From Carcharhinus amblyrhynchos (taxonomy: Eukaryota), in assembly GCA_965287045.1 (NCBI GenBank), contig OZ336882.1, positions 6,696,001-6,760,000 on the forward strand: a stretch of 64,000 bases of DNA, in the 5' to 3' direction. Of the stretch, positions 1-64,000 are shown piece by piece. The notes under the pieces are model-generated. The model saw only the letters and a list, made by a program, of their open reading frames with translations, was not told where the DNA came from and searched no databases. Within the stretch, counting starts at the first letter, position 1, and each line of letters opens with the position of its first letter. The translations under genes were made by a program, and so were the position numbers.

Positions 1-925
1 TAATCTCGAAACTTTTATTTTCTTCGAAATCGATCAGTGCTTTCACTCGAAGGTTTCCTGTTGTGCGCTCCAAGGTAAAGAGCTTTCGCACTTTATCGGG
101 ATTGTACTTACCAAGGTAATACTCTATGTCGCTATTTAATCCTTCATCCGTGTCGGTTGCGTTAAGTTTGATCACCAAAGTACCCACCGGCATGTTTTCC
201 AATAATTTGACCGTGTACAAAGACTGGTGAAATATAGGTGAGTTGTCATTTGCGTCCAAAACTGCAACGGTAATGCGAGCAGTGCCAGATCTCTCTGGTG
301 AACCACCGTCAATGGCTGTTAACAGTAAATGATGCATGGCTTCTTTTTCTCGATCCAATGCGTTTTGTAGGACGAGTTCCGCTAATTTACGTTCACCGCG
401 AGTCTGTACCTCCAAAATGAAGTGCTTGTTTGAACTGAGCTGGTACGTACGTACTGAATTTACACCCACATCAGGATCGCGTGCGTCTTCCAAGGGGAAG
501 CGCATACCCGGTGAAGTTGATTCAAAAATGTCCAAATAAATCTCACCATTAGGGAAACTGGGGGAATTGTCATTTATATCCAGAATTTCGACCTCAGCAC
601 GATACAAATTCACAGGGTTTTCAGTCACTATCTCCAGTGGAATAACGCAAGTAAGGCTGCCTTTACACAGCTGTTCCCTATCTATTCTTTTGGTCACAAA
701 TAATATTCCATTGTTCAAATTCACTTCGAAATACTGTGGATGCGGATCAGAGATGATTCGCAAGCTAAGATCTGATAGTTCTTTTAATTTTAAACCCAAG
801 TCGTTTGCGATATTCCCAACAAAAGTACCTTGCTCCAGCTCCTCGGGAATGGAATATCGGACCTGCCCAGAAACGAGATGACAGATACAAAACAGCAAAA
901 TGGAGGACAAAGCTGTTCTTTCCAT
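1..925 (-). CDS. Pcdh: Clustered protocadherin variable exon, gene 1 (signal peptide, EC1, EC2, most of EC3; runs off the window start)
   Basis: Manual translation from ATG at 925: MERTALSSILLFCICHLVSGQVRYSIPEELEQGTFVGNIANDLGL...IDREQLCKGSLTC...ILDINDNSP...RFPLEDARDPDVG...LDRE...AIDGGSPERSG...VLDANDNSP...ATDTDEG...IDFE. Absent from the ORF track because its stop is outside the window. Confidence 0.95.
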   Translation of the reverse strand, partial: MERTALSSILLFCICHLVSGQVRYSIPEELEQGTFVGNIANDLGLKLKELSDLSLRIISDPHPQYFEVNLNNGILFVTKRIDREQLCKGSLTCVIPLEIVTENPVNLYRAEVEILDINDNSPSFPNGEIYLDIFESTSPGMRFPLEDARDPDVGVNSVRTYQLSSNKHFILEVQTRGERKLAELVLQNALDREKEAMHHLLLTAIDGGSPERSGTARITVAVLDANDNSPIFHQSLYTVKLLENMPVGTLVIKLNATDTDEGLNSDIEYYLGKYNPDKVRKLFTLERTTGNLRVKALIDFEENKSFEI

Positions 926-1124
926 TTTATGTCGCTGATCTGCATTTACTCCTACTAAATATCAGATACCCTCGAAAATACTCAGATATTTGTATCCACA
1001 GGGTGAAAATACCTTTTAATAACTTGTTCCTGTAGACTCGAGCCGTAATGAGATGCTGACTCCGCGATTTGGATGCTCGATAAAATGTCTGCGTCATCTT
1101 TCCCCTGCCGGGGGATGGGTGATG

Positions 1125-1210
1125 GATCTCCAGCTTCGTTTCAATCCCTTATTGGTAGACAGCGACACAAAGTGTCTCGGTCCATAATTACAATGAAACC
1201 ATCTGAAAGC
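1125..1210 (-). promoter_or_regulatory. Pcdh gene 1 promoter: CSE (CTCF-type CGCT core) + CCAAT and flanking shared motifs
   Basis: Sense strand TTGTGTCGCTGTCTACCAAT at 1170..1151, about 225 bp upstream of the ATG; the same motif lies upstream of all four Pcdh exons. Confidence 0.85.
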
Positions 1211-1784
1211 AGCATGTTAGCAAAATGAATATGTCGTCTGATGTCGTTAATGATATTTAGGTGTTGTTACCGAATACTCAGCCATTACTGCTGTAAATCC
1301 AAAAAATTACGCACATTATTAAATTGCAAACTATTACTTAATTCTTTTTGCACTTCGGAAACTGTTTGACTTCCTACTAATTCCATTATTTCTCAACTGG
1401 AGAGCATAACTTCCTCTGACGACTTACGTCAAAGCTAACTTAAAAACATTTTGTTCGGAGCATAAGCATTTGAAATTTCCTACTTTTTTGAAATCTTAAG
1501 CGAATTAAAGTTATTCTTACATATTCAATTTACAAACGCCTACCGAATTTGCCATATAAAGAGCAATATGACAATCGCGACGGGCAAATGACAATCTTTT
1601 TTTTTCCATTTCATAATTTCAACTGTGATCATAATAATCGCAATACAGAAGAAAAAAATCTGAAGTGTAAATGATCAAAAATAATAAAATATGTGTAGAA
1701 GATGGTTTGGTAACTGATACGGCTAAAATAAATTTGACTCACAGCCCGAAACAAACGTCTTCTAAATGTTAAGACACCAAACGC

Positions 1785-2285
1785 TTGATTTGATTTCATT
1801 TATTATTGTTACGTGGAGTGGAATACAATGAATGGCATTGTTTCTTGCGCACTATACAGACAAAAGCATGCCGTTCATAGAGTACATTGGGGTGAAGGAA
1901 AAGAGAGGGTGGAGAATATAGTGTTACATTTATAGAAAGGATGAAGAGAAATATATACTAGGTCCATTCAAAAGCCTGATGGCAGCAGGGACGAAGCTGT
2001 TCTTGAGTCAGTTAGTACGTGCTCATGGACTATTATATCTTTTTCTCCGGGTGGAGAAAGATTAAGTATCAATCCAGGATGCTTGGGGTACTTAATTGTT
2101 CTGCCTACTTTTCCGAGGCAGTGAGAAGTGTAGATGGAGCCAATGGATGGGGGGTTGGTTTCCATGAACGACTGGGCTACATGCACTATACTTTGTAGTT
2201 TCTTGTGGTCTAGGTCAGAGTAGGAGCCATACCAAGTTATGATACATCCGAAAAGGATGCTTTCTATGCTGCACCTGTAAATAAT
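1785..2285 (-). mobile_element. Rex1/Babar-type non-LTR retrotransposon, 3' fragment
   Basis: ORF 1968..2336 contains YRCSIESILFGCIITWYGS...KKLQSIV...SIYTSHCLGK...PKHPG, resembling the Rex1/Babar ORF C-terminus; AATAATAAA/(AAATC)n-like tail near 1785-1810. Confidence 0.7.
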
Positions 2286-2589
2286 TCCTAGTGAAAAGGT
2301 CACTTTCTTTTGAGCTGAAAAACACTGATGTTGCATATTAGCTCAAACCAAATAACCTCGCTTTCTCTGAATCACCAAGTCATAAGCTCCAAATTAGATA
2401 TTATGCAGACCTCCGGGATGAAATGAGGGTCAGAAAAACTGCCGTCCATCTGTCACCATTGTCATTGGTGCAAATTTCTATCTAGGAGACGGCAAATATT
2501 GATAAAATTCTGGCCAAGCTTGAATCATTCATAGAAATACGCAGCATCGTCTTGGCCAAATATCATTCCATAAATCAAAGACGGGAACC

Positions 2590-2790
2590 ATCATTAGTGC
2601 TTCAGATCGATTGAACATAATAGGTAATTTCTTAGCTTGGATAGGTGATTGGCTGAGGGACAGAAGACAGAGAATCGGGGTAAATGTTTATTTTTTTCTG
2701 GATGGCAAGAAGTAACGAGTGGAGTGACACAGGGTTTGGTCCTTGGGCCCCAGCCTTTTACAATCCATTTTAATGACTTAATAGTGAAGG
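2590..2790 (+). mobile_element. CR1-clade LINE RT fragment
   Basis: FSGWQEVTSGVTQGLVLGPQPFTIHFNDL, a decayed form of the GVPQGSVLGP RT motif. Confidence 0.75.
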
Positions 2791-2904
2791 CTATGAATGC
2801 AATCACAGTCCTGGCACACTTACAAGGTACAGATGCGCCCTCCAAGCATGAAAGCTCTACTGTTAAATCTAGACCCCACCCGATCCCATTCCTCATTGTT
2901 TACA

Positions 2905-4840
2905 GGGAAAGATAAAACAGAAAAAATAAAGTGTATGATATACACAAATAACAATGCACTGCAGATAGCCAAGGTGAAAATAGGCAGTGCAGGGTGAAGT
3001 TAGGAAGAAAATGAGGAAATCCCAGAGGCTGCATGGTAAAAAGATTGCCAAGTAAATTTAAAGAAAACCCAAAATTGTTTCAGCAATATAATAATTTTAA
3101 TACGTTAGTTCAGGAAAAATGGAACGTATCAGAGATGAAAAAGGGAACTTGTGTGTCGATGCAGAAGCAGTGGGAAGGGTTTAAATGAATATTGTACCTC
3201 CATATTTACAAAGGAAATGGCTGATGCAGATTTAGTAGCCCTGGATGAACACTGTGAGATATTGGAGGGGTAATGATAAAGAGAGAGAAAGTACTCGAAG
3301 TATTGGAATCCATGAAAGTTGATGAGCCAGATAGATTGCTTCCAATGCTGCTGAAGAAAGTCAGGGAGGAAATGGTAGATGCTCTTAGAATGATCTTCCA
3401 AATTTCACTATATAAGGTGGAGCGACCAGAGGACTGCAGGATCACAAACTTATTGCCATAATTGGAAAAGGAATCAAAGAAAATACCAAACAATTTTAGG
3501 GCAGTTAGTCTTACATTGGTAGTAAATCAGTCCCGAGGGAGAGGATTAATTGTTGTGTAGAAAGAAATGGACTTGTCAGGAATGATCAACATGTATTTGT
3601 TAAAGGACAGTCTTGCCTCACAATTGTGATTGCATTATTTGAGGATATGAGAAGAGTTGATGAAGACAGTGTTGGGAACATCATAAACATGGATTTTAGC
3701 AAGACACGTGACAAAGTCGTACATGCAGTTTTGTCAAAAAAAGTAAAAGCCCATGGGATACAGGGGAATGTGGCAAACTGGATCAAAAGTTAGTTTAGTA
3801 ACAGGGAACAAATGGTAATGTTCTACGTTCTTGTGAATGGAAAGTTGTTTCAAAGAATAAAGAACAACACAGCACGGGAAACTGTGTTGGGACCATTGCT
3901 ATGTGTGTTATATACTTATGATTTGGATGCAAACGTGTGATGCAGAATTAGAAAATCTGCAGATGACATAAGGATTGGATGAGTAATGTATAGTGTAAAG
4001 AAAAAGTATTATCTACAAAATGTTGGTTTGGAGAAGTGGGTGGTAAATTGGCAAATGGATTTTAACATGGAAATATGTGAGGTAATCCATTTAGGGAGAG
4101 CAAACAGGGAATCGACAATAAATGGGAATACACTAGGAAGTGTAATGAAGTGAGAGTTCTTGACGTACAAGTACAAATGTCACTATAGATTGCAGCTCAC
4201 GTAGACAACATTGTGAAGAAAGCACATGGGATGATTTCTTTTATTGGCAGGAATATAAAATATTAAAGTATAATGTAACCTTGGAATTGTATGAATCATT
4301 AATGTGGTCGCAACTAGTGTCTTGTTTGTAGAACCGGTCATCATATTACAGGAAGGACGTAATTGCTTTGGAAAGAGTGTAGAGGAGGTTTACATGAATG
4401 TTGCCATGGCTAGAAATGTGTAGCTACGAGGAGACATTGGATCGGTTGGGGTTATTTTCCTTGAAACAGAGCAGGCTGGGGGTGAGTTGATAGAGGTGTA
4501 CAAAATTGCGAGGGAACGCGTGGACAGAATAAAATTCTCTCGCTGGTGGAGAATTCTAAAACCAAAGTTCGTAGATTCAAGATAAGTGATAGTAGGTGCA
4601 GAGGGACATGAGAAAGAACTTTTTTGTGCAAAGGGTGCAAAAGTCTGGAATTCTCCCCCCGAGCTGTTGGGGGAGACAGAGACTCTAAACTCTTTTTACA
4701 AATGTCTGGATCTGCACCTTAAGCTATAGGGCTAAGGTTCGGATGCAGGAAGATGGGATTCGAAAGGGCAACTGATTGCTCTTAGATTGGCATGGACAAC
4801 ATGGGCCGAATTACCTCCTTCTGGCTGTAAATTTCCTCTG
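2905..4840 (+). mobile_element. Decayed CR1 LINE (ORF2 RT region to 3' UTR)
   Basis: Frameshifted CR1 ORF2 pieces (KVLEVLESMKVD, MDFSK, SADD, EICEVIHLG) and a CR1-type 3' end (GGGCCGAA...CCTTCT) near 4800-4840. Confidence 0.8.
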
Positions 4841-4844
4841 TCGA

Positions 4845-6160
4845 GTCAATGCTTAAGGAGGAAATCGTGAATCATTTTGGAATGCTGAATTTAATCAAAC
4901 CTATTGAACATGGTTTTATGAAAGTTAAATCATGTTTGGCAAATTTGCTCGAATTCTTTGAGGATGAAACGGGGGAATAGACAGAGGGACCCTGTACATG
5001 TAGTATATTTAGATATTCAAAAGGCATTTGTCAAGGTGCCACCTCAGGGGTTGGCGAATGAATTTAAAACCCAGGGAATTGGGCTCGCTGTTAACAGAGA
5101 GTTGGAACAAATGACTCATTTTTAGAATGCAAAGATATAACTAGTGGAGTACTACAGGTATCAGTTTTTGGCCCACAGTTGTTCACTATTTGCATTAATG
5201 GTCTGCAGGAAGGATCAGCATGTAAGCTTTCCAAACTTGTTGATGAATCAAAGGTAGGTGTGAGGACATATTTTGATCAGGATATTTGCAATCTGCAACG
5301 GGATATAGAGAGTTTGGGTGACTGGATGTAAACCTGGCAAGTGGAGTTTAATGTGGGGAAATCTGAGTTCATGTTCTTCTGTGATAAGAATTAAAAGTTA
5401 GGTTATTATCTAAATGGAGAGAGGCTGCAGGTAAGTGAAGTAGCAAGGGATCCAGGTGGTCTGAGTGCATGAATTACACAAAGTTGGCAGGCAAGCCAAC
5501 AGAGTTAAGACGGCAGATGACATTTGCCTTTAGTCCAAAGAAGTTGGTGTATAAAAATAGGGACGTTTAGTTGCAACTCTACACGGTGGTGGTGAGGCCT
5601 CAGCTGGAGTACTGCAGATAGTTTTGGTTACCTTACCTTAAACTATTATACCGCTACATTGGAAACGATCCAAAGGAGATTCGCTAGGCTAATTCCTGAG
5701 ATTGGAATACTATCAAGAGAGAGTGAAGAGTCTGGGCCTGTATTCCTCGGGATGCAGAAGAGTGAAGAGAGATCTAATTCAAACTTATGAGGTACTGAGG
5801 GGGGCTGCCAGGGCAGACGGTGAAATATTTTCACGAATTGGAAAGTCTCGACCAAGGGAGCAGAGCTGTTAGGTCGACTACTGGTTCTTCAAATCTGAGT
5901 TGCACAGAAATTTCTTGTCACAGAGATGATGAACCTCTCGAATTCTCTAACCAAGTGGTGCAGAGGTTAGATCATTAGAAGTACTAAACGAGAAGGTGGA
6001 TAAATATTGATAGATGGAGGAATATAGGGTTATGGGGAAATAGCATTGGAAATGTGTTGAGGCCACAAAAGATCAGCCATGATTATATTGAATGTCAGAT
6101 CACGTTTGAAGGTCCTGGTGGCCACTGCTGCTTTTATTTCTTGGATTGTGTTCTTGTGAT
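4845..6160 (+). mobile_element. Decayed CR1 LINE (RT to 3' tail)
   Basis: HGFMKVKSCLANLLEFFED, VYLDIQKAF, VRPQLEYC; 3' UTR GATCAGCCATGAT...GGCC...TTCTTGTG ending near 6160. Confidence 0.8.
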
Positions 6161-6306
6161 CCAGAGAATGAAAATAAATCAGCAGGGGAGTGCATTTCGA
6201 TACATAGTCCCTTTCAATGACTTCAATCATTTTCTGAGTATATTACTCAAATTGTGGATGAAAATTAGCAGACAAGCTTGACAATAATGTGGATTATGTT
6301 GCATAC

Positions 6307-7118
6307 TGCAGTATCAGTGGAGAAGTGTGAGGTAATTCATTTCGGTAGGAGTAACAGATGTGTTCAGTATAGGGCTAATGGGAGGACTTTGAATAGTGTG
6401 GAGGAGCAGAGGGATCTAGGTGTATGTGTACATAGATCCCTGAAGGTTGGGAATCAAGTAGATAAGGTTGTTATGAAGGCATACGGTGTCTTGGCGTTTA
6501 TTGGTCGGGGGATTGAATTTAGGAGTCGCAGCGTCATGTTGCAACTGTACACAACTCTGGTGCGGCCGCACTTGGAGTACTGTGTGCAGTTTTGGTCCCC
6601 ACATTACAGGAAGGACGTTGAGGCTTTGGAGAGGGTGCAGAGGAGGTTTACCAGGATGTTGCCTGGTATGGAGGGGAGGTCATATGAGGAGAGACTGAGG
6701 GATTTGGTGTTGTTTTCGCTGGAAAGAAGGAGGCTAAGAGGGGATCTTATTGAAACATATAAGATGATTAGAGGTTTAGATAGGGTGGATAGTGATAGCC
6801 TTTTTCCTCGGATGGAGAATGCTAGCACGAGGGGGCATGGCTTTAAATTAAGGGGTGGTAGTTATAGGACGGATGTCAGGGGTAGGTTCTTTACCCAGAG
6901 GGTGGCGAGGGATTGGAATGCCCTGCCTGCTGCGGTTGTAAATGCGCCTAGTTTGGGGGCGTTTAAGAGATCTATGGATAGGTTTAAGGACGAAAAGGGA
7001 TTGGTTTAGATTAGTGGGTCTGTTTATTTTAAAAAAAAACTGGTCGGCGCAACATCGTGGGCCGAAGGGCCTGTTCTGCGCTGCAATGTTCTATGTTCTA
7101 TGTTCTATGTTCTATGTT
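6307..7118 (+). mobile_element. Young 5'-truncated CR1 (HER1-like) LINE, subfamily A
   Basis: Uninterrupted ORF2 C-terminus (KCEVIHFG...VRPHLEYCVQFWSPHY...RGRFFTQRV), (TTCTATG)n tail, candidate TSD CATAC at 6302-6306 and 7119-7123. Confidence 0.93.
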
Positions 7119-7704
7119 CATACAAAAGTTCTGGGAAAACTACGACCGGTCATTAATGTGCACAAGTCATTTGTTGAGAAATGGAACAAAATTTCTGTAG
7201 TTTTGGAAATTAGCATCCAAGAACACTTAACTTTTAGGTGCTTCAAATGGGAATGTTTGAACTTCATTGCCATGGGCGTTGCCGGCTCGGCCAGCATTGA
7301 TTGCCCATCCATAATTCCCTTGATAACATAAGAACATAAGGACGAGGAGCATGAATAGAGAATTCCGCCCTTTGATCCATTCAATATCATCATAGTTGAT
7401 CGTGTCTCCACTCAACTCACTTTCCTGCACATTCTTCATAACTTTTCAAATCATCACTAATCAAACATCTGCGCATCTCCTGCTTAAGTTACTCCGAGGA
7501 AGTGCCAATCCGAAACGAAATGCTGGTTCTCTATACTCTCCGCAGAAAAACTTCGAATTTGTTCCAGAATCAAATTTCCATGCCCTTATTTAATTGCTTG
7601 CAAAATGACATTAACACGTTCTACCCCTTTCTTTTAATTTCTGGGAACAATACCCCTCATCACTAACCCGCGCTCCCACCTTCTCCTTTAATTTTGATTT
7701 TCTA

Positions 7705-8125
7705 ATTTTCCATGCGCCTAAACCCCGTTGGTGCAGAGAAGATTGAGGGGCGATCTTGTTGGAGTGTACAAGATTATGAACGGCATGGACGGAGTGGATA
7801 AACAGAAACTGATCTCCTTAGCTGAAGGGCCAGTCATGAGCAGACATTGGTTCAAGGTTAGGGGCAAGAAGTTGAGGGCGATGCGAGGACAAACGTTCTT
7901 TTTACCCAGAGGGTGGTGACGATCTCGAATGCGTTGCCTGGCAGGGTCGTCGAGGCGAGTTGCCTCACATTCTGTAAAAAGTGATTGGATGAACATTTGG
8001 TACCTCATTACGTTCAGGCTGTGAGCCAAGTTCTGGGATTAAGTGGGAGATCAGGCGCTTCTCGCATGTCGTGCAGACGCGATGGGCCGGAGGGTCTCTC
8101 TTGCACTATACGAATCTGTGATTCA
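7705..8125 (+). mobile_element. CR1 LINE 3' fragment
   Basis: QRRLRGDLVGVYKIMNGMDGVD...FF; 3' tail GATGGGCCGGAGGG...GAATCTGTGATTC. Confidence 0.8.
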
Positions 8126-8607
8126 TTAGAAAAAACTGGTTTTTCCTCTGTTTAATACTAACCAGCCTTGGCAACATATCTTTCAGACTAGTAAGGAGGT
8201 GGCGCTCTCTGATAGCACCTTGAGCTTTTAGGCTGATGCATTAATGCATTTCCTCTCGAGCAGAGCGGAGCTTGTTTCGTTTTTTGAGATAACCGCAAAT
8301 GTAATGAGAGTTCTAGCAAGTTTAATGAGTTGGGAACTGATCTGAAGATCTATAATGCAATGGCATAGTCACGATTTAGATACTTTAATTTACCTTCAAA
8401 AAATTGTTTACTTCATGCAGATGAATTGTTAGCTTCTGCTTCAGAGCAGATGTAATGTTAATACGGTGATCAACATGTATCAGACCTTTTAAATTTTGTT
8501 TTGGAATAATTAAGATGTCATCAAAAATCAAGAATATGCGCTGGGAGACACTTGGGACTTTTAATCCGGATACAAATTCACACATGACAGAGAGAGAGAA
8601 AGTCCCA

Positions 8608-9773
8608 TACTTCAGCAAGGCGTTTGATAAGGTCCCCCATGCAAGACTTCTTGAGAAGGTGAGAGGGCATGGGATCCAAGGGCCTTTGGCCTTGTGGATC
8701 CAGAACTGGCTTGCCTGCAGAAGGCAGAGAGTGGTTGTGGATGGGGCTTTTTCTGAATGGAGGTCAGTCACCAGCGGAGTGCCTCAAGGATCTGTTCTGG
8801 GACCCTTGTTGTTTGTCATTTTCATAAATGACCTGGATGAGGAAGTGGAGGGATGGGTAAGTAAGTTCGCTGATGACACGAAGGTCGGTGGTGTTGTGGA
8901 TGATCTGGAAGGATGGCAAAAGTTGCAGCAGGACATAGATAGGATGCAGGACTGGGCGGAGAAGTGGCAGATGGACTTCAACGCGGATAAATGTGTTGTC
9001 GTCCATTTTGGCAGAACCAACGGGATGAACGAGTACACTATTAAGGGCAGAAGTCTGAGTAGTGTTGAGGAGCAGAAGGATCTTGGGGTCCGGGTCCACA
9101 GGACTCTTAAATCGGCCTCGCAGGTGGAGGAGGTGGTCAAGAAGGCGTATGGTGTACTGGCCTTCATTAATCGAGGGATTGAGTTTAGGAGTCGGGAGGT
9201 AATGCTGGAACTTTATAAGACCCTTGTCAGGCCTCATTTGGAGTATTGTGCGCAGTTCTGGTCGCCTCACTATAGGAAAGATGTAGAAGCTATTGAAAGG
9301 GTGCAGAGGAGATTTACAAGGATGTTGCCTGGACTGGGAGGCATGCCTTATGAAGTTAGGTTGAGGGAGCTGGGACTCTTTTCCCTGGAGAGACGAAGGT
9401 TGAGAGGCGACCTGATAGAAGTTTACAAAATGTTGAGAGGAATAGATAGGGTGGACTCTCAGAGGCTATTTCCCCGGTTTGAAATGGTCGCTACGAGAGG
9501 ACACAGATTTAAGGTGCGGGGAGGGAGGTTCAGAAGTGATGTTAGGGGTAAGTTTTTCACTCAGAGGGTGGTGAGTGAATGGAATCGGCTGCCGTCAGTG
9601 GTGGTGGAGGCGAACTCGCTGGGGTCTTTTAAAAGACTTCTGGATGAGTATATGGGGTTTAATGAGATTGAGGGTTATAGATAGGTCTGTAGGTTGGTAG
9701 GTGATGTGGTCGGCGCAACTTGTGGGCCGAAGGGCCTGTTTGTGCTGTAGTGTTCTATGTTCTATGTTCTATG
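8608..9773 (+). mobile_element. Young 5'-truncated CR1 LINE with open RT domain
   Basis: ORF 8515..9684: FSKAFDKVPH...GVPQGSVLGP...SKFADDTK...LVRPHLEYC; (TTCTATG)n tail. The first ~30 aa of the ORF are flanking DNA. Confidence 0.95.
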
Positions 9774-9884
9774 ATAGTGTAGATTACAATGTAGAAATAA
9801 TTGATCCCGAGTTAGACTGACATTGGGTTAAAACTTCTTACAAGTCTTAAATCAAAGTCTTATGTCAAAGTGTGATTTTTTTTT

Positions 9885-12260
9885 CATTTTAAAAGGGTTG
9901 ACAGCAATTGAAATCAATTCATAATGCTACAACTTTGTGTGCTAAAAGTAAACCAGAGTTGGTACCTGAATATCCAGTGGTGTATGATATTTAGAAAGGA
10001 CAGAAAGCTGGGAAAACGTGCAAGGGTAGTTCTGTAATTCAAGAGGACATTAGTATTGTAGTGAAAAGAATATTTTAATTCAAAAGATCACGACATAATC
10101 AGTTTGGGTGGAACTAAGAAAAAGTAAAAGGCAGGAAAATTTTCTGGGAGATTTTATATACCAACAAACAGCAGTGGTAATATACACTTCAGAAAATTGG
10201 AGTTGTGTTTAAGAAGGCTAATATAGCAATCAGGTGGAATTTCAAATTCTACAGACTGGGTAAATAAAGTTTATAATAATACTGTGAAGGACGATATCTT
10301 GCAACTGAAACAAAATGATTTTCAAGAGCAATGTATTGAGGAACGAAAAAGGGAACTGATTATTTTACACCTACAATTATGCAATCTAAATAAATAATTA
10401 ACAATCTGTTTATAAACGAGCCTTCAGGAAGGAATGACAAAAGTATGGTAGAAAGTGGCATTAAGTTTCAGAGTGATGTAATTCAATCAAGAGCCTTAAA
10501 TCTAAACAAAGGAAAGTGAAGATATGAGGACTATATTCGTTACGCTAGATTGGGAAACTATGTTAAAAAAATATGCCAGCAGCTGACAATTAAAAAGAAA
10601 CAAATACGTAGGTTACAACAGACATACATTCATTTAATGCACAAACACTGTGCAAGACAAGTCCTCCAACAGTGGAGAATGAAAGTAATCAGAATTAAGT
10701 AAGATCAAAGGAAGAAGCATATAAAGTTGCCAATATGTCATAAGCACGAGAATTGGCGCATTTTAGAATTTTGCGAAGGAGTACAAATAAATGATGAAGA
10801 AAGTGGAAATAAAAGAGAACATGCTAGCGAAAACTTAGAACATGACTGCAAAATCTTTTGTAGTTGTATGTAAAGGAAAAACATAGCAAAAGCAAATATG
10901 GGGCCATTTCAAGTCGAGGCAAGAAAAGTTATAATGAGGAACAAGGAAATAGCAGGTAAATAAACAAATACTTTGTGCCTGTCTTCACAGAGGGATATGT
11001 TTGACATGTCGCAAATTAATATAGAATTAACAGACTAGTGTAAATGAGGAACTGCAAGATTTGAACTATTAATTTAAGAAAGTACTAGAAAAACTATTGC
11101 GACTTAAAGCAGATAAATTCCATAGAACTTATTATCTGTATCCCAGAGTTGTCAAAAACGTAGCTGTAGAGGTAATAGGGGTATTGATGGTCATTTTCAA
11201 TATTCCGTGAATTGTGAAATGGCTCCTGCAGATTGGGAGATAGTTCATGTAACCTCACTAATTAAGAAGGGTTAGAGGAAACTCTAGGAACTTAAACTAA
11301 TGAATAGTAGTGTGCTACTATCTAGATTCCTATAGATGACAGTTTAGCACATACCCAACTATTGACCCTTAACAGCCCTCTCGGACAGAGATGTCCAAAT
11401 ATTCTGCATCCTCTGACTGGAGGAATACCTCCTTAAATTGCTTTCCCCTTACTATGAGGCTGCGTCCTTTGCCTCCAGACCCTTTAGCCAAGAAATCCGA
11501 GAAGCTTTCAGAAAGAACCTGATAACAGCACAGTGAGAAAACAGTGGTGAGATTGAATGCACTCAACAAGGTTTTATGAAAATGAAACCACATTTCACAA
11601 CCTTCGAGTTTTTTTGAGGGCATAACTAACAGAATAGGTAAGGTGTAAATGTAATATTAGATGTAAAGTTAGCAAATAACACAAAATTGGCTGCGAGTTG
11701 AATGAAACTACGTTTCAAGGGCATTTGGAGAGGCTAACAGAGTGGGCAAAAAATTGACAGCTGAAGCACAATGTGGAGAATTATGAAGTAATCCACTTTA
11801 GTAGGAGAAACAGAAACACGGATTATTTTTTAAGTGGTGAGAGATTCGGAAGCATGAAATTCAAAGGGACTGGGCTGCCCTTTTTCATCAGGCACTGAAA
11901 ACTAAAATGCACATACAGCAAGCCATTAAAAAGAAATATTGGATGTTGGCCTGTATTACAAGATGCTTTGAGTATAAGAACACAATGACTTTTTTTTCCT
12001 GAAATTATATAGAACATTGGTGAAACCACATCTGGAGTAATATGGGAAGTTTCTTTCTCCTTACCCATGTAAAGATACATTTTCCATAGAAGGTGATCAA
12101 CAAAGGTTCATGCAATTTACTTCCTGAGATGAGGGGTTGTCCAGTGAAGAAATATTAAATAGCTGTATTTTTATTGCCCGGGGTTGAGAAGAATGAGAGG
12201 TGATATGATTCAAGCAGACAAAACTCTTCCAAAGCTCAAATGGTATTGCAGAAAAGGTGG
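9885..12260 (+). mobile_element. Old, AT-drifted CR1 LINE (endonuclease to RT C-terminus), interrupted by a minus-strand CR1 piece at about 11330-11490
   Basis: Remnants of VWVELR, LGDFI, KYFVPVFT, VKLANNTK, YEVIHFSR, LVKPHLE motifs in shifting frames. Confidence 0.7.
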
Positions 12261-12339
12261 TTTTCTTGGCCTCCTTCTGCACTGTAGGAATTCAATTATT
12301 CTATAAGCTGAACCTCTTCCCAAACTGATGCAATACCAA

Positions 12340-12830
12340 AGAAACTACCCTTCGGACCTCCCCGATTCCTGGGTCCCCCCAGGACCACAAACGTTCGACA
12401 ACCGCCCCCATGACCTCCGAACCGCAACTATTGTGACCCTTGAAACACATGCGCCTTCCCCACCCGCACAGCCATCACCGCACCCCCCTCCCCACCCCCA
12501 GCAACCTCCAACGGCCGACCCCCAACGTCATCGTCTTCCCTTCGAATCCCAGCCATCCTCAGCTATGACTTCCGATCCCATCCCTCGGCCTCAGATCGGC
12601 CACACAACTTTTAACACACCCTCAAGACCCTCGACCTCCGTCCCAAGCTATTATTTGCCATACCCCATGACCTCCGACCCTGACCTCCGATCTTTCTCAC
12701 CTCACGACCACGGATCCCCCACCAGCACGCCCCCCACCCCCTACCCCCTCCCCTCTCTTTCCCCGCCCCCCCCCCACCCCCCCGCGCCGCGCAACCTCCC
12801 GACCACCCAAATGCCAACCACTTACCATGG
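12340..12830. repeat. C-rich low-complexity / degenerate minisatellite (TGACCTCCGA-like units, poly-C runs)
   Basis: Recurrent (A)TGACCTCCGA-like words near 12410, 12565, 12632, 12668 and 12681; long C runs at 12716-12783. Confidence 0.6.
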
Positions 12831-13084
12831 AAACTTATCTTCCGCCTGGACTCACAATTTCACTGGTACTTTTGAAGTTACCTGCTTTACAGAAGCCAGT
12901 GCAGTAAAAAGGGTGCGTGCCCTTCCCGAATTGGGATTTGCGGGACCTAAACTGACACAGTCCCCATGCAGCCCCGGCCAGCCTCCTTTTCTAGAGTAGG
13001 TAAATGCTTCTCAAAATCTGGTCATTCCAGCGGACCATGGTTTTCTGGCACTATTTGGATGTTATGGCCCCATATTCTCTCTGC

Positions 13085-13560
13085 CTAATTAGCCATCATT
13101 TGTCAAAGTGCTTTGTTATACTGTTTTAAAACTAGATTCTCTGTGACAGATGTTATGTTAACAGATCTGTACTTGACTGGTTTCTGTCTTCCTGCCTGTT
13201 TGAAGAATTTGCAATCGCTATTTTCCAACGTATTGAAATATTTACGAAACTCAGGATTTTTCAAAATTAAAACCAACGAATCAACCATCTCGCTTGATAT
13301 TTTTTGAGGAGTTCGGATAAAGTCCTTCAAAATCAGAGGATTTGTCAACCCGAGCTCAAGTAATTAGTTCAGTGCCATTTTCCTGGTGGTTGTAATTTTC
13401 TTGATTTTGCCCCCACCTTCAGCTATCTGAATTGTAGCTTTGTCAAGAGATGTTGCTTCTATCCTCTATCATGAGGGTCGATGTAGAATGCCCAGTTCAA
13501 TTCATCTGTTATTTCGTCATTTTCCGTGATGAATTCGCAGACTCACATTCCTAGGACCAC
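13085..13560 (-). mobile_element. Decayed CR1 LINE fragment
   Basis: ORF 13103..13348: EMVDSLVLILKN...GRQKPVKYRSVNITSV, equivalent to the NYRPVSLTSV region. Confidence 0.7.
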
Positions 13561-13587
13561 CTCTCGCTTTAATTTTTCACTATTAAC

Positions 13588-13900
13588 TGGAGGTTAGCAC
13601 TGCTGCCTTACAGCGCCAGTGACCCGGGTTCAAATCCCGGCTTGGGTCACTGTGTGTGTGGAGTCTGCACGTTCTCCCCGTGTCTGCGTGGGCTTCCTCT
13701 GGTTATCGGGTTTTCTCCCACAGACGTGCTGTTTCCTGCTTCTGAAAGACGTGCTGGTTAGGTGCTTTGGCCATGCTAAATTCTCCCTCCGTGTACCCGG
13801 ACAGGCACCGGAGAGTGGTGACCAGTGGATTTTCACAGAAACTTCATTACACTGTTAATGTAAGCCTAGTTGTGACTAATAAATAAATTTCAACTTTAAT
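13588..13900 (+). mobile_element. tRNA-derived V-SINE (HE1-like head/core, non-CR1 tail)
   Basis: GGTTAGCACTGCTGCC...GGGTTCAAATCCC (A/B-box-like), V-domain TGTGGAGTCTGCACGTTCTCCCCGTGTCTGCGTGGG, tail TTAATGTAAGCCTAGTTGTGACTAATAAA. Confidence 0.85.
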
Positions 13901-14019
13901 TTTATTTGACCACGGATGATGTGTCCTCCCCTTGGATTTTTTTGTTGGAATGGATCTATTCCATGAATTCTGAAATGTCCCTCTAAATTTCAGGCTCTGC
14001 AGCTCTACTGCCCAATCCA

Positions 14020-15120
14020 TGCCTACTCATCGCCGGCACTAAATGCACCCCTCCCTGATGAGCTCAATCCTTTCTATGCCAGGTTTGAGCAAGAGGTCAG
14101 CAAGAGCATACCTTCCATCCCAGAAGCTTCAGCTGGAACAATATCTAATGTCACCATCGCACATGTCAGATCAGCCTTCTCGAAAGTGAACCCACGGAAA
14201 TCGACTGACCTGGGTGAGTTCACCTGGACAAGCACTCAGATCCTGCATGGACCAGCTGGTGAGGCTGGGTGTGTGTGTGTGTGTGTGGGGGGGTGCAATT
14301 ATGCAGGAATCTTTGCCCTCTCCTTGTACTGATCTGGTGTCTCTACCTGTTCAAGAAGACGACCATTTTTCTAGTATCAAAGAAAAAGACAGATAGCGTG
14401 TTAGTGACGATTGACCGGTGGTTCTGACACAGATTATTATGAAGTACTTCGAAAGGTTAGTTATGGCACGGATCAATTCCAGCCTCCCAAATTGCCTGGA
14501 TCCTTTACAGTTCACCACTCACTGCAACAGATCCACAGCAGGCACAATTTCCCTGGTCCTACGCTCACCCCTGGAACAATAAATATCAAAGACACTCATG
14601 TCAGACTCCTATTTATTAACTACAGCGCAGTCATTAACACCATTATTCCTATAAAACGCATCTCCACAATCTTTGGCCTTGGACTCAGTTTCTTCTGCGA
14701 TTGGGTCCTAGACTTTCGAATCCACAGACAGCAATCAGTAAGGATAGACAATCACACCTCATCCACGATCATCCTCAACAGCGGTGCGACACAGTGCTGT
14801 GTCTTCAGCCACTTACTATACATAAGAACATAAGAAATAGGAGCAGGAGTAGGCCATATACTCCTTATAAAGCTTTGCCTTGTGGTCAAATTCCCCTCCA
14901 AGTTTGTTAATGACACCATCGTAGTGAGTCGGATCGCAAACAATGATGAGATGGAGTACACGCAGGAGATAGAGAATCTGGTGAACTGGTGCGATGACAA
15001 TAATCTCTTCCTCAATGTCAGTAAAAGGAAGGAGACAGTCAGCGCCGACAGGAAGTGTAGAAGAGCTCACGTTCCTATCCACATCAATAGGATTGAAGTG
15101 GAAATGGTCGAGAGCTTTTC
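14020..15120 (+). mobile_element. Rex1/Babar-type non-LTR retrotransposon RT fragment (contains a (GT)n run at about 14269-14287)
   Basis: LPDELNPFYARFE, VRLLFINYSAVINTI, CDWVLDF...QSVRI, KFVNDTIVVSRI, LVNWCDDNNLFLNVSK. Confidence 0.8.
14822..14856 (-). mobile_element. 35-bp extreme 3' end of a CR1 LINE inserted into the Rex1 element
   Basis: ATAAGAACATAAGAAATAGGAGCAGGAGTAGGCCA is identical to the tails at 20462+ and ~47600+; flanked by TATAC (14817-14821, 14857-14861). Confidence 0.8.
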
Positions 15121-15249
15121 TGACAAGATCTCGTTATTTCATCCGACTTTAGGGAGCCTGTTCACCACTGCCTCAAGTGACTGATGACTTTTTATTTGTC
15201 ATCATTACCCAAACAGTCTCTACACACTGGTTTTTTGAACTTAGATCAT

Positions 15250-15615
15250 CCATATTCAGTGCCCCATGAACAGAACCACACAACAGAAACATACACACTG
15301 CACTGTGAGTGCTGCCTGGCTGTGTGAGAATGTTTTTAGTGTCAGGTGAAACAGGGAGTTCAAGTCGTAAGTAATAAGGAGGTAGCTCTTGTTAGCCAAA
15401 CGAGCAAAACTAACTCAAATTAACTTAGGGACAAATTAAGAGGGGCAGCCCCCCAAAAAGGAACCCGGGGGGGACGGCCCGAACAGAAACCAAAGTCCAA
15501 AGGAAACTTAAAACATTAAATCAAAATGTGGTTGTAAGGGCCTATAACACACACCAGCCCCTGCGGTGCTCAGCGGGCGCGGAAGGCGTCAACTTGCACC
15601 CGTGGACACCGCATG
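15250..15615 (-). mobile_element. Probable Tx1/L1-group retrotransposon 3' end
   Basis: Manual translation HAVSTG(fs)VDAFRAR*APQGLVCVIGPYNHILI* resembles Tx1-clade ORF2 C-termini; recognised from memory, and the 3' boundary is uncertain. Confidence 0.5.
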
Positions 15616-16700
15616 TCATTAAGCTTGCTTTCAGGATTAGCTAACTTAGTTATTTAATTGGGAAATTAAATGTTACACCCTAGTGAGTGCATTGCTGAAA
15701 CAGGATTCAGCTGAGTCATTTCTCAGTTGAAACTCCAGCTGACTAATTGTTCAAACCAATTTCAGTGCATTGTGAGTAGAAACCTACAAAAACAGAGGCC
15801 AGTAAGTGCTGCACTGTCTATACTCTGAGTTCAGCTCGGCTGAATGAAGGTGTTTTTGGAGTTAAGTAGAACAGACAGCCAAGGTTACAAGAGGGAGTGC
15901 TGATTGGTAAGTAGTGGGCCAGGTCGGTAAGTCTTTCCAACTTTTATCAGTTTTTATCGTTTGAAATTACCTATTGTGTTTCATAACCAGTAACGGCGGG
16001 AACTGGTTCGGCGAGGACAAGGGAAGAAGGGCATAATGATTGCTACATTTAATTACTTTTTTTAAGCGATTGATTGATTAACCCAGGAAATGTCAGTCGG
16101 GAGGTGCAGTGCTCCAACTGTGAGGTGTCGGAGGCCCATGACTCTTCCAGTGTTCCGGATGGCTACATCTGCAGGAAGTGCATCCAATGGCAGTTCTTCA
16201 CAGAACGCATTGGAGAAATAGTTGGATGCACCTAGGAGCATGCAGATGGCGGAAAGCTTCATTGATAGGATTTCCAGAGACCTGATTGAGTGAGGGGTAG
16301 GAATGGCAGTTCAACGTCCTGGGATGTAGGTGAGATATGGAGTGGGTAAAGGAGGAGGAATTGCATTATTAGTTAAGCAGGCAGTTATTGCAGTAAGAAG
16401 AGATATCTTGGAGGGGGCATCAAATGAAGATTTGTGGGTAGAGCTTGGGAATAGAAAAGGGAGAGCTTAGTTGTTAGCTGTTCATTATTGATCCCCTTAT
16501 AGTCAGCTGGAAATTGAAGAGCAAATGTGCACGATTTGCAGAGGGATGTAAAATTAATAAAATGGTGATTTCAACTTTCCCAACATTAATTGGGATTACC
16601 ATCATACTAGGGACTTGGATGGAGTAGAGTTCTTAAAACGCATACAGGAATAGATCAATGTATAAAGGATCGAACAAGGCAGGGAGCTGTGCTGGATCTA

Positions 16701-16965
16701 GACAGCTTGGTAGCACGGTGGTTAGCACCGCTGCTTCAGTGCCAGGGACCAGTATTCGATTCCCGGCTTGGGTTACTGCCTGTGCACGTTCTCCCCGTGT
16801 TTGTGTGAGTTTCCTCCGGGTTCTCCAGTTCCCTCCCACATTCTGAAAGGTATGCTGGTTAGATGTATTCACCCGAACAGGCGACTGTGGTGACTAGAGG
16901 AAATTGCAGTAACTTCATGACAATGTTAATGTAAGCTTTACTTGTGACACTAAAACTTTAAACTA
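16701..16965 (+). mobile_element. V-SINE (non-CR1 tail) inserted in the CR1 endonuclease region
   Basis: tRNA-like head, V-domain, tail AATGTAAGCTTTACTTGTGACACTAAA; the host reads GGATCTA|ATTCTGGGGAAT (LDLILGN) when the SINE is removed; CTA is duplicated. Confidence 0.85.
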
Positions 16966-17340
16966 ATTCTGGGGAATGAAGCCGGAAGGTGGTTGATGTG
17001 TTGGTGGAGGAGCATTTCGATGATAGCAATCACAATGGTTCGGTTCAATTTTGTTATGGGCAAAGAAATTAACAAGTTGCTGAAAATGTCTTGGAGTGGG
17101 GGAGAGTAGATACTAAAAAATTAGGCACAACCTGGCCAAGGTGGACTGGAACGAGTTACTTGAGGAAATCTACATAAGAGGAATGGGAAAGAGCAGGGGG
17201 GACGGTGGGGAGCAGTCAAAGATGACATAGGGATGGTACAGGCCTAACAAGCACCCACCAGGGTAACAAAGTGTAGCAAACTGAGAACCATGGATGAGCA
17301 AAGGAATTCATGATGAAATGAGAAGGAAAAGAGGCATTTA

Positions 17341-17646
17341 GAAACATAGAACCCTACAGTGCAGAAAGAGGCCCTTCAGCCCATCGAGTCTGCACTGACC
17401 ACAATTCCACCCAGGCCCTACCCCCCCATATCACTACATATTTACCTACTCATCCCGGGGCACTAAGGGGCAATTTTCAACATGGCCAATCAACCTAACC
17501 CACAGATCTCTGGACTGGGAGGAAACCCACACAGACACGAGGCAAATGTGCAAACTCCACACAGGCAGTGGTCTGAGCCGGGAATTGAACCCAAGTCCCT
17601 GGAGCTGTGAAGCAGCAGTGCTAACTACTGTGCTACTGTGACGCCC
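17341..17646 (-). mobile_element. Full-length HE1-like V-SINE with CR1-type tail
   Basis: Minus strand GGGCGTCACAGTAGCACAGTAGTTAGCACTGCTGC...GGGTTCAATTCC...GGGCTGAAGGGCCTCTTTCTGCACTGTAGGGTTCTATG; TSD ATTTA at 17336-17340 and 17647-17651. Confidence 0.88.
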
Positions 17647-18589
17647 ATTTAATAAGTAAAAGGGGAGCAAGTTTGTGGAGGCATTAATGGAGTACAGAAA
17701 GTGCAGGATGAAGCTTACGAGATCAATTAGGAGAGCAAAGAGGTAATATGAGAAAGCTCTGGCTGGAAAAAGTAGTAAAAATCCTAGGTAATCTAAGTGT
17801 ATCAATGGGAAGAGGGTAACCATGCAAAGAGTAGGGACTAAGGGGGAAATCCATCAGTGGAGGCAGAGGATATTGGTAAGATGTTAACGAATATGTCACA
17901 TTTGTCTTCACCCATGAAAATGAGGAGGTAGTTATGAAACTCGAAGAGAGACTGAGGTTCCAGAGAAAAGTATCACGGAGTGACAAGGTATTGGATGTAT
18001 TGGCGAGCTGAAAAGTGGACAAATCTCCAGGTCCAAATGAATTGTGTCACAAGCTATTGTGGGATGCAAGGGAGGATTTTGCCACGGTTCTGACCCAAAT
18101 TTTTAATTCTTCTCTGGCCACTGGGGAGGTGCTGTGGACTGTAGAACAGCTAATGTGTCTATGGGGGTGTGGGGCACACTATTTAAGAAAGTTTGTAGAG
18201 ACAAGCCAGGCAAATATGGACCAGTGAGTCTCTCATCCATACTTGGGAAATTACAGAGAAGACTCTGAAGGAGGTAAGGTGAACTCATAATTGGCTTGTA
18301 GTAGGAAACAGAGGATATGACAGATTGCTGATTGAGTAGCCCGTGGTGTACTGCATGGATCAGTGCTCAGTCCCTACTGTTATTAATTACATAAACAACA
18401 TTGACCACTGTGTGCAGGTAGGATCAGTAAGTTTGTCGATGTTAACCACCCGTGAATCATTGTGTCAATGAGTCTTGGGTTACAGGAAGGTGTAGACGAG
18501 ATAGTCAAATGACAGATGGAATTTAACCCTGAGAAGTGCGAGGTGATGGACTTTGGAAGGAGTAATTTGACAAGGAAGTATGCTATAAA

Positions 18590-19325
18590 CAACCTAAACC
18601 CTGCTGCAGCAACCTCTGCAAGACATGCAGGATCATCGACACGGATGCCATTGTCTCACCTGAGAACACCACCCACCAGGTACACGGTACGTACCCTTGC
18701 AGCTTGGCCAACGTTGTCTACCTGGTACACTGCAGGAAAGGATGTCCCGAGGCATGGTACAATGGGGAGACCATGCAGACGCTATGACAACAGATGAATG
18801 AACTCTGCTCGACAACCACCAGGTAAATCCGTTCTCTTCCTGATGGGGAACACTTCAGTGGTCACTGGTACTCACCTCTGCTCTTCTGGTAAGCGTTCTC
18901 CAAGGTGGCCTTTGCGACACACGACAACACAGAGTCGCTGAACAAAGGCTGATAGCCAAGTTCTGCACACGTGAAAACGGCCTCAACAGGGATCTTGCGT
19001 TCATGTCACATTATCCGTAACCCCCACGACTTGCCTGGGCTTGCAAAATCTCGCTAACTGTCCTGTCTGGAGACAATGTGCATCGCTTTAACCTGTTCTT
19101 AACTCTCTCTCCACTCACATTGTCTGTACCTTTAAGACTTGATTACCTGTAAAGATTCGCATTCCAACCATTACTTTGTAAATTGAGTTTGTCTTTATAC
19201 GCCCTGTTTGTGAATAGAGCTCCCACTTTCCTGAGGAAGGAACAACACTCCGAAAGCTACTGGATATTGCTACTAAATAAACCTGTTGGACTTTAACCTG
19301 GTGTTGTGAGACTTCTTGCTGTATT
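18590..19325 (+). mobile_element. Penelope-like element 3' part (GIY-YIG endonuclease remnant + pseudo-LTR)
   Basis: PCCSNLCKTC...ANVVYLVHCRKGCPEAWYNGET...GEHFS...AEQRLIAKF...GLNRDLAFMSHY; terminal CCTGAGGAAGG...CCGAAAGCT...AATAAACCTGTTGGACT. Confidence 0.85.
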
Positions 19326-19819
19326 TACATGCGCCATGGCAACTGGACCTTTCTTAGTCCACTCCAAGTTCCTCTTCAGTCATGAAGACATGTTATGGAA
19401 ATTGACTCCAGACAGGAAACATGGCCTTCTAGTTTAGTATTCTTTGCTGCAGAGAACTGTTTGTCTCCAGACTTTACAATCATACATTGCTTTTTGTTCC
19501 CCCCAATGAAATGATTTCCAATGCCTTGGCCAGTATTCTCATAAACAATGCAGCCTCCACTCTCGTTCAAACAAGCTGAAATAATTTCAGCGCTGTTGGA
19601 CAGCCCTAGCACTTCTGCGCTACGGTTCCTTTACCTGCTTCACTCGCCTCAAACACTCCTGACCTTTTCTATTGTAAGTAAACACAGAAGTTCCAAGCAA
19701 CGATCATCTCCAACAAGAGAGAATCTAACAAACGCCTTTGATTGTCAAGAGACGAAACTATCGCTGAATCCCTGTGTCGACATACTGAGGGTTGCAAGAA
19801 AGTGAACTGAATGCACCAC

Positions 19820-20395
19820 ATAAATACCGTGTCTATAAGCGCAGGTCAGCATCTAGGAAGCCAACGGCGAGTAGCTCACCTCCTGACTCCCCAAGCTTGT
19901 CCTCCATCTATAAGATAGAAATTAGGAGGATGATGGAATACTCTCCACTAGCCTGGATGGATGCAACTTCAACAAGAGTCATGGAGCTCGACATCTTCCA
20001 AGGCAGAATAAAACCACTAAAATCCACAAACCTACCTTCCCTCCGCCAGCGACGGACAGTGAAAACAGAGTGGAATCAACAAAATGAACTGCAGGAACAC
20101 ATTCAGGAGACCTTTAACATCACTTCGGAAACCCACCACCGCTCCCATAAATGACAAGAGCAGCCATCAGGTGAAAACGACACCAAATGGAAATTCTCTT
20201 CGAATCCACTCACCATTTTGACTTCGAAATATGGCGCCATTTCGTAACTATTGCTAGATCACAATTCTGGAACTGTTTCCATCTACACCACATGGGCTGA
20301 AGAGGTTCAGGAAGGCAGCTCGCCACTACCCTCCCAAGGGAAATTAGGGAAGGGTATTAAATGCTTGTCTACCTAACGAAACCAAATCCCATAAA
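19820..20395 (+). mobile_element. CR1/L2-group LINE 3' fragment (family distinct from the HER1-like copies)
   Basis: SLSSIYKIEIRRMMEYSPLAWMDATST...LDIFQ; tail GGTTCAGGAAGGCAGCTCGCCACTACC...AAGGGAAATTAGGGA. Same family as 36130-37680. Confidence 0.7.
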
Positions 20396-20461
20396 AGGTT
20401 TATTTTTTAACTGACCACAGCAGAAGACTTTTCCCTAACGGGTGTGGCCGCCTCCTGATAA

Positions 20462-22107
20462 CATAAGAACATAAGAAATAGGAGCAGGAGTAGGCCAACC
20501 AGCCCTTCGAGCCTGCCCCGCCATTCAATAAGATCATGGCTGATCTGTCATGGCTCAGTTCCACATTCCCGCCCGCTCCCCATAACCCTTAATTCCCCTC
20601 TCTCTTATCAAAAACCCATCAACCCGCGTCTTAAAAATATTTAGCGAGGCAGCCTCCGCCACTTCAACGGGCAGAGAATTCCAGGGATTCACCACCCTTT
20701 GAGTGAAGAAGTTCCTCCTCAACTCCGTTCTAAACCGCCCCCCCCCCCCACTTATCTTGAGGCTATGCCCCCTAGTCCTACTATCCTTTCTGAGCGGGAA
20801 GAGTCTCTCCACCTCTATCCTATCCATCCCATTCATCATCTTATACGTCTCAATGAGATCTCCCCTCATTCTTCTAAACTCTAACGAGTACAAGCCTAAT
20901 CTATTCAGCCTCTCCTCATAGCTCAACCCCCTCAACTCTGGCATCAGCCTAGTAAACCTCCTCTGCACTCCCTCCAAGGCTAAAATATCCTTGCGTAAGT
21001 ACGGCGCCCAAAACTGCACACAGTACTCCAGCTGCGGCCTCACCAACGCCCCATACAGCCGCGGCAAGACCTCCCTACTTTTATATTCAATCCCCCTCGC
21101 GATGAAGGCCAGCATCCCATTCACCTTCCTGACCACCTGCTGCACCTGCAAGCTGAGTTTTTGCGACTCATGCACAAGGGCCTGGAGGTCCCTCTGCACC
21201 GTCGCCTGCTGCAGTTTTTCTCCACGTAAGTAATAATCCTTCCTACCATTATTCCTACCAAAGTGGACCACCTCGCACTTGCCAACATTAAATTCCAGTT
21301 GCCATTTTCTGGCCCATTCGCCCAGCCTATCTAGATCCTTCTGTAGACTCTCCCCACCCTCCGCACAATTTGCCGTTCCACCAATTTTGGTGTCATCAGC
21401 AAATTTCGACACCCTGCACTCGGTTCCCTCCTCCAGATCATCTATATAAATGGTAAATAGCTGAGGCCCCAGCACCGACCCCTGGGACACTCCACTAGTC
21501 ACCATCCGCCAATCCGAATAGCACCCGTTGACCCCGACTCTCTGCCTCCTATTTGACAACCAGTCCTCTATCCACGCTAACACCCTACCCCCAACTCCAT
21601 GCCCCCTGACCTTCTGTAATAACCTCTTGAGGTACCTTGTCAAACGCCTTCTGAAAATCCAGAAAGACCACATCCACCGGCTCTCCTCTACCCACCGCCC
21701 TAGACACATCCTCATAGAACTCCAGTAAATTTGTCAGACACGACTTCCCTTTAAGGAAACCGTGCTGCGTCTGCTCTATCAAGCAGTTCCCCTCAAGATG
21801 CCTCGCTATTTCCTCCTTGATGACGGATTCTAACATTTTACCGACAACAGACGTTAAACTAACAGGCCTATAATTCCCCGCCTTTTGCCTGGCACCCTTC
21901 TTAAACAACGGCGTAACATTAGCCGTTTTCCAAACTTCCGGCACTTCCCCGGAATCCAGCGACGTCTGGAAAATAACCACCAAGGCATCCACTACCACCT
22001 CCGCCATTTCTTTCAGGACCCTCGGATGCATTCCATCCGGTCCTGGGGACTTGTCCACAATCAGCCCCTCCAGTCTGTCGAGCACCACCTCTCTAGTAAC
22101 AATACTA
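20462..22107 (-). mobile_element. Young 5'-truncated CR1 LINE, subfamily B, with one frameshift near 21630
   Basis: ORFs 21585..22088 and 20555..21715 join into ORF2 (DKSPGPDGMHPRVLKE...NYRPVSLTS...DFQKAFDKV...SKFADDTK); (TTCTTATG)n tail; TSD GATAA at 20457-20461 and 22108-22112. Confidence 0.95.
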
Positions 22108-22654
22108 GATAATAGATACTACGTGCAACATTACGCCTCCCGAATGCATCACAATATTTGCAGCTCGATCACTCTGAACCGAAGGTCCTGAAATCGCAGC
22201 CGCTTACTGCAAATAAGGTTACCTCCTGCTGCGAAGGTGCTGATCTTTTATCTTCCATTGCTACAGGTATAAGTTTTCCTACCTCCAGTTTTTTCCATGA
22301 AGATGCTTCATAAAACGCAGTTTATTTGAACAACCATTTCATTACCTCCCCGAATATATCCCTCTGTTGCTCAGTTTCAAATTATATTTGATAATCTTCT
22401 TGTGAAATTAAGTGAAAAGCATAATGATAGTTGCTGTTATTCTTTACTTTTTATTTAGTTTACAAGCCAGGCCACGATTGCACTTCATTTTTTTTTAATT
22501 TAGGGGATTAATTAAGCTTAAGGAAAGAAGTTTTATTTACGCATCTTGGCTAAGGAACAATGGAAGCTTCACTTTTAGTGTTGCCTGGATCCACGGGCTA
22601 GGAAAAGGAAAAGTCAACGATTACGTTACTAGTATACAGAAGGAAAATTCTCTC

Positions 22655-24590
22655 TAGAACAAAGAACAGGACTTTCGGCCGTCCAACACTGCAACAACAA
22701 TGCTGACCCACTGAACTGAAAACCCCTATTCTTCTGGGGGCCATATCCCTCAATTCCCATCCTATGCATGTATTTGTCAAGACGTCCCTTTAAAGCCGTT
22801 ATCATGTCAGCCTCCTGTACCTCCTTTGGCAGCGAGTTCCAGGCATCCAGCACCCTCTGTAAAAAAAAAACTTGCCTCGTACATATCCTTTAAACCATGT
22901 CCCTCCTACATTAAAACAATGACCTCTAGTAATTGACTGCTCCAGCCTGGGAAAAAGCTTCTGAATATCCATTCTGCCCATGTCCCTCAATCTTGTAGAC
23001 TTCTATCAGGTCGCCCCTCAACCTCTGTCGTCCCAGTGAGAATAAACCAAGTTTTTCCAACCTCTCCTCAAAGCTAATGTTCTCCATACCAGGCAACATC
23101 GTAGTAAATATTTTTTATACCCTCTCCAAAGTCTCCACATCCTCCTGGTAGTCTGACGACCAAAATTGAACACTATATTCCAAGTGCGGTCTAACTAAGG
23201 TTCTAATAAAGCTGCAACATGACTTGCCAATTGTAAACTCAGTGCAACGGCCCATGAAGGCAAGCCTGCCAACTGCCTATCCTAACCACCTTCCCACCTG
23301 CGTTGCCACTTTCAGCGACCTGTGTACTTGTACACCCAGATCCCTCTTAAAGGTTCTGCCATTTACTGTATATTTCCCATCTGTATTTGTCCTTCCAAAA
23401 TGCATTACCTCACATTTGCCCGGATTAAACTCCATCTGCCATATCTCCACCCAATTCTCCAAGTGATCTATATCCTGCCATGTTCTTTAAAAGTCCTCAT
23501 TGCTATCCATAAATCTGTCAACCTTTATATCATCTGCAAACTTATTAATCAAACCAGTTGCATTTTCCTCCAAATCATTTATACATGTTACAAACAGTAA
23601 TGATCCCAGCACCAATCCCTGAGGAACACCACTTGCCACAGCCCTCCATTCAGAAATGCACCCTTCTACTACTACCCTCTGTCTTCTATGGCCAAGCCAA
23701 TTTTGTTTCCATCTTGCCAGCTCAAATCTGATTCTGTGCCACTTCACCTTCTGTACCAAGGTTCTTGTCAAAGGCCTAACTGAAGTCCACTGCCCTACCC
23801 TCATCAATCATCTCCATCACTTTCTCGAAATAGCTCATTCAAGTTAGTGAGGCATGACCTCCACTTCACAAAACCATGCTGCCTCTCGATAATATGTTCA
23901 CTTATTTCCAAGTGAGAGTAAATGGTATCTCGAATAATTGTCTCCAATAATTTCCCTGCTACTGCCATAAAGCTCGCGAGCCTATAAGTACTTGGATTAC
24001 CCTTGCTGCCCTTCTTAAACAAAGGTACAACATTGGCTATTCTCCAATCCTCTGGGTGCTGCCCTGTAGCCAGTGAGGATGCAAACGTTTCTCCAAGGGC
24101 CCAACAATTTCCTCCCTTGCGCTCTCAGTATTCTGGGATATATCCCATTAGGCCCTGGGGACTTGTCAAACTCAATGTTTCTGAAGAACGCCAATACCTT
24201 CTCCTTTTTGATCTCAACATGACCCAAACTCTCTACACACTTTTCCCCAGACTTACCATCCATCAAGTCCTTCTCTTTGATCAAAACTGAGGCAAACAAC
24301 TCATTTTTACCTCGCCCATTTCCTCTGGCTACGTGCATAGATTCCCTTCCCTGCCGATGAATGGGCCACACTTCTCCCTTGCTACCCTCTTGCTTTTTAT
24401 ATATGTATAAAAAGCTTTGCGATACTACTTTATCCTGTTGGCCAATGACTTTTCGTGACCCCTTTTAGCCTTCCTTTATCCTTGCTTAAGTTTCTTTCTA
24501 CTGTCCTTTTATTGCACACTTACTTCGTGTGTTCGGAGCCTCCTGGCCTTGACGCTGTTTCCTTTTTCTCTTTGACTCGGCACACAACGT
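22655..24590 (-). mobile_element. Decayed CR1 LINE
   Basis: DKSPGPNGIYPRIL, QHGFVKWRSCLTNL, GVPQGLVLG, KFADDIK, MEFNPGKCEVMHFG in successive ORF fragments. Confidence 0.88.
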
Positions 24591-26962
24591 CTGTCATAGA
24601 TTTAAATGGGTAATTATTCACGAACATAAAAACAACTAGAAACATATCCTTCCTCCAATTAACTGTTTGCAGGCTAACGTCTCACAGTGTAATCTACGAT
24701 CTTCATTTTGTTAATCGCAGGAGTCAGTGATTGAGGTTCCTTACTGCGGCTATAGGGTTTCTATAAATTTGTACAATCACTGGCGATTATGTTCCATATG
24801 AAGAACAAATTCGAGTGACCTAATTCATCTATCATTTAAACTTCCCATCATTTTAAATGTTCGGGAAAATAAATATAATATCAGAAGTTTAATTGTTTTG
24901 GTAACTGTATATCTAATAAATCAATACATCAGATAATTTTATGATTAGAATTATTCATCAAGTGTAACCAAGAGTATATATAAAATAATACTTAATCACT
25001 TACAATTTCATTATTACATGTTACGTTTTTACATGCATAACACATACAGAGAAAAAAAAACCTCAGTATGTATCCTAATACGTTTGTGTTTTACGCTGGA
25101 TAACAGCTGTATTTTTCAGAATACAAAAACGCAGTTTTGCTCAATTCAATCCGACAATAATGAATGAAATCTTACAGAACATCGGTGATCATTTTAGACG
25201 ATCTTTATAATCCGAGAAGTCCAAATGGAAATATAAATACAAGTTTATATTTTATCTGACACAAACGTCATACATTAGAATTTGTGAGTTTATTGCCACA
25301 TTTTGAAAACCTTTAATATCCTTAGAAACATGCTCGACAATAGAGGTATTAGACAGAAAAATCTCAAGGACGCAAATAGCGAAGCGATTATCTGGAACTT
25401 TTTGCATTGATTTGATGATGTCATTTAGTCAAAGTTGCGTTCGTCCGAAGTTGGCTGTTCCTTTCTATGCTGTAGCATAAGGTACAAAAAAAGCACAACA
25501 TTAACACACAAAAAAATGCACCTTAACTGAATTGTAAAGATATAATTAATTAATGCATTTTTAGGTACTAGACAGGAAATTGCATATTAAAACTTTAAAC
25601 CGAGACAGTCGGAAACAAATCTAATGCAATTATGTTTCACGAATATATTGGACACATTTGCAACCAACAGTGAAACAATGATTTAGATATTTTGGTTTCC
25701 AAACATATATGACTTTTGGATGGGACAAAAGGTAAGGCATTATGACAGTGCAACCAATGAATAGTTTTTGTCTCAGTTCCTTGGAGCTTGAGGGTGCTGT
25801 CAGCCCGGCACACCAACCAAAATCAGTCTATCATCTAATTCATGTTTTGCTTAGAATATTAGTGGATGCAAGAAATATAATACGCCTTTAAACATGTGCT
25901 GGTATTTGTACTTCTCTGTGATACATTCATCCCGTTTAACATCGAAAGACATATGGAGGGAATAAAAGTCAAAATCAACTGACGACGTTCCACTAATCTA
26001 CTGACATTCCCCATTTCTGAGTTACGACAGACTGTTTCAATTCTAAACGTTTCTTGGTGAATGTAGGACGTCGGTCAAAAAATTAATTTTGCACGAAATC
26101 ATACATTTTTTTTTATTCATGCAATTTATTCATGTAATAATTTTATTCTTGCAATTTATTTTCGATTATCCATGGGGGGGAAAAAATCATTCACGAAAAG
26201 AAAGCTGCATGCTAAACGTTTAACGTCCTTTTGGAATTAAAACTATTGCTGATCATAGTCTGTCCGTGATACCAGCCAACATTTGTGTGTTTGTTGAGGC
26301 TTAGGGTCTCATTTTAAAATACACACCTGACTTCACAGCGAACGGTAGAACTAACTGCAGTTTAGAAGACTATTCGCTGGAGTATGCGTAGTGCACGCAG
26401 ACGAAGGTTTCTATTGGCCTTACAGCTCAGGAAATACATTTCATTTGCTGTGAGGCGCCCTGATGAAACGGGGTTACATTCTAGGTTTACAGACCATCCC
26501 TGGGTTGCTTTATCGGCACATTTGTAACTTTCTACAACCTTCCTGTTGTATATTAATAGAATCCCAATATTGCCTCCTTGTGGTCGTCCTGAACAATGTT
26601 TGGGGTTCTGAAAGAATCGAGCATATCTCCTTTATATTCTTGCCCATGACATTTAAAAAAAAAAGACCTTTGACGCGAATGCATGATAATTTACATCTGT
26701 TATTTGTCCTGATCATGCTGAAGGTCCACCCCGATTTGCCTTGAGTAAAGGGAGAAATTACAGAATACAAATATCATCCGCCAGGTATCATATTGGATCC
26801 GCACAAGTGAAAACGTTTCAATATGATCGGACACTGTCTAATTTAACCACTTTGTTTTTTAAACAAAGTAGATTTCACTGGAATAGACCAAATAAAGATA
26901 ATCAACGAGGAAAACACCTGGTTAGCATTTTAAATGAAAATGTTTGTTTTTCGAAAACAATC

Positions 26963-29569
26963 TTAAGTTAAGTAAACTACTGTGATCCATATCGCACTTT
27001 TGAAACATTGTATTAAAATGCGCGTTAGAAAACGAGACAGAGAAAAAAACTTTTGAAAACTGCACTCACATTCCAAACAATCGTGGCGATGCATGTCAAA
27101 TTGCTCTCCTCTGCAAATCCTATGACTCAAAGGAATTGTTTCTTCGGCATGTTTTTTCGATGTAGTGGGGGTGGTATCTTTGACTTCACTGCAGGACAAA
27201 GTTGCATCGTAAGGTTTTATGAATAAAAAATCAGTCCCCGGCGAATTAGGAGGCAAATACATCGTGTAGTGCTGACGGCCACGAACGGTGATGGCCCGGC
27301 CTTCTCCAAGGTAATTAATACTTTCTCCTGGAGTACGCCTATGATTATAGCTTTCTAGGGAAGTTGTATTCCCACAACAAATGCCAGAATTGTAACCATA
27401 AGCATTACGACCTTGTCGAAATTTAACGACGAACAGGATGATGACTGTCACAAAAAATATAAAAGAAGTTGCTCCTAAAATCATGATTAAATACAAATTA
27501 ACATCCGAAAAATATTCAGTTTTCCTGGGTAGGTCACGGGGTTCTGTAAATGTTTCAGTGACATTGCCCATTATTGAGAACGAAATGGAAACTGTAGTGG
27601 AAAGGCTTGGTTCCCCATTGTCCTTCACTAGGATATTCAGGTGCTGTGTAGAGTGATCTTTGTCAGAAATTGCACGACCTAGTTTGATTTCTCCTGAGTG
27701 AAGTCCCAAGTTGATTAGACTGGTGTCTGTGGCTCCAAGTAATTTAAATGAAAGTCGAGCATTCTGGCCAGAATCGGCATCAGATGCGATTATCTTAGTA
27801 ACCAAATAACCTGCGTTTGCTGACTGAGGTACCATCCTCAACATAGTTGATCCATTCCATATTAGAGGTGAAATAATTACGGGACTGTTATCGTTTTGAT
27901 CCAGAATTATTACAGTAACTGTAGTGCTGCTACTCAGTTTAGGGATTCCATTATCCTTTGCTTCAACGCGAAATTGGAAACTTTTTAATTGTTCATAGTC
28001 AAAAGAGCGTAGCGCATGCAAGTTCCCACTGTTCGAATGAATATCGATATATATAGGAACAGAAGGATCCTGGTTTTGGTTACCCAGAATGGAATATGTC
28101 ACATAAGAATTCTGTCCAAAATCAGAATCGAAAGCCGTAACTGTAAAAAATGAAGTACCCGGAGCATTATTCTCCTTCACATATACAGTATATAAAGGTT
28201 GCGTAAATCTTGGCGCATTATCATTTATATCTGACACAGACACCATAATGGTTTTGTTTGTGTACAAAGGTGGTGATCCAGCGTCCCAGGCGATTATGGA
28301 TATGTTATGACACGGAACCATCTCACGGTCCAGTATGCCATCGGTAATCAGTTTATATTGACTCTTCACAGAAGGTTGGAGTTTAAAAGGTATGCCCTTG
28401 AGAACTTGGCAACCAACTCGCCCATTTTCTCCAGAATCAACGTCACTTATACTAACTAAAGCTATGACGGTACCCAGTGCTGCATCTTCGGGGATGCTGT
28501 TGGATACTGAGGTCACTTTCACCTCGGGAGCGTTGTCATTGACATCAATTAATTTCACCAGGACTTTAGAATATCCCGCCAGTGCCAAGATACCTTTATC
28601 TGTAGCTTGTACTTCAACTTCGTAAGCATTTAATTTTTCAAAGTCTAGAACTCCTTGAACTTTAATTTCTCCGGTTTCTGTGTTCAAATCGAACAGCTGA
28701 CGTACCCTTTCGGAGGTATGACTATTGAAAGAGTACTGTACCTCAGCATTTGTCCCTTCATCCGCATCACTCGCGCTGAGCTTCATGATCAAATAGCCCT
28801 CCGGGACATTCTCAAATAAGCTGACTTCATATTTTTCTTGATCGAACACAGGCGCGTTATCATTAGCATCCAGAACTGTAATTATGACTTGGGCTGTACC
28901 TGATCGTTCCGGAATCCCACCGTCAATCGCCGTCAGGAGGAGATAAAATGTCGATTCCTTTTCTCGGTCCAACGACATTTCCAATGTTAACTCAGCAATT
29001 ATGCTGCCGTCGCTTCGGTTCTGTATGTGTACGCCGAAGTGCTCGGTGGAACCAATCCGGTAGGTGGCGACGGAGTTTATGCCCACGTCCAAATCCATCG
29101 CGCTCTCCAGGGGAAAGCGCGCTCCTGGCGCAAAGGACTCTGCGATTTTTACGGAAAGCTTGCTATTTATGAATGTGGGTGAGTTATCATTTATATCCAT
29201 TATCTCCACGTCAACACTATATATTTCCAAAGGATTTTCTATCAGGACTTCAAAAGAAATTACGCAGGTAGAACGGTCTTGACAAATTTCTTCTCTGTCA
29301 ATTCTTTCATTAACAAACAGAATCCCGTTCTTTAAGTTTAGACCTAGGTATTTATTCCTGCCATCAGTGACGAGACGAAGTTTACGAACTATCAAATCCC
29401 CAATGTTTAGCTTTAAATCTTCAGCCATATTCCCCACAAAGGCACCACGTTCCAGTTCCTCCGGGACCGAATATCGAATTTGCCCAACAACCACTTCAGC
29501 CACAACACAGAAGCCAAACAAATAAAACAGCTTACCCGATCGCACTCGAATAGTCCTTTCATCTGTCAT
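26963..29569 (-). CDS. Pcdh: Clustered protocadherin variable exon, gene 2 (complete ectodomain, TM, variable cytoplasmic region; true 3' end uncertain)
   Basis: Six cadherin repeats (DRE, DxNDNxP, AxDxD motifs), EC1 ICQDRSTC, TM YLIMILGATSFIFFVTVIILFVV, TDFLFIKP motif. The track start at 29593 is a TTG; the first ATG is 29569 (MTDERT...). Confidence 0.95.
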   Translation of the reverse strand: MTDERTIRVRSGKLFYLFGFCVVAEVVVGQIRYSVPEELERGAFVGNMAEDLKLNIGDLIVRKLRLVTDGRNKYLGLNLKNGILFVNERIDREEICQDRSTCVISFEVLIENPLEIYSVDVEIMDINDNSPTFINSKLSVKIAESFAPGARFPLESAMDLDVGINSVATYRIGSTEHFGVHIQNRSDGSIIAELTLEMSLDREKESTFYLLLTAIDGGIPERSGTAQVIITVLDANDNAPVFDQEKYEVSLFENVPEGYLIMKLSASDADEGTNAEVQYSFNSHTSERVRQLFDLNTETGEIKVQGVLDFEKLNAYEVEVQATDKGILALAGYSKVLVKLIDVNDNAPEVKVTSVSNSIPEDAALGTVIALVSISDVDSGENGRVGCQVLKGIPFKLQPSVKSQYKLITDGILDREMVPCHNISIIAWDAGSPPLYTNKTIMVSVSDINDNAPRFTQPLYTVYVKENNAPGTSFFTVTAFDSDFGQNSYVTYSILGNQNQDPSVPIYIDIHSNSGNLHALRSFDYEQLKSFQFRVEAKDNGIPKLSSSTTVTVIILDQNDNSPVIISPLIWNGSTMLRMVPQSANAGYLVTKIIASDADSGQNARLSFKLLGATDTSLINLGLHSGEIKLGRAISDKDHSTQHLNILVKDNGEPSLSTTVSISFSIMGNVTETFTEPRDLPRKTEYFSDVNLYLIMILGATSFIFFVTVIILFVVKFRQGRNAYGYNSGICCGNTTSLESYNHRRTPGESINYLGEGRAITVRGRQHYTMYLPPNSPGTDFLFIKPYDATLSCSEVKDTTPTTSKKHAEETIPLSHRICRGEQFDMHRHDCLECECSFQKFFSLSRFLTRILIQCFKSAIWITVVYLT

Positions 29570-29792
29570 TTTTTTTGTTTTGGCTGGGATCAATGCGACT
29601 GCGAAATTGGAGTTAACCTTCCGCCGTTTATGTTCAGCAATTCAAAAAAAAATCCACAATAGCTCCAAATGCCGTTGTAATCGTATGCGAACATGAAAAT
29701 CGTCTTTGCCTTGCAGAAGAGCGCTGTAAAACGTTCCTGCAGGAGCTCTTTGTCTTTCTGTTCGAGACTGGTCAGAGATGAAAAAGGGGGTA

Positions 29793-29877
29793 GATCTCTC
29801 AGAGCAAACATGCTTTTTATTGGTGGACAGCGTCACTCAGAGTCCAGCCCATTACCAGCAGTCTGTTTCCTTAAAGC
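29793..29877 (-). promoter_or_regulatory. Pcdh gene 2 promoter: CSE + CCAAT module
   Basis: Sense GAGTGACGCTGTCCACCAAT at 29838..29819, with GAGATC and GCTTTAAG at the shared spacings. Confidence 0.85.
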
Positions 29878-30504
29878 GAGACTGTTTCAGAACGCATATA
29901 AACATAATTAATCTTGCACAGCCAAAAAGGCATTATTTGCGCAATATCCATTTCACGATACCCCCCCCCCCCCATTATAAATATGTACTTAAGAACCAGC
30001 ATTCACTGTTTTTAAAGCGAATGACTGAAATTGCTTGTTTTCCCCTCATTGATGTTCAAGCTCACAAACTTTTGCGGCAATCAGACACTGAGCATCAACG
30101 AATAATTATTTCTCGTAATCTCTGCGTACGAAAGTAATATTTGTTGTGAAGATGGTCAGGCAAAATATAATTTAAAAATTCTCCTTTGCATGTTGCTTAA
30201 CATCATTAATCGTACAGTTGCTATATTTTACTAAGATTACCCTGACGCTACCCTTCTCGGTCCCGAAATGTAACCTGATCTTTGTTGCATTTTAATGCCT
30301 CTAATGCAATGCAAGTAAGATGCGACGCGGCATAAAAAGGGCGATTCGGCCGCTTATCGCTGTGCAATACTTAGACAGAACTGTGCAATTGATTCCCATA
30401 GGATAGCTTTCCCCCACAGTCCTGCAACGTAATTCTATTCAAATGAGTGTCAAATTGCCTTGTAATGGTTCCCTTTTAAGATGGTCGTCCTATTTTTCGG
30501 TATC

Positions 30505-30970
30505 GCGAGAAAAAGGGACATGTCGAAACAGTTTTTGTCCTGCACTCATCAGGGCATTCGCAAGATTACCGCAGATAAAAGAGAAAAACAATTTATGAAT
30601 TTAAGATTATCAGACGAGTTCTCAGTGTGATGCACTTACGCTTGCTGGAAGCTAAATATTTGCACGGAGCTCTGTTCTTCAATGACAAAATGGAAAGGTA
30701 CACTCATTGAGGCGGTTTTAACTGAACCGAATAGGTGACAGTCATGATTTGGTTCATTCCTCAGGGAAATGTCTTGTCAATGAGAGCGAACCTGTCTGGT
30801 TTAATTTAAACAATGTTTGGCAGTTAATTATCACTCATCAGTTAACTGGCATTATGCATACCATTGCCTCTAAGAATCAGCGCACGTTTGCCAACCAACT
30901 GGCACCTCTTCTCATCAAGTATAAGTTGTTGTTCCTTTTCAATTTGGTGATCTTGCGAATGTTCTGACGC
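30505..30970 (+). mobile_element. Penelope-like element remnant with inverted partial pseudo-LTR
   Basis: Plus strand encodes FKIIRRVLSVMHLRLLEAKY (PLE C-terminus-like) and ends GGTGATCTTGCGAATGTTCTG; an inverted copy CAGGGCATTCGCAAGATTACC lies at 30550-30570. Confidence 0.65.
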
Positions 30971-30989
30971 TTCACCTGAAGACAACAGA

Positions 30990-33010
30990 TCCAATTTAGA
31001 AAAAGCGTTTTGAGACGTTGCAAGGGAGCATGGGTTCAGCTGAAGCGGAAAAATGTACGCTTCAGTCAGAAGAAGCTACCTGTTTGGGATTCAGTCAATG
31101 CACATGTCTAAATCCTTTAGAAGCTCAAGCTATCTAAAGCCAACCTCAAAGCTATTAAGGAGGTCCCACAGTCAATAGATGTGTACAAGCTGAAATGATT
31201 GCTGTTTACTTTCAAATATTTTGGCAGAGTTTTAAAGAACGCATCCAACCACTTAGCCACATATAACCAAATATTAAAAACACCAAAGAGGGGAATGAGG
31301 CGTAGAACAGAAGGGAACTTTGCAAACGTTAAACATGTCCCTCAGTCGTCCGCCTTGTTGGTATAGTTTTATTCAAGTAAATCGTTAATAGTAACCTGCC
31401 ATGTTTCACTGTATGGAGTGGGTGCTGTTTTATCTCATCAGATGTTGATCCTCCAATTGTTAAATCTCTACTAAAGTAAAAGGTTGGATTTCCCCTATGG
31501 AGACAGGGAGTGACAGTAACGTCGAGCGTTATAATCCCAGTCCATGGGAGACGACTCCTGTTACAAGAATTCCATGACTCTCATCCAAGTCAAACTAAAA
31601 TAAAAACCCTTGTCAGGCGTTATGTGTGCTGGCCGAGCATTGACAAAGACATCGAATGGATGGTAAATCAATTTTCCAGTTGTGAAGCTCAGCAGGCTGA
31701 ACCACCAACAACGAATTTGCACACTTAGTAGTGGCCCGGTCGTCCAGGAGCGAGGGTACACAGAGCTTTTGTAAGCCCATTATCGGTCAAATATTTCTAA
31801 AGCTACACTCAAAGTGATAAGATGAACCACTGATGAAATCAGCAACAGCCACGGCTACCATTGACAAGTTAAGGAAGATATTTGCTATCCATGGCATTCC
31901 AGAAATGGTGATGTCAGACAATAGCACATTATTCAGAGTGGAAGAATTCAAAAAGAAAATCTCAAGTTCAATGGCATTCGCCATGTGAGGTCAGTACTCT
32001 GCATCAAATAGGCTGGCAGCGCAAGTGCAACAAACATTTAACGGAACAACGAAAGGATAGGTGAACAGGCCCCTGCCTTTATGCATAGCCAGCTTTCCTT
32101 TATCAAATGTCACCACCACAAATATGACCACAGGGAACAGACCAGCTAAGCCGCTTATGGAACGTCTGTTATGAATAGATTGGACACGATATACCCAACT
32201 TTGGCAGGATGGGTGGAGGCTAGGCAAGATAAGTGACGATGCAGGAAGAAAAAGCTGAGTGCTTAAAAAGGAGGATATCCTCTATGTTAGAAACATTTCA
32301 TCAGGGCCAGGATGCATGCCTAGTGAAGTGCACAGGACCGGTATACTACATCATGGAGGTACGAGACTGCAAACTTCGGAAATATGTGGGCGACCTGCTC
32401 AGAAGTGCAGAGATATCCAGGCGATCCCTGCTGAGTGGCTGGCATGATAGCACAACGGTTGGCATTGCTGCTTCACAGTGCCAGGGACCCTGGTTTGATT
32501 CCAGCTTTCGGCGATTGTGTGGAGTTTGCACGTTCTCCCCCGCCCATACATGGGTTTCCTCCACGTGCCTAGGCTCCCTCCCACACTCCAGAAAGTGTAC
32601 AAGTTATATTAATTGGCCCTGAGTGTCCCAAGACATGTAAGCTTATTCGATTAGCGGTATAAGCACGTGGGTTATGAAGATGGCACCTGGGTGAGATTGT
32701 CTGTCGAAGAGACAATGCAGACGCAATGGGTCGAATGACCTCCTTCCGAACTGTGGTCTTTCAATAAATCTATGATTCATATGTTAGTTCGAGGCTGCTA
32801 AGTCTGGATACTGTAATTTCCGTGAACAACGTGAAGCCTCAGCAGCCTTTAGGGGAGAAGTCGGTGAAGCCTTAGCTGCCGAAGAGTCACAGGATACTAT
32901 CCCTGCCATTCTCGTCTGTGTTGACTTGCCCCTTAAACACGGACCAACCTGCCATTGAAATGAAGCGCTGAAATAAGGCCTTGAAGTTTCCGGACTATTT
33001 TAAACTTTGA
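30990..33010 (+). mobile_element. Gypsy/Ty3 LTR retrotransposon pol remnant (RT end, RNase H, integrase)
   Basis: YGVGAVLSH; LLQEFHDSHPSQTKIKTLVRRYVCWPSIDKDIEWMVNQFSSC (HHCC region); LRKIFAIHGIPEMVMSDN. Confidence 0.85.
32432..32780 (+). mobile_element. HE1-like V-SINE with CR1-type tail, inserted in the Gypsy remnant
   Basis: GGCATTGCTGCTTCACAGTGCCAGGGACC...TGTGGAGTTTGCACGTTCTCCCC...ATGGGTCGAATGACCTCCTTC...TCTATGATTC. Confidence 0.8.
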
Positions 33011-33124
33011 TAAGCATTTTAGAGGTTTTCCTGGATGCGATTTTTTTCACATGAAAGCCTGTGATGGACTACTAATATTCTTCTTTGTTTCTCTTCATGA
33101 ATGTCAGATTTTGGCGGGAAGGTG

Positions 33125-33379
33125 TGTTGTAGGGCGGCGCCTGAAAGGCGTGTTATGTAACCGACCAGGACCCTGTGGATCACTCCGGACGGAAACTAGG
33201 CCAATCGGCAGGAGTGTGGGGACCATGGGCTGACGACGGACTAGCTGTTGGAGCGCGGGAATCCAACAGGAGCAATCATGCTAGTTTAGCTGTACCTTGT
33301 TGGTTCTGTACACAGACAGCCTTTTGGCAATAAAACATTTTAGTTTCAAACTTCATCAAGTCGCCCTCGAGCTATCACA
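33125..33379 (+). mobile_element. Putative 3' LTR of the Gypsy remnant
   Basis: Purine tract GGCGGGAAGG, then TGTTGT...AATAAA (33329)...ATCACA; position downstream of the integrase fits. No 5' LTR found. Confidence 0.4.
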
Positions 33380-34592
33380 GTAGTCATTTGTTCTTTCCTT
33401 TAATGCATCCTTATTAGCTGTCCCTTATTTCGTGACGCTTCTTTAATTGAGCGTAAATTTTGTCCTTGGGAATAGGCGCTAGTAGCTTTCCAGGACGGCA
33501 AACATTAGACGGATTGACGTGAGATTACTGCGATTCATTGGCATTCATCTTTGAACAATAATGCCATTGGCACTAAATCTATATCCAAATAGGACTGCAA
33601 GAGTGCGGCACGACGTTCTGATAGATATATCCTCTCTTTTCTTCGCAATCACGGATGCACCTTAAACAGCCAGATAACATTGAGTGTTGTCAAACAATCT
33701 GACTACTACATTTCAGTGCATTTTTCTCCTTATCAATTGCAGCAACCGCCTCCTGTTGCACTGCATTCATCCTCTTCTTTTTCATTCAATAATTTAGGAA
33801 TTCCAGGTGTATCCACAACACAATTTAATTTTGTGACTGGAATGAGCAATAAGAGTAACTAACAATTTATTTTTATGCAGCGAAAGATATGTAGGAGCCT
33901 TCATTCTAAAAGTTCTTTTGCCAATATTATATTTCTTTTTAATCAACATCTGTGCTCTTTATTGGGCATTGCATCAGAGATTCCTACGAAAAGCGAACGC
34001 AAGGGAGCCAACCTCCACTGGCTAGAATTATTCCTACCTCAAAGTAATATCATTGCCGTGGGTAAAGATCAGCAATGCGTCTTTGCACGTTAATGCAGAA
34101 TTTCTAGGCATTGCCCCAGGCCTTGGTATCGTCACCTTGTTTACCAATGAAATATCTGCATTGATATCATCGGAGCTAGGATAATCGCGCGTGACTGCAT
34201 AATATTCAGTTCCTTTCGCAACTGCTAAGGTGTTGATGCACTCTATTCCTGCATGAAGCAAGATCTGAACAATATTCAGATTCCTGCTAGTCTGCGGCCC
34301 ACCCACCACCCCCCCGCCCAACCCCGCCAAACACTCAGACACAAGGCCCATCATCACGTTCCGCGCGATTTTTCTCATAAGTATGATTTTTTTAGTGGTC
34401 TTGTTCTGTTTCTGTTCACTGCCATAGTCATGAATATATTTTAACGCACACTGTAAGGTTTCGTATTTTTGTTTTCCTTTTGCCGTTATTTTGATTGCGA
34501 TATTTAGAACAATATTTCAGCACAAACGTTTCCAGTTACATCCTGTTGTTTATTTGTTCTTGTGTTATTTAATACTATTTCAATTTATTCTT

Positions 34593-35510
34593 GTCATAGA
34601 GTCATAGAGGTTTACAGCATGAAAACAAGCCCTTCAGCCCAACTTGCCCATGCCGCCCTTTGTTTAAACCCCCAAGCTAATTCCAGTTGCCCGCATTTGA
34701 TCCACATCCCTCTAAACCCATCTTACCTATGTAAATGTCTACATGCTTCTAAAAAGCCAACATTGTACCCGCCTCTATTACTACCTCTGGCAGCTTGCTC
34801 CAGACAGCCACCACCCTCTGTGTGAAAAAAAAAAGCCTCTCTGGACACTTTTGCATCTCTCCCCTCTCACCTTAAATCTATGCCCTCTAGTTTTAGACCC
34901 CCCCCCCCCCCCACCTTTGGGAAAAGAGATTTACTATCTTGCTGATCTGTGCCCCTCATTATTTTGTCAACGTTAATAAGATCATCCTTCAGCCTGCTAC
35001 GCTCCAGAGAACAATGTCCTAGTCTATCCAGCTTCTCCTTATAACTCAAACCATCAAGTCCCGGTAGCATCATGGTAAATCTTCTCTGCATGCTTTCTAG
35101 TTTAATAATTTCCTTTCTATAATAGGGTAATCAGAACTGTACGCAGTATTCCAAGTGTGGCCTTACCAATGTTTGTAGAACTTCAACAGGAAGCCTCAAC
35201 TTCTGTCTTTAATGGTCGGACCGATGAAACTAAGCATGCTGAATGCCTTCTTCATCACTCTATCCAACTGTGATTCCACTTTCAAGGAGCTATGAACATG
35301 CATCCCTAGACCTCTTTGTTCTGTCACTCTTCCCAATGCCCTACCATTAACTAAGTAAGCCTTGCCCAGGTTCAATCTACCAAAATGCATCACCTCGCAT
35401 TTATCTAAATTGAACCATTTGCCATTCGTCAGTCCACTGGCCAATTTATCAAGATCCCGTTTAATTCGAAGGTAACTTTCTTCACTGTACACTATGTTAC
35501 CAATCTCGTC
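34593..35510 (-). mobile_element. CR1 LINE 3' fragment
   Basis: FNLDKCEVMHFGR, MQRRFTMMLPGLDGLSYKEKL; (CTCTATGA)n-like tail at about 34593-34610. Confidence 0.88.
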
Positions 35511-36129
35511 TTGAACTGTTCACCATTTTTGCTACACTTCAGCGGTATTCATTGAACAGAGTATACTACTGATTATATATCGACAGAGGTAGGCAGATAT
35601 TTGGTCTCTCCGGCAATCAAGTTATATCGTGAGCAGCAGGGAAGTGGAGTTGAGGCAGAAGATCAGCCGTCCTCACATTGAATCATGGCAAGTTGTTCCG
35701 GTTCTGTTCCTATTCCATTTCTTTTTATTCTGCTCAAGATAATGTGCCTTTTGTTAAATGTGTTATCCCATCTCTATGTCCCCTCATTATATTCATCCTG
35801 TCCAATATCTCAAAACATCAATAGCCGTATTTGCTCTATTTGCAATGATAGAAATAAATCATTCATTCCGAACCATGACCATGAATTCTGCCTGTACAAG
35901 CAGTTCTCTCGTAAGCCCTCCCATTTCCTTAAGTATACCAACGTCAATGAATTTATAATAAATCGCCGGGTTTCCGTTGAGTTTACTCGAACTTATTGCA
36001 GTTTGTTTGATTTCGTAGTTCAGTTTTAATTTCAACCATGTACTTACTTTCACATACTCAGGTGCATTTTCTTTTTAACTTCATTTTAAATAAAACTTCG
36101 CGGGCTTCATATCAAAAAAGACAGCTACT

Positions 36130-37680
36130 GGATGTGGATATCACTGGCTAGGACTGCACTTATTGTCTATTCCTACTTGCCCTTCAGTAGATGATTGTGA
36201 TCTGCCTTCTTGAACGGCTGCAGTCCCTGAGGTGTAGGTAAATTCAAATTCTGTTAGAATTCTAGGATTTTGACCAGACGATAGCGAAGGAGCGGTGATT
36301 TGTTTCCAAACAAGGAGCATAACTTCCAAGTGGTTGTGTTCTCAAGTAGATACAGCTCCTGTTCATCCAGAGGAAATTGGGTTGTGGATTTTGAAGGAAC
36401 TTGGTGACTTCCTTCAGAGCATCTTGTAGATGGGCTACACGGCTTCCACTGTTCGTCGCTGGCTGAGGGATTAAATGCTAGTTTAAGGGATAGCAATTGA
36501 GCGTTTTGCTTTATCCTGGATGATGTTAAGTTTCTTGAGTGTTGTTTGAGCTCAGTCATTCAGGAAAGTAAAGAGTATTCCATTAAACTCGGGACTTGCA
36601 CATTGTCAATGGTGCGCACGCTTTGAGTCGTCGGCATGTGAGTTGCTCGTGGCAGGATTCCTAAGCTTTAGCCTGCTGTGATAGCCACACTATGTATAAG
36701 GCTAATGCAGTTCAATGGTAACTCATGGAATGTACATAGTAGGGGAGTCATCGATGGTAATGACATTGAATCCCAAGGGGCGTCTCTCGTTGGAGATGGC
36801 CGTTACCGGATACTCGTGAGGCCCAAATAGTACTGACCAGTTGCCAGCCAAAGCCTGGATATTGCTCAATTCTTGATACCTTTGCACATGGACTGCTGCA
36901 GTGTCTACGGAGTCGCGAATTGTGCTGAAAATTGTGCAGTCATCAGTGAACGTCCACAGTTCTGACCTTATTATGCAATGAGGGTTATTGATCAATCAAG
37001 CGAAGAACGATGGGCTAAAGACACTGCCCTGAAGGACTCCTGCAATAATTTCCTGGATATGATACGTCTGATCCTCAATCCCACAACCGTTTTCCTTTAT
37101 GACAGGAATGACTCCAACCAGCCGAGAGTTTTCTCTCTGATTCTTTTGTTTTGCTCGGACTCTTCAATGCCATTTTCAGTCAAATTCTGCCTCGATGTTA
37201 AGGGCAATCACCTTCACCTCACCTCAGACATTCAGCTAAGTTTTGAACGAGGCCAGGAGCTGAGTGACCCTGGCAGAACGCACGCTGGCTATCTGTAAGA
37301 AGGTTATTGCTCAGGATGTGTTGCTTGATAGTGCTTTTCAGGACTCACCCCATCACTTTACTGATGAGCAAAAGTAAACTGATGGTGTAGTAATTGCCCT
37401 GGTTGCAGTTGTTCTGTGTCTTTCTTACAGGACATACCTGGGCAGTTTCCCACATTGCCGGATAAATGCCAATTTTGTAGCTGTACTAGAAAAGCTTGTT
37501 GGGAGGAGCGCCAAGTTCTTGACACAGCCCTTCAGGATTATTGTCGGAATACTGTGAGGACCCATAATCTTTGTAGTCTCCTCCGCCTTCAGCTGGTTCT
37601 TGATATTACGTGGAGTAAAATGAATGTGTGAAGACTGGCATCTGTGAATTTGCGGAGTTCTGGACACACCTACTTTCCGC
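36130..37680 (-). mobile_element. CR1/L2-group LINE RT + 3' end (family of 19820-20395)
   Basis: FTPRNIKNQLKA...IMGPHSIP, IIRSELWTFTDDCTIFS, LSNIQALA; tail like 20300-20395. Confidence 0.75.
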
Positions 37681-38859
37681 ATGCCGTTTGTTACCTCACC
37701 TTTTACACTTCCATGAATTACATAGTAGCATGGTGTCAGGCTTGTAGTATCTTCCTACACCACAATCTTCCTATACCTAACATAAATGGTAATTAGTGTC
37801 GGAGTTTATTTCAATATTTATTGTATGTTACCTTAGTGATAATGTTAACTTACCTCATTCATGTCGCTCGACCTTGAATTCATGAACGAAGATAATTGAC
37901 TTCAAATGGATCTGCATTACGCATGATTCTGTGACGTCATAATGGCTCAATTCCCACTTTTCCCAAGGAAGCTCTAAACCAATGGACACAGTACATATGG
38001 CATCCCTTCTCGTCACCTGTTTTCGCTTGGCAAGTTAGGGGTAATTGTCCGAGTTCCTGAGGATGTTCCTGAGAAAAATCTTTTCCACTTCACGTATATT
38101 TTTCATATAGAAGTTCGGAGATGCCGATAGAATGAGCAAATCGGCTTAGTAATATATTGGATATTTTCACAGAGGACTTTGTCATAGCGTTTTGACCTGT
38201 TATTCCGCCCCCACCCTCCCCCGCCATTTCTTGCCACTTGACCTTCTGTTTCGCATTGTTCACTGTTATTGCAGTTAATCCATATACACATTCGAATTGT
38301 CGCAGCCGTCAAGCGTCAGCTTTCGCCGAATAGGTGTTTCGCTGTCCTCGTCTTCATTTGAAATTTTCGGCACTCATTACGGGAACTGATTGGCATTTCC
38401 CTCCCTCACTGTCCTCTTGTTTTATTCTGCCTTCCGTGCTGCCCGGCCCAATGTAAAACGAAATGTCCTAACAATAGGCCGCGACTGAGTTCATGGTATT
38501 TGCTTAGATTCTCAGCGTTGGCAGTGCGCACGGTGAACCAGGGCACCAAGTACTGGAGTGAAAGATGAATGAAGTGGCAGCTGGTCTGCATCATGATAAC
38601 TTTCACTAGCACTGACATTAAAAAGGATATCTGGGTCATATGAAACGGGTAAGAGGTGAAGCCCCAATTGCATGTTGCTGAAATTTTCCCTTCTCTCAAA
38701 CAAAGGATTCCTCATCGTGCACCGCAGGCTCCCTCATCTGCTCATCATCAGCTGACTTATTAAATAATATTAAATCATTACTGGGACATGGAGGTCTCTC
38801 GTCGGGTCAGCATCTATTGCTCATCCCAAATTGTCCTTCCAGCATAAGGGACTTGATGA

Positions 38860-39290
38860 GATCACTCCTGGATTAGTGTGTGCAACTTTGGTCTCCCTAT
38901 CTGGGGAAGGATGATCTTGCTCTGGAGGAGTGCAGCAAATGTTTGGCAGATAGATTTCTGAGTAGATGGCGGCACTCAAGTTTGAGTCCGTTAGGCTTAT
39001 ATTCGCTGGAGTTCCGAAGAATGAGGAGGTTCCCATAGAAAACTATAACATTCTAACAGGATCAGACAGGGTAGAAGCAGAAACGATGTTCGTGATGGCG
39101 GGGTAAGTCCTGAACCAGGGTCATAGCCTATGGATAAGGGGTAGCCCGTTTTACGACTGAAATGGAGAGCAATGTCTTCACCCAGAAAGTGGCAGGTCTG
39201 TGGAATTCGGTACTGCAAAAAGCAGCCGAGGCCAAAACGCAGTATGTTTCCAAGGAGGGGTAGCTCTTGGGGCGAAAGGGATCGAAATTA
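38860..39290 (+). mobile_element. CR1 LINE 3' fragment
   Basis: TLVSLSGE...LEECSK, GLYSLEFRRMR, ETITF, PRKWQVCG remnants. Confidence 0.7.
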
Positions 39291-39294
39291 AGCG

Positions 39295-40680
39295 ACAGTG
39301 ACAAGGCTCAAGTGCCGATTGATAGCACTTTCGCTGAGCCCTTCCATCACTTTGTTGATGATCGAGACTAGGCTGTTACGGCGGCAGGTGGCTGAGTTTC
39401 AAGTGGGGGATATGGCATGCCATGGTGTTACAGATGATGGTTGACAACAATTCTGCTGCTGCTGCTAATGTCCTACTGCGCCTCATACATGCCCAGTCTT
39501 AAGTTGCTCGGCCTGTTGGAAACTAATGTCATTGAGCATCGTGATGTTGCCACGCAACACGATGGAGGTATCCACAGTATTAATTCTTCATCTCCACAAG
39601 GACGATGCAGCGATCGCTCCTACAGATACTGCCTTAGACAGATGTGTCTGTAGCAGACAGGTTTGTGGGGCTGAAGTCAAGTATGTTACTTCCACTTATT
39701 AGTTAGCTAACCACGTGCCGCAGACCCACTATAGCAGCCATAGCGTTTAAGACTCTGTCTATGCCAATGCTACCGAAACATTTTTGGTGACGGCCATTGA
39801 TGTGTCCCTGCCCACCACTCTCCCTCCCCCCCCCCAGCCCCGCCCAACTCCCAGAATATATTATGAGCCCTTTTCAACGGCAAAGTTTCGTTCAAGTAAT
39901 GGTCAACATGGAGAAGTGTTTATTCATCAATTGAGGAGATAATACGTGGTAATCAGCAAAAAGCTGACATACCCATGTTTGGCCTTATGCCCCGACGCTT
40001 CATAGGGTCCGGAGTCGATGGTGAGGGCTCCCAGGCAAACTCCTTCCCGAGCGCACACCACAATACTGCGATCTCTACTCGATCTGCCCTTTGGCGGCAC
40101 AGGACAAAGCCAGGACTGCTGAGGATACTATATAGACCATTATCCATAATGTATGTTTCCATGAGTATGACTACGTCAGATTATTGCTAAACCAGCTCTC
40201 CAATTTTTGATGCACGCTCCTCGGTGTCAGAAGGTGGTCTTTGGGGATCGAGAAAGATAAGGTTGACACTGTATTTTACATGCTTTATTCGATGCAGGAT
40301 GATCCGTTCACTTTTGTTTTCTTTTTGGCGGACAACTGAGTGGCCTGCTAGGCCATTTCAGGAAGAATTAAGGCTAAGTCAGATTGTTGCATCTGAAGTC
40401 ACATGTATGCTAGACCAGATAGGCTCAACAGATCTTGAGGTCTTTAGTGAACCAAATGTTTTATTTTCTCACAATCAAAAATGGTATCATGGGCATCATT
40501 AAACTTTTAATTCCAGGAAAATATTGGATACAAATTCCGACATCTTCCATAGTGGGATTCAAACCAAGCCTCCCTCCATACCCCGCCCCCACCCTCCCCT
40601 CCTGTACGGCCCCCCACCGCCAGAGCATTACACCGTCTTTCTATTACTACTTCAGTCCCAATACAATTCTACCTTGCAAG
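39295..40680 (-). mobile_element. LINE 5' portion (endonuclease, internally deleted to RT start) fronted by a tRNA/Deu-SINE-like head
   Basis: Minus strand: TAATGCTCTG...GGTTTGAATCCC (B-box, 40554-40565), TTTGGTTCACTAAAGACC...CATGTGACTTCAG...GAAATGGCCTAGCAGGCCACTCAG, then DVVILME...PGFVLCRQ endonuclease-like codons. Confidence 0.6.
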
Positions 40681-41199
40681 GCATTCCTGCTCTGTGTTGG
40701 CATATATTGTGCAGCATTTCAGGCTACAGTCTAGAAGAGAAAATTACTCTGGAATACGAATGGATTGCCCACATCAGTCGAGATACTTGATTTTATGTTC
40801 AGCAGAACAATAGCGTGTTCAATAATAACTCCAATGGACACAAAGAAGACGTGTTACCTCAACACTGTTGCCTGACAAGTTACCTCACACATATGAGTAA
40901 CTATGTCTTTGATGATTTCACCTATCTTGAAGAATGAATCTTTAAATGTTGGAACATTTGAGGCATCGACGTTGCGGAAATTCATAATTGTGTGGCTACT
41001 GCAATGGTCATTGACAGACACCTAAATTATATGTTTTCACCGTTTGCAGACCAGGTGAACTTTAATGGAATGGAAGACCTTATTGTTAATGAAGGCCATT
41101 CCTTTGTGTTGATGATGTTGTGAGCAATACATCTTGACACCTGGATATCAGAATACTCTTGGCACTGAAAGCTTTCAGGTCTTGTGGGTTGATTTGTAT

Positions 41200-41800
41200 T
41201 GTACAGGAGAAGGGTGTGTTGTTGCAATTGTACAGGGCCTTGGTGAAGCCACACTTAGAATACTGTGTGCAGTTTTGGCCTCCTTTTCTGAGGAAGGTAG
41301 TTCTTTCTCTAGAGGGAGTGCAGCGAAGGTTTAGCACGCTGAATCCGGGGTTGGAGAGAGTGATGTATGAGGAGAGATTGACGAGGTTAGGACTGTTTTC
41401 GCTGAAATTCAGACGAATCAGGTTGGGGGGGTGGTGGGTTCTCATCGAGAATTATAAATTCTATCAGGACTAGGCAGGGTATGTAGAAGCATGTGCCTGA
41501 TTGTGGGGGAGTCCAGAACCGGGGATCACAGTCTGAGGATTCGGGTAAATCACTAAGGATGGAGTTGAGGAGGCATTTCTTCAACAAAAAGTGGTGAGCC
41601 TGCGGAATTCATTATCACAGGAAGCAATTGAGGCCAAAACATTGAATGTATTCAAGAGGTGGCTAGATACAGCACTTGAAGCGAATGGCATCAAAGGTCA
41701 TGGGGGGGAAAACAGGATTAGGCTATTGAGTTGGACGATCAGCCATGATCGTGATGACTGGCGAAGCAGACTCGAAGGGTCAAATGGCCTCCACCTGCCC
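41200..41800 (+). mobile_element. CR1 LINE 3' fragment abutting the assembly gap
   Basis: LLQLYRALVKPHLEYCVQFWPPFLRK...GLFSLKFRR; 3' UTR GATCAGCCATGATCG...AATGGCCT. Confidence 0.9.
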
Positions 41801-41931
41801 NNNNNNNNNNNNNNNNNNNNNNNNNNNNNNNNNNNNNNNNNNNNNNNNNNNNNNNNNNNNNNNNNNNNNNNNNNNNNNNNNNNNNNNNNNNNNNNNNNNN
41901 NNNNNNNNNNNNNNNNNNNNNNNNNNNNNNN
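41801..41931. other. Assembly gap (131 N)
   Basis: Run of N. Confidence 1.
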
Positions 41932-43904
41932 TGGGTTAAAGAGGTTGGAAAGGTAATTAAAACGTTACTGTTGCCTGACGACAGCGGTCAGGTGACAGAA
42001 GCCTAGAAAACGAACGAGCTGGGTGAGATAAAAGCAAAATAATGCAGCAGCTGGAATCTGAAACAAAAAACAGAATTCCAACATTTTCTGTTTTGATTTG
42101 GGTGAGAGACTGTTTGGTATTGGTGGAAGAGAGAAGACGGGGATTTTTAAGATCACTGAGAAGAAAGGCTATCGGGGACAGAAGTTGATTGAATGATCAG
42201 TTTTACCACCCCGTAATGTGATCAGTTTAGTCGAGGTACAACTGGACAATGGAGCTTAGGTAACTGATTCGTTTGCTCTGCGGAAGAAGAAAGGTTTCTG
42301 GTGCGGTTTTTAAGTGTGGAGACGAATTGGCTGAGGAGCATCAAGTGAATGGCCATCAGCGCACCGAATGAAAATTGTTTGTCGCTGCACCAATTCCAAG
42401 CGAGGACACTGTGGCTAGCTAGTGGTCACTCTTCACTATACCTGTCTTAGCAGGCACGTACATGGGGGATACATGACAAATAAATCTTCCTGCAGCCCTG
42501 TTTTTGAGTTATTATCTACGAGGCATGTGCTACGGTTCAGGAGAGACAGCTGGGCAGACAGTTGCAAATCCGCCCATGAGCACATCGAACGAGGAATGAT
42601 GCAGGTGACATGATATAACATGATGTTCAAATCTTCTTTGTAAGCTGTGCAAAAAATATTGTAATGTATATATTATTCCTTATCTTTAATTAAAACAGAA
42701 TTGTTACGCAAATGAGGAATCAGTTTTGAATCTCTGAATAGACACCTATAGGACTTCCTTATTTTTTCTTCATTCTTATCAAGTAATAGCCCTTACAACT
42801 CAACATAAAGCGTTTGGTAGCTCGTTAATTGCATGTTTTTTCTGTTTGGGTAAAGTACATGCCCTTCACCACCTAAATATGATAACGTGTGCAAAGAGCA
42901 TCACTTCAGATACATTTTTTGAAATCTTAATTATTAGTTTATTTAAGGGTCTGTGTGTTTGGCTTAGGAAAGCTGATTACAGGGGCAGTGGAAACAGATT
43001 CAATAATAACATTGGAAAGAAACTTAGATACAGGGGTGGAGGGAAAACTTTGCATGGCTATTGAGATAGAGCAGTGGAATGGGACAAATTTTGCTGCATC
43101 AAGGAGCCGCCATAATAGACAAAATGAAACTCCCATTGTGTTATATCGTCTATATATTTCTATAGTTTTCTCTGTATCATATATTAACTCACATTTCCCT
43201 CAAGTATTTGAATAGGACCTGGCTCTACTCCTTTCTTTAAAAATCTCTCAGTTATATTTTGGACCGCACAAAAGGATATTTCCTTTCCACCCTAAACGAC
43301 CATTGGTTTGTGAAATGTCTGGGCGAACATAGTCGATGAAAGATTGTTTCAAGAAGATGTAACTGCCTTTTATGAGTATATCGGATCGTGAAACAACCAC
43401 TAACCTCTAGTGAGAAGTATTTGTCACACAACTTAATTTAATTCCAAGAGATTTGTGTATAAAATTCTACTCAGCATTTCTGTAAAATAAAATGAAATAC
43501 AATGTAAGTTATGATGACAGATACTTTAAAGTAATGGCATTTACAAATGATCTCACTTTGTCTTCTCAGTCAGACAGACACGAAATAATTGCTTGAATAA
43601 CAGTTTCTGTGGAAATATTATATGCAGTGGGGTGACGCTGCAAAATTTCTAGCGAGTATTTTCTGTGATTTTATGCAAAATTACAATACATTGTGGGGAC
43701 CAATAAGGAATAGGCAAGTAGGTCTTGCACTAGAAATCGTAGCATATGTAATTTTAGCTAGATAACATTATGGCTCATCTTAAGAAATTCGTTGGTCGCT
43801 GCAGCGCAGGATGAACGTGTACATTTTAGTTCGTCATGTAACAGTTATTCAGGGAAATCCATACATATGTTTATATTGCTTCAACAATAAATTTGTTGCA
43901 TGAA

Positions 43905-46307
43905 TTATTGCTTCACAACGTTGTCATGAACCGTAATGTCACTCAGGGGTAAAGTGGGATGGGAGGTATTTAGGAACAGAAAATCACTCTTGGATGATTC
44001 TGGCGATAAGCGAACCGTGTACCGATGAGTTTCGGAAACAGGGAGCGTCTGGCCAGCTCCATAATAATGCAAAGCTTCTAACTGTCTGGCTCTGCGATGA
44101 AAGACATCATTGGAATTTCTACGCATGCAGCAACTGCAACAGGAAGGGCTATGGTGACCTGTGTAATTTTGGTCTTTCCTGCACTTCAGGACAATCAAAA
44201 CTATAATAGTTGCGAGAAATATGACACTCGTTGAACCAAATATTATTATTAAATACATATTTAGATCTGAGACGTAAGCTCTGCTTCTGAAATGATCTAC
44301 ACCGTCAGTCGCGCTTTTTGTAATATTCGCCTGAATCGTAAAGAAGATTGTGACCGTGCTTGATAGACTCGGCTGTCCATTGTCCTTCACCAAGACAACC
44401 ACTCTTTGTGCGGTGGCGTCTTTTTCCGTCAATCTTTGGGTAGTTCTGATTTCTCCAGAGTAACGGCCCACAGTGACAAGACTCAGATTAGAAGTCTCAG
44501 AGAGCTGGTAAGAAAGCCGTGCGTTCTGGCCGGAATCAGCGTCATCAGCAATTATCTTGGTGATTAAGTAACCTGGATATGTTGACTGAGGTATAATCAC
44601 CACTTCTGCCGTTTTGTTCCACGTTAGAGGTGAAGTAATAAGAGGAGCATTGTCATTTTGATCCAAGATAATAACGCTAACCATTGACGTAGTGCTCAGC
44701 CGCGGTGTTCCAGCATCCTGCGCTTGAACTTTGATGTGCATTTTCTTTAACTGCTCATAATCAAATGATTGCAGTGCATAAATTATTCCACTTTTCGAGT
44801 TAATAGTAAAGTAAGCAGGCGCGGGTGTGTCTGGCATTTGATTTTCCAGAATGGAATATGAAATGTCTCCATTTTGGTCCAAATCGGCGTCCAGAGCAGT
44901 AACCGAAAAAATAGATGCACCTGGAGTATTGTTCTCCATCAAATACAAATTGTAATTGGATTGTGTAAACCGCGGGGCGTTGTCGTTTATATCAGAGACC
45001 AAAACGACGATTGTTTTGTTTGCTGAAAGTGCGGGTGACCCAGCATCCCACGCTGAAACGGAAACGTTGTACCGTTCAATCGTTTCACGATCGAGTATAT
45101 CTGTGGTCACCAACTTGTAATGATTCTTTAAAGCAGTTTCGAGTTTAAACGGCATGTTGAGTGGAATCTGGCATCGAACGCGCCCGTTTTCTGCAGTGTC
45201 TCTGTCTGTAACACCAAAAACAGCGATCACGGTACCCGGCGCCGCATCTTCTGATACCATTTTGGTTGCTGAGTTCAGTTTTATTTCCGGAGTGTTATCA
45301 TTCACGTCGAGTATTCGAATCATAACTTTGGCATGCCCAACATTTGGTGCATTGTCCACAGCTTGTACCGCAAGCTCATAAACATCGGCGGCTTCAAAGT
45401 CCAGCAAACCTTTAACTCTAATCTCTCCGCTGTCTGCGTTCAAACTGAACAACTCGCGCTCTCTTTGTGAAGCGTAATTACTAAATGAATATTTAAATTC
45501 AGCATTTGTGCCTTCGTCCAAATCAGTTGCATGCAGCTTTACCACCAATGTACCTTTGGGTGAGTTCTCAAACACACTTGATCTGTACACTTCGAGGTCG
45601 AATACAGGCGCGTTGTCATTAATGTCTGCTACGGTAATGATAATCTGAACTGTGCCAGATCTCTGCGGGGTTCCACCATCAATAGCCGTCAAAATCAATG
45701 CAAAGGTTGATTCTTGTTCGCGATCCAAGGGTTTGTCCAACAGCAATTCAGCGATTTTGCTCCCGTCGTTTATTGTCTTCATCTTTAGGACGAAATGTTC
45801 ATTCGAGCTAATGTGGTAATTGCTTATAGTGTTTGTACCTACGTCTGGGTCCTGCGCGCTCTCGAGAGGGAAGCGTGTTCCTGGTGTAATTGTCTCTGCC
45901 ATCTGCAATGTCATTATCCTTGCCGGAAAAGTGGGTGAATTATCATTGACATCTAATATCTCCACTTCGACAGAAAACATGTCCACTGGATTTTCCACCC
46001 CGAGATGTAAAGAAACAGTGCAGGTGGAGCGTGCCATGCAAAGCTGTTCCCTGTCGATTCTTTCATCAACGATTAAAATCCCATTTTCCACATTTACCTC
46101 GAAATATTGCTTTCCACCATCAGAGAGCAGCTGAAACTTTCGAGCTGATAATTCCTGAACGTTTATCTTTAAATCGTCAGCGATGTTTCCAACAAACGCA
46201 CCGATTTCCAGCTCCTCTGGGATTGAATAGCGTATTTGCCCGCCAGCCAGATCCGGCATGAAAAGCAACAACATATAAAATGCTCCGGCTCTGGGTTCAG
46301 TCGCCAT
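43905..46307 (-). CDS. Pcdh: Clustered protocadherin gene 3 (800 aa single ORF)
   Basis: Signal peptide, six cadherin repeats, EC1 LCMARSTC, TM YLIIIFGSTSVIFLATIIVLIVL, Cys cluster, YTVRLSPESSKSDFLFL. Confidence 0.97.
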   Translation of the reverse strand: MATEPRAGAFYMLLLFMPDLAGGQIRYSIPEELEIGAFVGNIADDLKINVQELSARKFQLLSDGGKQYFEVNVENGILIVDERIDREQLCMARSTCTVSLHLGVENPVDMFSVEVEILDVNDNSPTFPARIMTLQMAETITPGTRFPLESAQDPDVGTNTISNYHISSNEHFVLKMKTINDGSKIAELLLDKPLDREQESTFALILTAIDGGTPQRSGTVQIIITVADINDNAPVFDLEVYRSSVFENSPKGTLVVKLHATDLDEGTNAEFKYSFSNYASQRERELFSLNADSGEIRVKGLLDFEAADVYELAVQAVDNAPNVGHAKVMIRILDVNDNTPEIKLNSATKMVSEDAAPGTVIAVFGVTDRDTAENGRVRCQIPLNMPFKLETALKNHYKLVTTDILDRETIERYNVSVSAWDAGSPALSANKTIVVLVSDINDNAPRFTQSNYNLYLMENNTPGASIFSVTALDADLDQNGDISYSILENQMPDTPAPAYFTINSKSGIIYALQSFDYEQLKKMHIKVQAQDAGTPRLSTTSMVSVIILDQNDNAPLITSPLTWNKTAEVVIIPQSTYPGYLITKIIADDADSGQNARLSYQLSETSNLSLVTVGRYSGEIRTTQRLTEKDATAQRVVVLVKDNGQPSLSSTVTIFFTIQANITKSATDGVDHFRSRAYVSDLNMYLIIIFGSTSVIFLATIIVLIVLKCRKDQNYTGHHSPSCCSCCMRRNSNDVFHRRARQLEALHYYGAGQTLPVSETHRYTVRLSPESSKSDFLFLNTSHPTLPLSDITVHDNVVKQ

Positions 46308-46406
46308 CCTTTTGAATGTTGCTGAATATCTGATTTCCTGGTAAAGGAATCAATCTCCGCCTTCCTTTATTTCAACGAGAAGTCTGTTTGCATCAAAATG
46401 CCGATA

Positions 46407-46454
46407 TTAAATACAAAAATGCAGAAACGCGAACAGAGCAATCTTGCCGAACAT
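46407..46454 (-). CDS. Candidate 15-aa upstream ORF in gene 3 leader (MFGKIALFAFLHFCI)
   Basis: GCAGCCATG context, ATG at 46454, TAA at 46409..46407; homologous uORF at 61960..62007. Confidence 0.55.
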   Translation of the reverse strand: MFGKIALFAFLHFCI

Positions 46455-46531
46455 GGCTGCGTGAGGAAAAGCAAGCACTGTGTCTCCTTCCTTCCCAGTT
46501 TAGTCTGAGTTTGATGATGTCTGTGGGGGTA

Positions 46532-46617
46532 GATCTCTCGAAACATCGCAGCTCCGTATTGGCAGACAGCGACACAAAGAGCCTTAACCAATTACTGCAC
46601 CAAGCTTTTCTTAAAGC
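46532..46617 (-). promoter_or_regulatory. Pcdh gene 3 promoter: CSE + CCAAT module
   Basis: Sense TGCAGTAATTGGTTAAGGCTCTTTGTGTCGCTGTCTGCCAAT (CSE 46577..46558), plus GAGATC and GCTTTAAG motifs. Confidence 0.87.
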
Positions 46618-47592
46618 AAGCTTGTCTTGCAATTATTTATATTGTATTTGCAAGTGTTCAGTAAAAATACCCGCACGCATTTAATTGCATTGTCACATTG
46701 TGGCACGTAAAACAGTGCGTATTCAAATTCGAAAATGTGCTTTCATTGTCATTATATTCTAGAAAATAAACAAAAAATTATCATAGCCACATAGCTTTCA
46801 TTTGCTGGCAATCATTGATCTTTGTTGAAAATAAAGTTTAAAAAACTGAATCAATTTGCACATTTCCTACCCTTGGAAGTTGATTGGAAACTGTGTTTTA
46901 CTGAATGAATAGCTTGCGCGGAAAACAAGTATTTTTTTTAACCATAGGTGATATTTTTGAATTAACTGAAATTGAAGGTTTTCAAGACTTTTGCTGAATC
47001 TTCCCTAAGCCTGAGTTCGATCTCAGTACTGTCCCTAGTCGGAAATGACGCACAGCCAATAACTACCGCTGCATCTATGATTTTCTCATGCTGCCTAAGA
47101 CGCGCCTTGGGGATTGTTGGTATGAAATACAGAAATGTTTAATTATCCACTTTTTCTAATGATGCTGTTAAACAGGGCGGAAGACTTTTTTGTCGGCTAG
47201 AATTGAGAATAAGTCTGTGACCACTTCTTTTGACATTCAATTACATGTGCGTAAAGATGGTACCACGAAAACGATTTTTTTCTTGTGCGCAGGCAACATG
47301 TTATTCTAATCGCTGAGAAGACAAATCTCAGGGAAAATGTGATATACGCAGACAGAGCTGCCCTCTGCTGGATATGCAGCTGCTTTACTTCATTTCAAGT
47401 CTGGAGTAAAAAATACAGGCAATGTGATGGGATGAAGCGCAATGTTAAACTTTGTTTCATACTTTTTCATTTATATTTTGGATGTACCATGGCTCGTTGA
47501 AGCTAACCTCAAAATAACCTAAGTTTGCTTTTGTAATTCAATATTGTAATGAAAAACACATGTGTATGCATTTATAAAGTATTCCGCACATT

Positions 47593-48320
47593 ACATAAGA
47601 ACATAAGAACATAAGAAATAGGAGCAGGAGTAGGCCATCTGGCCCTTCGAGCCTGCCCCGCCATTCAATAAGATCATGGCTGATCTGTCGTGGCTCAGTT
47701 CCACTTTCCCGCCCTCTCCCCATAACCCTTAATCCCCTCTCTTATCAAAAACCCATCAACCCGCTTCTTAAAAATATTTAGCGAGGCAGCCTCCACCACT
47801 TCAACGGGCAGAGAATTCCAGAGATTCACCACCCTTTGAGTGAAGAAGTTCCTCCTCAACTCCGTTCTGAACCGCCCCCCCTTTATCTTGAGGCTGTGCC
47901 CCCTAGTCCTACTGTCTTTTTTGAGCGGGAAGAGTCTTTCCACCTCTATCCTATCCATCCCATTCATCATCTTATACGTCTCAATGAGATCTCCCCTCAT
48001 TCTTCTAAACTCTAACGAGTACAAGCCTAGTTTATTCAGCCTCTCCTCATAGCTCAACCCCCTCAACTCCGGTATCAGCCTAGTAAACCTCCTCTGCACT
48101 CCCTCCAAGGCCAAAATATCCTTGCGCAGGTGCGGCGCCCAAAACTGCACACAGTACTCCAGCTGCGGCCTCACCAATGCCCTATACAGCTGCAGCAAGA
48201 CCTCCCTACTTTTATATTCAATCCCCCTCGCTATGAAGGCCAGCATCCCATTCGCCTTCCTGACCACCTGCTGCACCTGCAGGCTGGGTTTTTGCGACTC
48301 ATGCACAAGGACCCCGAGGT
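47593..48320 (-). mobile_element. Young 5'-truncated CR1 LINE, subfamily B
   Basis: Open ORF2 C-terminus (47695..48348) nearly identical to 20555-21190; (TTCTTATG)n tail. Confidence 0.95.
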
Positions 48321-48869
48321 AAAAACAGTTGGTGAGCATCAGAACCATCGCTGTGCATTAGTAGCATTTAGAGAGAAAAAGAACGGTCATATAACATAAA
48401 TTATTTTCTGCAATATTGACCTGGTTGTCTCTTTTTCTTCATCAACGTTCGCATTTTCAGAGAGCAGATAAGCATTAGGATCACGAGCTCAATTCAGACA
48501 TATTTTAGTTTTGATTTGTTTTTCAATGAACCCTTCTCGAGCACAATATGAATTTTCTGAGTTCCACATTCTTTATCTACAAAAGTATCTTAACGCTTCG
48601 TATTTCCTTCCAGGTTTTACAGAGAGTTTCTGTATTAATTCCCATGCTGCTTCCTTTTTTTGCGACACATCCATTATCTTTCCTTTTTTGCTTATCTTTC
48701 TCTATATCTATATATGGATTCGTGAAAGTTGCGTACTCTTGCGAATATTCTCTCGGATTGATTTTATTCTTGGACGTTATCAACATTCATGGGTCTTCTT
48801 GGTCAGAGGAACATGGATGTATTTTGGGTCCACATCTCGGATCGTCACCCTAAAGCATACACCTTTCTG

Positions 48870-49500
48870 AATGGCAGAAGGTGACTAGTGTCACATCTAG
48901 CACTGTTAAAGCTCATGGTGGTATCTCTGGTGAAGATGAGATCTAGCTCGTGCCTATGACATGATCTCCGGTATCTCCAAGGCAATCTCTGGCACAGCTC
49001 GATTTGGAAGTAACTATTCATCACGCAGTGCCCATGGCAGCAGTCTAACTGTCGCTCCTTCTGTCCATGTTCGTTCATCTTGCCGTGCCGCTGGTGCGTA
49101 ATGAACGTTCACCAAGATGTATAATAGATGCCTACGCGTATGATTAAGTATTCAAGAAGTTACACTTCCTTGCTGCTGGAAAGTCTGCTGATGGAAAAGT
49201 CAAGTGCGTCGTAGAACTGATGTTTCTCATCTGAGGTGAAAATGACCCGTGGGGAATAGTTGTCTATGTGGTTATACCTATCCAGTGAGAATTGATTATC
49301 TCTCCCACGTTGGATGTACCGAGTGACTCCATGCCAGGAGGATATAGGCTGAAACCCAAAATTTGTTGTTTTCCATGTTGTGCAACCATGAATCACGATG
49401 TTGAGGTCTTTTCTCCAAGACGAAAACCATGGCAAATAACACGGAGAAGCTGTGCTTTCCACGAATCAGGAAGAACGTCTCGTCAATGTTAGCATTGTCC
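48870..49500 (-). mobile_element. RTE-clade LINE endonuclease remnant
   Basis: DEKHQFYDALD, MNEHGQ...CCHGHCVMNSYFQ...PWRYRRSCHRHELDLIFTR...SARCDTSHLL, matching the RTE AP-endonuclease pattern. Confidence 0.75.
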
Positions 49501-52500
49501 AAAGGAAAGAATGAAACGCATAATGTTTGATTCCAGTTCTGCTGAATAAGTTGTGGAAAGCTGTCTGAGATGTCGAATTGCCACCTATGGGACTCCACTC
49601 CACATCTGTAAATAATTTGGTAAACTAGTCTATAATCCTGTTTATTGTGTTCTTTGTTAACAGCATCACTTCTGGAAATCTAGTTGATACAGGCATGATT
49701 ATCAGCGAGTACTGATGTCAACTTTTTGTCTTAGGGGCGGATAGTACGCAATCAGTTACGACGGTAGTAAGATGTTCCTGAAATGCTGGAATAAGAATTA
49801 ACGATGCAGGCTTAACTACCACTTAGTTATGGCAATAATCAAAGCATGGCAACCCAATAGATATATGCTAAATTCTGGGGCACTTAAATAGGGATAATAA
49901 TGGTGGCCACCCAGCGAGGCCTATGCCCCACGTTTGAATTAAAAAAAATCTCATCAGGTGACTCGTTTTTTGCATCGCATTCACACTTGAGAAGGGAGAG
50001 GAGAAAACAAAGTCCTTAGGCTAGTAATGCAAGAAGTCAATTACTGACATCACACCATTCACCTGCCGGGTAATTCAAATTATTGGTTGCGTAGTCTAAA
50101 TTTAAACAATTGTTATGCAAAGAGGAACACGTGTTGAAACAGTCAGCCTTGTGCATTAACTTAATGCAGTCTAACTTATGATATTTAAACTAAGTCACTT
50201 TATTGAGCAAAATGTAAGCATCTTTGTTTTTGTAAGTTTTTAAATTATGTTCAGGCGTTGGCTTTTTTAAGTTTATAGTTATTTCAGTTTGAATTTGTTA
50301 GTTGAATGTATCGTGTTATATTAAACACACCGGTCATTTTTAGACACTAATTTTATATGTATTCTATAAAGATTTTGTGTAAGTGCCGTAACTTATTAAG
50401 TTTTGCATAACTGCTGTGTAGTTTTAATTGATAATACCAAGCACTCACAGATAGAAAATAGTACGACAGCAAAGTTGTTCTCTCAGCAAATACATAATGA
50501 TGAGTGTCTATTTGGATGAAGTTTTGCTAAAGACACATGCATAGAGAGCATCTGGCCGGATGAATGCTGTTCCCAGATATGTCATGTTGTTTTGTCCGAA
50601 ACAGAAACGGACCTCAAAGCCATTCTCATATATATTTTTATACATATATTATATTCGTTCTTTGCAAACGTCTTGATGAGTTTCAGGATTATAAGCAACT
50701 TCTTACTACTCTATCCTATGAATGTAAAGTAACTCATTCCAAGTGACCACAGGGATAAGTTACCAGCCTTTAAATGCCCTGTACAAAATATCGAGTCACT
50801 GTTAACGGGTTGATGTAGTAACAAGTAAATTAAGCTTGAAACGATATGCTCAAGGTATTAATTACGAGGGTTTGACAGCATATGTTCCTCATCTTGAACA
50901 AATGGGCAAGGAAGATGTCATAACATAATATTTTGTCTCAGCGAGAGGTCATAGAAGAAACAGAAACAACCTTGATAAGCTTGTTGATCCCCACGTAATT
51001 GACACCTCAGAGGTCCAGTCTGGGGGCAATAGGAAATGGAATCAATAGAGGACTGTCACCTTCAAGAAACCAAATACAAACGGATCTTGCCTAACTAGAC
51101 AAATCACAGAATGATCACCAACCTCTTAAGCGTGTTAAGAAATAGCCTCACCACATTTAGGTCAATCGGAATGAAATAAAGTCATTGACCACGCTGTGGG
51201 TTGTGACTTGGGATGAATTAAAAAGCAGAAGCTTTCACTGACCAATTAGCACAACAGGCGCTTACTGTCTACATGGAAGCAGCGGTAATCGAGAGAGAAC
51301 AGAGACCGAGTTTCAATCGGCTCCCAAGCTGGACCAGAAACTAAGTGCCGCAGCAAGCTAGTTAAGCCCCGTTCTGTCTTTGGTAAGTACACATCTGCAA
51401 CTTTTCAACTGTTTTCTGGGTTACTTCATCAAATTGCCTCCCGTTGCATATGTGCTTAAAGTCTCAAATGAACACAACTGGAATTTAACATCAATAATAC
51501 CTAGACCTTATATCGCATTCTGAACAATACGTTAACTTAAGGCAATAACACTCTGGATTCACTCTGCCTCCATCTTTGAAGAAACAATCTGGAATAACTG
51601 CTTAATTTGCATATGTTTCTGTAACTACTAATTTCACTGAGCTAAACACCTCAGAATCATTTCCCCAATTTTCACTTTCTGAACAATCTTGTCACAGATA
51701 GTCTCAACTAACTGAACTTCAGTTTCATTGCCCCGTCTTATAGGTTATTCCTCCTTTATCAGCTTGGGATTTTAAGCCAATCAAGGAATCATTCATTAAC
51801 ATCTTGCAAACAGACCCCAGTTTTGTTCTTGCAAGGCAGACAGGAAGGGCAATGCTGATAAACTCCACTGGAAAGTTGAATAATCAACCCCAACAATACG
51901 CAATTTGTGTATTGCGAGGAGTTAACTGAAACCACGATAAATAACTCTCAGACCATTTGTTACGATTTTATACATTAAAGTTAAACATCTATTAAAATAA
52001 AGGAAAAAGAAAACAACACTTAAAATACATAAACACGCTTGCACTGTTAGCGGTATTTCTACCAACATTCCCTAAAAGATTTTTACTTAATAAACTTAGA
52101 TCCGAGCCCCTTTTTAATGGTAACATTCCTCACGGATTTCTAATCTGTAACGAATTCCAGTAACATTACCACAAAATGCCCTTAGCTTTTCCAGGAAATT
52201 GTACTGAGGCTTCTCCTCTCTGGTGGTGGCAGCAAACTGGTGTTCACAGGTCTGTCTGCATTGCTGCGATCTCACAGCCACACACCAGCCTTCAGTTTCG
52301 CTTACACATGTTTTCTCCTTTGATTTTACATTCTATAGATTCTACAAGTTCCTCTTCCCGGAATTGATCAACCTTTTTTTTCATTATAACTTTACGTCTA
52401 CTGCATTTACAAAGTCAACAAATTATTTTTCCTGATCCATTTATTGATCCATTCCTGATCTCCCAATTGTGATTTGTTCCGTCTGAAATACAATATTTAA

Positions 52501-53099
52501 TTTCAATTCATTTCCCTTATCTCCGTGATGAAAATTTCCTTTTATTCTGCTTCCCAAGCACTTCGTCCACGAGCGTTTCAAATCACTTGTCTTCGCACCT
52601 CCTTTCTTAATGTTTTGGCCACTACCGTCTAATGCTTCCAATTCGATTAAATCAGTCGCATTCAGACATATTTCTTTCCTCGCTTATGATAATGAAGCCA
52701 TAGTAATGCAAAACTATTCAGACAAATTTATAATTCTTGATTAAGGTTCAAATATCAATATATTTTTCGTTTAGGGCGTTGTAAAAGACGTTGCTTGGGG
52801 CGATTTTCTGCAAATATTATGTAAGTTATCCGAAATACCATTGAGCCAATCCAACCAACTTGTACAAAAGTCAAGGAGCAATATAATAAATAGTTTTAAA
52901 ATTATGTGTAGGGATTTAACAACAGTTAACAGTATCTGCCAGGAATCGTATCTCAGACATCCAGTAGGGAATGTGCTGTCCAATATCGATTTATTATACA
53001 AAAAAAAGTCTAGCATTCAATGCGTACGTGTGTATTAAACTAGCATAGTTTTTTGGTTTGCGAAATGGTAAAACCCACTTCGGACACAGACGTATGCAG

Positions 53100-56000
53100 A
53101 CACAATCAGTCTCTGGAACAATACGAGGTCAGCAGATATGATCCACCTAAAAGTTGGGAGGGATTTCTGAAAGGTTTTCTGTGATTTTTTTGGCTCTCAG
53201 TCGAATTAGGAAAGAGGCTCGATTGGATGTAAAGCTGGGGAATGAGGTGAGCGAAGTAGACCAAGCGTCTGTTGTAGAATACTTATTTAAAAACGGTCAT
53301 CGGATGATAAGTTTGAGATCAATAACGGAGAAGGGACAGAAACAAAACTATGAAATACAACTTTAAATATAGAAGAAACCAAACATCAGTCAGACGAGAC
53401 CGGAGTTAATCCAGTAAAATGGAACCAAGGCTTGATAGGAACAAGTATAAGAGAACAATGTATGCCCTTAAAGAAAGATTTATTTCAGGTACAGGCGGGG
53501 CACATGCCACAAAACTGAAATACATGGGAAGCAAATTCATGTTTCATTGGATTGCCAAGCATGAAGGGAATGTGAAGACATAAGAAGGCCTGCCTGTAAC
53601 CTGTCAAGTGAATTCGCCAAACAAGAACAGCGCCAAAAAAAAAGTTACGGCGGATAGTAAAATAGAAAAGGAGATTGGCAAAGGGAGAATGAAAAGGAAT
53701 TGAACATGAAATTGTGTCCAAACTTTTCCATCAGCATGCAGCAACAAAGCAGGCGATATGATGCAGGGTGGACCGATTAGGGAGGAAGAATGTGGTATGC
53801 GCTCAAAAATCAGGGCGAGAGCAGTGTACTTAATGTGAACTTGTATTTGCCTTTTTTTAATAAAGAGGAGGGTCCTGACAAAATAGCGGAAGCAGAGAAG
53901 TTTAATGTGGAGAAGTGTGAGGTAATTCATTTCGGTAGGAATAACAGATGTGTTGAGTATAGGGCTAACGGGAGGACTTTGAATAGTGTGGAGCAGAGGG
54001 ATCTAGGTGTATGTGTACATAGATCCCTGAAAGTTGGGAATCAAGTAGATGAGGTTGTTAAGAAGGCATACGGTGTCTTGGCGTTTATTGGTAGGGGGAT
54101 TGAATTTAGGAGTCGCAGCGTCATGATGCAACTGTACACAACTCTGGTGCGGCCGCACTTGGAGTATTGTGTGCAGTTCTGGTCCCCACATTACAGGAAG
54201 GATGTAGAGGCTTTGGAGAGGGTGCAGAGGAGGTTTACCAGGATGTTGCCTGGTATGGAGGGGAGATCCTATGAGGAGAGACTGAGAGATTTGGGGTTGT
54301 TTTCGCTGGAAAGAAGGCGGCTAAGAGGGGACCTTATTGAAACATATAAGATGATTAGAGGTTTAGACAGGGTGGATAGTGATAGCCTTTTTCCTAGGAT
54401 GGAGAAAGCTAGCACGAGGGGGCACGGCATTAAATTAAGGGGGGGTAGTTATAGGACTGATGTCAGGGGTAGGTTCTTTACCCAGAGAGTGGTGAGGGAC
54501 TGGAATGCCCTGCCAGCTGCAGTTGTAAATGCGCCTAGTTTAGGGGCGTTTAAGAGATCTGTGGATAGGTTTATGGACGAAATGGGATTGGTTTAGATTA
54601 GTGGGTTAGTGTTGTTTTTTTTTAAAAGCTGGTCGGCGCAACATCGTGGGCCGAAGGGCCTGTTCTGCGCTGTAATGTTCTATGTTCTATGTTAAGTTCG
54701 GGTTAAAAATACAATGAGCAGCGTGTACTTGAAAGGGTAACAATGCTAAGCATGGATAGATTTTCTGATATGGATAGGTTACATCTTGGTTCCTAAGGTA
54801 AATGAGAGAAGTGATACTGGATGGCTCGCCGTGACTATAGAATCCCTGCAGTGCAGAAGTGGCCACTCGGCCTATCGAGCCTACATCGACTCTCTAACGG
54901 CATGGCCCTCTCAACCGCCATGTCGCCGTTATCCTATTCGTTTACCATGACTAATCTATTTAACCTAGACATCTAGGTGCACAAAACGCAATTTAGCACG
55001 GCCAATCATCTAAATGCACAAAAGGTGTGGGTTAGGTGGATTGGCTATGCTAAATCGCGATAATTTTGGAATCCCTATGGGAATTTGCTGGACGATATGA
55101 CGGTGGCAATGTAGCTGTTCAGGAAAGCGTTCAAAGATACTCCTCGCAAAACTAGCTGGGTCGGTTTAACGTTAGTGGTGAGGAATTTGCACTTGACAAC
55201 GAGCAGGTATTTGAAGATGTTTGAGTGAGTTACTGAAAACCAGCACGGGTTTTTGGAAGCAAGTCATGTTTACTCAACGTAATTGATTTTACTGATGAAA
55301 TGATGGAGTGGTTTGATAAGAAGGATGCGGCAGAGGTAGCCTGTTTGTATTTGGTAAGCACAAGGGTGGTTAATAATACTAAAGGTCATGGAATATGAGG
55401 CTAATGTCAGCGTGGCCTTAAAAATAGCCCAAGGAGATAAAACTGGGAGTTATATTACATGTCTGTTTTGCAGGCTGGAGAAGAATAGAGAGTGGTGTTC
55501 TTCAACTATCAGTGGCAGAACCATTGTATTTTCTTTCTCAACATTTCGAACTTTGTCAATGAAAGCAACGTTGGGTAGCAGGCAAACAAAATCGGGTGCA
55601 TCAGAATATTGATGTGATAGCCGAATGGGCAGGATATGCAGACAAATAATAGTTTACTGCAGGGTAGCTAAAGATGGTTCACTGAAGCAGGGGTGATAGG
55701 GAGGGCTAAATGGAACGACTGCCAATTTCTAAAGAGTGTGTAGAAACGTAAATAAATCCGTTAATTAGGCATAACATATTGCGCGAGTAATTGGCAAAGC
55801 ATATGGGTTTACTGGCTTTATAAATAGAAATATGTGGAAACGCACGGAAGTTAATTCAAACGTTATCAAGCTCGTGTTAGGACATAACCAAAGTATAGTG
55901 CCAAGTTCTGGTCACAACAGTATAGTAATAAAGTGAGGGTCCCCCAGATGGTCTACTGAGCAGTTACTTTAGTTGTAACACAGTTCAGAAAGTTGAGCTA

Positions 56001-56350
56001 TTATGCTAGTATGCAGAATCAGTCGTTGTTCTCCTTGGAGTAAAAGAGGCTGGGAATTGTGGGGTAGCAATTATAACCGGTTTCGGCAATGTGGACAAAA
56101 AAACTATTCCCATTGTTGAAGGTGCTAGAGGCACACAGATTAGTTTTCGCTAGCAAGACAGGAGCGATTGGTAATGACAAGAAACTCACTGCCAACAGAA
56201 TGGTGGAAGCGGAGAAGTTGGATAATTTCAAAAGGAAACTTCATTCATGTTTGAGAGAAATAAACTTGCATGGCCACAGGGATAGAACAGGAAACTACGA
56301 TTAAATGGATAGCTTGCCAGAGAACAGGGCTCGTTCTGTGCTCTAAGACT
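53100..56350 (+). mobile_element. Old CR1 LINE (heavily decayed), host to a young CR1 and a SINE fragment (about 54835-55060)
   Basis: NQHGF...KSCLLNVIDF and other CR1 ORF2 remnants; the host continues on both sides of the young insertion. Confidence 0.65.
53903..54693 (+). mobile_element. Young 5'-truncated CR1 LINE, subfamily A
   Basis: Near-identical to 6307-7118; open ORF2 C-terminus; (TTCTATG)n tail; AAGTT duplicated at 53898-53902 and 54694-54698. Confidence 0.95.
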
Positions 56351-56544
56351 CTACAATTTCCCCCAGTCTTTCCAAACAACGAAATGGTTATATACAAAGG
56401 ATCGGTGGGAAGGTAAGTGGTGAGGATGATGCAAATAATCTACAGAGAAATATAAACACGTTAAGTAATTGTGCCTAAAACTTTTCCGACAGCATATAGT
56501 CAAGGGTAATGTGAATTTATGCACTTTGGTGAGAAGATCAAGTG

Positions 56545-57990
56545 AGGAGCCTGTTGTGCCTTTGTGTAAGAAGGGCTGCAGGGAGAAGTTTGGGAACTAC
56601 AGGCCACCTAGCCTAAAATCAGTAGTGGGTAAGTTGTTAGAAGGTATTCTGACAGACGGGACTTATAGGCATTTAGCGGGGCAAGGACTGATTAGGGACA
56701 ACAGCAAGGCTTTGTGAGTGGAAAATCATGTCTCAAATATTGGATTGAGTTTTTTGAAGGGGTAACCAAGAAAGTCGATGAGGGCAGTGCAGTGAATGTT
56801 GTCTACATGGACTTTAGCAAGGTCTTTGCAAGGTACCACATGGTAGGTTGCTGCACTAGGTTAAATCTCACCGGATCCAGTGTGAGATAGCCAAAAGGAG
56901 ACAAAATTGGCTTGGCCACCGAAGATAGAGGGTGGTTGTGGATGGATATTTTTCAAACTACAGGCTTTTGACCAGTGATGTACCTCAGGGATCTCTGCTG
57001 GGTCCACTGTTATTAATGATATTAATTTGGATGAAAATATAGGAGGCCTGGTTTGTAAATTTGCAGTTGACACCAAGATTGGTGACATAATGGACAGTGA
57101 AGAGGTTTATCTGAGATTGCAATGGGATCTTGATTAATTGGGCTAGTGAGCTGATGAACGGCAAAGCAAGTTTAATTTAGATAAATGTGAGGTGATGCAT
57201 TTTGGTAGATTGAACCTGGAGAGGACTTACTCAGTTAATGGCAGGGGCTGGGGAGAGTTATAGAAAAAAAAAATCTAAGGGCTGAGGTCCCTAGATCCTT
57301 GAAAGTGTAGTCACAGGTGGACAGAGTGTGGAAAAGACATTTGACATGCCTGGTTCTATTGGTCAGAAAATTGAATATAGGAGTTGGAAGTTTGTTGAAG
57401 TTGTACAAGGCGTTGGTAAGGCCGCACTTGCAATACTGTGTACAGCCCTGGTCACCCTATTATGGAAAGGATATTATTAAACTAGAAAGCGTGCAGAAAA
57501 AAAAATACTAGGATGCTACCAGGACTTGACGGTTTGAGTTATAAGGAGAGGCTAGATCGACTGGGACTTTTTCCCTGGAGCATAGGAGACTTCTGGCCCA
57601 TCTTATAGGGGTCTATAAAATAACGAGGGGCACAGATCAGCTAGATCTTCAACATAGTTTGCCAAAAGTAGAGGAGTCTAAAACCAGAGGGTGCATGTTT
57701 CAGGTGAAAGGGAAGAGATATAAAAGAGTCCAGTGGGGCATTTTTTTTTAACACAGAGGGTGGTGAGTGTCTGGAAAAAGCTGCCACAAGCAGCTGGTAG
57801 TAGTAGTAGTGGAGGCAAGTACGATTTCGTATTTTAAAAGGCATTTAGATGGTTACATGGGGTAAGGTGGGCATGGAGGAATATGGGCCCAACGTGGGCA
57901 ATTGGAACTGGTTTAGTCGTTAAAAAAGGACGGCATGGACATATTGGGCCGAAGGTCCTGTTGCCATATTGTAAAGCTCTATGACTCTAC
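56545..57990 (+). mobile_element. Decayed CR1 LINE (RT to tail)
   Basis: [41 protein letters not shown]; tail GGGCCGAAGG...CTCTATGACTCTA. Confidence 0.88.
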
Positions 57991-57999
57991 GACTAAGAA

Positions 58000-58775
58000 A
58001 ACGTATCATTTAAATGGAATAAGACTACTGGAAGCCGCTGAACAGCCGGATTTATGGATCCTCGTGCATAAACCAAAAAAAAAGCACCATGCAAATTTTG
58101 CAGGAACTAGTGGAGGGAAATTCAATGTTGAACATTATTTCAAAGGAAATGGAATGTCTGAGCAGGGGAATTCTACTAAAAATATACAACATACTAACCA
58201 GGCAGCGCCTGGAATACAATGAACAGCTTTGGCCCCCTTATCTAGGAAAAATATATTGGAATTGGGGGCAGTTCAGAAAATGCTCACTGCTTTGATAAAG
58301 GGTGTGGATGGGTTTTCTTATGAGGAGAGTTTGAGTAGATCTGAATACATTGGCGTATATAAGAAATAGAGGCGACTTTATTGAAATATTTTGGAATCTC
58401 AGGCGGCTTGACAGGGTCGACCGGAGTTTGGAAGGTTGTTTTTCCCTCATGGGAGAGTCTAGGACCAGAGGTCATAATTTCAGAGTAAGGGGTCGTGCAT
58501 TTAAGATAGTGACGAGAAGAAGTTCCCTTTCTCAGAGTGTAATGATTCTGTGAGGTTTATTTTACCGCAGAGGCTGTGGAGACTGGATCAATAAATATGT
58601 CGAAAGTTGAGGTAGAGAGATGTCTAATCATTAAGAGAATTAAAGGTTATGGAGATAGGGCAGAAAAGTGGAGTTGCAGCTCATCGCATCAGATCAGTCA
58701 CGGCCCCCTTTAATGGCGGAGCAGACTCGTTGGGCTGAATGTCGTACTTCTGCTACTGCTACTTATGATCTTATG
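58000..58775 (+). mobile_element. Decayed CR1 LINE 3' part
   Basis: LTRQRLEYNEQLWPPYL, RGDFIEIF...ESRTRGHNF; tail CTTATGATCTTATG. Confidence 0.82.
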
Positions 58776-59452
58776 GAGTTAAATCCAGAATGGTCAACAT
58801 ATCAGCCCCTTCCTCGAGCAAATAATTATTCTTTTAACACCAGGCAGTGAAATATTAGTTTCTATCATTAGCAGGTCAATCGCTTTTGTTGTTAAAACTC
58901 TTGAATTAATATTTCCAATGGGAGTAACAATTCTGGTTGAAATGGTTTTTGTCTCGTGCTATGAATTAGCCTGATTACACGCACATACTTCAAACAATTG
59001 TCACACATAACATCTCTCCTAATTCCAAAGGTTTTATTTATTTAATCTGAAAGTCTCGGAATCAGCTTGTGAAAATGTTATGGAATGGGTACATACATCA
59101 TGGGAGATGCAGTGATCGACCGGCCGAGGGAACAAGGTTGGGTTTGCCAGCAATCGTGAAACAAAATATTTTGTCATTTATGATACCTGTTGTGAAATGC
59201 TGGTATGGGATGATGCTTTAAGTCGTTGAAACGTTTTTGACACACTGACATAATGATGCACATTGAAAACCTGTCATGTATTCAATCAATGGCGCATTTA
59301 AATAATATAACTATATGTTCATCATTTTATGCGTCAGGCGTTGTTGTGATCGACTAGCATGCATCGAACTCACTACTGATTTTTTTCTGAGTATAGTTCT
59401 ACTGGAGATATGTTATTCATGACTCACAATATTTATAAAAATGCCATCTATA

Positions 59453-61870
59453 TTACTTCTTCATGTAGGCATTACCAACAGTGGCGTCACTCAGAGGTAA
59501 CGTAGGATGGCAAGCTTTTAAGAATAGAAAATCGCTTTTGGAGGACTCCGGCGATAAGCGAACTGTATAACGATAAGCTTCGGAAAATGGTTGCAGCTGA
59601 ACATCTCGATGATAATTTAAGGATTCTTTTGGTTCAGATCTCCGAATAAAGGCATCATTCGAATTCCTTCTTACGCAACAACAGTAAATTTTCGGTCTCT
59701 GATAAGGCAAGTTATTTCGCTCTTGTTTGCATTTCAAAGTGACCAGCAAGACAATTATTAGAAAAAATATGACACTTGTTGCCGCAAAAAATATTATTAA
59801 GTACATATTTTGATCCGAGAAATAGTTGGAGTGACTGGATTGGTCAATACGTTCAGTTTGGCGTTCAGTAAAGTTCGGTGAAATTGCAAACAGAATTGTC
59901 ACCACGCTTGACAAACTCGGCTGTCCATTATCTTTGACCAGAACAACCAATTTTTGTTTGGTTGCGTCTTTCTGCGTAAAACTTCGGGTTGTTCTGATTT
60001 CTCCAGAGGAACGGCCCACAGTGAAAAGCTCACCATCAGTGGCGTCAACCAATTCGTAGGAAAGTCTTGCGTTCTGGCCAGAATCTGCATCATTAGCCAT
60101 TACTTTAGTGACCAGATATCCAGGATATATTGACTGGGGCAAAATCTTCACTGCTTCTGAACTATTCGAGGGTAATGGTGAAATTACGAGGGGAGCGTTG
60201 TCGTTTTGATCCAATATTATAATGTTCACCATAGCAGTGCCGCTCAGACGTGGAGATCCGTCATCCTGAGCTTGAACTTTGAACTGGAAATTCTTCAACT
60301 GCTCATAGTCAAAGGAGCGCAGAGCAAAAATGCTCCCACTTTTCGAGTCAACAGTAAAGTAATCAGGCGCAGCCAGATCTTGCTTCTCATTGTGCAGAAT
60401 AGAGTAGGAAACGTCTCCATTCTGTTCCACGTCAGGATCCAGCGCGGAAACTGAAAAAACAGATACACCAGGAGTATTGTTCTCCGTCAGGTACACGTTG
60501 TATGAGGTCTGTGCAAACCTGGGGACATTATCATTAATATCAGCAACAGAAACGGTAACCATGTTGTTTGAAGACAGAGCGGGTAATCCAGCATCCCATG
60601 CTGATATTGATAAGTTGTAAAACGCTGTCGTTTCGCGGTCCAGCATATCAGCAGTTATTATCTTGTAGTTATTTTTCAGAGCAGTTTCAAGTTTGAATGG
60701 CACATTGTGAGGAATTTGACATTGCACCTGCCCATTGTCTCCTGAATCCCGATCCACAACGCTGAATACAGCAATCAATGTGCCTGCCACAGCATCTTCG
60801 GGCACCATTTTAATTACTGAAGTCAGTCTTATTTCGGGCGCGTTATCATTGACGTCAACTATTGAAACCAACACTTTAGCATATCCCACGTTTAGAGCGT
60901 TGTCAACAGCCTGTACATCAAGCTCGTAAAGCTCTGATTTTTCATAATCCAGTGAAGCTTTAACTCTGACCTCTCCACTTCCCGGGTCCAATTCGAACAA
61001 TCCTCGCGCAATTTGTGAGACATAGTTACTAAAGGAATATTTGAACTCAGCGTTTGTTCCTTCGTCTAAATCAATTGCGTGCAATTTGGTCACCAATGTA
61101 CCCTTGGGTGTGTTTTCCAAGACACTTGCCCTGTATACGTCCTGATCGAATACTGGCGCGTTATCATTAGCGTCCCTTACAGTAATGACAATCTGAACTG
61201 TGGCAGACGTTTGTGGGATCCCACCATCGACAGCCGTCAATATCAGTCCAATAGATGATTGCTCTTCGCGATCCAATGATTTCGTCAACAACAGCTCAGC
61301 GATTTTTCTACCATCTTTTTGTGTCTGCGTGGTGACGTTGAAGTAGTCATTTGAACTGATCTGGTAAATGCTGATACTATTGGTACCCACATCACCGTCC
61401 TGCGCGCTTTCCAGAGGGAAACGTGTGCCTGGTGAAACTGACTCGGCAACCTGCAATACTAATCTCTGAGTCGGAAATATTGGCGAATTGTCATTTGTAT
61501 CTAATATTTCCACTTCAACGGGAAAAACCTCGAATGGGGCTTCGAGCGCGAGTTCAAATGATACGGAACAGGTAGACATTTTCGAGCAAAGCTTTTCCCT
61601 ATCAATTCTTTCGTGAACAAACAAAATCCCGTTCTCCACATTTACCTCGAAATATTGTTTTCCACCATCAAAATGCAGTTGAATCTTCCGAGCTGATAAT
61701 TCCCGTATGCTTATCCTTAAATCTTCTGCGATGTTTCCAATAAAAGTACCAATCTCCAGTTCCTCTGGAACCGAGTAGCGAATTTGTCCGACAGCCATGT
61801 CCGCGACACAAAGCAAAACCATTAAACACGCTGTTCCGCTGTGTCTATTCGCCATTGCTTTGTATTTCAT
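59453..61870 (-). CDS. Pcdh: Clustered protocadherin gene 4 (805 aa; likely start at the second Met, 61855)
   Basis: Signal peptide, six cadherin repeats, EC1 LCSKMSTC, TM, YTVRLSPESSKSDFLFLK; closest paralog of gene 3 in the window. Confidence 0.97.
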   Translation of the reverse strand: MKYKAMANRHSGTACLMVLLCVADMAVGQIRYSVPEELEIGTFIGNIAEDLRISIRELSARKIQLHFDGGKQYFEVNVENGILFVHERIDREKLCSKMSTCSVSFELALEAPFEVFPVEVEILDTNDNSPIFPTQRLVLQVAESVSPGTRFPLESAQDGDVGTNSISIYQISSNDYFNVTTQTQKDGRKIAELLLTKSLDREEQSSIGLILTAVDGGIPQTSATVQIVITVRDANDNAPVFDQDVYRASVLENTPKGTLVTKLHAIDLDEGTNAEFKYSFSNYVSQIARGLFELDPGSGEVRVKASLDYEKSELYELDVQAVDNALNVGYAKVLVSIVDVNDNAPEIRLTSVIKMVPEDAVAGTLIAVFSVVDRDSGDNGQVQCQIPHNVPFKLETALKNNYKIITADMLDRETTAFYNLSISAWDAGLPALSSNNMVTVSVADINDNVPRFAQTSYNVYLTENNTPGVSVFSVSALDPDVEQNGDVSYSILHNEKQDLAAPDYFTVDSKSGSIFALRSFDYEQLKNFQFKVQAQDDGSPRLSGTAMVNIIILDQNDNAPLVISPLPSNSSEAVKILPQSIYPGYLVTKVMANDADSGQNARLSYELVDATDGELFTVGRSSGEIRTTRSFTQKDATKQKLVVLVKDNGQPSLSSVVTILFAISPNFTERQTERIDQSSHSNYFSDQNMYLIIFFAATSVIFFLIIVLLVTLKCKQERNNLPYQRPKIYCCCVRRNSNDAFIRRSEPKESLNYHRDVQLQPFSEAYRYTVRLSPESSKSDFLFLKACHPTLPLSDATVGNAYMKK

Positions 61871-61959
61871 TCTGAATATACCAACGCTCCAAGCAATGTG
61901 TTCAGTAGCCTTTTTATCGCTTCACAAAATAGTTACTTCTCCGTAGAAAAATGCGGATT

Positions 61960-62007
61960 TTAAACCCCGAAATTCATCATTGCAAGCAGAGTGATCCTGC
62001 TAAACAT
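61960..62007 (-). CDS. Candidate 15-aa upstream ORF in gene 4 leader (MFSRITLLAMMNFGV)
   Basis: GCAGCCATG context, ATG at 62007, TAA at 61962..61960; aligns without gaps to the gene 3 uORF. An extra in-frame ATG lies at 62019. Confidence 0.55.
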   Translation of the reverse strand: MFSRITLLAMMNFGV

Positions 62008-62079
62008 GGCTGCAAACATCAGTACATATTCTGTTTCCCTTCCCTTTGATTCTGGTCTATATTTGATGAAGGAGTGGTA

Positions 62080-62165
62080 GATCTCTAACAACGGCAGAGT
62101 ATGGTATTGGTAGACAGCGACACAGACAGCCTCAACCAATAACTGCATCAGGCGTTTCTTAAAGC
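62080..62165 (-). promoter_or_regulatory. Pcdh gene 4 promoter: CSE + CCAAT module
   Basis: Sense TGCAGTTATTGGTTGAGGCTGTCTGTGTCGCTGTCTACCAAT (CSE 62125..62106), plus GAGATC and GCTTTAAG motifs. Confidence 0.87.
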
Positions 62166-63054
62166 GTGCTTGTTATAAAATGATTTGCCTGTCAAACATT
62201 ATATTTAAAGGTGTCCAATACAAAATCAAAGTCAAGCATTTATATTGATATTGTTAAAAATGTAAACTCAGATTGGATATGCCGTTTCATTACCTTAAAT
62301 AACTGTTACTTAGTTTCTAGAAAATCAGCTGAAGACCAAATAACACTTTACCCAAATGGCTTCATACTGGCCTTTTTTTTACATGAGCTTACTTTTAGTG
62401 CTAACTAAAACTAAAATTTAAGTGCACAAATAGGCGATAGATTCCGCAATGGTCCTCTGTCGTTTGATAAACACACGCCAGCTGAACGGTTGGAAATTAA
62501 ATGTCAGCTGAATATTACCGAATGGTGGTAGTAAATTCATCGTGAAGAGGAATAACGAATGTGTATTGAATAATCACAACCCACTGTGTCATATCTAATT
62601 TCGAGATGCAATTTGTAATATTTCTAAGTGAAATACGGAAAGATACCTCGTTACTTTCGACGATGGGCATACGCGGAGTACTTATAAGTCCCTAAGACAT
62701 TTTATGTCGACGTTCAAGAATGACTTGCTGGATTGGCTTTGGTATCTGGTTTTTTACTTAAAAGCCAGTATGGATCCAAAAAGTGATATTAATTCTACTA
62801 AGCAAGCGAATAAATAAATGTTGCAGGTAACAGGATAGGGGAAAGCAGCACAACGAAACCGAAGGCTAAATTGAAGGTTTTTCCAGGCTCCCACAGGGGG
62901 AAAGCAGGTGACAGAGGCTTAATAAAACTTTTGCATGATTCTCATACTTGTCCTTCAATGGGCAGAGTAATGGCGCGTTTTCTTTCGGCTGACGCAGAAG
63001 GAATATTGTGGCAATAAATGGGCTGATAAGTGGGAGACAACATTTGCTGCAGAC

Positions 63055-63352
63055 AAGCCCTAGGGTAACTGTATGGAATTTGTACGTTCTTGCTGAGTCT
63101 GCGCGGGTTTCTTCTGGATCCTCCAGTTTTTTGCCCCCGTCCAAAGATAAGCAGGTTAAGGAATTTGAGATGCTCAATTGCCCCTTAGTGTCCCAAGACG
63201 TGTAGGTTAGGGGGGTTAGCGGGGTAAATGTGTGGGGTTGCGGGGATAGGGTGGGAGGTATGTCTAAGTAAGATGCCCTTAGGGACAATCGGTGCAGGTT
63301 CGGTGGACCAAATAGCCTCCTTTTGCACTGTATGGATTCTATGATTCTATGA
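63055..63352 (+). mobile_element. 5'-truncated HE1-like V-SINE with CR1-type tail
   Basis: V-domain TATGGAATTTGTACGTTCTTGCTGAGTCTGCGCGGGTTTC; tail GCACTGTATGGATTCTATGATTCTATG. Confidence 0.8.
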
Positions 63353-63367
63353 CTAGCATCGTCTTTT

Positions 63368-63413
63368 GAGAGAGAAACAACGTTGTTTCGAGTTCGTATG
63401 ATCCTTCTTCAAA
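63368..63413 (-). mobile_element. Penelope-type pseudo-LTR scrap with degenerate hammerhead core
   Basis: Minus strand TTGAAGAAGGATCATACGAACTCGAAACAACGTTGTTTCTCTCTC, i.e. (C)TGAAGA-stem-GAAA. Confidence 0.45.
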
Positions 63414-63517
63414 GTCCATATCAATACAGACATCACCCGTGTGTGTCAGGAGTTGGTCATTCTGTGCCGATTAACACAACTCGTGATTCCACAAATCCTG
63501 TCTGCCATCTACACCAT

Positions 63518-63730
63518 AAAAACAGCAACAGGATTTCTAACACAAAACTCCCTCCAGTTCCTGCTGGGCCAAATCAAGAGTCTTTGAAATTAAAACAAAG
63601 ATGATTGTCGTCAACCTAGTTAAGCAAATAGGAATTAGTGTGGAGCACTATCGCAACTGTGCGCAGCAATGATAGAAGCTGGCTGTTACTCTGGAGGGAG
63701 TTTTGTGTTAGAAATCCTGTTGCTGTTTTT
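63518..63730. repeat. Perfect 40-bp inverted repeat with 133-bp spacer
   Basis: 63518-63557 AAAAACAGCAACAGGATTTCTAACACAAAACTCCCTCCAG is the exact reverse complement of 63691-63730. Confidence 0.97.
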
Positions 63731-64000
63731 GGCATCATAAAACACGTTATTGATACTTAATCCAATTCCGAGTGTCCGATAATGGAGAAACATGATAGCG
63801 AGCTCAACAAGTCTGATTCCAGAGATACAGCCAAATAAAGCGATGGCATTCAAACTGAAATAATCGGAAGTGGAAAACGAGCGCTGTTGCTGCATTTCTG
63901 TGATCCTTCGGGTTTCTGTTGGAAGGAAAGTTCTGGAAAAATAGTCACTTTACACAAAATAAAAGGCAATTGCAGTGACTGCAACAGTTACCCTGTCAAA

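Follow-up and report, generated by a model that had tools for sequence, protein, structure and literature searches.

Introduction

Upstream open reading frames (uORFs) with a conserved peptide include those of AMD1 and the fungal arginine attenuator peptides. The shark frame described here resembles them in being a short frame that opens with AUG ~100 nt ahead of a main start and aligns without gaps between some paralogs, but it differs in having no fixed peptide or length, in a pN/pS close to that of out-of-frame reading and in its loss from 5 of 14 paralogs; conservation of the start codon was found, whereas conservation of stop and frame and a low dN/dS were not. A second point of comparison is TISU, whose sense-strand letters are ATGGC. 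Like the shark element, TISU is YY1-like, stands downstream of its promoter and has an AUG inside it that a stop may follow, although its orientation is opposite to that of the shark uORF element (PMC2518114, partial text).

YY1 sites in human cells work at the transcription start or immediately downstream of it, with NF-Y sites upstream (PMC11269187, partial text), and the shark element likewise lies downstream of its CCAAT boxes. In probes of human Pcdh-alpha promoters, the site that YY1 binds overlaps the CSE (PMC3333863, partial text), whereas the shark element lies ~110 nt further on. YY1 binds GGCCATTTT and AGCCATTTT probes, and probes with A or G at the first consensus base are still bound (PMC1904287, partial text). 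The middle base varies among the shark paralogs, which would agree with such a site, but the form with at most one mismatch is found in only 7 of 71 promoters. The CSE is a CTCF site in mammals (PMC7811963, partial text), and the present cluster resembles the protocadherin locus of cartilaginous fish, with its several subclusters (delta, epsilon, mu and nu; PMC2764143, PMC7811963, partial texts).

Results and Discussion

The window (the whole 64,000-nt stretch of DNA that was analysed) lies in a large protocadherin cluster. With residues 1–136 of gene 3 as query, at least 78 protocadherin matches were obtained in its own genome (150 of 161 candidates scored), and at least 77 variable exons stand in tandem on a single strand of contig C13, between 5.93 and 7.51 Mb. 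Three constant-tail matches lie at 7.48, 6.41 and 5.87 Mb; the position between constant tails suggests a mu-like group, judging from the order given in PMC2764143 (partial text). Assignment as clustered protocadherin variable exons follows from single long ORFs with a signal peptide, cadherin repeats and Cadherin_C_2, arranged as a tandem array with CSE promoters and common downstream constant exons. A CGCT-box CSE is found ~240–330 nt before the ATG in most variable exons, and most leaders have in common a CSE joined to a CCAAT, with a GATC box ~25 nt further on.

Addition of 74 paralog leaders from outside the window (L numbers below) brought the comparison set to 78 leaders. In an EC1 tree of 111 columns, with bootstrap values that had not settled, genes 2, 3 and 4 and L001–L012 form one clade (96/80), within which gene 3, gene 4 and L001 cluster (100/98); L032–L034 fall on the other main branch.

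Table 1. Features of the gene 3 and gene 4 leaders and donor-like sites in other leaders. Positions are those of the window unless a paralog is named.
Feature	Position	Strand	Remarks
Gene 3 clustered-protocadherin variable exon ORF	43905..46307	−	800 aa; Cadherin_2, 5 Cadherin stretches, Cadherin_C_2
Gene 3 second uORF	46367..46393	−	8 codons; ATG altered in organism D
Gene 3 15-codon uORF	46407..46454	−	ATG 46454 to TAA 46407; MFGKIALFAFLHFCI, then stop
Gene 3 YY1-like element GCAGCCATGTT	46450..46460	−	spans the upstream ATG; called from motif, position and conservation
Gene 3 GAGATCTAC box	46529..46537	−	25 nt after CCAAT start
Gene 3 CSE (CGCT box) fused to CCAAT	46558..46576	−	sequence comparison with paralog leaders
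Gene 3 second, reversed CCAAT (ATTGG)	46588–46592		
Gene 4 protocadherin variable exon ORF	59453..61855	−	800 aa; same domains as gene 3; extra in-frame ATG 61870
Gene 4 15-codon uORF	61960..62007	−	ATG 62007; MFSRITLLAMMNFGV, then stop; 19 codons from in-frame ATG at 62019
Gene 4 YY1-like element GCAGCCATGTT	62003..62013	−	motif match
Gene 4 CSE + CCAAT	62106..62124	−	
Splice-donor-like site, L038–L045	80–90 nt before main ATG		
Splice-donor-like site, L050–L067	~102–125 nt before main ATG		
Splice-donor-like site, L013–L022 and L024	63–96 nt before main ATG		
Splice-donor-like site, window gene 1	~1012		

Upstream frames of genes 3 and 4

The first-pass annotation had described a 15-codon uORF in the leaders of both genes and read it as a hydrophobic micropeptide under selection. 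Both frames are indeed present (Table 1), with the common GCAGCCATG context and TAA that had been described, and their 48 nt align without gaps. The distance from the CCAAT, given earlier as ~100 nt, measures 108 nt in gene 3 and 103 nt in gene 4, and the spacing to the main ATG was likewise borne out, the stop lying 99 nt before it in gene 3 and 89 or 104 nt before the two in-frame main ATGs of gene 4. The codons for F2, I5, A9 and F13 differ between the two genes, as had been noted. Codon position 2 holds 1 of the 16 differences (P=0.003; 0.01 after multiplication by three) in this pair, which was chosen by eye for its coding-like look and is the most extreme at position 2 among 36 pairs. 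The further in-frame ATG 12 nt upstream of the gene 4 uORF ATG and the second uORF of gene 3 were absent from the earlier description, as was the presence of at least one upstream ATG in 68 of 71 anchored paralog leaders. The Kozak context of the uORF ATG is moderate, with G at −3 and T at +4.

Conservation across paralogs and orthologs

Fourteen leaders of the gene 3 subfamily were aligned, gene 2 being excluded for want of an ATG in the corresponding column. The uORF ATG is present in nine of them and is replaced by ACG in L002–L004, by CTT in L005 and by ATT in L008. A neutral simulation, limited to substitutions and run on a tree whose branch lengths are those of the leaders, predicts 2.3–2.4 ATGs in 14 paralogs (P 0.0005–0.002 for the nine seen). 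Start, homologous stop and open frame are intact together in 4/14, where 0.5–0.6 copies are expected neutrally (P 0.004–0.011); with the ATG held fixed, however, the 4 intact copies among 9 do not differ significantly from the 1.6–2.2 expected (P 0.08–0.19). The excess of ATGs is thus significant while that of open frames, given the ATG, is not, which places the constraint at the ATG and not demonstrably on the frame. Retention across the family therefore holds for the start codon but fails for stop and frame.

The lengths of the frames point the same way: the nine ATGs open 15, 15, 15, 15, 24, 15, 19, 13 and 8 codons, and the 15 codons of L006 arise through a deletion and a different stop. 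The homologous TAA is retained in L002–L004, though the ATG is absent and the frame shifted, and in L012, where an earlier stop closes the frame. The lost stop of L010 is weaker evidence, since L010 may be a broken gene. Among the nine ATG-bearing paralogs the peptide GRAVY ranges from −0.91 to 1.89. The in-frame pN/pS of nine gapless paralogs is 0.78 for codons 2–15 and 0.90 for codons 3–15. The two other frames give 0.73–0.88, signal peptides 0.56 and EC1 0.34, and the low dN/dS expected of a selected peptide did not materialize. For the gene 3/gene 4 pair the ratio is 0.54–0.69, with 0.55–0.60 in the +1 frame. Changes at codon positions 1, 2 and 3 number 15, 16 and 21 in L007–L012 and 23, 21 and 26 in all nine gapless copies.

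Contigs of organisms C and D span both leaders, and differ from the gene 3 region at no fewer than 26 (C) and 32 (D) sites over 1101 nt. Among the differences listed, the gene 3 uORF has one synonymous change in both organisms; in organism D it also carries L7A (two bases), F10C and I15F, that is, at least 4 nonsynonymous changes in 48 nt. The gene 4 uORF has one synonymous change in C and G14R in both. When the ortholog changes listed are pooled, 2 are synonymous and 5 nonsynonymous, against an expected synonymous share of 22% (P=0.48). The power of this test is low, since even the coding control yields 11 nonsynonymous and 7 synonymous changes. The mature coding region of gene 3 has 13 changes over 436 nt and its uORF at least 5 over 48 nt (P=0.025, differences listed). 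The ATG and stop are retained without indels in all four ortholog comparisons, where neutral retention would be 73–90% each, and positions 46450–46461 show no changes in either organism among the differences listed.

A YY1-like element at the upstream start

The conserved unit around the ATG is (A/G)GCCATNTT, also written (A/G)GCCATGTT, which is one mismatch from the YY1 consensus CGCCATNTT and in the gene 3 subfamily stands 103–119 nt after the CCAAT, or 98–113 nt beyond the CSE/CCAAT block. The most conserved base is the last T of CCATNTT (14/14, P=0.002), followed by the A (13/14), the G at −3 (12/14) and the G of the ATG (12/14, P=0.056). Genes 3 and 4 have both the CCAT core and TT at positions 8–9, in the form AGCCATGTT. 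Matches with at most one mismatch occur in 5 of 14 subfamily members and in two of the three paralogs L032–L034. A scan for such matches to CGCCATNTT covered 71 anchored promoters, 7 of the 78 being excluded for want of a CCAAT–GATC anchor or because they lay outside the scanned list. On the sense strand the CCAAT+100..124 bin holds 7 of the 13 matches, in 7/71 promoters that are drawn from three clades and are not independent; any other sense bin holds at most one, and the chance from shuffling is ~0.01–0.02 per gene.

The middle base of the element is G, C or T across paralogs, yet G in 12/14 within the subfamily. L032 and L034, of the distant subfamily, read AGCCATCTT, with C for G and hence no AUG, while L033 and L008 read GGTCATT, with T at this base.

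What the upstream frame represents

Because the paralogs keep mainly the letters around the start, and not the peptide, these data argue for a likely YY1-type site over a micropeptide. The conservation is local, versions without AUG exist, the frames vary in length and no family-wide coding signature is present. To judge from the sequences, the feature is real, and most probably a promoter element of an ordinary kind instead of a conserved micropeptide. On balance we favor a YY1-type promoter element whose G form spells AUG, with the 15-codon frame inherited, as the probable account. A YY1-like DNA site with residual paralogy had been raised earlier as the alternative to the micropeptide, and it fits better, since L032 and L034 carry a version of the element that lacks the AUG. 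Family-wide selection on a hydrophobic micropeptide finds no support, given the varying length, sequence and hydropathy, a pN/pS in line with that out of frame and the four nonsynonymous changes in organism D gene 3.

The conserved last T of CCATNTT, which Kozak context does not call for, speaks for a YY1 site. Several observations speak against it: the CCAT core is gone from L001, although its ATG and 15 codons persist; L009, which also retains ATG and 15 codons, lacks the first T; and G stands at the middle base in more copies than a free base needs. The scarcity of codon-position-2 changes in the gene 3/gene 4/L001 clade and the retention of ATG and stop in the orthologs weigh on the same side. 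The motif GCCATNTT is short and is not enriched in the window (13 vs 11.5 expected), and most of the 71 promoters are without the element. The published probes carried T, not G, at the middle base (PMC1904287, partial text).

A promoter mechanism for the YY1-type element can be proposed. Extrapolating from mammalian work, CTCF would occupy the CSE and NF-Y both CCAAT boxes. Motif, position and evolution suggest that the predicted YY1, at or just downstream of the start, would help to set or strengthen initiation once the promoter has been chosen. The free middle base would happen to be G in the gene 3 subfamily, giving AUG, and the 15-codon frame would be a leftover of a duplicated ancestral leader, likely drifting or decaying. 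Given a transcription start upstream of the AUG, a fraction of scanning ribosomes may initiate at that AUG and lower protocadherin output, presumably as a tolerated side effect, whatever the peptide. The significance is modest: the protocadherin promoters of cartilaginous fish would gain a likely YY1-type downstream element in their CSE–CCAAT–GATC grammar. The case also illustrates that comparing just two sequences can give a promoter motif the look of a conserved micropeptide.

Rather unlikely, in our estimate, is selection of the AUG itself, such that a sequence-independent uORF of any short length lowers translation of these isoforms, possibly as a dual DNA/RNA element. The excess of ATGs and the G at −3 in 12/14 would fit, as would the closing of all nine AUG frames well before the main ATG (8–24 codons) and the retention of the AUG in L001 and L009, where the YY1 match is damaged. 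A precedent is TISU, where a YY1 site doubles as a translation start (PMC2518114, partial text). Among the sequencing runs listed as containing this sequence, none is recorded as RNA. Run X1, which we guess to be RNA, contains an identical, ungapped 248-nt contig (46465 to 46218) that begins 11 nt ahead of the AUG and reaches the coding region unspliced; a further X1 contig extends to 374 nt upstream of the CSE of a different paralog, and these contigs are thus no proof of mature mRNA. The contigs of runs X1 and X2 do not cover the gene 4 leader and are neutral there. Selection on the AUG is harder to reconcile with the absence of the ATG from 5/14 paralogs and from gene 2 of the same clade, with conservation of the TT after the ATG, for which there is no translational reason, and with non-AUG versions in the equivalent place; upstream ATGs are in any case common (68/71 leaders). 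Were the AUG or the peptide functional, a translational layer would be added to protocadherin isoform choice. A full-text literature search, with most subscription journals and all supplements outside it, returned no paper on a protocadherin uORF or translational layer among the matches listed.

We consider it improbable that the letters are something other than a YY1 site, whether an initiator at the transcription start itself, whose +1 would be the A of the ATG and which would put the AUG too near the cap, the site of another factor, or slow drift of the duplicated leaders. YY1 is identified here by motif match only, and it appears as an initiator-binding protein in the reference list of PMC2518114 (partial text). 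The leader trimers AGA, CAG and GAA, at −60 to −71, are kept in 10–11 of 14 paralogs, more than the ATG is. Pure drift, however, does not yield nine ATGs or a last T in 14/14, and the extension of the X1 contig 11 nt upstream of the ATG argues weakly against an AUG near the cap.

Conversion of the YY1 site into the start of a selected 15-codon hydrophobic uORF in one shark protocadherin clade is quite improbable; if true, isoforms of the clade would gain their own translational brake atop stochastic promoter choice, and the element would be read as both DNA and RNA. Very doubtful is a hydrophobic micropeptide or ribosome-arrest peptide selected solely in the gene 3/gene 4/L001 clade. All three of these genes hold the start, the homologous stop and 15 codons, and their peptides are basic at position 4 and largely apolar thereafter. 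Their changes by codon position are 12, 4 and 11 (position 2 = 4/27, P=0.028), compared with 7, 4 and 12 for real signal peptides, and 0/344 overlapping non-coding control windows are as uneven. Set against this are a pN/pS of 0.76–0.95 within the trio, a position 1 as variable as position 3, an amino-acid identity of 2–4/13 over codons 3–15 and a hydropathy not above base-shuffled nulls (P 0.17, 0.08, 0.57). In gene 3 the L7A, F10C and I15F changes of organism D add two position-2 changes, and both gene 4 orthologs have Arg at codon 14. The original claim of peptide selection thus lacks family-wide support, and a weak coding-like signal at position 2 remains in this trio.

Several other candidates were rejected. 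A vestigial in-frame signal peptide is incompatible with a frame that is 0, 1 or 2 relative to the main ATG among paralogs; a 5'UTR intron in the gene 3 subfamily finds no support, with no common donor-like site and an ungapped X1 contig; and identity with TISU fails on a sense strand that reads CCATGTT rather than the ATGGC orientation. The consensus fold of the gene 3 and gene 4 leaders (two sequences) is weak, at −6.75 kcal/mol. Rfam gave no matches at E<=1 in 46250–46750, and the promoter pattern gave none in a metagenome scan.

Other features of the cluster

Around the main ATG (46307, 61855, L001–L012) the letters are often A/CAATGGCG or AAGATGGCG. This context is YY1/TISU-like in the opposite orientation, and these main ATGs are nearer to TISU than the uORF ATG is. 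The GAGATC(T/C) box, 21–25 nt after the CCAAT (46529–46537 and 62075–62083), is kept nearly cluster-wide, even where the CGCT box has decayed. This is the case in L049–L073 (C13, 5.93–6.11 Mb), where CCAAT and GATC persist beside a degenerate CGCT box (10–15 of 19 consensus matches), which points to a changed use of CTCF there.

L028 (C13, 7.51 Mb), L027 (7.28 Mb) and L035 (6.37 Mb), three isolated variable exons that have no clear CSE, group together in the tree and resemble C-type or single-gene subcluster members. Short open frames in L010 (534 aa), L014 (201 aa), L019 (569 aa), L021 (187 aa, with internal stops) and L037 (205 aa) suggest broken variable exons.

Donor-like sites were called in the leaders by the splice-donor consensus. 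The forms AAG|GTAATG or (C/A)AG|GTATTT occur in the 5' leaders of three other paralog groups, not in the gene 3 subfamily (Table 1), and could be leader splice donors to the constant exons or promoter-proximal U1 sites. Between the genes of the window lie reverse-transcriptase fragments at 8515–9684 (+), 20555–21715 (−), 6287–7009, 47695–48348 and 53790–54596. RVT_1 matches were obtained in two of the four intergenic fragments tested, and the remaining ones are similar by eye; the fragments are probably truncated LINE copies.
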